DNA of 56,724 nt, filler included, from Fonticula-like sp. SCN 57-25 (Eukaryota), in assembly GCA_001724245.1 (NCBI GenBank). It is 2 parts of 2 records of this genome, joined end to end, with 100 filler letters (N's around TTAATTAATTAA, not from the genome) between each part and the next. Parts side by side here need not be neighbours in the genome. Positions count along the whole stretch, not along the records: positions 29,893 to 56,724 come from MEDX01000067.1; 1 more part is not named here. The stretch is one strand, 5' to 3'. Below, one piece after another: positions 1 through 56,724 of the stretch. The position numbers and the translations under genes were made by a program. Below the pieces are notes generated by a model. The model saw nothing but the letters and a program-made list of their open reading frames with translations, ran no database searches and was not told where the DNA came from. The first letter of the stretch is position 1. Each line of letters opens with the position of its first letter.

Positions 1-135
1 GCGGGCGTTCGCGCTTGCCGCGCTCTTTTCAGAGGGGCGTAACGATACCATCCACGTGGTCCGATCCGTAATTTTTTGATTATGCTGTTGCCCCGTGATT
101 TTGGCGCGCTCATTCAAAATCTGCCTCCCTTGGCA

Positions 136-1926
136 ATGTCGCAGCCCAGCCAGGTTTCCGCGGGATACCTCCAGCAGATCCGCTCGACGCTTCTGCTGGT
201 GTTTACCCGCACGCACCGCTTGACGCTTCAGGTGGAGGCGACGCGGTTCCTGGAGGACGTGCTTCAGCGCATCCCGCCGTCCGAGCTCGACGAGAGCGTG
301 CGGCACATCGCCGCCGCGTACCTGCAGCAAAACGACGCGCCACGGCTAGTGGACGTGAATACGATAAAGAATGTTGTGGAGGGGCTTTTACAACAGGACT
401 CGTCCGCTTCAACAGGAGGCGCGAGTACCAAGTTTTTTGATGTTGTGAGCGCATTTGATCTGCCCGCGCTTTCCTTTGAGCCGCACCGGAAAACCTTTAT
501 TCCGTACGAACCTTTTACCTTTTCTGAAGCGATACTCATTATTATAGTCGATCTCGGGCGCCTACTCTCATTGCGGACGCGCCTTCGCGCACCGCGTTTG
601 TCCGCGAGCGCTACGATATTATCCGGCAGCGGATGGCGCGCCAGGACTTTGACGGTCACGGCATGCCAACAAAGGTGCGCCTCCTGCGTGCATCCGACGA
701 ATGCTGACAAGTGCCTGTAGCTGTGCACGCTTGACTCGCTGCCTGGTAGCAGCGGCCGCCGCCTCACGCTTGGCCTGCTGACCCAAATGGCCGACGGCCG
801 CCTCTACCTTGAGGACCCGTTCGCAAGCGTCCCGCTCGAAGCGGCCTCGCTGGAGACCGCCCTCACAGGCCGCGGCTACATCACGCAGGGCTCGTACATT
901 CTGTGCGATGGCGAGCTCATTGATGGCGGGCTGTTGCGCGTTCACGGCGCGCGCCTTCCGCCGTGCGAGCCGCCGAGCACCTCGCTGTCGTATTTTGGGC
1001 ACGTTGACTTTCTCGGGACGTCCAAAGAGGGCGGCGGCAAGAACCCGCTGGTGGACGCCGATCTGTACTCGACGATCGCGGCCGCCGAGGAGGCGGAAGG
1101 CGGCGACGCGATGATTGTCGTGCTGTCGGATGTGCACCTCGACAACCCGCTCGTCATGCAGCGACTGGAGATGCTCTTTGAGGGGTTCAAAGACATTGCC
1201 CCGACCGCCTTTGTATTCCTCGGAAGCTTTTCTTCCAAGCCGCTCACCCCCGACGGCCGCGACCTGCGCGAGTACCGGCGGGGCTTTGCCAGCCTTGCGG
1301 ACCTCATCCACGGGTACCCGACGCTCAGGGAAGAGTCGCGCTTCGTATTCGTCCCCGGGCCAAACGACATGGCGGGACCCGACGTGCTCCCCCGGCCGCC
1401 CATCCCCGACACAATCGTTCAGCCAATGCTTGACCGCGTCCGAAACGCGATTTTTACGTCCAACCCGTGCAGGTCCGTCTTGCCTTTGATGTGCCTTTGA
1501 TGTACTTTGGGTGTTTTCCTGACACTTTCTGTTTTAAGGATTCGCTGCTTCACGCAGACGCTCGTGTTCTTCCGCGAGGACATTACCGCCAAGCTGCGCC
1601 GCAATTGCGTCATGCCGGTAAGCTCCAAGTCGCCGCAGGATGCAGCGGACACGCCGCTGATGCTGCTACGCACGCTCGCCGATCAAGGGCACCTCTGCTC
1701 GCTGCCGCAGCACATGCGGCCCGTTTATTGGGAGTTTGATCACGCCCTTTCGCTGTACCCGCTGCCGACGCAGATCTTTCTGGGCGACAAGGTGGAGGCA
1801 TTCACAAAGGAGACGCCCGAGGTGACACTCAACAGCGTCAGCTCTTTCCCGGCGTCCGATTTCAGCTTTTTGGTGTATTGGCCGGGCAGGAGAGAGGTCG
1901 AGGTCAGCTCGCTGCAGCAGTCATAA
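136..1926 (+). CDS. POLE2: DNA polymerase epsilon subunit B (multi-exon)
   Basis: Spliced ORFs contain DPB2/POLE2 motifs: 'LGLLTQMADGRLYLEDP', 'VVLSDVHLD', 'FVFVPGPND..PDVLPRPP', 'SNPCRI..FTQ.LVFFRED', 'DQGHL', 'PVYWEFDHALSLYPLP'. Introns near 503-547, 675-720 and 1472-1538. Confidence 0.93.
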
Positions 1927-2088
1927 CACAAGGAACGGCACTAAAGACACGCGTCACATTGTAAAAATAAACGAGTTTGGTCTTGGAAAGGTATATTTTG
2001 TTTGTGAGTTTTCGGTATTGTGCATATACAGGTATTTGCATGGCGAATGACTGCAAACGAGGAATGTCAACCAAAAAGGCACTCCAAT

Positions 2089-2620
2089 TTACTCGTCAAT
2101 CTCGCCATCCTTCTTATCGGCAACCTCCTCGAAAGTGCCGTCCACAAGGTCGGGGATGCCCTCATCGTTGGCACCCTCGGCGCTCTTGAACTTCTCGGCG
2201 AGCTTGCGGAGAGTCGAGAGCGACTCGGAACCCATCTGCGAGATGATGCCGGGGAGGAGCTCAGAGAACTCCTTGAGCTCATTGGAGCCAGAGATGGCAA
2301 AGACGTGCGAGGTCAGCGAAGCCTGGACTATAAGCGAAAAGGCAAAAGAGCGAAAGCGTGTTAGCCGGGTGGACTCGAGGACAACCGCGGGAGGGCGCAC
2401 CCTTGGGGTACTTGAAGTGGAGGATCTTGCCGTCATCACGGAAGAAGTTGGCCTCCTCAATGCCGGGGATCGGCTGGACACCGAGCTTCTGGAGGGTGGC
2501 CTGGGTCTTCTTCTCGTCCGTCACCGGGGCGTGGTGGACCTTCTTGACCTTGCGGCGGGGGGTACCCTTGCCACCGATGCGCACGGAGGCCTGCAGCTTG
2601 GCGAGCTTCTCAGCGTTCAT
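2089..2620 (-). CDS. BTF3: Nascent polypeptide-associated complex beta subunit (BTF3/Egd1), one intron
   Basis: '[26 protein letters not shown]', '[18 protein letters not shown]', '[20 protein letters not shown]', 'IPDLV..FE'. Confidence 0.96.
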
Positions 2621-2728
2621 GATTCCGTACTGAAAAGCAGATCAAAATAAAAATAATAAAAAGAGGAGAAAAATGGTGAGCCAAGGGAACGGGCAAAGTG
2701 GGTGGCGAGCAGCAAGCTCCCCCGATGA

Positions 2729-4708
<1,980 letters not shown>

Positions 4709-4868
4709 CCGATTCGGAAGCCATGCCATCTGTACTGTTACATAAATCTTTGCATAAACCCTATTCATCCAACGCTCAGCCATTACCATGGTGCAAGTGG
4801 TTCAATTATCATTGTTCACTTTGTATCATATCCATATATGGCAAAGAGTCTGCTGTCGACCAAACCTC

Positions 4869-4913
4869 GATGCCAACATATGCCATGATGCCAACATATG
4901 CCATGATGCCAAC
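4869..4913. repeat. 18-bp tandem repeat, 2.5 copies (GATGCCAACATATGCCAT)
   Basis: Directly visible perfect tandem duplication in intergenic DNA. Confidence 0.9.
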
Positions 4914-5251
4914 GTAAGATCTTGTTGTGCCTTTAGCTGGCCTTTTGAGTGCCCGCAGAGCAAAGAGTCACTATTGCAAGCATATCCTTTCTTTGTTGGT
5001 GGTCGCTGGATGCTGCTGGGGGTTGTTCCCAGGACACGCATGTATGCGCACTCGTTCGCTCCCGGGAGATCAATGAAAGAAAATGTAGGGCAGTATAGTT
5101 TGTCTGATGTAATTCTCAAATATATTTAAATTATATAATACCAAACTAAAACCACACGGAACCGCAAGACGAATATTGTATGGGAATTGCGTCGGTCGTA
5201 CTGCACACTTTGCCAACAATAGACGAGTTCACAGCGTGACTTGCCTACTTC

Positions 5252-5540
5252 TCACCACCATTGCGGCAAAAGGGCTGCCGCCCCGCTCGCGACCCCCGAA
5301 GCAGCAAGGTACGTCGCTCCAGAGAAACCCGCCGCGCCCACCGACTGCAACGCAGCGAACGCGCTACCCGATGCAACGACGCCTCCGTACGATGACATCC
5401 AGGCGGCAGCGTAGCTTCCAGCAGTGACACCCGCAGCGCCGAATCCAACAGCGGGCAAAACCACGGTCGAAGCCAAAGCCAAACCAGCAGTAGTAACACC
5501 GGCAGCCGCAAGGGCAGTGATNAGTGATGGTTGTTTCCAT
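5252..5540 (-). CDS. ISG12/IFI6/IFI27-like small hydrophobic protein (copy 1)
   Basis: 'LPAVGFGAAGVTAGSYAAAWMSSYGGVVASGSAFAALQSVGAAG' matches the ISG12 motif (GFT..GI.AGS.AA.MMS...GGGV..G..VA.LQS.GA.G). The ATG at 5540 is in frame if the duplicated ATCACT around the single N at 5522 is collapsed. Confidence 0.8.
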
Positions 5541-5761
5541 ATCTTTTTGATCCCTCCCAGCTGGAGCACAGAGCAATGGAGCAGTCGGATGGCAAAATGA
5601 GAAGGTTTCAAGTTAGCAGACAGTCTAGCACGCAAAGTGATTGGAATTGATTGATCACTTGTACTCGCGATTGCGGGGATTCCCTCCTGGAAAGTCATTC
5701 GTGCATAGTTCTGCCGCATACTTGTCCACCCTCTCCTCTAAAGGTAGGGAAGGAACAAGCG

Positions 5762-6223
5762 ATGAATAAACGTGCAAAGGCCGCTGCTGTGGCCGGCACG
5801 GTGGCTGCTGGTACTGCTGTTGTTGGACTGGTTGTGATTTCGACCGTCGCTTTGCCTGCGATTGGCTTCGGCGCTGCGGGTGTCACGGCTGGGAGCTATG
5901 CTGCGGCCTGGATGTCGACGTACGGTGGCGTCATTGCATCTGGTAGCTTGATCTCTTTGATGCAGTCGGTGGGCGCTGCGGGATTCGCTGGAGCGACGTA
6001 CGTTGCTGCTTCGGGGGTCGCGGGCGGGGCGGCGGCAGCTATAGCTGCCACTACTGCCAATCCTGACGGCGAGGACAAGGGTTCGGGATCGAGTGAAACG
6101 AAGGACACGAATTCGGCATCCCTCGATGCGAAGGATGTGGATGTGGCGGCTGAGCAAGAAGGATCAAAGACCGACTCGGATGAGGAAGAGGAGAATGCGA
6201 ATAATGAGGATGAAGCCAAGTAG
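5762..6223 (+). CDS. ISG12/IFI6/IFI27-like protein with acidic C-terminal tail (copy 2)
   Basis: 'LPAIGFGAAGVTAGSYAAAWMSTYGGVIASGSLISLMQSVGAAG' ISG12 motif followed by a D/E-rich tail. Intronless. Confidence 0.85.
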   Translation: MNKRAKAAAVAGTVAAGTAVVGLVVISTVALPAIGFGAAGVTAGSYAAAWMSTYGGVIASGSLISLMQSVGAAGFAGATYVAASGVAGGAAAAIAATTANPDGEDKGSGSSETKDTNSASLDAKDVDVAAEQEGSKTDSDEEEENANNEDEAK

Positions 6224-6449
6224 TTTATTGAGGTGCACTTTAGTTGCCTGTACGTGTCGCACTGTTTGTATCCCCATAGCCTGTCGGTATTAAATTTACA
6301 CAGAAATCTGTGGGCATAGTTTACTAAATGAGATAAAAACATAATTATGGCCAATGTACCTCAGTACTATAATTCTGGCCGTATGCATATTACTGCTTTC
6401 GATTCCAATCATCGTTTCCCGCCAAAATCCTTGTCGACATCTGGTCGAC

Positions 6450-7679
6450 ATGACGCGCGTTGATGTTGCTGTGGTCGGTGGCGGCATCGTAGGCCTGGCC
6501 GTCGCGCGGCGCGTTCAGCAGGTTCTTCCTGGCGCAAGAGTTGCAGTATTAGAGAAAGAGAGGGAAGTTGCAATGCACCAGACAGGCCACAACAGCGGGG
6601 TTATCCATGCCGGGGTGTACTACAAGCCGGGATCCTTGCGCGCGCGCCTGTGCGCCCATGGCGCTAACCAAATGTTTTCCTTTTGTGCGGACCACGGCGT
6701 GGCACATCGGCGGATAGGAAAGCTTATTGTTGCGACGCATGCGGGCGAAGTTGAAGCTCTCCACGGGCTGTTTGAGCGCGGGCAGGCCAACGGCGTCGAG
6801 GGCCTGCGCCTTGTTGGCCAGGAGGAGATCGCCTCGATCGAGCCGCACTGCCGCGGCGTGCTTGCCATCCACTCGCCCAATACGGGCATTACGGACTATG
6901 CGCAGGTTGCTCGCGCGCTGGCTCGCGAGATTGAGCGCGCTGGTGGCAGCGTTCTTACCGGAACGCCTGTTGTTGGCGCCCGCCTTGCCTCGGGCGCGCA
7001 GGGCATCGAGCTGTCGTCGCCTTCACTTGCGACGCCTCTCGTCGCCGAGCGCGTGGTGACGTGCGCGGGTCTGCAAGCGGACCGCGTTGCGCGCCTGTTT
7101 GGCGGGGCTGCCGAGCCGTCGATTGTACCTGTGCGTGGCGAGTACCGCCTCCTGTCTCAGCGAGCGGCCCCGCTCGTTCGCGGTCTGATCTATCCGGTGC
7201 CGGACCCAGCGATGCCGTTCCTGGGTGTCCATTTTACTCGGCGCATCGACGACACGGTGGACGTTGGGCCAAACGCCGTCTTTGCGTTTGCGCGCGACGG
7301 GTACTCGTACGCGCGCGTGAGCCCGGCCGACATGTGGGATGCGCTCTCCAACCCGCGCATGCAGCGGCTCGCGAGGCGGCACTGGCGCTTTGGTCTCGGC
7401 GAGTACATGCGGTCCCTGTGGCCCCACGCGCAGCTCGGCGTCCTAAAGAGGTATATTGACCGCCTCGACACAGTTGACATTGCGCAGCGCGGTACGGCCG
7501 GTGTGCGCGCGCAGGCGCTCGCAGAGGACGGGGCGCTCCTAGAGGATTTCGTGCTCGAGCGCGTCGAAATGGGGTCCGGCGCAGTCGCGCTCAATGTCCG
7601 CAATGCACCGTCGCCAGCGGCAACTTCGTCGCTGGCAATCGCAGAGATGGTCGTCGACAAGCTCTTGCAAAATGAATAG
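6450..7679 (+). CDS. L2HGDH: L-2-hydroxyglutarate dehydrogenase/oxidase (LhgO/L2HGDH family), intronless
   Basis: FAD motif 'VVGGGIVGLA', 'HQTGHNSGVIHAGVYYKPGSL', 'YPVPDP..PFLGVHFT', 'AGVRAQA', 'NAPSPAATSSLAIA'. Confidence 0.92.
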   Translation: MTRVDVAVVGGGIVGLAVARRVQQVLPGARVAVLEKEREVAMHQTGHNSGVIHAGVYYKPGSLRARLCAHGANQMFSFCADHGVAHRRIGKLIVATHAGEVEALHGLFERGQANGVEGLRLVGQEEIASIEPHCRGVLAIHSPNTGITDYAQVARALAREIERAGGSVLTGTPVVGARLASGAQGIELSSPSLATPLVAERVVTCAGLQADRVARLFGGAAEPSIVPVRGEYRLLSQRAAPLVRGLIYPVPDPAMPFLGVHFTRRIDDTVDVGPNAVFAFARDGYSYARVSPADMWDALSNPRMQRLARRHWRFGLGEYMRSLWPHAQLGVLKRYIDRLDTVDIAQRGTAGVRAQALAEDGALLEDFVLERVEMGSGAVALNVRNAPSPAATSSLAIAEMVVDKLLQNE

Positions 7680-7747
7680 ACACTGTTAATATGTATGTAT
7701 GTATTATTATCATAAGAATACACGAAGAACAAAACTAGTTGGCGAGT

Positions 7748-10700
7748 CTAGTTGGCGAGCTTTGCCTTTTTGCCCTTGCGCTTAGAGTTGGCCGCGTCGC
7801 CATCGGCCTTTTGCTTTGCGGCGGGCTCAGCCTTTGTAGCAGGCGCGGCCTTGTGCTTTGCAGCAGGCTCACCCTTGCGCTTGCTGCTGCCTGACAGCTG
7901 GTAGAGCACGCGCGACCGGCGGGTGCTCTGCTCGACGACGACCCTGATGGACACCTCGACGCGATCAAAGAGCGCCAAAAAGGGAGCCTGCGTCGACTTG
8001 CTCTTGAGCGTGTTGGTGGCTGTGTCGAGCTCGTACAGCTCCGCGTCAAACTCGACAACACCCTCGACGCCGTATCTAACGCAATGAAATAATTAATTAT
8101 GAGGTAGAACCCTACGAGCGCTACGCACTTGGGGACATGGACCAAAACACCGTTGGCCATGAGCTTGACAACGTACGCCTCCTCGTCGTCAATTTCTTTT
8201 CCCTCGAAAAGGCGCACAGTGAACATGTCCACGGATGCGCGGCCGGCCTGCTGCGCCATCTTGTGACGGAAATTGAGGTCTGCGTAGCGGCGTTAAATAA
8301 AGATATGGAAACCACGGCGGCGTACTGTTGCAAAGACGGTCGACAGAGTCGCGGTCCACAAGCTCGGGGTACGTGGGATCCACGCCGATGGCGGCAGCGA
8401 GCAGCCGGTGCACAATCACATCTGCACAGTGTCAGTTTCGCGAATGCTGACAACAAAACATTGAGGGGCACGAACCGGGGTAACGGCGGATGGGCGACGT
8501 AAAGTGCGTGTAGATCGGCATGGCGAGACCGTAGTGGAAAAACTCGGCGTACGGAACTGTCCCCGAGCAAAAGTACTCTGCGGGCATCATGCAGCGCGTG
8601 GCCATCATGCGCGCGAGCGTGTTGAAGAAGGGGTCGGACTCGACCACCGCGGCGTCGAGCGAGTCGGCTAGCTCCTTGGACGTGCCGGCCGCAACCTGGA
8701 AGCCGCGCGACGCCATCGCCGTGATAAAGGCCTCGAAGCGGGACGGCGGCGGCTTGACGTGGCAACGCAGCATCGAGCACTGCTGGAACGCATTGTAAAT
8801 CTTTTTCGCGACACTCACGTTGGCGAAAAGCATAAACTCTTCTACCATCGCGTTGGCCTCCTTCATCTGCTTCATTTCTTCAAAGAAACGTTACGATAAT
8901 GAGCTAAACATGCAAAAAAAAAAAAAGAACACGCACCGACTTCCATCGGGTCGGACGTGTCGCGCTCGAGCTGGAACCGCACTTCGGGCGACGCGAGAAC
9001 GAGGGCGCCGTTCTCGATGCGCCGCTGTTTCAGCTGCTTGGCGACCGAGTTGAGAATACGCAGCGACTGCGACACAACGTCAGTGTGCTCACTGTTCACC
9101 ACGAATGAGTACGCAAGCATTTTAATCAAAAAAGAGCGCACCCCGTGACGTTATCGAGCCGCTCCTGCGCCTGGTCGTATGTGAACGAGTGCCGCGAGCG
9201 AATCACGCTCTTGCAAAACTGGGTCGAGACGACCTCGTACTGCGGTGTCATCTCCCAAATGACCGAGAACGCAAAGCGGTCCACGTCGCTTCGAATGGAG
9301 CACAAGTCTAGATGTCGCGTTAGCAAGGTTCAAACCAAATCTTTGCCGTCGCACTGGTTCCAAGAAGCGGCGGAAGCATATCAATGCGCCTGTCGACAAG
9401 GTAAGTCGACGTGCCGCGGTGGGCGGCCTCCTTGTCGACGGCCGAAAGCGGCTTGACAAAGTAGGTAACGTCAGCGATATGGACGCCGAGCTGCATGTTG
9501 CCGTTGTCGAGCATGACTGCATGCAGCGCGTCGTCAATGTCCGTGCAGCCCGGCGGGTCGACCGAGCAAACGTCCAGGTGGCGCAAGTCCCGCCGCGTGG
9601 TGTTGTGAATGTCGGGGTCCTTGTCGGCAATCCATCCTTCGCCCGGCAGGCACGCCAACACCGCAGGCGTGAACGGCGCGTGCGGAATGTCCTTTTCGAG
9701 AAGCACAACGCGCGTCTCCGTCTCGACCTCACCGATGCGGCCGAGGCGGTTCACCAAATGGCCGACGGGGCAGACGGCACCCGCCGGCCAAGCATCGATC
9801 GCCACGACGATGCGCTGGCCCTCGAGGGCCGCCGCCTGACGCGTCAGGAAGCGGATGCGCGGCATGCGCTCGTCAAGCGGCACAAACGTCGCCCAGATGG
9901 GATCCTTCGCCTTGGCGGCGCCGCGAGGGACCTCGGCGAGGCTGCCGCAGAATACACGGGGGCGACGGTTGAGGATCGCGACGACCACGCCCGTCGGCAC
10001 GACACCCTCTGCGTTGGCGTCGCCCGGCTCGCTCGCGGGGTCGGAGGCGTCGGCGGACGCGCTCGTCGTTTTGCTGCTGTAGAACTGCGAGGGCGCGCGC
10101 CACTGGGCGCGCGGGAGCACCTTGACGACGACCTGGTCGTCCTGTACGGCGCGATTCATGGCACGCGTCCCCACGATGAGAACCGGCTCGGCATTGCCCT
10201 TGACCCACAGCGACGCCTCATTGAGGTTGAGCGTCGAACGGTGGAAGGAGCCCTGCACGAGCGTGCGCGCGGCCACACCTGACGACGCAGACGAAGTCTC
10301 CATGTGCTCGTCGTACGGGTTAGAAAGAACGTTCTCCTTGTCGGCAGACGCGGCCGAAGCGGCCGCCGCAATGCGGTCGTGAAGGTCAGGCGCGTCAGAG
10401 ACGGACTCGATGTACTTGCGGACGCTCGCGCACAAGAGGCCCGACTCCACAGCGAGTTCGCGGTTACCGCGATCATCAGAGAGGAGCACGACCGACATGC
10501 CCGCTGAAGCGAGATGATCCCTCAAAAAGATACCCGCCTGGCGAATAGCGCGGTCGTTGCGGTCATTCGGCAACTCGGACTCTTTGCGCTCCACAAACAT
10601 GCCCGAGTGGTGCTCGTTGGCGAGCACGACGAAACGACGGGCAGAGTCGCCAATAATGGCGCGTGCCCTAGAGTAGAGCGACGGCGAACGATGCCGGACT

Positions 10701-10984
10701 TCGTCCAGCACGGTCTGCAAAACAATTACATCACGCACAAGAGGGTGCTCAAGCACGTCAATCTGATGAAGGAACACGTTCGTGTCAGGGAGAAGGTAAT
10801 GCGGCTGGTTTTCAAACAGCGAGGCGATCGTCAGACCCGACTTTGACAGCTGCACATCGGACGGCTTGCACTTGGTGCAAAGCGCGGAGCAACACGAAAT
10901 GTCATCACGCAGGTAGTGCTCCTTGAGCACGCGAACCACGTTGCCCTTCTTGGACTTTTTCACAAAGACCTGCGGGCGATGCAT
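7748..10984 (-). CDS. DIS3: Exosome catalytic subunit Dis3/Rrp44 (multi-exon)
   Basis: 'EHYLRDDI.C', PIN domain 'LPDTNVFLHQID' and 'NDRNDRAIR', RNB 'SVDPPGCTDIDDALH', 'VHIADV', 'MVEEFML.AN', 'YTHFTSPIRRY'. Lys-rich C-terminus. Confidence 0.96.
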
Positions 10985-11206
10985 CTCCGCGGCGGCTGTG
11001 CTGACACAGGGCAGTACACGCGGTTGGCCACGTGGTTGATTGATCAGCGGTGGGCCGAGCTATAACTCTATCACTCTTTGCCAAAACATGCAGAAAAGAG
11101 CAATAGAAACCGAATAGTGTACATAAATAGAGTGTATTAAATAGTCGCTTACATAAGATTCATAATCGTACAAGTGTTGAATTGCTGTTGGCAACTTTTT
11201 TATGGC

Positions 11207-12238
11207 TCACTTGGAGGCAAGGATCAAAATTGCCTTCTTCTCTAGGCTCTCAAAAAGCGTCCACACCATCGCCTGCATAAGACTCTTGCGGGCCAGCCGC
11301 GGCGCCAGGCCGGCCAGCAGCCCCTTGACGCCTCCCTCGGCCAGCGCTGCGCGCAGGGCGAGTGACATGGTCGGTGTCTCTTTGGGAAATAGCTGAACGC
11401 GCGTCTTTATGACATCAAAAGGCTGCGTCACCACCGATGCAAAGACACCGGCGCCGAGGCCGGACAATAGCGAGACCGCTGTCAGGTTCGCGTACGGGAT
11501 CCCTTCCGGTGCACGAGGTAAGCACCAGGAATACAGAGAGAGTGAATCGTACGGCCAAGCCATGTTTTAAATTGCTCGCGAGACGCCACGTAAAGACCGG
11601 CGTACGGCGCGTCGCGCCATAAGGACGGGATGATGCCTGCGCCGAGGCCACGAATCCCCTCGGTGCGGGTAATTGATACGAGAGCGTGAATTGGAGATTT
11701 GTAAGTGTACAGACCGCTCTGGCATACATGGCGGTTAGCAAACACGATGTAAAAGCAAAGGACACAGAATGTCGCATAAAGCAGTAACATTGAAAAAAGC
11801 AATGAATAGAACGCACTTCAAAGCGAGCCTTGATGACGGAAAGTGGGTTGAGGAGGGTGCTCACGAAAGCGCGGGAAAAGAATCCGGATACAAGGTTGGC
11901 CGATGCCACCGGCAAACCGCCCTTCTCGCAAAGGGCCTGCATTGACCTCAAAATAGAAAAGTACACTGCACCGGACGGGACGCTCCTATAGACACTGGCT
12001 ACTGTCCCTGTCCAAAGGACCAAGGGGCCGCGTGTTGCAACCGCGTGGCGGATCATCGCATAGCTGGTGGAGCATCAGAATCGGGCTTTTGGGGCAGTAC
12101 ACTAGCAATAACGCACTGGGTCGGAAACGCATGACGAAACTGACTCCGTGTTTTCACATAGTCCAATGGCTGGAAGACGACTGCGCCCACAAACGTCGTC
12201 AGCGCTCCCGCCGCCATGCGCGCGGCCGCCTCGTCCAT
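11207..12238 (-). CDS. Mitochondrial carrier, SLC25A38/Hem25-like (glycine carrier)
   Basis: Three carrier signature repeats (QPLDYVKTR, NPLSVIKARFE, QPFDVIKTRVQ), plus 'RFESG.Y.Y.S', 'RDAPYAGLY' and 'PRLARKSL..AM.WT.FE', typical of SLC25A38/Hem25. Confidence 0.82.
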
Positions 12239-12455
12239 GGTGACGTCAGCAAACTGCCTGATTTCTGTGTCGATTTCAATTTGCTTGCATGCAACACGAC
12301 CCATGCAGGCTGCACGGCAATGTCCACAAAAAGAAAGAAAGTATATAGCATTTTTTGCTGTGCCGTTTCTTTAACAATAAGGAAATCTTTCTCCCTGGCT
12401 GGGATACGAGAAATAAAAGGTGCAATTCGTCGAGAATGATACTAAAGTACAATGA

Positions 12456-14193
12456 TCAATGGTGCTTGGAGCGTTTCGCTGGTTGGGAACCCGAGCTGGC
12501 GCCCCATGATGCCTGCTTGTCCGTGGCACGCTTCTCTGCCCATTCAAAATAGTCGCATCGTGTTCGCGGGTCGCTCGCCGGACCCTCGGGCCTCGCGCAC
12601 AGAAAGAAACGGCGGCCGCGATTAGGCCCGCTCTTGGTGACCGTCAGCATATTGCAAGGTTCGCCGTGCCTGCATTTAGGAGCGCGAGGTTGGCCGTTGA
12701 TTAGCCTGCAGTGCGTTAATAAAAATAAAAAAAATAAAATTAGCGTACTGCTTCCATTGGGAGACCATGTTGCGGTCGGCGTCCTCGGCTGCGGCCAGCA
12801 CCTCCTCGTCTGGCTGGAACTGTTCCGTAGTTTCCGGCTGCGGCGGTACCGTCGACAAAGTGGAAGTAAAAGGCGGTGTAGGGGAAACGGCAGGCTGTGG
12901 CGATTCGCGGCCCTGCGAGTCCGCATCTGACGCCCTCGCACCAAAGAAAGATGCTATCGACGGTTGTGCTTTTGGGCGCTTAGGTGCGGTCGCTGGCAAA
13001 GGCGATGGCGCCGCTGGTAGCAAACCTGTCGGCAGTGCTGACAGCGATGCTATTGATGATGATAAAGATGATGATGATGCGCTGGACAACGTGCTCGGCA
13101 GAGGCAAATCTTTGTCCTTGCCAACCTCCACGCTGCTTGCTTTTACCCCCGTCAAAACCTCGTCTGGAAGAGCGGCCTCGTCCTTGATGGCGCTCGCCGT
13201 TCTAAATAGCGCGCTGATCTTTTGCTGGCTCCCAGAAAACTCTGGCATGAATTTAGTGGCAATTGAAGGCGGATCGCACGCAGCTGCCGATGCCGGCAGG
13301 AGGGCGTCATCGTCTGCCTCGGCCGTCACCGGGCAATGGTCAGAACCGAGGACGTCGCGTCGGATGACGCATGACGAAAAAAGCGCGGCCGTGTTGCTAT
13401 CCGTCAGGACATAATCAATTCGTGACCCGTAGTTTGTTTCTCTCGCGTTGGTGCGCGTGTCCCAGCACGTGTAGGCGCCGCGCTCGTCCGGATGAAACTG
13501 GCGAAAAAGGTCGACAAACTGGCCCCCGCCGGCGGCAAGCATGTTGTGGATCCACGCTCTCGAGGGACGCGCCATATAAGCGTCCAGGCCGCCCAGCATC
13601 CTCACGTCGCGGTCTCCTTCGCACGAGTCTATTGGGTGGTGCGTGCAGTTGAGGTCACCCACAATGACAACGCGCCGGCCAGCGGCGACCAGTGCTTTGC
13701 AGCGCGCTTCGAATGCAGCGTGATAATCTTGCTTAAAAAGATGTCGCTCCTCTGCAGAGCCGGCATTCGGCAAATAGACATTAAATAACACAAACGTCCC
13801 GTGGTCAGTGATCATGCATCGACCCTCGCTGTCGAGCTCGCGCATGCGAGTCGCGCTAAAGCCAAGCTCGGAGGGATCAATGTGGCAGCCTATGCCACCG
13901 CCGCGAATACACGTCAAGCCTTCTTCCGCGGCCACGGGCGTCGCTCGAAGGCGAACATACGTACACACACCAGAGTACCCGCCTTTGTGCTTGCAAAACG
14001 AAAAGAACGCATGGTAGCCGTCCACCAACGCAACATCCGCATCGAGGCGATCGCGCGTCACCTTGGTTTCCTGAAAACAAATGATGTCCGAGTCAAAAGA
14101 GTCCAAGAGCGGGCCTAACGACCGGTGTCGGTTCCAGGGGTAATACTCGCGAAGTGAACGGATGCCGTTCACATTCCATGAGACGATTCGCAT
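12456..14193 (-). CDS. APEX2: AP endonuclease 2 with PIP box and C-terminal GRF zinc finger
   Basis: 'MRIVSWNVNGIR', 'DIICFQETK', 'LDSEGR', 'GDLN', 'YTCW....ARETNYGSRIDY', 'GSDHCPV', PIP-like 'QPSIASFF', zf-GRF 'C.HGEPC...V.K.GPNRGRRFFLCARP.G......RCDYFEW'. Confidence 0.95.
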
Positions 14194-14425
14194 CACAGCG
14201 AGCTTTCAAACAAGCGCGCGAAAATTGGCGGGAAACTCATATTACGATCCGGATCCATGTCCGTACATAATGATATGTCATACTTTTGCATCTCTGTTGT
14301 AAGTGCTATTGACTGTACATTTCGTGTGGATTCTAAAACGTATAGAATTATTATGATATTGCGCATGACAAAATTCTACTTTAAACTTTACACAACGAAA
14401 ATAGTGCACGAAAGCCAAATCTCAA

Positions 14426-15243
14426 TTATACGGGTACGCGATCGTTCACTTCATAACGCCCCCCCCGGTGAATGGTAAGGGTCTGCAGCGCCACTCGATC
14501 CTGCTGCTGATCGTTGTGGGTGACCCACACACACATCGCGCCACTCTTCTTAATGCTCGACTCCACCAATAATGTCGTGGTCGCGTCGAGTGCTGAGGTG
14601 GGTTCATCGAGAAGCAGCACGTCAGGCTGGCGAGCGAGAGCCATAGCCAGCGCTGATTGACATATCACAGCTTAACAAACTAATAAAAACATATCAACGG
14701 AAACGCACCAATTCGCTGGATTTCGCCGCCGGAAAGCTCGTTCCAGGTGCGGTCCCAATGCTCCTCTGGAATATCCCAGTCGTACGCCACGTTCTGGGGC
14801 CTCAGGCCTTCGTTGTCCTTCTGCGCCTTGTACGCGCAAATCATTGAATAGAAATCATTCGGTGTGCCGCTGTCGACCGCCGGCCGCTGCGGGACGTACA
14901 TGACGCGGCTGCGCCACTCGGGCACCGGGCACACGGCCGAATCGCTGCCCACGTTAGCGGGCGGAACGCAAAGTCGGAAGCAACAAAAGATCGTACATCG
15001 TGTTGAGATGAATGGTGCCAGTGTCTATCCGCTCGAGCTGCGCGATGCATCGCAGCAAGGTTGTCTTTCCCGTCCCGCTGCTCCCGCGCACGCAGATGAC
15101 TACGAGGGTCAACAATGCGTTGAACAAGCAGGCGCTATCGTACTTTGATGTGTCGCTGTGTTGAGCTGGAAGCTGATGCTCTGGAACGGCGGGTCGACCT
15201 GCTTCCCGCGCACCATGGGCGTCAGATTATCCACGCGAAACAT
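14426..15243 (-). CDS. Stand-alone ABC ATPase subunit, FetA/YbbL/STAR1-like (multi-exon)
   Basis: Splicing gives Walker A 'GSSGTGKTTLLRCIAQL', Q-loop 'EWRSRVMYVPQRP', signature 'ELSGGEIQRI', Walker B 'VLLLDEPTSALD' and H-loop 'WVTHN..Q..RVA'. No transmembrane domain. Confidence 0.88.
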
Positions 15244-15488
15244 GCCGGGATTGGCTCGCGGGCAGGTGGTGTGCGGCGTCCGTGAAAAGCTGACATCGGA
15301 GATTCTGATCGTCCAATCAGACCCCTCCTTCTCTCGCGTCATGGGTTTGCATCCCAGATTGCATATGGCGCAATATGGTGAGCGGCACGTGACTAGGAAT
15401 GGTGTGCGGCTGACGGCATTTGGCGACCTCGCGGGCCGCGACTCGGCAGTAGTTGTTATAGATCTTCCGATCGACCTGTGAGCCAGCC

Positions 15489-16808
15489 ATGTCTGACTCG
15501 GGCGACTGCGATGTCGGCACGCCAGTGTCCTGGGCGAGCGTGGGGTATGGTGCGGCGACGCTCCTTCTTGCGTGTACGTCCCGATCTCTCTCCCCTTGGT
15601 GGCTCTGACGAGCGGCTTTGATAGTCGCGGCCTCCCTGCTTCTCGATCTTGGTCTCCACTGGAAGACGTTTTTTGCGGCCGCTCGGTGCACTGCACAGCT
15701 GACTCTCATGGGCTACATCCTGATGCCCGTGCTTGAGGACGAGACCGGATACTTGGTGCTTGGATTCAGCGGTATGCATCTATATACTCGTAAGTATATA
15801 CTAATCGGTGCTCGGATGCTCAGCTGCGCTGGTGGTGCTTGCCGTGGCCGAGACGACACTGAACAAGGGATCGCACATGTACCGCCACATCTGGCTCAAT
15901 GTACTTGTTGGCATCTCGGTCGCGTGCGTTCCGCTCGCGATCCTCGGCACGGCGTACGTGATGGGTGCCCACCCGTTCTGGCTTCCCCGCGAGTTCATTC
16001 CGATCATCGGCATGCTCATCGGCAACTGTGTCAGCGCCATCGCGCTAGGCGTGCATCACTCGCTGCGGTACTTTTCCGACAACAGGGAGCGGATCGAGTG
16101 GCTGCTGGCCCTCGGCGCTACGCGGTGGGAGGCTGGTGCGCTGCCCCTTGCTTCCTTGCGACCGCCCGTTCTCACCATGGCTTCCTTTTCTATGCATAGC
16201 ACGGCCCATTGTGAGAGACGCACTGCGCGTTGCTATGCTGCCGACGCTTAACGCGATGCAGGTCATGGGTCTGATTACTATCCCCGGCATGGTACGCGGA
16301 TTCCGACCCCTTTTACTGAATTCTGACGTACGTGCTCGCGTGTAGATGACGGGTCAGCTGCTGGCCGGCGCCGACCCTCTGGACGCCGCGAGGTACCAGA
16401 TGGTTGTTATGTTCTTCCTTGTTGCCTCGACGACGCTCGCTACCATCTTTTGCGTCATGTGGACGGTCTACTACGTGCTCGACCACAAGGTGCGATTTGC
16501 TGTTCCTGTATGTGAATTAAAGTGCTCAACGCCCACGCATGTCGCAGCATCGCGTCCGTCTGGATCGCATCAAGCCAAAGAAGCCGTTTGCCACGGCGGT
16601 GTGGCACATTATGAAGGCGATGGTGCAGCCGCTTAAAAAGCTCTGTGCCCGCAACGTGAATGTCGAGAACTCATCGCCGCTGCTCAACGACGACGAGGAT
16701 AAGGGAACGTACTCCGAGTCGGACGATTCGAGCACTCCCTTCATTGCCTCTATCAATCAGGGAGCTTACGCGTCGAGTACAGCTTCGATAGAATCTAAAT
16801 CCGGCTAA
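15489..16808 (+). CDS. UPF0014 membrane subunit, FetB/YbbM/ALS3(STAR2)-like (multi-exon)
   Basis: 'AARCTAQLTLMGYIL', 'PREFIPIIGMLIGN', 'IEWLLALGATRWEA', 'PTLNAMQVMGLITIPGM|MTGQLLAGADPLDAARYQMVVMF' are UPF0014 hallmarks. Confidence 0.9.
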
Positions 16809-17111
16809 GCCACACACGTACACGCATTACAGCAAGCACTCACACACATTTCTGCAATTTCCTATGTGTATAATATATTATCCGTAATATCCGTAATATT
16901 CTGCATGAATGCGGAACTCTGCATGAAAGAGGATAGAATCGATTAAAGTAAAATGACATTAACACGTATGTATTGTAGGTGACATTGTACAAAAATGATA
17001 GATGGGAAGAAGGGCGGTATACATACAGCGACATGAATCAAGCCGCGCATGAATCATATCATACCCACCTGCCATCGTCTATGAGCGCATTAAATCACCG
17101 GCTTCAGCTCA

Positions 17112-18976
17112 TCAGCAGACGGGGTTCTCAGAGTGCTCCTCCCTGATCTGCTCCGCAATGACAAAGTAGAAGAAGACAGCCCAGCTGACCACGAGCATGA
17201 AGAGCGACAGCGAGATGAAGATGTACGAGTACAGCCGCGGCTTCTCCGGGGCGGCCTGGGTCGAGGCCGCGCCCTCCTCTCCGTAGGGGTTGAGGGACGC
17301 CGTCTGCTCGCGGGCTATCTCGCGCTGCTGCGCACGGAGGGCGGTCGCCTCGGCGAGGTTCTTTTCGAAGAGATCGCTGTAGCCGATGCGACTAACAATG
17401 CGCAGCACGATGGCAAGCAGGAACGCAAACCCGGCCGCGCACGTGAGGAGAATGAGAACGGGCGTGTACCTAACACACAAACGCATCATTAGTCACTGTC
17501 GGGGCAGCTCAAGGCGGGAAAGACGCACTCGTCCTCGCCAGTGGCGGCGTCCTGGACAGCGCCGGCAATCGGGTCCATGATGGTACTTCCAATGTTGGAC
17601 GCGCACTTGTAGATACCGAGGGCGGTACCGACGAGGCGCAGCTCCTCGACGACCATGATGGACGAGATCATCGCGATGGGGCCCGCCGCAAGGGACACGC
17701 TAAAGATGAGCATACCGAGAATGGGGGTAATGTACGTAAAGCCCACGAGCGAGAAGCCGACAACGGCGGTCGCGCCGGATATCATCACTGAGGGCCGCAT
17801 CAGAAGAGGAAAGAAAATCAATAAATGCGAGACGCACCAATGGCCGAGCGGTGACCATACTTGTCGAGCAGTAGGCCGAGGACCGGCGTCAAAAAGATGG
17901 GCACAATCTGCGAGAGACTGGAGAGCCACGCGGCCTTGTTCTGGTCAAAGCCAAAGTGGACGTGAAGAATGTCGCTGCGAGTCCGAGCAGAAGTGAGCGA
18001 GCAAGTTCGCGTCCGCAAAAGAGGATGCGCACGCGACAATGTGAAGGAAGGGGCCCCAGACACCGCCGAAGGCAAACGAGAGCATGACAATGACCCACAG
18101 CGCGCCCGCGAGGTGCAGGACGTCGCGAGGCTTAAAGTCGTGCTTCTTCTTGAGCCTGGCAGTGATCGCCTGAAAAAGCATTAGACGCCGCGACGACAGA
18201 GCAATATGGGGGTGCATACCTGGGTCTTGCCGTCCTTGGGCCCGTTGTTCACCATCCACACATAGTACACGGTGACGAGCCACGAGAAGAAGCACATGGC
18301 GGACGACACCCAGAAGGCGTAACCGTACCAGCCAGTATGGTCAGCGATCTCCTGCACGGTGCCGTTCGCAAGGAAGCTGGCCGCGCGCGACAGACCAATC
18401 TGAATGCCGACCGCAACCGACAGGCCCTTGCCCTCGTACCAGTACGCAAGGATCGACTCTTGCACCGTCACGATGCTGCCGGCGCCCACGCTGCACATAC
18501 AAGTCAGTGCCAGGCAAAAGCGCGCGAGTAACGAACCCGTAGAGGACGCGACCGATCACCATAATGGGGAAGGACGCAAGGTGCGTGGAGATGGCGGTGA
18601 TGACTTCGCCGATCAGAATGAGGGAAGCGGCAAGCAGACTGCCCTTGTTGGTGCCAAAGGTGTCAATGAAGATACCACCAAAGAACGGCATGATGGTGTT
18701 GACGAGCGAGACGGCCGACTGCAGCAAACCGTACTGCGCATTCGAAATGCACAAGTCCTCCTTGATGTCCTGCTTGAGCACACCGAGCATATGGGCCGCA
18801 TAATGGCTGCCGACCGACAGCAGGCAAGTGCAGACGAGCGCAAGGATGCGGTGACGCCATGCGGCCCGCGACTCCTCCTCGGTAGTAATATCAACAGGTG
18901 AGGACGGGACCGGCGAGGCCTTGCCGTCCTCGTCCAGGAGCGGCGCAGACTCGGGCTTTTCAGTTCCGTTCGACAT
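17112..18976 (-). CDS. MFS transporter, MFSD1-like (lysosomal), multi-exon
   Basis: 'LVCTCLLSVGSHY', 'QYGLLQSAVSLVNTIMPFFGGIFID.FG', 'GRVLYG.GAGS...Q..I...WY.GK.L..A.G.Q...SR..SF', 'PVLGLLLDKYG.R'. N-terminal dileucine motif ESAPLL. Confidence 0.85.
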
Positions 18977-19070
18977 GCCGGGGGGCGCTCCACGTGAAAT
19001 ATGCAAGTAAGTCCAGCGCGTGCTCCCCGCAAGTGCGGCTTCGCGGGCGCATACTGCATAACGTCAATAT

Positions 19071-19082
19071 CGTCACGTGACG
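19071..19082. promoter_or_regulatory. Palindromic CLEAR-type E-box CGTCACGTGACG in the MFSD1-like/TTLL divergent promoter
   Basis: Exact GTCACGTGAC core ~95 bp upstream of the MFS start codon. Confidence 0.5.
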
Positions 19083-19332
19083 CCATTCACGTCATGCATG
19101 ATTGATCGTGTGCAATCTGCTTCCGGTTTGCATCAGGTAATTTTCGTGTGTCACGGTGGCTTGACAAATGCAAAGTCATCATTTTTGAAACCGGCTCTTG
19201 GGGGATCGCCACGTCGACGCGTGCGCGGGAGGTGGACGACGGACCGCTCGCGCGCCGGCGTGCACTCCCTCCAAGTCTTTGGGTTATTGTTTGGCTGCTT
19301 TTCGTATATTTGTTTGATTGATATAATTTTGC

Positions 19333-20488
19333 ATGAGCATCGCGATTGCGCACGACGTGCCCGCCTGGCTGGGCGACCTCCTGCAGGAGGCGACCGGCCT
19401 TCGCGCTCTGCAAGCGTGCGCCCCTCCTCTTCCCTCTTGCATGCGTTGATAGACTGACACTTATATTTTTTGGTAGTACTCCGGGAAATAAGACGCTGTG
19501 GACTGTTTTGTGGAGCTGCTGCGCATCGCCCGGCACTCATCTGCTCCCGGCCGATTGGTCCGAGCACCAGCGAGGTGTCAACCACCTCCCTGGTATCGCA
19601 CTCTTGAGCAACAAGTATAACCTTGCGCGACTCCTGATCGGCAACCCGGTTGCCGCGAGCTTTTATCCCCGTACATGGCTGCTGCCGCTCTCCGACGTCG
19701 AATCGGTGTTTGCGGCGTGCAATGGCTCGGTCCTCCTCAAGCCGTCGGTTGGATCGCGCGGAAGGGGCATTGAGCACTACGTTTCCGCAAGCGGCCTTGC
19801 CGCGAGGATCGCCGCCGTGCCGCATCCGCTTGCCTACATCGTGCAGTCGTATGTGGACCGGCCGCTCCTCTGGGACGAGCGCAAGTTCCACCTTCGCATC
19901 TACGTCCTGATCACCGCGTTGGCTCCGACGCCGCGACTCTACGTGCATTCGAGCGGCTACGCGCGCCGCGCAAAGGCAGAGTATCGCGCGCCGCTGGCCG
20001 ACAGCACTCCCGGTGCCCACATCACCAACCTCGGGGCCGTTGAGGAGTGGGGCGCCCACGACGGCTACGACACGTTTGACAGCTTTAATGCGCTAATGGA
20101 CTCGCGCGGCTTTCCAGCCGCTCGCTTCTGGCAGCGAATTGACACCATTTTGATTGAGACTGTTTCTGCGGCTGTGCCGGGCATCCTCGCCGTGCCGACG
20201 CCGCGTCTGGACATGCGAGAGCGCCACGCTTTCGAGCTCCTCGGAGCAGATATCATCGTGGACGCGAGCGGCGCTCCGTGGCTGCTGGAGCTCAACGTCT
20301 CTCCCAGCATGGACATTGCCGCTTCGCCGATTCTGAAGCCTATAAAGTCCCGCGTACTCAGGGACACCTTTGCCGTCCTTCAAGCAACTACGCAGTGCGA
20401 CCCCAGCGAGTACATCGCGAAGGAATTTGAGGCGATGGGCGGGTACAGACGGCTGCTTCCCGCAAAGCCATTTAATACCACTGAATAA
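19333..20488 (+). CDS. Tubulin-tyrosine ligase-like (TTLL) ATP-grasp protein
   Basis: 'VNHLPG...LSNK..L', 'FYPRTWLLP', 'LKP..GSRGRGI', 'IVQSYVDRPLL...RKFHLRIYVLIT', 'HITN', 'FELLGADII.D....PWLLELNVSPS'. One 5' intron. Confidence 0.9.
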
Positions 20489-20675
20489 AGGGCACAATAA
20501 AGGGTATCAAAGAATTCTATACGCTGCAAGGAACATGGGCAAGAGGGGAAAAAAGAGTGTTTTGGTCGTCATCATTACCTTCTACGCAAAATGCCTTCAC
20601 CACAGAATGGAATTAACAGAAAAAATGAGAAAGATAAAAGAAAACGCAGTTTAAAAAGGGCACATGGTCCCGTGT

Positions 20676-21473
20676 CTAATTGTAGTGAGTGCGGCTCGGG
20701 TTGGCGCCAAAGAGCGAGGTGCGGATATCGGGGAGCGCCTGCGAATCAACGGTGAGCCAAGCAACGAGACAAAAGAGGCAAACGTACGGCCTGGAAAATG
20801 AGCTCAAGACGAGCATCGAGGGTGTTGTTGGAGCGGATGCGGCCTCCGTTCGTGGAGAGGATGACACCACCGGTCGACTCGGCGGGGAGGACCTCGGTAT
20901 CGAGAGCGAGCGTGATGGTCTTCTTGGAGGCAGCCTCGTAGCGCTTCTTGACGTCGCCGAGAACGCCCTGGACAAGGGAAGCATCGGCCTTGCGAGCGAT
21001 GACGGTCGCGTTGTTCTCCATGAGGCCGAAAAGACCCTGCAGGATGAGATCCGCGAGGAGCTTCTTGTACGTCTCGGCGTTAGACGTGAGCGAAGCAAGG
21101 CGCTGGTGAGCCTCGGCCGAAACCGAGTCAAGAACCTTCTCGCGCGCCTGGAGAACGCGGAGACGCTGAGCATTGATCTTGGTCGACTGGTTGCTGTGCA
21201 AGAGAAACAAAAAGATTAGATTCGTCAATGGCCAAGATTGACTAAAAGTGAAACGCACATCTTGCGCTGAACCTCAATCTGCTTCATCTTCTTCTCAAAG
21301 TTGGCGTTGATCTTGAGCTTCTCCTGCTGAACGAGGTTGCCCTTCTCAATGGAAAACTCCTCCTGGGCGCGAGCATTGATCTCGTTCGCCTTCTCGATGG
21401 CCTCCTGCTGGATGAAGCTCACCATCTTGTTCATCTCCGCAGTCACCTGCTCGTCAGAAAAGCCAGACGCCAT
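20676..21473 (-). CDS. ATP6V1E: V-type ATPase subunit E
   Basis: 'KMVSFIQQEA.EKA.EI...A.EEF.IEK..LVQ', 'RLRVLQARE', 'GGVIL....GRI..NNTLDARL', 'LP.IR..LFG.N..R'. Confidence 0.96.
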
Positions 21474-21650
21474 TTTTATATTTGCCACAGCAACCTAAGA
21501 CGGGCAGCAGGGACAGCGAGCGTAAGGAACACGAGCGGAAAGTCGTGCCGTCTAAAGGCAAAAGTGCGCACCGCTTATTACTCCACGAGCAGAGGCAAAC
21601 TCTTTCAATGTGGGAAGGAAAAAGGGAAAAAAACAGGACTTTCTGTCCAT

Positions 21651-21689
21651 CTGATTGGTCAGTTTGTCCATCAGCAAATGGCCAATCAG
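21651..21689. promoter_or_regulatory. Inverted pair of CCAAT boxes upstream of V-ATPase E
   Basis: CTGATTGG...CCAATCAG forming an imperfect palindrome. CCAAT boxes recur in other promoters here (near 2960, 30903, 32890, 42167, 55450). Confidence 0.45.
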
Positions 21690-21922
21690 GAACGATCACA
21701 AATTGTCACTTTCAGACCACGATGCATGACATTGTGATGTCCGACTCGAGCCTATATGAGGCTTTTCAACGAAATGATACCCATAAAGGCATGATGGTAT
21801 TTAATTTGAGTAAAAACTTTGTAAAAAGCCCATTTTCATGCAAAATAGCAAGCGCTTAATATTGATTGAGAATGAGCCGACTTGCCTATTGGTACAATGA
21901 TAGAATACATGAAATTTTAATG

Positions 21923-22921
21923 CTAATGATGCTCCTGCGCGTCGTCCGCCTGCGCCGTCTGCTCCTGAACCGTAAAGTGCTCCGTGAGCGGATTCGGCGC
22001 GGCGAGGTGAAGCGCGCCCCATCGTGGGAGGGGCAGGTAGAGATACATTGCATGCAGCATGAGCCTCGGTACGTTCCTGTCGGCGTCGTCCGTGTAGATG
22101 TAGTCGCCCACTGCGCAAGCATTAGCACACGTCTACCGCAAGCACCAAGTGGCCATACCTATTGGGTGGTTGATCAGCTGCATGTGGGCCCTGAGCTGGT
22201 GCCTCCTCCCTGTGACCGGCATGAGGAGCATCTCGGTGCTGTTGCGCCCGTGGCACACGCCCCTCCGCAGCACAAACGCGTGGGACTGTGCGGGCTTGCC
22301 GTCGGCCGCAACAAACACCCTATGGTCCAGCGCTTGGTCCATGATAGGCGCGGACACGGTGAAGCACTCACGGACAGCGGACGCGTCGGTACCGAGGGCC
22401 GACAGGCAGCGGCTCAGTGCCGCCTGGTACGACGCGTCCAGGAACGTCTCTGGCGCACCTCGGCGCTCAACGTACGGCGGGAGGCGCTTCGTGGCAAACC
22501 CCACGTCGCCGTGCACGACGGCGAGGTAGGCCTTGCGCGTTAGGCGCCGCTCAAACAGGGCGCCGGCCACGCGGCACGGGTACTTGCCGCGGCCGACCAC
22601 AAGCACGCCGCTCGTCCCAATGTCGAGCTGGTGTACAAGGCCAAACTTGCCAAGATCGGGGAGGCGCGCGCGCACCATCGCCTCGATCGACGGCGTATCG
22701 GGTTCATGGGCCAGCGACTCGAGACGCACGTTCGTCGGCTTGTTCACGACGGCGTAGTTCTGGTCTAGGTGAACAAAGAAGCCGTCATCCGACGGACACG
22801 AGGGCGTTTCCGGAGCCGCAACGCGAAACTGGACATGGCGGGTCGTCGACACGCGCGCCTGTCCGGACGACACCACGGCAGCGACCGAGGTAGCCCGACT
22901 CAGCATCGCGTTTGACCCCAT
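21923..22921 (-). CDS. RluA-family pseudouridine synthase (RPUSD1-like)
   Basis: 'VVNKP', catalytic 'HQLDIGTSGVL', 'K.YLAVV.G', 'PVTGRRHQLRAHM..I.HPI|.GDY.Y', 'RLMLHA'. Confidence 0.9.
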
Positions 22922-23012
22922 CGCTGGCAACCTCACCAAGTCACGTGAGTTGGTGATTTGACTCGACGACCGTTTCGCGGCTAGTGTGTTTACCTGGCGC
23001 GCACGGACCACC

Positions 23013-24123
23013 ATGTCGGTGAACACCAAGACATCCCTGAACGTTTCGGGGTCGAGCTACTACGACCCGGAGATTGCTTCGAATGCGGGGAGTCGTCGGT
23101 GCGGCCTGACGCGTGCAGGACTCTGCGAACATTCTAACATGTTGAGTTGCTTGCAGATCCCCGACGCCGTCGCTCTTTGGCGACTCTGACGATGTGCTTG
23201 GCGTGAGCTATTTTGACGCGGCGATGGGCCTTGTCAAGGAGTCGACAGTCAAGCAGCTTCAGTCGGCCGAGACGTGGCGCGCAGTTGCGACCGAGTTTTT
23301 TGGCTCTTTCATTCTCTTGTTTGTAACGGGCAGCGCCGTTTCTGCGATTGGCCTTATGGCATGGAACAAGGAGGTACGACTTTGCTGATCCTGCTTGTCA
23401 GTCACCTCTCCTCACGCCCGCCTCTATTTTGCACTCTAGACGATGGGCATTTTTTTGATGGCGCTGACGTATGGCCTCACGCTCTTTGGCCTCTCTTCCG
23501 GCCTTTGCCCTCTTGGGTTTGCCTTCTTCAACCCGACGACGACGATCGGCGCGATGGTGTCAGGTCGGCTGGGCGTGCCGCGCGCGCTGCTGTTCCTGGC
23601 GGTGCAGCTCGTTGGCTCGCTGGCGGGCATTTTTGCGGCGGTGGGGCTGCACAGCTCGCCGGCGGACTCGTATTGCGTGTCCACGGTCGCAGGCACGTCG
23701 AACGGCGGCCTCTTCATCGTCGAGCTTGTGTCGTCCGTCGCGGTGACCTTTGTCAGCGTGTGCGTCTACAATGACAGGAGGAACGCGGGCGCCAGGTGGC
23801 CCAGCGTCTATTCGTCCCTTTCATTTGGCATCATTATTGCGGCGGCCAAGGCCAGCGGCAGTGCGGCCAACCCGACATGGAGGTACGACGGGAGGGCTCT
23901 ACTGATATGACGCGTGGCCGCTAACCAGCAAAGTAGTCTTGGATTTGCAGTGGTGTCGGGGTGCCTGGACAACCAGTGGGCGGTGTGGAGCGGCGGCGCG
24001 GTGGGCGGGGTCATTGCCGGTGCAATGTTTGCTGTCCACCAGTGGATGAAGGATGACAGGGCAGGGTCGGCGGGCGCAATTCACTCGCGGACAACGTCGT
24101 TTAATAGCATCGCATACTCATAG
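23013..24123 (+). CDS. Aquaporin/MIP-family channel with non-canonical motifs (multi-exon)
   Basis: 'WRAVATEFFGSFILLF', loop B 'FFNPTTTIG', 'LAVQLVGSLAG', 'FIVELV', loop E 'SGSAANPTW(S)LGFAVVSG'. ATG at 23013 joins via intron 23099-23156. Confidence 0.85.
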
Positions 24124-24285
24124 TCATGTCTGTGTTTGTATTGTAAGCTCTCTTTTATTTCGACTTCGATCTAATTTAAGTTTCACGCTATGTCAGCGTT
24201 ATACATTTGGGGAATTAGTGCTGTTGTTACAGTTGGGTCGTTCAATAGTCGTTCAGTCATTTAGGAATCGTAAAGTAGTCCAGGC

Positions 24286-26003
24286 TTACCTAGAACATTC
24301 AGTTGATGATACACTGGTACCACTGGAAAATTGGTCGTTCGCTTGCGCAATGGGCAGTGCGTGTAGTGGCGTGCTCCCACTCCACCATTGCGTCCAACTG
24401 GCTGCTTGATCGTCGTCGATCTGCTGCTTGATGACATCCTTAACAGCATGCAAAAAATCATTCGACTGCTCTGCACTAATGCCATTGCCTGCTTGCATAA
24501 TCCGCTCGCGCGTTAAAGAAGCCAGGCACGCGCCTGTCCATGAGTTCTTCTTAGCTACCTCGGCGATGCTTGCAAACGCAGGTCCGAGACTGACCGCCCA
24601 CTCGAGGGTTTCTAGCGCGCTCCACGAGAGCAGACTGCCGGACGGCAATGCGGCGCATGGAAGCGGTCCAAGCTTGTAGTGCGCAATGTAGCAGTGCAGC
24701 AGCAGACGTGCAGCGTCCGGGAGCCCGATCCCTATGAGCTCGAGGTCGTCGACTGTGACTGTCATCAGCATCGCGCCCGTCACCGTGCTCAGCGGGTCGC
24801 AGATCGACGCGTCCAAGCCAAGATCATGCAGCCACATTAATAGGTCAGCGCTCGTGAGCATGTGCAGGCCGCTTTCTAAATGGTCGTCTAGGTAGGTGAT
24901 CATGCGCTCAAGCTTAAACTGCTCCTCTTCTATCTGGAAAATCTCTGCCCTTAGCTCGAGAACCTTGGCAAGTGCGTCGTTGCTACGAGTGCTGTCCAGT
25001 TTGGATTCTGACTCGCTATTCACTGTGCGCGTTGCCTCGGCTGCCCCCGCGCCCTTGGCGTACAGCAGCGACCTCCTCGCGTCGTCCTCGTACACGTGCA
25101 CATCGCCGTTCATTGGCGTTGGTGAAACGACGTGCTTGGCTGCACCGCCGCCGTTGGGAGCCGTCTTGTGAGATCCCTGCTCTCTGCTTGGTAGGGCTGG
25201 CACGGGCATGGACATGTGCTCCAGGGGGCTGCGCATTGATTGCTCGGCAAGCTGCCGCTCCAGCACCAGAGGAGTCATGAGCATCTGAGGTGTCTCCATC
25301 ACGCCTGCGCCTTCGAACCGAGCGCGCGGGGTCCAACTTCCGTCGCGTGCGTCAAATATAATAACGCAATCGTCCTCATCTGAGCCAAGCAAAAAGCGGC
25401 CATCGGAAGAAAACATGCACTGGCAAACGTTGGCGCGAAAACCGTCAAGGCGCTGCAAGAATGTGTACGATTCGCCGTTGTTCTTGAATATTAGAAGAGT
25501 GCCCCCGCCGCAGGCAACGGCCAACCATTGACTGTCATGACTAAACTGAGCACCAAACACCTGAAAATAAAATTAAAATGACGACTTCGTATTTCGACTA
25601 CCGTACGCAAAGACGGTGCTTGTGCAAAAGAACAGCGCTCCACTTGTCCTGTGATCCAGGCTGTCGTCGCGCCAGAATCACTGACCCGTCTGCTACAGCA
25701 AACACCGCACTGGAGGAAGTGGCGTTCCATGACGCAGAAAGTACCTAACGCCCAGTGACAGTGTAAGTGCAGCAAAGACCGACGACCACTCGCATACCCG
25801 AGCTGTTGAACTATGGTGCAGCAGCAGACGACCAGCATTGTCGACGCCTACGACTATGAACCCACCGACTGCGCACCCGGCAGCAAAATAGCGACCATCA
25901 GGAGAAACAGCGATGCCAAGAGGTCGCTGACAGAAATAGTGTTAGAATGTGGACGGAGCGCCACTGACGCAGCGCGAACCTGCAGGTCTTCTACGGACGC
26001 CAT
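24286..26003 (-). CDS. WD40-repeat + coiled-coil + tandem SAM-like domain protein (4 exons reconstructed)
   Basis: Phase-0 exons join as MASVEDLQ|RPLGIAVSPDGRYFAAGC...|VLSASWNATSS...DGSVIL...HKHRLC|VFGAQFSHDSQWLAVACGGG...FSSDGRFLLGSDEDDCVIIFD. C-terminal SAM-like segments 'LLMWLHDLGL....VTGAMLMTVTVDDLELIGI' and 'WSALETLEWAVSLG......WTGACLASLT'. Confidence 0.72.
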
Positions 26004-28275
26004 CCGCGATTCCGCGCAGTCACCGGCAGCGTTTGCTGTGTGATGATCGGCAAACTTCAGTGCAATGTCAATACACTGTGTGAATATAGGCTAATATGAT
26101 GGATCCTGCAATATTTGTACAATGCCGTACTCATATGGACGCGGCTGGCAAACTTGTCCAGTAACTGTGGACCTCCTGGTATGGCAATACCGTGCATGAT
26201 ACCGCCGTGCTTGGTGCGGCTGTTGTGTACTGGTCGGGCATTGGGAGAGTACTTACTTTAGTGAGCGTCCGACGAGTCAATCTTCCCGCCTGCTTGCTGC
26301 CTTGAGGTATGGATTTACTGTACAGCATGAATACGGCAAATGATGCATTGAATGAGAAGAGACAATACGTGCTATGCCAATACTCGTCACACCCGGTGTT
26401 ATTGCACTGTCTGATACATTTTTTTTTTCCGCGCACACGTCTCTAGTGTCGCGCTCGCTGGCTCCCTGGTAAATACACCGTAACAATATGCTTGCAGCTG
26501 CTCATTGCGCCCGCAACCGTGTCGTGACCGTGTAACTTAATTGCGTCAGTTGTCCATCGCACGATACGCTTTTGAAAACCGTCTAAAACACTCCGTACAA
26601 GATGTGTAGCCGACTCGGATCTCGATTGAATTGAACTATAAGGATTGTATGGTGCGGTATTCCGTACTGTATTTGTATGCATGAGGAGGCGGATAAAATG
26701 CACTCCTTTCTGTTGTGGAGGTGCAGTATAGAAGGAGCAGCTTGCTAATAAATGAACAGTCTCAACAGCCCCTGTATCTGATCGTTGATCTTCCGAGTGT
26801 CAAGTCGTGTCTTGGATACAGTGCACAACTGCATGCGGTACCATGCGAGAATTCCTGTCCGTTCTGCTGTTAGCGCGGAGGGGACGTGTAATAAGAAGTT
26901 TGTCGCTTATATTGCAGTGGTTTGGTACTTTATTCGTTCAAGAGAGGTAGGGAAGGACCGAAAGAAGAGCACACGGCCTGCACATGGGGAACACTGCTGT
27001 TGCGCTTTAACCCGAGGATATTTACTATACGGAAAGACCTGCAACAGTCTGGAATGACGTGGAAGATGAAGTGAATGTGATAGACCGTGAATACATTAAA
27101 AATGCCGAGCTACCTTTGGCGAAATTATGAATCCTGTGTGATTGCTGAAAATCACAGCTGATGCGACACTCTCACGACTGGATATATTTGATGCGCGTAT
27201 TGCTGCTCAGAAAAAAATCGTCATGCGCGTGACTTAATGAAGCTTCGCAGAGAGCTGATAAAGATTGGTCCTTGCTTGCTGACGATTCTTGGTCGTGATG
27301 TCGGGTTGCTGCTTGACGTTGTGTTGACCGTGTGTAGCGGCTGCTCGTATCTCCGCGAATACTTGGCGTAGAGCGATGGTTCAGGGGTCGTTCGAGAGCT
27401 CGTGACGAGACGAGTCGAATAATACCACTCAAGGGGAGATGCGGGTATTGCTAGAAAGCGCAGCAGGGGTAGGGGTGGTGGAGGTGGTTCCTGATAGTTG
27501 TGCGAGACGCTAATTACCAGGTTAGGGATGCCGACTGAACTGCAGGGTCTCTCGTGACACGGGCAGGCATTGAACCTAGGTGTCGCTCTGCCTTGTATTG
27601 TGGTGGCGGTGAGGACAAAGACGCAAGCCGAGCCATCTGTTCTGCTTCGCATAATCTCTCCAGAACTCTTGTGTGAACGTAGACCGTAGCTCCGTTAACC
27701 TCCGCCTGGAATTCAGTTAGCTTGTGCTTAGAAGAAAATAGATTGCCTCGTTGGTACAGTATACTGTTGCTTGGCGCGTCCCGGCTCTCGACCATTCTGC
27801 ATGATATTGGCCTGCCGTTCAAAGTTTAGTTTGCATCCCGGCGGGGGGGAGGGGGGGCGTTGTCCAGGGGCGCTTTCCACTCGAAGGAGACTGGCTGACT
27901 ACGTGACGGCGACGGCGTGTGTGAAGGGAGGAGATGGAGGTTAAGCGCTTAGTCGAGCTGGTGACGGACGCTAAAGGATAGACTGGGGTTAAGGGGGGGT
28001 GACCTCGGTATAATAGGTACCACGACTCATAAACAAACTTTTCAAAGGCAACAAAAGACGAGCGGTCCTTCCCACAGGGTGCTTCAGTTTTGACAAAGGG
28101 CCAAAAGTCAGGCAGGCTGGGTGAAGAAGACATGGAGTGTGTGCATTGAAAGATTACGCAGGAGCCCTGGGAAAGGGCCTGACGTCCGAATAAATGTCCT
28201 ACCGCCCCGCGTGCAATACTGCACAGAATGACTCTTTCTTGCACAGGCAGGCAGACACACACTGTGGCAGCTGAG

Positions 28276-28546
28276 TGTGACGACAGTACTTTATGATCTT
28301 CTATAGTTCACAACAAAGGTTCGCCACACTAGCTTCTAGGACTAACGCTGTGTCGTTTAGTATATCACCTATCACAGGATTTATGATCACGTCACTTACC
28401 ATCCTTTACTGTGACTGTTGTGACGATTGTACTTTGTGGTTTATGAGTTGTTACACAAAGGTGCGTCACATTAGCTCTGGGAACTAACGTTGTGTCGTCT
28501 CAGTGCTATAGCAATCACAGGATTTACGATCACGTCACTTACCATC
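28276..28546. repeat. Two diverged ~143-bp tandem repeat units; third partial copy at 29695-29792
   Basis: Shared blocks TGTGACGA..GTACTTT, ACAAAGGT.CG.CACA.TAGCT, ACTAACG.TGTGTCGT, ATCACAGGATTTA.GATCACGTCACTTACCATC. Confidence 0.85.
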
Positions 28547-28880
28547 ACACTGTCACCATTCCTGTCACCATTCCACATTCCTGTCAACATTCCTCTTCGT
28601 ATTACCTTTTGTAGCTCACGTGTCCTTTGTCTTCGTCTTTGCCCTCGTGTCTCTCTTTGAGCTCTACTCCCTGCAAGTCAATAAACCTCTACAACCTCAG
28701 CAAGGTGTATTACCTCCTCCCTCATCACACTGTCATCATTCCTTACATCAACAACATTCCACATTCCACATTCCATTCCTCCGTATTACCGTTTGTAGCT
28801 TTCGTGTTCTCAGTGTCTTTCTCTACTGCACCGGTAATAAACCTCTTTACCCAAGCAGCAGATCTCCTCCGCCATCACAT
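28543..28880. repeat. Two diverged ~150-180-bp repeat units with CATTCCA-type microsatellite
   Basis: CATCACACTGTCA.CATTCC at 28543 and 28723; shared CGTATTACC.TTTGTAGCT, AATAAACCTCT and CTCCTCC..CATCACA blocks. Confidence 0.75.
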
Positions 28881-29792
28881 GAGGATGAGTGATTCAATCC
28901 AATAGGCATAATCCACTCGATTTTCATCATTTCCATCCATGGTTTCGTTGGGTTTCATCCAATCAGAAAGCGAGCACGTAACAGATCCAAGGGTATTCGC
29001 TAGTGGCGGACGAAACCAATGATGTTGGCAAAACACCACCTCGTCCTCTTCCGTCCTTTTATCGAGGAGAGTAGGTAGGGGTCACCGTTCGAGTTGTTGG
29101 TAGACCAGACCATGAGTGCCGAAAAGAGACAGCGATGTTCTCCCGCAGGAGCGCCTTTGAATGGGTATCGTACGTACTTTACTTTCCCCCGGTGTCCAGG
29201 AGTGTGTGGAGGATCATCTACCATTTACAGTCGGGTTTGGCATTCATTTTAGACTAGTTGGTTGGAAGTACAACACTACGGTAACGCCAATGTTCCATTC
29301 TTTGACCACCGCTCGCATCACTTGTGGACGTTTCTGAACTTGCAGGCGATCATTGTCATCGCCCCAGAATCGAGTATGCGCCGCGGTGCGGCAAATAACA
29401 CCATAGTACAGGGCTTCAAAGCGTCCTTTTCAGCTATGGCTGGGTGTGGAGCAAATGTGCATGCGCGCGGAAACGATCTAGAGAGGAGATGTTTGATGCG
29501 AGAACACGAGGCTTACACACTAAGGAGAGAAATGCATGGCCACACCGTGCCAGGAGAGCAGTGCGCGGTAGCCAAAAAGACGGCGTCCCGAAAAACGACA
29601 ATTCGTTGCTTATTATCTTATCTACATTGCATCCGACTCCAGAAAACGCCCTGTTTGAGGCTCCTAGCCATTTTTGCTGAAGGTCATTTGCGGCTGTGAC
29701 GATTGTACTTTGTGTATTGCTTTAGGTACGTCACATAGTCTTTGTGAACTCACATCGTGTGGCATCAGATGTGCAACGCATCACAACCACCA

Positions 29793-29892
29793 NNNNNNNN
29801 NNNNNNNNNNNNNNNNNNNNNNNNNNNNNNNNNNNNTTAATTAATTAANNNNNNNNNNNNNNNNNNNNNNNNNNNNNNNNNNNNNNNNNNNN
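29793..29892. other. Artificial gap/linker N44-TTAATTAATTAA-N44 (probable contig concatenation)
   Basis: Exactly 100 nt with a central six-frame-stop palindrome. It truncates the SDR gene. Confidence 0.9.
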
Positions 29893-30741
29893 TCCACCAT
29901 AATATCATCTGTGATGGCCGTTGCAATGTCCTCGGGCGAGAAGAGCGACTCGGCAGCAAAAATGATATCGGCATCGCGCTTCCCTTCCATTTCGTTCAAC
30001 ATCGGCGTGGTCACAGGAGCAGGGCACAAAACAGTTGCATGCACCCCAGTGCCCTTCAGCTCGACGGCCAAAGCGCGGGTATACGATCGAACAGCGTGCT
30101 TGCTTGACGAGTAGAGTGCAATCCCGGGTACGCTTAGAAGCCCAGCGACAGAGGAAATGTTGATAACGTGGCAGCCCCGTGCTTTGGTGAGCGCGTCGCT
30201 GGCAGTTTGCCGGAGCATATGCTCACATGCTGCCATGGATCCAAAGATGACGCCTTTGACATTGATGTCAAAATGCCTGTCAACCTAATATATTTTAGTA
30301 CACCCGAAGGCAACAGGTAGAGCGTACCAACGAAGGAGTAAACTCATACGCTTTGGAGGCTGCCAGGACGCCAGCAATGTTGAGGTGTGCGTGCACGGCT
30401 ACTCCGGCATCGGCAAGTGACTTGTAAAATTCGCGCCATTGGTTCGCGTCGGTCACGTCCAGGCGACGAACTGACAGCCGCCCCGTAGACACCGCGGTGG
30501 CTTCCTCAGCGGCAAGCGCTGCAAGAGCTGCATCATTCACGTCAAGGCCAATCACAGAGTGTCCCAAACCAAGCAGTCGCTTCGTTGTTGCGCGCCCGAT
30601 CCCGCTTCCAGCACCAGTTACAACGCACTGACGCGGTATCGAGTGAAATGAAACTCGAGCTGATTTGCGCGCCCGCACACGAAGATAGCGCAGCAGACAG
30701 AAAAGCGCAAGTGCGCCAAACACAGTCGTCCGAGACACCAT
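29893..30741 (-). CDS. Classical short-chain dehydrogenase/reductase with N-terminal membrane anchor (3' end lost in gap)
   Basis: 'VVTGAGSGIG', 'LDVTD', 'NIAGV', 'INISSVAG', catalytic 'YSSSKHAV', 'LCPAPV.TPM'. Confidence 0.9.
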
Positions 30742-30953
30742 GGGTTCGCACACGGATTGAGACTCGAAGATGGGTTGGGTCGGTGGTCTGGTGCACTGGT
30801 GCCTGCGTTCCTGCGTTCCTGCGGGGTACAAGATCTGATCGTGTTCTAAAACAACGCAAACTGCAAACTGCATTCCGAGTCATGTGGCTTCCGGCCCAGT
30901 AGGCCAATCAGCGTCCGAGTTTCTTGACATCATTCATCCGAGCAGCCGCGACC

Positions 30954-31802
30954 ATGCCGAACCTTGCCAACCTGCTCCGCGAGGGCACGAAGGACGTCCA
31001 CCGCGATGCCGAGAACACGCCGTTCATTCGGTTCGCCTCTTTCCTTTGTGTTTGTTTCATTGTGTGCTAATGTTTTTTTTTTAGCAAGTTCATGCGCAGC
31101 GAGGTCAGCCAGGAGGACTACCTGCGCCTGATCACGTCGCTTTACTATGTGTATTCGGCGATGGAGGAGGAGCTTGATCGCCATGCGGAGCATCCGGCTC
31201 TCGCTGCTCTGTACTTCCCCAAGCAGCTTGCGCGCGCCGCGGCTGCTCTTGAGGATGTCCAGTTCTTCTCTGGTGGTGCTGCTCCGCAGGCCCCGTCGCC
31301 CAACACGGTCGCCTACGTGGCTCGCCTTCGCGAGTTGTCTGCCACCGATCCCGCGCTCCTCATCGCGCACGCGTACACGCGCTACCTTGGTGACCTTTCG
31401 GGCGGTCAGATGCTCTCGAAGCGTCTGCAGAACGCGTGCAAGCTGAGCGGCAAGGACGGCGTCCACTTTTACGACTTCCCCGAGATCGGCAACATTGTGA
31501 TGTTCAAGAACGAGTACCGCGAGCTGCTTGATTCGGCCCCGGTTGACGATGCTACCGCGCAGCGGATTGTCGAGGAGGCAGTCCTTGCGTTCAAGCTCAA
31601 CGGCGGTCTCTTCATGGACGCCGCGCCCTGGACCGCCGAGTCTGGTTCTGCGGCCGGCGAGGAGGCCACCGAGTCGGCTGCCCATGCGCACGCCCACATG
31701 AGCGGACTTGCCAGCAAGCAGTCGAACAACTGGATTGCTGTTGCCGCTGTTGTGGCGGTCGCTGCGGTGGCTGTCTTTGCCATCGTGCGTGCTTCCAAGT
31801 AG
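30954..31802 (+). CDS. HMOX: Heme oxygenase with C-terminal membrane anchor
   Basis: 'LREGTKDVHRDAEN' (heme-ligand His), 'LYYVYSAMEEE', signature 'LLIAHAYTRYLGDLSGGQ', hydrophobic C-tail. One intron ~31031-31085. Confidence 0.95.
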
Positions 31803-32271
31803 GCGCTCATCCGTGGAATCGCAGCCCGCATTACTACAATGTACCAGGCGTCGATATATTTCCACACCGGTATTTCCTCACCTGAGGTTGTCGGTATTAT
31901 ATTTTATAATTCCATCGTTTTTGCGAAGCTTTGTTTGGCACAATATATATATATAGATGCTTGACGTCGGGCGTTTTTCAGTTACTCAAAAGCCATCTTT
32001 CTATATCATCACATGCTGCTTCACCGGCAACATAAAATGGCAGTATGGTGCAGGTAGGGTGTGGAGTTTTAAAGCAACTGTTCCTCAACGCCAGCTTTGC
32101 GCATTCTCACCGCAGAGTTCGCCTACCGCAAAGGAAATTTATTCTTGTTTTTCCACCCTTATTTTGGAATAAAACCACTAGTGCTTTGGACACTAGAAGA
32201 AAAAGAGCAGGGACGGAGCGTCGTTCCATTTACTTTTACATTTTACACAATTCATAGTCATCGATAAATCC

Positions 32272-32747
32272 TTACACGATCGTGGCGCGCGACATGAGCT
32301 CCTTAATCGTCGCGTCAGTCTCCTTGATGCTCTTCTCCAAATAGAGCACATTCTTTTCGAGAGCCTCTGTGTCGGCGTCGGTCTCATCAGCACGCTTTTG
32401 AAGTTCTCCGCGCAGGTCCTTCATCGGCTCCTGCAAAAAGCTACGTAAAGCGTTAATGTCGCCAGAAAGCAGCAGGGGCGCTGAATGTTCGTACATGCGA
32501 CCAATGGCCTTGTACGCTGTCGTGCCGTCCGGGATCTCGGCGAGCTGCGAGGTGGTGAGCTCGAGCCTCCTCTTTTCCTGCTGCTTCATCTGGAGCGTGG
32601 TCGATGCGACCGACAACTGACGGCGCTGGTCCATCAAACGCTGCTGCGCAGAAAGAAACTCCTAAACAGTGGGAGTCAGGAAAGAATGAAAAAAGAAAAA
32701 AGCCGCACATTCTTGCTTTCGGCGTCTTTGAACGAAATCTGCGACAT
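32272..32747 (-). CDS. PFDN1: Prefoldin subunit 1
   Basis: 'RRLELT..QL.EIP..T..YKAIGRM|FL', 'LEK...YLEKS.KE....IKEL'. Two introns. Confidence 0.88.
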
Positions 32748-32974
32748 TTTCCCTGTGGTGGACGATGCCGGCAGTTCAAAGAGCTGGGTGATGTACTGGT
32801 GGTTATATAAATCGTGACGTCACCCACACACATGTGACGTTTCTCGCCATTTGCACTTCCTGCCAATCGGTGATGTTCCGATTATTGCGAGCCAATCACG
32901 ATCGTTTCAATCTCATTGTCAAAGAAACAGGGTTGGCGGGAAGAGCGGGGGAGCTACCGTACGGGAGAGCCGCG

Positions 32975-34337
32975 ATGGAGTCCGCCCCGCCGAAGGCCGT
33001 GCCGCCTTCTTCGAAGAAGAAGGCGTCATTTGCCGCGCGTCTGTCACAAACACTGAACATTAATATGTTTCGAACCAAGAAGGATGCTCTGCCGCTGCCT
33101 GATCCGTCAGTCGAGTCGGGTTGTCAATCTCCGGCTTCTCGTTCATTCGCGGAGCATGGTTCTCTTTCAGTGCCACTGACTCCGTCGTCTATGACTTCGG
33201 TTACCTCCACTGCCTCAACCGCTTCATTGTCGTCTTCGTCGTCGACGTCCACATTTTCTTCTGTATTGTCAAGTCTATCCCCCGGACCTGGTTTGGCCGC
33301 AAGACAGGCAGACTATTACTTTTTCTGGGATGTTCCGACCGACGATCCTGTGCGTTGTTTTCGTTTTTCTCTCTCTATGCTAATAATGGTTGCCAGTCTT
33401 CGGTGAAAAGCCCTCGCCATCTAAAGGAGGCCGATGCGGCCCTGTCTGTCAACCCAGTGAGACGCGCACATGCGCTCCGAGGCCACTACAATTCCACCTT
33501 TTCTCTTTTTGTCGATTCGACCGCTGCTCAGCTCCAGCTGGTTCCTTTGCTAAAAAGGTGCGTGCGTTTTTGTTGATATTTCTTTCTGACTCTGGAGCAG
33601 CTTGGCGGGCTTGATATTGCTCGAGTACGAGCGCGACCGCTTTCGGACAGACGTTGTGTATCAGGAGCTCTTTGACGAGTCTTTGCATCCCGTTGTACTG
33701 GATCCTCGATTTGACGAGGATCCTACGCATGAGACGGTCTTTCAGTTCCTTAAAAGTATTTTTGAGATTCTTAGGGTACGCTTCTTGCGTCCTCGGTTTC
33801 GTCGTCTAACGAGTGCTGCAGTTGCCGGTCGAATGTGTCCTGATCGCGGGCGTCTATATGATTCGTATTCGTAGCAACCACTTTGTTGGCGATGTCGGCA
33901 TTACGAGTCGGTCGTGGCGCCGAATTACGCTTGCCTCAATGGTGCTTGCCACAAAACTCTGGGACGATCTGGTCGTGTGGAATAGCGACATTGGTGGGAT
34001 TCACCAGCTGCTTCCAAACCTTCTCCACCCCAAATTTGCCGCGACGCTCAACGAGCTAGAGTACACGGCGCTGGAGCACCTGCAGTTCAACGTCAACGTC
34101 AAGCGACGGGCGTTCATGGAAGCATACTTCAATCTCCGGGCATATGCAGTAAGCCGCAACATGGAGTTTATTCAGGTGGATTATTCAGAGGCAGCGGAGC
34201 ACTTTGCAAAGCACTCTTACAAGTATTCCCGACAAGCGCTTCGGAGTCACGGAGGATCAGCAAAGCAAGCTTCCAAAGCTGGAATAAAAAGAAGTCTCAG
34301 TGAGGCGGACGCAACGTGGTTGCGCGAAACTTGGTAG
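32975..34337 (+). CDS. Cyclin Y-like cyclin (multi-exon)
   Basis: 'LFDE.LHP', 'L.VECVLIA.VY..R', 'WRRI.LASMVLATKLWDDLVVWNSD', 'NELE...LE.LQFNVNV.....EAYF.LR'. Confidence 0.85.
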
Positions 34338-34904
34338 TGTAGTGGATATATTTTAGTAGTGGACATATTTTCGTGGCTAGCGTTCGAGCGCAGAGTTATA
34401 TTGTAGATATTGATATGGCGAATGCCTTTGAATGTACTATAATTCGAGAAATTCGTATTGCAAGGCCAAGGTTTTATGGCCATACAAAAGTAGTGTTCGT
34501 AGGATCAACAACACTGCTATCGGAGTGCTCGGAGTGGTGTTGCAAGCGAGAGCACGGAAATTTATCACAGCTTCGATTAGGGGGGTAATCGGACGCAGGG
34601 TTTTATTACTGTACCGATGCAATCGACCTCACAACAAACGATCAACAATGCTGTGACAGCGCTGTCGTGGTTTGGGGTGGCCACCCCGGACTTTTGGGAA
34701 TGTCTGGAATGTTTCGTTCTTGCCGCCAAGCTCGCAACAGGGTGGTGTTTACCGAAGGTCTGTCGGTTGCCAGGTCAGGGATATAGGTCTCGTGCTACCG
34801 TATCGCCTCGAAGCAAGGCTAGCAGAACAGCGAGCTCATAGCTCGGTATTTGATTGCTTTTGAGATACAGTAGTTGGTAAAGTAATCATCTGCCTCGAGC
34901 CGAC

Positions 34905-37900
34905 ATGAGCGGAACCGGTTTGGTCCCTCCACCGGGGGGCAGTGGCAGCAGCAGCGAGAGTCGCATCAGGAAGTTTGCTGCGATGCGCACAGACAAAACT
35001 GCCGCCGAACTTCGTATGGCGGCCGCGGTTGCAAACGCGTCTGCCGTGGGATCTCCCGCGGCAAATGCTCGCGCGGGATCGACGTCGGACATTGCAGAGA
35101 CCGCGCAGGCGCTTGCGTCACCGCTAGCGGGTACTCTGCCTCAGCTCCCGACGGAGTACTTGCGCCCGGATGAGAACGACGCTGCATGGAACAAGCGAAA
35201 GGCTGGCGTAGAAGCAGATCTCTGCAAGGACATCCTTTCAATCCCCGAGGACGACATTCAATTCGAATCGCCCAAGCGCGAGTTTAGGACAGTAAGGAAG
35301 AGCCTGCCGAAACAAGCCGACGATCCTACGCTAATGGCTTACATGGAAGGCGTCTTTGACCTGTACCAGGCGGACTGGAATGTCGTCAAGAAGAAATACG
35401 AGTCAAATGCTGCATATCCTTCCAGAATGACCGAGCAGCAGCGCTCAAAGTACCTTGAGAACATGCCCCCGCTAAAGTACGAAGTGGACATTATGGCTGA
35501 CCAAGCAAAGCTCGCGAACGACGAAAAGACGACTGCATCACGCACGGACGTCAAGACACTCTTTGCTTCCGGGGCGCCGCCGTCGTCTTCGTCGCCGTCG
35601 CCGTCTTCGTCCTCGTCGTCGTCGCTGCCGGCTACTGTGTCGTCTTCAGCCGAGCTGACCGCTCGCGATGCCGACACCGTGAACCTCAAGTATATTGACG
35701 ACAAGGAGTCGTCTACGTGGACCGAGGCGAACCGTGACTCGATTGGTGTTGAGATGATGCGCGTGTTCAAGGAGCTCGAGGAGGAGATCCCCGACATGGA
35801 GGAGCGCCCGCAAGGCGAGCCGTTCCGCCAGCGGTTTGGCCGCCGTCTAATGGTTCACATTGACTCCCTTACTCTGGGTGTCGGCGTCTGCGAGCCGCTC
35901 TACGGCGTGCTCGCGCTGTACGACGTTCGGTCGCGCAAGAAGATCTCGGAGAACTTTCACTTTGACACCAACCCCGAGAACGTCAACGCGCTGGTTAGCC
36001 CCGGGGGAACCCAGGCGGATGCCGTGACGCTCGCTCGCAATGCTCTTTTCCAGCTGAACGACAGCAACATCGAAGACGTTTTCCTTGTGCTGCGCGTTGA
36101 AAAGGTGCTTGAGGGCGACCCGAGTGTTGCTTTTGATCGTTTCTCGTCCAGCGTCACCCCGAAGGCGCAGGCCGAAGTCGCCGACTTTTGCGAGCGACTC
36201 GGTAGGTTCCGCCAACCAATCGCATGGGGAGCGTTCCCGCTTGCTGGCGAGTCGGATGTGCTCGACGGGGAGCACGCGATTCGTCCCATCTACCGCCACA
36301 CTGACGAGCACAGCATCAGTGACGACGACATCCTTACCAGCATCGGGCACCTGACGAACCCGAAGCGCACGAGCAAGGCAAAGGCCATCACCGGCGCGCT
36401 TATGAAGTTTCATCTGCGAGAAATCGACGAGGAGGAGACGCCAAACAGCTGCGTGACACCCTTCTTGGTCCCTGTAAAGGTGCGCGCGCTTCATTGTGAT
36501 TTGTGTGTATAGTTGGGCTTACGCGGCATTTAACAGCCGTTCACGGGCGAGGGCGATGCCACGTCTCTTGTGAGGGAAATTGAAGAGTTTCCTCCGCACC
36601 CCATCGAGGTGCCGCACACAGACTATGTCAACACACTCTATGTATATCCGATGTCTGTCAACCTGTCAAAGTGGCAAGGCGCGCTGGACAATGCCCGCAA
36701 TATCAGTGCGCATTGTGTATTGAATTTTTTGCTTATTAATCCTGCCTTTTTCCAGCTGTTCGCGTGCAGTTCGTGCCCAATTCGAATACCGATGAACCCG
36801 GATCGAACGCCATGAAGGTACGGCCACATGCCGCCGAACTCTATAATCTGACTTTACTGCTAGGCGGTCTATGGCCGGTCATCTTCGCGCGCCTTTGTGA
36901 GCGACCTCTACATCCCGGTGTCTTTCCACGATAAGAACCCGCAGTTTTACGAGGAAGTCAAGATCACAATCCCGCTTAACCTGTCAAAGTCGCACCACAT
37001 TCTGTTTACATTCTACCATGTGACGTGCAAGCAGAAGAAGCAAAAGGACAAGTCGGAAGAGGTAGGCATTAGGTTTGTGCGGTTCTCCTGTACTTATGCG
37101 TAAACTAGACGATCCTTGGCTACTCGTGGCTTCCTGTGTATGAGCAGAACCGGTATGTCTAGTTGCATTTATCACTGCGCGTTACTGACACTTTTGCAAC
37201 AGCATCTTGTCGTCAAAGGAGTACCAGCTCCCTATTGCTCAAGAGATTGGCAAGAACTACGATACGGCTTCCAACAGCAAGGTACGGGCGGGTGCATTAA
37301 AGGCATTTGTGTACTGACGATGCATCAAGTGGGTTGATGGCAAGCGCCCGCTCTTCACCGTGCGCACCAAGCTGTGCTCGTCCGTGTATTCGCACGACGA
37401 GAAGGTGTCCAACTTTTTCGCCTCCCTGCAAGACGTCGGGCGTCAGAGCGCGGAAGCTGATATTACAAAGGTACGTTGTCTAAAAAGTGCCCTCATCCAC
37501 TAATGATGCATGGCGCGCGTAGGCAATGCAAGAGCTTGAGCAGGCGCTTCCTTCGTCCATCGTCCAGTTCTCCATCATCCTCCTGGACCAGCTGTTCTCA
37601 CTGCTGGCAAGGGTCTTCACCAAAGAGACCGTAAACCAAGCTGCATTCCGGGCCATTCTTCACGTTGTTTCGACGTGCGATTTTCGCCTTTTAAAAATTT
37701 GTTTCTCACGAAAGGCCGCAGTGTTCACTCTGAAACCACGCCGCTCAATGTGCGCCGCAACGCGTACCTCGTTTCCTACATCAAGTACCGGTACGCCAAC
37801 AAGCCTGGTGCCAAGAAGAGCGTGTTTGAGGAAATCGTCCGCTACTGGCAGGGTCTTTTGGACGACAAGGTGCGTTGAGGGTTTTAGCTTACGCTACCAC

Positions 37901-40900
37901 CAATCGCTTTTACTTACACTTTCATGCAGGCCGCGTCCGAGACTGTTGTGCGCGACCGCCATCGCTTCTCTTGGTTCTTCCTCGATGTCATCACGAAGTC
38001 GATTCTGCAGCACCTGCAGACGGACGCAGCGTGGCGCCCCGGAGCCACGTCTGAACAGCGCCACTTCAAGTCATCGTTCCTCAAGAACATTTCGTCGCTG
38101 ATGACGTCGCTCGCCATTGAAACCGCAAACTGCAAGCTTCAATCGACCGGCCGTGAGCTCAATGAGGCAATTGCGTACTTTGTGACGGACGCGTTCTCTT
38201 TCCTGGACCGCAAGACGGTCCTCGGCATTGTGCACACCCACGTGACAGTGTTGTCGGTCAACCCGAGCGACATGATGGTCAATTTCAAGGTGGACTTTAT
38301 CCGTGTCATTTGCGCCTATGAGCACTTTGTAGCTGTGTGTCTCCCCACGCAGGAGGTTGTGGACAGGCCATTCGACCGCTTTGCCAACATTCAGCAAGAA
38401 TTTTGGTTCGCACAATTGCATTTTATACCGCTATTTCTTACATTCTCATAGGCATCGCTTCTATCTGGTGGGCCTTCTGCTGCACGAGCTGACCTCCATC
38501 CTCGACACTGCTTCGCGCCATACCCGCCGCCGCGCGCTCTTTGTGCTCTCCAGCCTGCTGAACAAGCTGATTGCCGACGAGCGGATCAGCGGCTCTCAGG
38601 TCAAGCGCAACAGGGTCGCGGTCATGTTTTTCCCGCTTCTCAACATTATCATTGCGCGCATGACTCGCCTTGAGCTGACCCCGCCGGCAGGCGCCTCCGC
38701 CGCCTCTCCGCCGCCTACTTCGACTGCTGCACCGTCGCCCGTGCCGCAAACTCCCATGACGCCGGGAACCCCGGGAACGCCCGTGGCGCCAGTGCTTTCC
38801 GCCCCGGCCGCTCCCGTTGGAGAAGGAGACGGCAGCTACGCTGTCCTGGAGAAGCGCATTTTGCTTGCGTGCTTCCTTCAGGTGCTCAACAACATTGACG
38901 TAAAGTACGTGCCCCCATTTACATTATTCCTGCTAATACCCGTTCCAGGTGGCTGTACGAGTGGCTTAAGAGGGTCGACTTGCCGACATTCTACTCGTTC
39001 ATTGAGATTCTTTCCCTTTGCATTGACCACTTTGCCGTGCGCCTTGCCACAACTCTTGTTGACAAACGACTAAATTGGATTGCAGTATTCGGGCAAGGTT
39101 GAGGTGGAAAAGCGCCGTGCTATCATGGCCAAAATGCAGCAGTCTTCAAATGGCAACGACGCCAAGTCTGGTAGCCGACTTGATTCGTATGACGCCAAGC
39201 AGCGGCTCGAGGCGTACTATCAGACGAAGCGCGCGGGTCCCGCCATCAAGGGTTCACGTACGTCGCGCTCTTTTCCTTGTTTCGTGGGGTCTTTTTTGCT
39301 GATGAATTGGAAACAGTGAAGGGGCCGATTGGATCCATGCGCGTCGCCGGATCGCTCCGCAAGGACACTATCAGCATCGAGTCACACTCGAGCAAGGGAT
39401 CTGTTTCGAGTCAGATCGACATTACTGTAGAGGCCAAGTTGGTACGCAGCTCTATATTATTGGGTTCTGTTTGATTAACACACCATGCGCAGGCTTCCAT
39501 GCTCTCATCCGAGGTGAGCTCGGTGATTCTGTATGTCTTTGAGATGATCCTATCCCATCAAAAGCCTCTGTCGCACGACTCTGAGCCCGCTCGCAAGATG
39601 TTTGAACTTTTGATTCGGTTCCTTGATCATCACCAGTCGGAGACGATCACGGTGCAGCTTTTGGCGACATTGAAGACGTTCATCCTAAAGTACGCGCCGG
39701 CCATCTTCAAGGAGGGGACGACGTACTGCGGCGAGCTCTGCCGCGTGGCCCTCAAGTACGCCTGCTCGTACCTGAGCAGCGTGCGGCAGCTCGCCGCCGC
39801 TGTCCTCTACCTTCTCATGAAGAAGAACTTTGAGGCGTCAAACGGAAACGGTTTCCTCAAGGTACGTGTCAAGTTCAGTTTTGTATCTATTGTACTTAAT
39901 TACTTCTTGCAGGTTCGGACGCAGCTGACCGTCGCCCTTGATCGGTTGACGGTGACCACGGACAGCTTTATCCGCCGCACGTTGGCAACTGTGATTGCGT
40001 ATTCGTCCGCCGACACGTCCCTGGGCCGCTCGCCGTTCCCAGGCCAGGTCAAGGAGAGCGTCGAAAAGATGATTCAGCTGAACCGCGACTCGATCCGGAT
40101 GAACGAGGCCAGCGACGATCCGGATCTGTTCATTGACATGAACTTTAGGGTGGCGATGGGCCGCCTTAACACGCCGGACCTTCGTCTCACGTCGCTCGAC
40201 AAGATTCTCAAGCGCAACCTTAACAATGAGGACTACCAGGAGGCAGCGTACTGCCTGCTGCACCAGGCGGCCCTCATCGCAGAGTGTATGCATAACATGA
40301 AGCGCAGGGGGATTCTTACTAGCGTCAACGAGGGGCTTGCTACTGGAGCCAAAGAGTTTATGACCTTGTCGCCCAACATGGCCATGGAGCAGCGCGTGTC
40401 GACCGTACGTTTCTGCTGGTGATATGCTCCTTGTTAACAACGTTTGTTTTCCAGGAAGGAGAGGGCATTGGCGAAGTTGAAAACTTTAACGAAAAGGCAT
40501 TTGTCAAGGGACTGGAAAGCGCTGTCCAGCATCTCAGAAAGGTGTGCAATTTTTGTGGTTTTGCGCGCGACATTAACGCGTGCTTTCAAGGCTCACCTTT
40601 ATGAGACTATCAACCTGGTGTTCAAGTTCCTGCTCCCTCTGCTGGAAAAGAACCGCGACTATGAGCAGATCGCGACGAGCCACTACCAGCTGTGGAAGGA
40701 CTTTACCACGCTCAACACAATGAACGCCAGCGGCAAGCGTGTGTTTAGTTCCTACTTCCGCGTTGCCTTTTACGGCCAGCAGTTTGGAGAGATGAGCGGC
40801 CAGCAGTATGTGTACAAGGAGCGGCGACTGGCCCGTTTGGCCGACGTCAGCTCGCGCATGGAGGTACGACTATGAGCGGATGTTTTTTTTTTCGATGCTA

Positions 40901-41819
40901 ACTCTCCGAAAAGGAATTTTACGGCGCTCGCTTTGGCGCGGATTGCGTCGAGCTGATCAATCTGAGCACTGACGTTGATGTTTCGACCCTGTCTCCGTCC
41001 AAATGCTATATCCAAATCACGGCTGTCGACCCGTACTTTTCCGAGGAGGAGCTGCAGGACCGCCCGACGCTGTACGACCGTCACACCAACATCCGTCGCT
41101 TTGTGTTTGAGACGCCCTACTTGACGGGCAACAGCGGCAAGTCGCACGGGTCGATCAGCGAGCAGTACATGCGCAAGACTATTGTCACGACCGACTATGC
41201 ATTCCCGTTCATCAAGCGGCGGCTGCTCATTGTGAGCAAGGAGGAGATCAATTTGACGCCGATCCAGGTGAGCATTGAGTCCATCGCCAAGCGTAACGAC
41301 GCCATTTCTGCGGCGCTCAACCAGAAGCCCCGCGATGCCAAGGCGATCCAGGGCCTGCTTCAGGGGTCGGTAAGGCTGCAGGTGAACTCTGGCCCGCTCG
41401 AGATTGCTTCTACTTTCCTCGACAAGGCAAAGGCGAGCCAATACAAGGAGGAGCACGTCGCCAAGCTGAGGTTCCTCTTTGCCGTGTTTGTGCACAAGTG
41501 CCAGGAGGCGCTCTACATCAACAGAACGTACGCGCCTTGCAGTTTCACGCAATGTTTACTGACTCTTTGGGTAGGCTGATCAAGCACGACCAGCACGCGT
41601 ACCAGGAAGACCTCGAGGAGGGATTCCGCGGGCTCAAGGAGGGAATTGCGCCCTACTTGGACTCGGCAGCGGTCGACGCGGCAAGAAAGTACGCCGCCGC
41701 TTGCCACGAAAACGTACTCTTTGCTAACAGTGTATGCTTCGCGTAGGGCTGGAATGAGCGAGGACAAGTACAAGAATATCCTCGACTCTATCAGTGGATT
41801 CGGACTGGCTCAGAACTAA
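34905..41819 (+). CDS. DOCK-C/D (zizimin-related) Rho-family GEF, many exons
   Basis: 'EPLYG.LALYD.R..KKISENFHFD', DHR-1/C2 'NTLYVYP', 'P.FYEEVKI..P..L...HHILFTFYHV.C', DHR-2 'YFRVAFYG..FG......YVYKE', 'FETP', 'LQGSV..QVN.GPLEIA'. Confidence 0.93.
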
Positions 41820-42266
41820 CCGACCATCAAAGCATTATTTTTATATCTTATTTGTTCAAGTTGCCTATTGCAGTATATCAAGCAGTCTTTTAATACAGTT
41901 GGTTTTCGCGGAACATTGGAGGGTGGCTGGCCGAAGGGAAGGGAAAGGCGAATTCATCGAGCGGTTTCAGAATCTAAATGAAGGGCCTCAATGGGCCTAT
42001 TCTCAGAAAGCATCCCAGAGTGCACTGTAGGGGAAGCGGCCTGCCTATACGTGGGTTTCATAGAATTGTATACGTGTTTTGCGGTATTACGTACTGCGCC
42101 CCCGTGTTTGGCGGGCTATCACCCACTATCACCTGATAATCCTGATTCGCGATCTATTGTTCGATTGTGATTGGCGGGAGCGATTCGGGTGTCCACGAAG
42201 TCGAGAATTTACGTACGTCGCGTGCGCTATTAGTGCGCCACCGTTGCCTGGTGCGCCGCCGCCGCG

Positions 42267-44748
42267 ATGCATGCCTCTGGTCCCTCTGCGGGCCACAGTC
42301 ATGCCATATCTAATCCCGGGAACGCGTCTGTGAATGGCCGCGAGAGCTCGTATGTCAAGATCAACGACGGCACGGCCGACGTGGCCGATGCTCACAAGAA
42401 GGTGGCCACGTTGCGCGGCAATGGAGCTAATCGACTCGTGGCCATTGCCGATGTGCTTGTGTGCGCGGCCGTGTGGCTTGCCGGGGCTGCGACCTATGAT
42501 GGTGAGGCCGGCAAGGACTACTACAAGGATTCCGTGATCAACTATTCTTTCTCGACGTCGCTCTTTGACGTCATGCTCTTCGCCATCGTGCGTGGCTTCC
42601 TCGTCGACACCCTCCAGTCGCGCCCCGAGCAGCTGTCTGCCAAGCGCCTCAAGTTTCTCTGGGTCATCATTGTGTCGTCGCTAGTCTTTGGCGTTGTAAA
42701 GATCTCTCTTCTCGACTGGGCTGCCTCTCCCGGCGCCACCTGGCTCTCTGCCTGCTTCATGGTGACGTTTTTCCTTTTCGGCATCGGTGAGGCGGTTGGC
42801 GCGCGCGGAGCCTCCAAGCGCATTGACCAGCTGAAGTACTACCAGGCGGTCATTGACGCCTCTCCCGCTCTGGACAAGTCGTTCAAAGGCACTGCCACTG
42901 GGCTCGGTCGTGTGCTTGCGCTCGCTCGTCCGCATCTCGGCATGCTCAGCTTCGCCATGGTTGCCCTTTTGGTGAACACGTTCTCGTCGCTCGCGCTGCC
43001 CTTTGTCGTGGGTCAGGTGGTCGATGCGCTTATTGCGCCCGAGGATGGCGATGCTATGGGCGAGCTGAACAAGTACATTTCTATTCTCCTTGTACTTTTC
43101 GCCATTGGCGCCGTGTCTGGAACAGCGCGCTCGTGGCTTTTCACGCTTGCCGGCCATCGCATCGTGTACCGTCTGCGTGCGGACGTGTTTGACTCTATTG
43201 TCAAGCAGGAGATTTCCTTCTTTGACAAGTCGCGCACCGGCGAGCTCACCAGCCGTCTCAGTTCCGACACGCAAGTCCTGCAAAACACCGCCACGGTCAA
43301 CATGTCCATGCTCATCCGCTACGTCATCCAGATCATTGGCTCCATCGTCATTCTCGTCCTCCTGTCCTGGCAGCTCTCCCTCATCATGTTTGCGACCGTC
43401 CCGGTCATCGCCATCGCCGCTGTGATCTATGGAAGGTACATGCACGGCCTGCAAAAGACCTTCCAGGACCAGCTCGCCGCGGCCACCACCGTCGCCGAAG
43501 AGGGTACGCCGCCGTTTGTTTTATTATGCTTGTAGTGCAAGTATTGACGCAAGTGTTTCATTTCCGATAGTGATCAGCAACATGCGTACTGTCCGGTCGT
43601 TCTCGAGCGAGGCGCGCACGTCTGCGCAGTACACCTCGGCTGTTGAGCAATCGTACGAGGTTGGCCGCCGCCTTTCCGGTGCCTATGGTCTGTTCCAGGG
43701 CTCGATGACGTTTATCCCGCAGGCGGCGATCGCCCTTGTTTTGTGGTGGGGCGGCACGCAGGTGATCGAGGGCGCGCTCTCCGCCGGTCTCCTGACGTCC
43801 TTTTTGCTGTACACTCTTTCGATGGCGATGGCCTTTGCCTTCCTCTCTGCTCTCTACGGCGACTTTATGGCCGCCGTCGGTGCGTCGCAGCGCCTCTTCC
43901 AGCTTCTGGACCGCGAGCCCGAGATCCCCTCGAGCGGCGGCCTCGTTCCCACGACGCCCTTTGTTGGCCACGTAGAGTTTGATCAAGTCAGCTTTGCCTA
44001 CCCGACGCGCGAGGACATTCGCGTGCTTCACGACGTGTCGCTGTCGCTGGAGCCCGGCAAGATTCTCGCGCTGGTTGGCCCCAGCGGTGGCGGCAAGAGC
44101 ACGCTGGTGGCGCTCCTGGAGCGCTTCTACGACGTGGGCACCGGCCGCATCCTCGTGGACAACCGCGACCTCCGCGAGCTGGACCCGCGCTGGTACCGCA
44201 GCCACGTTGCGCTCGTCAGCCAGGAGCCGATCCTCTTTGCCACGACGATCCGCGAAAACATTACTTTTGGCGTCTCGCGCGTCGTGACCGAGGCCGAGAT
44301 CATTGCCGCGGCCACGGCGGCCAACGCGCACAGCTTCATCTCTGGGTTCCCCGAAGGGTACGACGCCCTGGTCGGCGAGCGCGGCGTGCGTCTCTCGGGC
44401 GGGCAGAAGCAGCGCATCGCCATCGCGCGCGCTCTTATCATGAACCCCAAGGTGCTCCTGCTCGACGAGGCCACGAGTGCCCTCGACGCAGAGAGCGAGC
44501 ATCTCGTGCAGGAGGCCATCGACAGGGCGATGCAGGACAGGACTGTCATGGTCATCGCGCACAGGCTGTCGACCGTCAAGAACGCTCACTCAATCGCCGT
44601 CCTCAGTGGAGGAAAGGTCGCCGAGCGCGGCACACACGATGAGCTCATCCAGCTGGGCGGCATCTACAAGAAGCTCGTCCACAAGCAGCTCTCGGGAAAT
44701 GATGCGTCGCCCAAGGAAGAGCAAGTCAAGCTAATCGACCACGAGTAG
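42267..44748 (+). CDS. ABCB half-transporter with extra N-terminal TM domain (TAPL/ABCB9-like)
   Basis: 'QEISFFDKSRTGELTSRLSSDT', 'GPSGGGKST', 'VSQEPILF', 'GERGVRLSGGQKQRIAIARA', 'LLLDEATSALD', 'IAHRLST'. Extra N-terminal hydrophobic helices. One intron ~43504-43570. Confidence 0.9.
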
Positions 44749-45055
44749 GCCAAGCTTAGGGAATAATGGGCCTCCAAGTTATAAAGTCTTTGAAATGTTG
44801 TTTTATAGTGTGTTTCATTTGAGAATATAGTGAGTGATAAAAGTCAACCAGGAATAAAAAAGCAATCGAAAGGAAAAAGAAAAGAAAAAGACAAAAGAAA
44901 GGTCAATACAACAAGAGACCTCATAATTCAAAAAAGGGGGATACTTACAAAACAAATGAGGCAGATTTGTGTGCGGCCACCATCATCCCGGGGTCAAGAC
45001 AACTCGAACCAATCGCAGTCGTTGGTTGCCTTGTCCCTTCTCCTCCTCAATCCTG

Positions 45056-46697
45056 CTATTTTTTCAATGAAAAGCAGAAACACATTGTCGCCTCCTCCAC
45101 AACCCTATTGGCATTATCGCCGCCGCCGTTCTTGGCGGCCGCGTTGGCCGCGCCGCCGGTGGCAGGGTGGTTCTTTTGATGGTTCACCGTGATGCCCCCC
45201 ATGTCGGCCGCCGATTTCGACCCGTCAAACTGCATCCAGTCGTAAATCTGGTCGTCCACAAGGTGGTGCTTCTTCATCACCGTCGAGAACAGCTTGAGGA
45301 GATAGTCGTAGTCGGGGTTCTCCTCGAATTTCAAGTGGCGAGCATACGTCAAGTACTTTCCAAACTCGTCGGGGAAGCCGCTGCACAGCTCAGACACCGT
45401 CACTTGCTGCTTCTTCTCACCAATCTTTTCGTATTTCTGCTTGTTGGTAGCCGCCTTAAGGCCCTGCCACGGAAGGCTGCCGCGAAGAAAATACATGAAC
45501 ACGTGGCCAAGCGCCTCAAGATCATCTCGCCGAGATTGTTCTAAAGAGATAAAGTCAGTACATGCACGCAAAGAAAACTGAAATGCAAGCACATGCAGCT
45601 TGTCACGCAATACAACAAATGCATATCAAACGCCCTTCCAGCCAGAGCCACTTTGGACAACTCAAATTTACCACAATAGACCCCTCTCCCCGTCCACCTC
45701 TAAACTCCAAAGACGTACCGCGTCCAAGATGAGTATTGATGCTCATGTACCGCGCTGTCCCGGACAGGCTCTTCTTCTCCCGATACGGAATATGAATCTT
45801 GCTGTGCGGGTCCCGGTAGTACTTGGCCATTCCAAAATCTAGGTTTATGTCAGCCAATCGCATCGAGCATAACCACGCAGCGCACCAATCAGGTTGACCA
45901 CAGTTGACTGGGCATTACGGCCGATTAGAAAATTGTCGGGCTTAATGTCGCGGTAGATCAAATTGCGCTCATGGCAGGCGCGAACGCGCGTCAGCATCTG
46001 CTTGGCGAGCATGCAAACCGTCTTGATAGAAAAGTGGCGCGAGCAAAGCTCGAAAAGGTCCTCCAGGGACGGGCCCAACAGCTCCATAACGAGAACATTG
46101 TAGTGCGACGCCTCGACGCCAAAGTAAAACACACGCGGAACGCCAGCTAATACAGCAGGATTAGGGTCAATGCAATACGGCAGCGAGTGAGAATAGCACG
46201 TACAAACTCCCTGGAGAATGTGATATGTCTTGTATTCGTCTCTTAGCTGGGGTGCTTCGGACTTGCGCGGTTCCTAATAGAAAGATCCACGGGTCAGCTA
46301 CACGACGCAAGAAAGCTCAATTAGACGTACAAACTTAACGGCGACTTGCTCATTCGTCTCCAAATTAATTCCCTCATAAATGATTCCAAAGGAACCCTCG
46401 CCAATCTTCCTGCCGATGCGGTACTTGTCGCCAACCACATTGACCAGAGGGCGATTGCTTTCAGATGGCACAGATGCCCGCGATGCTCCAACACTGCAAA
46501 CCAATGGGCATTAGAAAACCGCCAACAAGCTATTAAACGCGAGAGAGAATGCGAGCACGGGAATTGGTACAAGAGGTGTGTCACAAGAGCCATCGCGGTT
46601 TGCGTTGAACGTACGGTCTGTTGGACGCTGCTGGATCTTGCGATGTAGATGCGCGCGTCGGCTGGCTGCTCGACGCCACAGCTCCAGAAGCACTCAT
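45056..46697 (-). CDS. Casein kinase I, Yck/CK1-gamma type (multi-exon)
   Basis: 'KIGEGSFG', '[10 protein letters not shown]', '[13 protein letters not shown]', '[30 protein letters not shown]', '[22 protein letters not shown]', C-terminal Cys motif 'CFCFSLKK'. Confidence 0.95.
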
Positions 46698-47488
46698 TAA
46701 GGGCGAGCGTTGCGAAGCGCGGTCCTCGGAAGCAGCAGATAGCACGTGTGTGTGGGGTAGGGTCGGGCGATCACTTCAACACCCGCAAACTCAAAGGCGA
46801 GTGCTTGCGCGCCGCAGCAAAGGATTGGAAGCAAACGAAATTAAAAAGTACTAACAACAACAAGAAAAATAATGTTGGTGCGTCGTCCGGCAAACGACGA
46901 CAAAGCTGGCTCTCTGTTCCGGAGCTGCCTCCAATCCCACTTCAAAGTCAAAGTTCGGAAAACCAACTAATCAGCCTCAAAAGCACTCTCAGAGGCGGTA
47001 ACCGATCCAACAATCAGACGATCTGACCTCCACTCAAGCAAGCGTATTATCGACGCGTCGAGCAGCAGGGAAGGATTCACGAGCTAGTCGGCGCACGATG
47101 CTACCGTGGACCAAACCGAGCGTGCTTTCTTTTCTCTGCTTTTCGCCGAAAAATTCTCAAAACAACAACGGGGTGGCTGTTCCAGTCTACCTGAAATGTG
47201 ATCGAGGTCGAGCAATCGAGCCCACCCAAATTCTTTAACTACAGGCATGTGACATGGTTGTCGACAGGAGAACCTTGTCGGTCGCTCAGCATTCGCCATC
47301 TGATTCGCCAAGTCTGAAGTGACGCGTGCGTCGTCAGCAGTCAGTCAATCCTCTGTTGCTGCTCTGCTGTTTCGGCCCGTTGCTGCTGTTTCACTTGTTA
47401 AGGCCCTTAGAGAATTATTCGTGCTCTACTTGGACATCGCAAGGGGTTCCTGCTTCGTTTCCCCCTTGTTCGGTTCCGTTCTTTTGCA

Positions 47489-48439
47489 ATGCTGCCGGAC
47501 GAAGATCTCGCTGTTCCGCTGACTGATCACTACGGTCCTCGCGTGCGCTCCGTGGTCGAGAGCGTCACGTCGGACGACGTTGTTCTTGTGGGCGACCCTG
47601 CTGGGTTAGAGCAGAAGCTTGCGTCGCTTGGTCGTGCTGGTCTTGATCGCGTCAATGTTGTGAGCGACTTTGACCGCACCATCACGCGGTTCTGGAACAA
47701 TGGGCGGATGGCGTCCAGCTGCCACGGCGTCATCGACGGCTCTTCTCTTGTAAGCGACGACTTTCGTACTCGCATCAAGAACCTGTTTGACGAGTACTAC
47801 CCGCTCGAGATCTCGCCTGACCTCACCCCGGCGGCTCGCGAGGCAAAGATGGTCGAGTGGTGGTCCCGCGCTCACAACATGTACATCGAGCACGGGATTC
47901 AACTGGACCATCTCCCTTCCATGCTGAAAGAGTCAAACATTGCGCTGCGAGAGCGTGCCGACAAGGTGATTTCGGGGCTCGCCAACAACGGCGTGCCGCT
48001 CTATGTGCTCTCGGCGGGCATCTCCAACGTGATCGACCTCTTCCTGCGCCAGCACGAGCTGCACTATGAAGACCACGTCGGCATCGTCGCCAACACGATG
48101 CACTTTGGCCGCGACGGCAAGCTCGCGGGATTCAACGAGGATCTTATCCACTCGATGAACAAGAACGGGACGATGCTGTACAAGAACCCGGTCACGAGGG
48201 ACCGGCTCGACCGCGGTAAGGAGCGCGACCACTTGATATTGCTGGGCGATAATCTCATGGACGCGAAGATGCAGGAGGGAATTAAGGCGGCTGACGTAAT
48301 CAAGGTCGGATTTTTGAATGACAAGGTGAAGGAGCGCATCAATGACTACTCAAAGCTGTTCGATATCGTTGTCGTGAACGACGGCAGCATGCACGTCGTC
48401 CAGTCGATGATCGAGGCAACCAAGAACGGTGACATTTAA
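47489..48439 (+). CDS. NT5C3: Cytosolic pyrimidine/m7G 5'-nucleotidase (NT5C3 family, HAD), intronless
   Basis: 'VVSDFDRTITRF', 'YYPLEI.P', 'MVEWW...H', 'LSAGI', 'ILLGD...D..M', 'KVGFLND', 'FDIVVVND'. Confidence 0.92.
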   Translation: MLPDEDLAVPLTDHYGPRVRSVVESVTSDDVVLVGDPAGLEQKLASLGRAGLDRVNVVSDFDRTITRFWNNGRMASSCHGVIDGSSLVSDDFRTRIKNLFDEYYPLEISPDLTPAAREAKMVEWWSRAHNMYIEHGIQLDHLPSMLKESNIALRERADKVISGLANNGVPLYVLSAGISNVIDLFLRQHELHYEDHVGIVANTMHFGRDGKLAGFNEDLIHSMNKNGTMLYKNPVTRDRLDRGKERDHLILLGDNLMDAKMQEGIKAADVIKVGFLNDKVKERINDYSKLFDIVVVNDGSMHVVQSMIEATKNGDI

Positions 48440-48640
48440 CTTTTGCGATTCAGAACTATTGTAACACGGCGTATTTTGGTGTTTACAATTTTTTTGTCAT
48501 CATTTCATTAATACTTGCATAAATTCACGCTTCTTTTGTGCGCGCGCGCGCAACCTCCAATGCAATCAATGTAGTAGCACCTTTAACATATCAGTCATAT
48601 TTACATATATTTACAAATGTTTCACTTCTTCTCTTGCAAC

Positions 48641-49710
48641 TCAATGGGTCTCGGCGAGCACTGTGCGCACGTGGCCAGCGATCTTGTCCATGATCTCTGG
48701 CTTGAGCAGCTCCTTGGTGGCGTACCCTGTGGACGCGTCAAATGCCGAGCGGATCGTCACGTCGCCAATCATGACAAACTTGCGCGCAAGGACGAGGAGG
48801 CAGTTGCAGACGCGCGCCAGCATCTCGCGCTCGTCGCTTGAGAGCGGCCGATCGGCATCGCCGGAGGCAGCGACAGGTGCGATGGCGTCGTCATTGTCGT
48901 CATCAATTTGCATGGCGTCGTCATCTCCGGTGAGCTGGAAGGCGGCGCAGTGGCGCGCCGCACAGACCCACAGGTAGCCGTTCATGCCGAGGACGACGCC
49001 AACACCGCAGGGGAGGTGCACAAAGTGCGACTTGCTGCGCTTGATGAGCGACGGCGGCACAGACACAAACGACCCTTGGCCGAGTTTGCCGTATTTTTGA
49101 TTGCGGGTGTGGATAGACATGCTGCCATCATTAAAGAAAGCTTGCACCTCAGCCTGAAATCAACGCGCAGCGAGTCAGTAACAAAGGCAAAGCGTATAGC
49201 AGGGCAAAACACAGACCACTCCACAATACTAGAAGGCGCATGGCTCAAACGAGCTGTTGCATGGACGCATACAACATTGCTAGTTTAAAAGAGATGGTAC
49301 AGCCCCCGTTATCCTCTTCCTATTTTCGTTGGGGTGCGTACACTGAGCAGGTCTCCCTCGGCAAAGTACGACCGCATCTGCAGCTCGTCATTCTCCGACT
49401 TGCGTCGCTGGACACCGCCCGGCAAATTGATGGAAGCAAGCAAAAGCACAGCATCCTGGCGCGAGTTCACGTCCACTTTCCACCGCTTCTGTCCCATCTC
49501 CACCACGCGGCACACCACGACGTCGCCAATCTCGGCCGTGTAGCGCGCCTTGAGCGGGCGAACAGAAACAAGCTTGTTGATGCGCTCTACCACGCCCGCA
49601 ACGCTCGATATAACACGCTGATCGTCAAGATGCGTGCCATGCCCGCGCATAAAACCGCTCTGAAGCGTCGTCAGCTGCTCGCCTGGCGTCACCACGCTGG
49701 ACCCCGACAT
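48641..49710 (-). CDS. EXOSC2: Exosome cap subunit Rrp4
   Basis: 'FMRGHGT', 'INKLVSVRPLKARY..EIGDVVV.R', 'NLPGG.QRRK...DELQMR..F.EGDLLS|AEVQ', 'KYGKL', 'LGMNGYLW'. Intron 49154-49341. Confidence 0.96.
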
Positions 49711-49837
49711 CGTGATCGCTGGCGGGCAATTACAGTCTGGGCTAGATTCTGGCACTGAACTGTGAAATCAACGGCGGATTCAGCCCCAGATTCCAGCCGA
49801 CCGCGTGCTGTTGACCCGAGGGACCCTCTCTCCGAAA

Positions 49838-51105
49838 ATGCTGCGCCATGCGCTGCTGCGTGGTGCTCGGTTGAGCGCGACCGCCTTCCCCACGACTGCG
49901 CCGGTCTCTTCGCGTGCCCTCTTTTCGCGCGGCTTCTCTGTGGCCGCTCGCGCGCCTGTCGTGCCGTTTGTTGCTGGCCGCCGGCAACTTTCCGATGCGC
50001 CCGCCGCGCCCGCCGCGTCGGTGCCGGTGCCTCTTCCGGCGAGCGATGCTGTGGTCGACGCCACTCTGACGCCCATGCTTACTGACGTTGTTGCTCGCGG
50101 CGACCTTGCGTCTCTTGGCCTTGCGTCGATTTACACTCCGGTTGGCTGGATCCAGAACGCGCTCGAGGTTCTCCACGTGAGCGCCGGGCTTTCGTGGGCG
50201 GGATCGGTGGTGGCGCTCACTGTCGGGATCCGTTTCTTCCTTTTGCCGCTTGTTGTGAAGCAGATGAAGACGGCCGCGCGCCTTGCCGATATGAAGCCCG
50301 AGCTTGAGCAGATTCAGGCCGAGAGCCGGCGAGCGTACGAGAGCGGCGACGCGACTCAAATGAACATGATTCAGACCAAGATCGCGGGCCTGTACCGCAA
50401 GCACCAGGTGAACCCGCTGTCCATGTTGATGCCGGCACTTGCCCAGATGCCCGTGTTCGTTAGCGCGTTTATGGGCCTGCGCAAGCTGAGCGAGCTGCAC
50501 CTCGATTCGTTCGCGGTTACCGGCGGGCCGCTCTCCCTGTTCGTCGATAACCTCGCCGACCCGAGCATGGCCTTTGTGGCCATCAACACGGCGCTCTTCC
50601 TTGCCGCGTTTGAGATTGGCGCCGACACGGGCCAGCAGAAGATGGAGCCCAAGATGAAGAACATCATGCGCGTCGTCATTACGGCGTCGGGCATCTTTAC
50701 GTACCAGCTGCCGACGCTCGTGCTCGTCTACTGGATGGCGTCAAGCTCCTTCTCGCTTGCCCAGGCCGGCGCCCTCCGCTACATTGCGCCGCTCAGAGCG
50801 GCGCTCGGCATCCCGCCCGTCCCCAAGCACGACTCGCAGGGTACGCACGCTCTTTGCGCCCTTCTTTTTATTCTGACGGCGATGGTGCAGCACCCAGCGT
50901 GACTGAGCAGTTTGGGTCGTCCGTGACGGCGCGCCAGCTGCAGCAGGACCAGGCGAACGCGCGTCTTGCTGCCAAGAAGAGGAAGGAGCAGATCCTCAAG
51001 GAGGGGCCAAAGCCGCTCCTCGACCAGAAGCCAACAAAGGCGCAGGTCCTCGCGTACCTCGCGGAGCTCGAGGCCGCCGAGGCAAAGCAGTCGAAAAAGA
51101 AGTGA
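49838..51105 (+). CDS. OXA1: Mitochondrial insertase Oxa1
   Basis: Arg-rich presequence, 'TPVGWIQNALE.LH...GLSW..S...LTV.IR..L.PL', 'QMPVFVSAFMGLRK', 'YW..SS.FSL.Q', basic C-tail. Confidence 0.92.
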
Positions 51106-51421
51106 AAAGGTTACATTCGCTTTTTTGAAATTTAAGCAAAACATACGATTCTTTCGCAGTATATCTTGTACATAATACATAACCATCCTCCTCTAGAGTA
51201 ATGGCATAAGTCCAGGTGGCATGATAAGGGTATGTGATTAATAGCATACGTTTTAGTATGCAGTTCAATGTGGTTGTTATATTTGTCACCTGAGAAATGC
51301 CTGCCCGTGTTGCCAATAGCCCCTTGATTAGATCCGCAGCATGGTTTCTGCATCAATCAGCCCCTGATTCAACCCAAAACAACCGAAATCAACCCCAGAT
51401 TGCACGTGATCTCGTCGTTGT

Positions 51422-53726
51422 ATGACGATGTGGCGCGCCACGGCCGCCACCGCGCTTTGGCGTTCCCGCGCAGCCCCGCCATCCTTCCCCGTGGGCTCCC
51501 GCGGCTTGTTACACGCATACATGGCGTCGGAACCGCGCTTTGAGCTCGACGGCTCCTTTCTCTCCTCGTACGCCGATCGCGACCCCAACTTTGGTCTGAA
51601 CGGCCTGGGCGAGTTCGTCTACTACCGCACATATGCGCGCCGCAAGGACGACGGGACGCTCGAGTCATGGTGCGCGTCTTTCGCAATATAGGACCTTTTG
51701 TTCTCTTTTACTCACATTTCTTTTCCTTTCCGGTTTAGGGCGGACACTGTTGGCCGCGTAGTGAACGGCACCTTTCTCATGCAGCAGGAGTGGATTGAGC
51801 GTCATCGCCTGGGCTGGGATGCGGCTCGCGCGCAGCGCTCTGCCCAGCGCATGTACGATGATATTTTCAGCATGCGTTTCCTCCCGCCCGGACGCGGCCT
51901 GTGGGCGATGGGGACGCCCGTGACGCGTGATCGCCGCCTCTTTGCCGCGCTCAACAACTGCGCGTTCGTCTCTACGCGGCCGGGCCTCGTGGGCGAGAGC
52001 GCATCGACCCCGTACTCCTTTCTGATGGACATGTCCATGCTCGGCGTCGGCGTTGGGTTTGACACTGCGGGCGCCGGCAAGGTGCTTGTGCGCGGCATGG
52101 ACGCCTCTGCTCCGCCGCGCGTCGTGCGGATTGCTGACTCGCGCGAAGGGTGGGTGCACTCCCTCGCTGCCCTGATCGACGCCCACATTGAAGGAACAGC
52201 GCGCCCCCACTTTGACTACTCGCTAGTCCGCGCCAAGGGTCTCCCTATCAAGGGCTTTGGCGGCCTTGCGAGCGGCCCTGCACCTCTCGCTGAGCTGCAC
52301 ACCTCGGTGGACGCGGCGCTGTCCCGCGTGGCCGGCTCGCACTTGGACGAGCGCACCATCGTCGACATCATGAACATGATTGGCCGGTGCGTTGTGTCGG
52401 GGAATGTGCGCCGGACGGCCGAGATCGCCTTTGGCTCGCCCGACTCTGAGACGTACATTGACCTCAAGAACTATGAGCGTTTCCCCGAGCGCGCGTCGTA
52501 CGGGTGGACGAGCAACAACTCTGTGTTTGCGACGCTCGGCATGAAGTATGACGACATTTGCCGGCGGGTGGAGGCCAACGGGGAGCCGGGCTTCTTTTGG
52601 CTCGAGAACGCGCAGCGGTACGGGCGGATGGGCGACCCGCCAAACAACAAGGACATGCGGGCCATGGGCGGGAACCCATGCCTCGAGCAGACGCTCGAGC
52701 CATTCGAGCTGTGCTGCCTCGTCGAAACCTTCCCGTTTAGGCACGAAAACATTAAGCAGTACAAGGCCACGCTCAAGAGCGCCTACCTCTACGCAAAGAC
52801 TGTCACGCTCGGGCAGACACACTGGACCCAGAGCAACAGGGTCATGCTTAGGAACAGGCGAGTTGGCGCGAGCATGAGCGGCATTGCGCAGTTTGTCGCC
52901 AAGAACGGGATGGAGACGCTCAGGGAGTGGTGCGACGAGGGATACAAGCAGATTGAAAAGACAGACGAGAGCGTCAGCGAGTGGCTCGCAATCCCAAAGT
53001 CAATCAAGACAACATCTATCAAGCCGTCGGGCACAGTCTCGCTCCTTGCTGGAGGTACGAATATTAAATATTTGTGCGCATTTGGCGTCTTATCTTTCTT
53101 CATTTTGTTCTGGTTTTGCTGATTGTGTAGTCTCGTTGGTACTCTTTTTTGTCTTGGTATTTGAACCCCGTTTACTGCCTTACTAACGTGCCCTAGCGAC
53201 CCCCGGTATGCACTTCCCCGAGAGCCGCTTCTGCATCCGCCGCGTCCGCGTTGGCCGCGACTCTGAGCTTGTTCCCTGCCTCGAGGCTGCGGGCCTTCCG
53301 CTTGAGCCGGCCGTCGACGACGAGCGCACGCTTGTCGTCGAGTTCCCCATCGACAACGGCGCGAATGTGCGGTCTGTTCACGAAGTGTCCATGTGGGAGC
53401 AGCTCTCGCTCGCCGCCTTTTTGCAGCGTTACTGGTCCGACAACCAGGTCAGCTGCACAGTCACCTTTGACCCGGAGCGCGAGGCGCGCGACCTGCCGAG
53501 GGCGCTCGACGTCTTCCAGTACCAGCTCAAGGGCGTCAGCTTTTTGCCTCGCCTGGAGCAGGGCGCGTACAAGCAGATGCCGCTCGAGGCGATTTCAGAG
53601 GAAGAGTACAAGAGGAGAGTTGCGAGTATCAAGCGAATCCAGTTCCCGAATATGCCCATCGCAGAGATGGCCACGAGGAGCATGCCAAACAAGTTTTGCG
53701 ATAATGATTCGTGCGGGCTCGAGTAG
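51422..53726 (+). CDS. nrdJ: Class II adenosylcobalamin-dependent ribonucleoside-triphosphate reductase (monomeric NrdJ/RTPR type), 3 exons
   Basis: 'GEFVYYRTYAR', 'FLPPGRGLWAMG', 'LNNCAF', 'MLGVGVGFD', 'DSREGWV', 'VVSGNVRRTAEI', thiyl-radical motif 'GGNPCLEQ', 'ELCCLVE', 'TSIKPSGTVSLLAG|ATPG', 'WSDNQVSCT', C-terminal 'FCDNDSC'. Introns 51670-51738 and 53055-53196. Confidence 0.95.
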
Positions 53727-53880
53727 CGAAAAGATCGCGCGGAACCAAAAATATTTATTGCAATTGTGTTTATTTCCTCGTTAGTATTGTGCGTACATAA
53801 GTGTAGCTGTGCCTCCCCTCCTTGCCATATCATCGTTTCACCTCTTTTCTCATTCACAGGCAAGGCTTATTGTGTGGATC

Positions 53881-53909
53881 NNNNNNNNNNNNNNNNNNNN
53901 NNNNNNNNN
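53881..53909. other. Assembly gap (29 N)
   Basis: Run of N between the convergent nrdJ and Acinus 3' ends. Confidence 0.95.
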
Positions 53910-53980
53910 AAACTTTATTTCAACAACAGAAACAAAGAAAATGCAATGAAGGAGACAACTTATGAACGAAAATATGCTGA

Positions 53981-55244
53981 TCAAACTTGGCTTGGCGGCT
54001 GGTCGACCTGCGCTGGTGTCCGCGGCAGGTAGTACAGCTGAGGCTTTGCGTTTGTCTTTTTGAACAACTCGTCCAGCGACTTTCCTCCTCCGCCGCGCGG
54101 AAGCGCCTCCGGCATCATCCTGGCGGCCGCCTGCATTGCCGCCGACGCCGCCGGGGTCATTGCAAGCCTACCTGCCAGCGGGTGCGCGGCGTGCGTGGGC
54201 GCACTCGTCGCGACAGGGAGCACAGGCGCGGCCGCGGGGACGGGCGCCGAGCCATTCAGAGCAGCATCCACATGGGCATCCGGCACGTACGACACCGCCA
54301 GCAGCTTGCCGGTCACGGCAGGGAATTGGGCGCCGTGGAGCGCGTCGCGCGTCGCAGCCGCTTCACTGGGAGATGCAAACTACAATCTGGATCAGCGCAC
54401 GAAATATAATTAAATTGGCCGCGTACCGTCACGTAGCTATAGGAGCGGAGATTATCGATCCAAAACGACTTTACGGTGCCCGTCTTTCCCAAAAGTTCCT
54501 TGAGGGACGACAGCGGGAACGGCCGCACCAGGTTCTGCACCAGCACGCTGGACTCTGTCGGAGGGGCGGGCGCGGGGGCGCCAGCGGCCGCGGTCAAACG
54601 CGAGTGAATGGACGGCTGCGGCTCAACGCGGGCGCGCTTGGGGGCATCGGACTCGTCCGATTCAGTTGAAGCACGACGCTTCTTGTCATCTGAGGCCGTC
54701 GACACGTCCATCGCATCGGTCGAAGTGGCAGTCGCTGTCAAAGTCGATGGCGTGAAAGGAGTGGCAAGAGCCGGCTCACTAGCAGGCATGCTGGGCACAG
54801 GCGTTGCCGATGGCACGGGCGTAATGGAAGGAACCGGTGCGACCAGAGGACCGCTAGCGGAAGGGGTCACCGATGTCGCAGCGGGCGACGTCTCGACCGG
54901 AGCAGATGCGCTGTCAGCAGATGAGGCGGAGGCGGCATCTTGCGTGGAAACAGGCGGCTCCCTGTCAGAGTCAGCCGCCGATTCCTGAGGTTGCGAATCG
55001 GCAGCGGCTTCTGAAGCGTCGGGCGCAGATGTCTCGTCCGGCTTGGGATCGGTGCCTGAAACGTCACCCTGTAGGTGGGACGACAATCTACGTTGTGCCC
55101 ATGCGTCAGACACCAGAAAGTTCGCTATATCAAAACACACCTTTCAACAAGGTCTTTCTTGAGGCCATTCTGAGGAAGCCCGGCCTCACGAAGCCGCTCC
55201 TTGAGCACCGCCACCGTCAGCTTTGACAGGTCCTCGTCCGGCAT
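53981..55244 (-). CDS. ACIN1: Acinus-like protein (SAP + RRM + RSB motif)
   Basis: SAP '[30 protein letters not shown]', RRM 'VQNLVRPF....LKELL.KTG....FWID..RSY.YVT', RSB '[18 protein letters not shown]'. Confidence 0.88.
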
Positions 55245-55260
55245 CTCCAGGCACTGAACG

Positions 55261-55346
55261 ATGACGTCACAAAAATGCACAACGTCACACAGACGACGTC
55301 ACAACAACAGAGTGATGACGCCACAATAACAGATCGTGACGTTGTG
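55261..55346. promoter_or_regulatory. Cluster of five CRE-like RACGTCACA elements upstream of Acinus
   Basis: TGACGTCACA, AACGTCACA, GACGTCACA, TGACGCCACA and inverted GTGACGTTGTG within ~85 bp. Confidence 0.5.
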
Positions 55347-55650
55347 TCCTCGATAACTTCCATTCACGGCCTGGACATTGCTCACTGTTCCATGATCGAA
55401 CGGGATCGAATCTAATACCGGTAAAAGCTGCAATAAGCAGATGGCTGTTTTGATTGGTTAGGAATTTTTAGGACGCCTTCCTAATCGGAAAAATTAGGCG
55501 CGCCGCTGCTTGGCAACCGCCGGGTCTTGTTGCAAGAAACACGAGGACCTGCCCGCCAGTGCTTCCCTCCCACCTTTCCCCCCTAGCGGTCTGCTCGCGG
55601 TTCCAACGGCCTCGAGCCTGCGTGGTAATACCTCCTCATCCCCTTTTGCT

Positions 55651-55998
55651 ATGAGAACGAGCCCTTCTGGTGACGACAGCTGCGACATGGACATCGTCAG
55701 TGTTAGCCCCCGTGCGAGACTCGAGGCGCGCCGCCGCAGGGCCGCCGGCATGCACGACCCGGCGTTGCGCGGGTCTGCTCCAATTCTGGCGTCCGCGCGG
55801 CCTTTGGGTGTTGACGTCACGGACAGCGCTTTCCTGATGCAGGCGGCGACGGGGTCGGCTGCGGGATCCCTTGTTCGCCTGCCCATGCCGCTCCACGACA
55901 GGAACCGGCTGGCAATGGATACGCCGCTGATCTTCCAAAGGAACCCGTCGCTTGCGCAGCGCCGCCACTCTTTTGACGTATCATCCCTTTCAACGTAG
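55651..55998 (+). CDS. Hypothetical small protein
   Basis: GC-rich open frame between a CCAAT-containing promoter region and AT-rich downstream DNA. No recognisable domain. Confidence 0.4.
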   Translation: MRTSPSGDDSCDMDIVSVSPRARLEARRRRAAGMHDPALRGSAPILASARPLGVDVTDSAFLMQAATGSAAGSLVRLPMPLHDRNRLAMDTPLIFQRNPSLAQRRHSFDVSSLST

Positions 55999-56724
55999 GC
56001 GTTGCTCTAGGACGTCGCGCTCGCTGGACGAGCTCGGCGATTCATGCTTGCTGGACAAGCAGAGAATCATGCAATAGAGACAGGTCTAGTATTCCAGGCC
56101 CGTCGGTTATGCATTTTTTTGATGTTACTTTGAGCTACTATATATTCAGTATATCTGCAAGATGTTGTGTTTGCCATGCAGTTTAATGTGTGCAAACCGC
56201 AGTTTGTTGCTTATCATATTTCGCGGCGGAGCTTATCAGCGCTCGTTGTTGCGGTTATTTATATATATTATTGTGCATAATATTTATTCAGTTTTTAAGC
56301 TATTTTGTTTGCTTATTTGAATATAATACACCTGCTTCATAATTATTCAATTCTTATCAGACCGGCTCATGGGCGTAGATGAATCGAAAGTAAAAGCAAC
56401 ATTGTCCAAATTGGTCAAGAGATATCGGCAATGTCTTTTTTCCAACATGTTGTTTCTTACCTTTATTATACTCTCTGCGGGCACAACATTGTTTATCAAT
56501 CGCGATTGGCGAGGGGCGCACGAGCTGCGCCAGGCTGCTGTTCATGAGCGCAAACACAACCCACGTGGATAATCAATTGATATCCCCACCATGATTGTCA
56601 TAGCTGATAGGAAGGAGCTGTCAGTAGTTGGCAAATGCGCATCTAGTATTTTCATCTTGAACAAACCCTTTTTGCCTATTGCTCCTTGCCTGGCGTCGAC
56701 TTCGGATGAGTAGCAAGCCGCGTG

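Follow-up and report, generated by a model that had tools for sequence, protein, structure and literature searches.

A nuclear class II ribonucleotide reductase gene with a putative mitochondrial presequence in an opisthokont-like eukaryote

Textbook models hold that mitochondria obtain their dNTPs by import or salvage and that ribonucleotide reduction is cytosolic, and claims of ribonucleotide reductase (RNR) activity in mitochondria are still controversial. In animals, mitochondria both synthesise and use adenosylcobalamin (AdoCbl). The locus described here, at positions 51422-53726 on the plus strand of the window (the whole 56,724-nt stretch of DNA from Fonticula-like sp. SCN 57-25 that was analysed), raises the question of whether a eukaryotic, AdoCbl-dependent RNR could be directed into the organelle by residues that lie ahead of its conserved fold.

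The gene is a nuclear, intron-containing gene for a monomeric, RTPR-type class II RNR. Translation of its three exons gives a spliced coding sequence of 2094 nt, that is, 697 amino acids and a stop; on its 5' side the frame is shut off by an in-frame TGA at 51407..51409, 12 nt before the first ATG. Exon 1 (51422..51669), which ends in phase 2, carries the N-terminal extension and the start of the RNR_Alpha domain; exon 2 (51739..53054) carries the remainder of that domain, the RNR-II insertion (monomer) domain and the catalytic motifs; and exon 3 (53197..53726) ends in a TAG stop. The two spliceosomal introns proposed in the initial annotation are both canonical GT..AG introns: intron 1 (51670..51738) has 69 nt, the ends GTGCGC..TTTAG and a GC content of 0.41, and intron 2 (53055..53196) has 142 nt, the ends GTACGA..CCCTAG, a GC content of 0.38 and a TACTAAC branch-point-like box at 53181-53187. 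Bacterial contamination is rejected, as that annotation had held, because of these introns and the embedding of the gene among eukaryotic genes with which it shares its GC3; an Oxa1-type insertase gene lies 316 nt upstream, and the window also holds genes for UMPH-1, an ABC transporter, DOCK, Dis3 and TTL. Two sets of contig pieces touch on the locus, in both cases by pieces without splice joints and without 5' ends. Set X2 has seven DNA-like pieces here, six of them with at least 99% likeness, three on the non-coding flank and one spanning exon 1 into intron 1, and set X1 has only diverged pieces from conserved parts of relatives.

The reading of the product as a complete monomeric NrdJ/RTPR-type enzyme is borne out by the spliced translation together with its family matches. 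Pfam RNR_Alpha (PF17975) is split between exon 1 (E 2.5e-07, profile positions 1-40) and exon 2 (E 1.5e-19, positions 44-101), and the insertion domain RNR-II_ins_dom (PF21995) is matched with E 1.3e-15. The NCBIfam profile TIGR02505 (RTPR) matches exon 2 with 221.7 bits and exon 3 with 65.2 bits, scores that each stay below the curated cut-off of 340 when the exons are scored separately, and exon 3 covers positions 527-723 of the 724 in that profile. All of the expected cysteine motifs were recovered: NNCAF from residue 155, NPCLEQ from 395, ELCCLVE from 406 and CDNDSC from 689, the last giving the C-terminal pair Cys689 and Cys694 as a C-x4-C at residues 689-694, encoded by exon 3. Within exon 2, Cys157 of NNC, Cys397 and Glu399 of NPC-E and Cys408 of ELCC align with the corresponding motifs of the Lactobacillus leichmannii RTPR (PDB 1L1L; E 2.3e-61, three aligned stretches), and presumably supply the thiyl-radical cysteine and the redox cysteine pair. 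The window protein shares with 1L1L the monomeric class II fold with its insertion domain and the C-terminal cysteine pair; it differs in that the match is distant, the gene is nuclear and has introns, and its first 33 residues are without an equivalent in the 1L1L structure.

Closer relatives are found among marine bacterial RTPR-type NrdJ proteins of 656-676 residues (P0022 and P0017, for example). Residues 39-697 of the spliced protein, nearly the full core, align to P0022 by BLASTP with 60.8% identity, and the identity over exon 2 is 60-65% among the rows listed. The nearest relative is P0005, with 69.7% identity to the spliced protein by the same search. The ESM Atlas, queried with exon 2, returned only phage fragment clusters. 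The gene is a further member of an already known group, the eukaryotic monomeric class II RNRs, which have been described from Euglena gracilis, Dictyostelium discoideum, Phytophthora, Monosiga, Fonticula and non-Dikarya fungi, and with which it shares the family, the bacterial origin, the patchy distribution and the monomer insert, according to the portions of three papers drawn on here (PMC3019208, PMC3605638, PMC8085122). The role of the insert is described in the first of these, also drawn on in part (PMC3019208). In the same portions there is no mention of an N-terminal targeting extension or of the subcellular location of NrdJ.

The extension, encoded at 51422..51520 (33 codons, Met1-Tyr33), is genuine and does not belong to the conserved fold. 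Residue 50 of the 1L1L chain is matched with the second residue encoded by exon 2, and the solved enzyme therefore begins at about residue 36 of the window protein; 33 residues precede the point where 1L1L and the bacterial homologues begin. At most 20 residues stand before the conserved anchor in 103 of 120 aligned rows, and the marine bacterial proteins begin only 1-9 residues before it. The sequence is as it had been read earlier, with four arginines, no lysine and no aspartate or glutamate, and the first acidic residue of the protein is at position 37. Such a composition is seen in 45 of the 4084 in-frame protein windows of this stretch (1.1%).

The MPP cleavage motif has an arginine at -2 or -3, and the R27-G28-L29-L30 of the extension fits it loosely, making R27-G28-L29 a possible MPP site in a motif of low information content. 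The neighbouring Oxa1-type protein also has an acid-free N-terminus, rich in Arg, Ala, Ser, Thr and Pro, with R-G-F-S where NrdJ has R-G-L-L. The maximal hydrophobic moment (0.51 in a 14-residue window) is reached by 464 of 2000 shuffles, a test that is uninformative because Oxa1, the positive control, fails it too (707 of 2000). A filter asking for at least three R/K and at most one D/E among residues 1-25 lets through 5 of the window's 12 other N-termini as well; it was too unspecific for this reason and was replaced by the absence of acidic residues before position 30.

When distant bacterial rows are used as the root, 29 rows on the eukaryote side form one group, into which the window protein falls; its SH-aLRT of 94 is below the tool's own support mark of 95 and comes from a quick tree that drew composition warnings. 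Named protists in the group are Thecamoeba, Rigifila, Balamuthia, a Filamoeba cluster, Luapelamoeba and Cafeteria, and the window protein itself groups with environmental and EukProt sequences and not with a named taxon. The initial annotation had proposed that other eukaryotic copies be searched for similar extensions, and such extensions, of at least 26 residues, are present in 26 of the 29 rows. By a criterion chosen after seeing the data, no acidic residue occurs before position 30 in 16 of the 22 complete, Met-starting rows with an extension of at least 29 residues, compared with 0 of 181 short-N bacterial-type rows, 6 of 118 Dis3 N-termini and 531 of 16357 control windows from the protein core (3.2%). 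The six extended homologues that fail include P0029 and P0450, which are clearly not presequence-like. Within the eukaryote-side NrdJ clade, an extension resembling a presequence is the norm, a result that goes further than the initial annotation. A qualitative look at the best 150 of 4186 matches found acidic low-complexity extensions in some unlabelled representatives; many of these 150 rows are long, multi-stretch and probably intein-bearing, and the anchor pattern failed in 89 of the 150.

Given its composition and its recurrence across the eukaryote-side clade, it is plausible that the extension is a mitochondrial targeting signal, apparently one of clade-wide occurrence, and we lean slightly towards this reading. 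Translation could instead begin at Met34 (ATG 51521..51523), which would leave the 99 nt upstream as a GC-rich 5'UTR or as untranscribed DNA, and the product as a cytosolic enzyme in keeping with the classical, Euglena-type view; this is unlikely, though it deserves a serious hearing. Met34 lines up with the point at which the bacterial homologues have their start codon and with Met16 of P0005, whose N-terminus as called is short, acidic and not presequence-like. Acid-free, basic 33-residue windows amount to 2086 of 11002 (19%) in off-frame and antisense translations of the GC-rich DNA here, and a GC-rich 5'UTR could therefore mimic a presequence. The codon log-odds of the 99 nt (0.10 versus 0.16 and -0.49) do not single out the frame either, and the DNA upstream of the Oxa1 ATG, with a GC content of 0.57-0.65, shows that non-coding DNA can reach about 0.6. 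Against a start at Met34, the extension (GC 0.71) has a GC3 of 0.82, in the range of exons 2-3 (0.80-0.82), the introns and flanks have a GC content of 0.38-0.42, and the GC content climbs sharply, from 0.5-0.57 to 0.7-0.8, exactly at 51420. Moreover, the in-frame ATGs at 51422 and 51428, which the initial annotation had rightly placed along with the further Met codon at 51521, would, provided that they are part of the mRNA, come before the latter, with no other ATG between and with a stop just 5' of them, and the -3 position holds A at ATG 51428 as against T at ATG 51521. Extensions are, besides, near-universal in the eukaryote-side clade, so that an unextended eukaryotic copy would be an exception.

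Both kinds of start could also be in use, as the initial annotation suggested: long precursors from ATG 51422 or 51428 would reach the mitochondria, and ATG 51521, through an internal transcription start or leaky scanning, would give a short form that stays in the cytosol. The weak context of ATG 51422 (T at -3) and the methionine that the window protein and its sister P0005 keep at precisely the ancestral start would suit such a dual localisation, which is nonetheless quite improbable: a ribosome would need to pass two ATGs, one of them with A at -3, and the other extended homologues read have no methionine at the bacterial start position, so that Met34 is not a feature of the clade. Finally, the extension might be translated and form a disordered tail, act as a regulatory or degron segment, or direct the protein to another compartment. 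Its amphipathicity does not exceed that of shuffles, the MPP motif is loose and not clearly canonical, and several homologues have extensions of 80-156 residues, Ser/Thr-rich or acidic, that exceed a simple presequence. Even so, a non-mitochondrial function is very unlikely. An ER signal peptide is rejected for want of a hydrophobic core, as is a peroxisomal C-terminal tripeptide signal, none being present at the end of the protein; the named extended relatives, from Thecamoeba to Cafeteria, are plastid-less heterotrophs; and the acid-free, Arg-rich start recurs (in the 16 of 22 rows above) while the extension sequences differ from row to row, which is the pattern by which targeting peptides evolve.

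If the mitochondrial reading holds, a precursor translated from ATG 51422 or 51428 in this microbial eukaryote, taken to be plastid-less, would be imported by means of its first ~30 residues, acting as a cleavable matrix-targeting presequence, and the mature enzyme would start at about residues 29-34, where the bacterial homologues start, and act in the mitochondrial matrix. Its AdoCbl could be supplied there by the adenosyltransferase that serves methylmalonyl-CoA mutase. By analogy with the family, homolysis of AdoCbl would generate a thiyl radical on Cys397 of the NPC motif, reduction of the ribonucleotide would oxidise the Cys157/Cys408 pair, and the C-terminal Cys689/Cys694 pair would re-reduce it using thioredoxin. 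The specificity site would be provided by the insertion domain in place of the dimer interface, and the substrates would be ribonucleoside triphosphates, as expected of the RTPR type.

The closest parallel for such an arrangement would be the animal mitochondrial AdoCbl system (MMAB, MMAA and methylmalonyl-CoA mutase), in which an AdoCbl-dependent enzyme likewise has an N-terminal presequence, putative in the case of NrdJ, and which differs in that its enzyme family is unrelated to RNR. The portion of PMC3901258 drawn on here names MUT as mitochondrial and gives Euglena MMAA a 41-residue putative mitochondrial signal. AdoCbl would then have a second client, NrdJ, in the compartment of its own synthesis. 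No organelle-targeted class II RNR is reported in the literature covered, with supplements (mitochondrial proteomes) and Torrents et al. 2006 lying outside that scope.

A bolder proposal is that the whole eukaryotic monomeric class II clade is organellar, an early-acquired bacterial NTP reductase having gained a presequence and making dNTPs de novo in the matrix with the AdoCbl produced there. We put this forward tentatively and would sooner expect it to fail than to hold. Were it true, it would span Amoebozoa, CRuMs, stramenopiles and the present opisthokont-like lineage, and would provide mtDNA precursors by a route that depends neither on the cell cycle nor on class I RNR. The failure of the Dictyostelium class II enzyme to rescue class I inhibition would also be explained. 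The role of Dictyostelium NrdJ beside class I is called 'enigmatic' in the part of PMC3605638 drawn on here. A presequence-bearing, single-subunit, B12-dependent NTP reductase in many protist lineages would be a concrete candidate, amenable to testing, for an enzyme that reduces ribonucleotides within mitochondria; it would also give eukaryotic class II RNRs a role and tie B12 auxotrophy to mtDNA maintenance. Should targeting be refuted, the gene would be an ordinary further case of the known, patchily distributed eukaryotic NrdJ.

As to the host, the lineage can only be called opisthokont-like on the evidence of sequence matches to the Dis3 protein of the window. In a search that took in only proteins of at least 1015 residues, its best matches, about 45% identical, came from a chytrid, zoopagomycetes, a choanoflagellate and fish, and the ESM Atlas, queried with Dis3, returned only 'Eukaryota'.

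The ribonucleotide reductase (RNR) gene nrdJ of Fonticula-like sp. SCN 57-25 is real and, as a gene, is an ordinary new member of a known family. Its spliced translation draws on three plus-strand exons (51422-51669, 51739-53054 and 53197-53726, the last ending in TAG), giving a frame of 2094 nt, that is, 697 codons and the stop. Both introns, of 69 nt and 142 nt, run from GT to AG and are AT-rich, with a GC content of 0.41 and 0.38 versus 0.62-0.63 in the exons, and the second carries TACTAAC 9 nt ahead of its acceptor. The exon translations match the Pfam RNR_Alpha and RNR-II insertion domains as well as NCBIfam TIGR02505 'RTPR', and the L. leichmannii triphosphate reductase structure 1L1L (E 2.3e-61) aligns through the NNC, NPC-E and E-x-C motifs. 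The spliced protein ends with the C-x4-C pair near its C-terminus; its residues 39-697 align at 60.8% identity to a bacterial protein of the RTPR type, and residues 30-696 at 69.7% to the nearest relative, P0005. The exons, introns, catalytic motifs and family matches together bear out the initial annotation of an intron-containing class II RNR.

Bacterial contamination as the source of NrdJ, already dismissed in that annotation, is excluded by the eukaryotic genes around it, whose GC3 of 0.73 is near that of NrdJ (0.80-0.82). The scaffold also bears DOCK, Dis3/Rrp44 and PRMT3-like genes. A run of 29 Ns at 53881-53909, 155 nt past the NrdJ stop codon, is a scaffold gap, so the linkage to downstream genes is by scaffolding only. 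Among proteins of at least 1015 aa, Dis3 is matched best by sequences of chytrids, zoopagomycetes, one choanoflagellate and fish, with identities of only about 45%; being distant and opisthokont, these matches indicate an opisthokont-like host with no close sequenced relative in the Dis3 match list. A tubulin-tyrosine-ligase family gene (19337-20488, plus strand; E 5.3e-38) suggests a ciliated or flagellated organism.

Excerpts of earlier studies place eukaryotic monomeric class II RNRs in Euglena, Dictyostelium, Phytophthora, Monosiga, Fonticula and non-Dikarya fungi (PMC3019208, PMC3605638, PMC8085122), in Nannochloropsis (PMC3566019) and in Anaeramoeba (PMC11550330). Those same excerpts make no mention of the location or a targeting extension of the eukaryotic enzymes, and full-text literature searches returned no report of an organellar class II RNR. 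The interesting part is a presequence-like pattern in eukaryotic NrdJ that is clade-wide and apparently unreported.

Residues 1-33 of NrdJ lie before the start of the bacterial homologues and of 1L1L, with Met34 aligned to the bacterial start, and contain four Arg while lacking Lys, Asp and Glu, just as an acid-free extension of about 33 residues ahead of the core had been described. An in-frame TGA at 51407-51409, with no AG between it and the ATG, means that any lengthening of the frame upstream would have to cut into the extension. The GC content (0.71) and GC3 (0.82) of the extension are similar to those of the coding exons; GC is 0.38-0.42 in the two introns, in the 3' flank and in the 300 nt that precede the gene, and the rise to 0.7-0.8 falls exactly at 51420. 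This coding-like composition argues for translation of the extension. Codon log-odds do not single out its frame, and the DNA ahead of the Oxa1 ATG is fairly GC-rich too. Contigs matched to the region were DNA-like or derived from relatives, and none showed a splice joint or a 5' end. Acid-free windows with at least four R/K are rare in the real proteins of the window (45/4084, 1.1%) and common when its GC-rich DNA is translated off-frame or antisense (2086/11002, 19%), so that composition alone could not prove a presequence. In a hydrophobic-moment test, 464 of 2000 shuffles equalled the extension and 707 of 2000 equalled the presequence of the Oxa1-type neighbour, which served as a positive control of known type, so the moment does not discriminate here.

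The comparative pattern of extensions across homologues is the strongest line for the presequence reading. Among the best 120 of 8000 scored matches to exon 2, the conserved anchor is preceded by at most 20 residues in 103 aligned rows and by at least 29 in 14, the window protein among them; the other three rows are truncated. A first tree of 35 rows, thinned at 85% identity with five truncated rows left out, holds a starred split (97) between 18 short-N rows and 17 rows containing all 14 extended ones. A profile built from 12 eukaryote-side rows found further long forms, six of them eukaryotic by source name (Thecamoeba quadrilineata, Rigifila ramosa, Balamuthia mandrillaris, a Filamoeba cluster, Luapelamoeba hula and Cafeteria roenbergensis); all six are plastid-less heterotrophs. 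In a second tree, built by a quick method from 29 eukaryote-side, 18 thinned short-N and 6 distant outgroup rows, all 29 eukaryote-side rows fall into a single group (SH-aLRT 94, not starred), and this phylogenetic check of other eukaryotic copies finds extensions of at least 26 aa in 26 of them. The exceptions are P0006 (a truncated row), P0031 (13 aa) and P0005 (20 aa). Over the 211 rows examined, the extension is at least 29 aa in 25, 26 aa in one and at most 20 aa in 181, and the anchor is absent from four.

Fifteen of 22 Met-start extended rows have at least three R/K and at most one D/E in the first 25 residues, a criterion that also takes in 5 of 12 N-termini of other proteins from the window. 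An alternative, picked after the first was seen to be unspecific, asks for no acidic residue before position 30; it holds for 16 of the 22 extended rows, 0 of 181 short-N rows, 6 of 118 Dis3 N-termini and 531 of 16357 29-residue windows of mature cores (3.2%). Among the rows read, the extension sequences vary and the acid-free basic start recurs, a combination that matches how targeting peptides evolve. Pulling the other way, P0005, as called on its contig, begins with a short acidic peptide, its Met aligned to Met34; six of the 22 extended rows fail the acid-free test, two of them clearly different, and some unlabelled representative homologues have acidic low-complexity extensions. The mitochondrial presequence of the initial annotation accordingly stands in part: the acid-free, Arg-bearing extension recurs in the clade, and being clade-wide rather than a one-gene quirk it gains weight, but the acidic start of P0005 and the insufficiency of composition temper it. 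On these sequence comparisons we regard the presequence as plausible, with somewhat better than even confidence. The accompanying idea of two isoforms from alternative starts is unsupported.

If the extension is a presequence, NrdJ would be translated as a precursor from ATG 51422 or 51428, imported via the presequence pathway and cleaved near R27-G28, a putative site similar to the R-G-F-S of the Oxa1-type neighbour. The mature monomer would reduce ribonucleotides, probably triphosphates, with matrix AdoCbl, and a thioredoxin system could regenerate it via the C-terminal cysteines, a motif that is itself seen. Mitochondria are proposed because the AdoCbl that serves methylmalonyl-CoA mutase in animal-type B12 trafficking is synthesised there. 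That enzyme, MUT, is called mitochondrial in an excerpt of PMC3901258.

The Oxa1/YidC-type inner-membrane insertase gene (about 49838-51105, plus strand; PF02096, E 1.9e-27) ends 316 nt upstream of NrdJ and has a probable short intron near 50840-50890. Its N-terminus, acid-free and rich in Arg/Ala/Ser, was taken as an internal example of presequences in SCN 57-25. Exact matches to the 9-mer CCCCWGATT lie on the plus strand at 49784-49792, 51361-51369 and 51393-51401, all three just upstream of one or the other gene: 46-54 nt ahead of the Oxa1 ATG, and 53-61 and 21-29 nt ahead of NrdJ ATG 51422. These are the only copies in the 56.7-kb window versus 0.51 expected, a count reached by 0 of 100 shuffles, and their flanks are alike (ATCA-x-CCCCAGATT-x-CA); with one mismatch the 9-mer is not enriched in the window (11 seen versus 17.9 expected). 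It may be a promoter or 5'UTR element common to two genes whose products would both be mitochondrial.

Two genes upstream of NrdJ, a pyrimidine 5'-nucleotidase UMPH-1 (47411-48439, plus strand; E 1.2e-69) is a second nucleotide-metabolism gene nearby. Farther off, an ABC half-transporter (42234-44748, plus strand; ABC_membrane and ABC_tran) consists of two overlapping ORFs, implying an intron or frame change near 43430-43535, and its N-terminal region weakly matches the MENTAL cholesterol-capturing membrane domain (E 1.3e-07). Among the NrdJ homologues, an acidic motif (Asp-rich, then T-F-I-S/T-S-Q-S-E) lies between the presequence-like start and the core in P0039, P0018, P0029, P0412 (Cafeteria), P0428 and P0267; it is conserved in one eukaryotic sub-clade and missing from the window protein. 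Of the 150 best among 4186 representative hits, many run to 800-2000 aa and align in 2-4 discrete segments, a layout expected of intein-bearing NrdJ from bacteria or phages.
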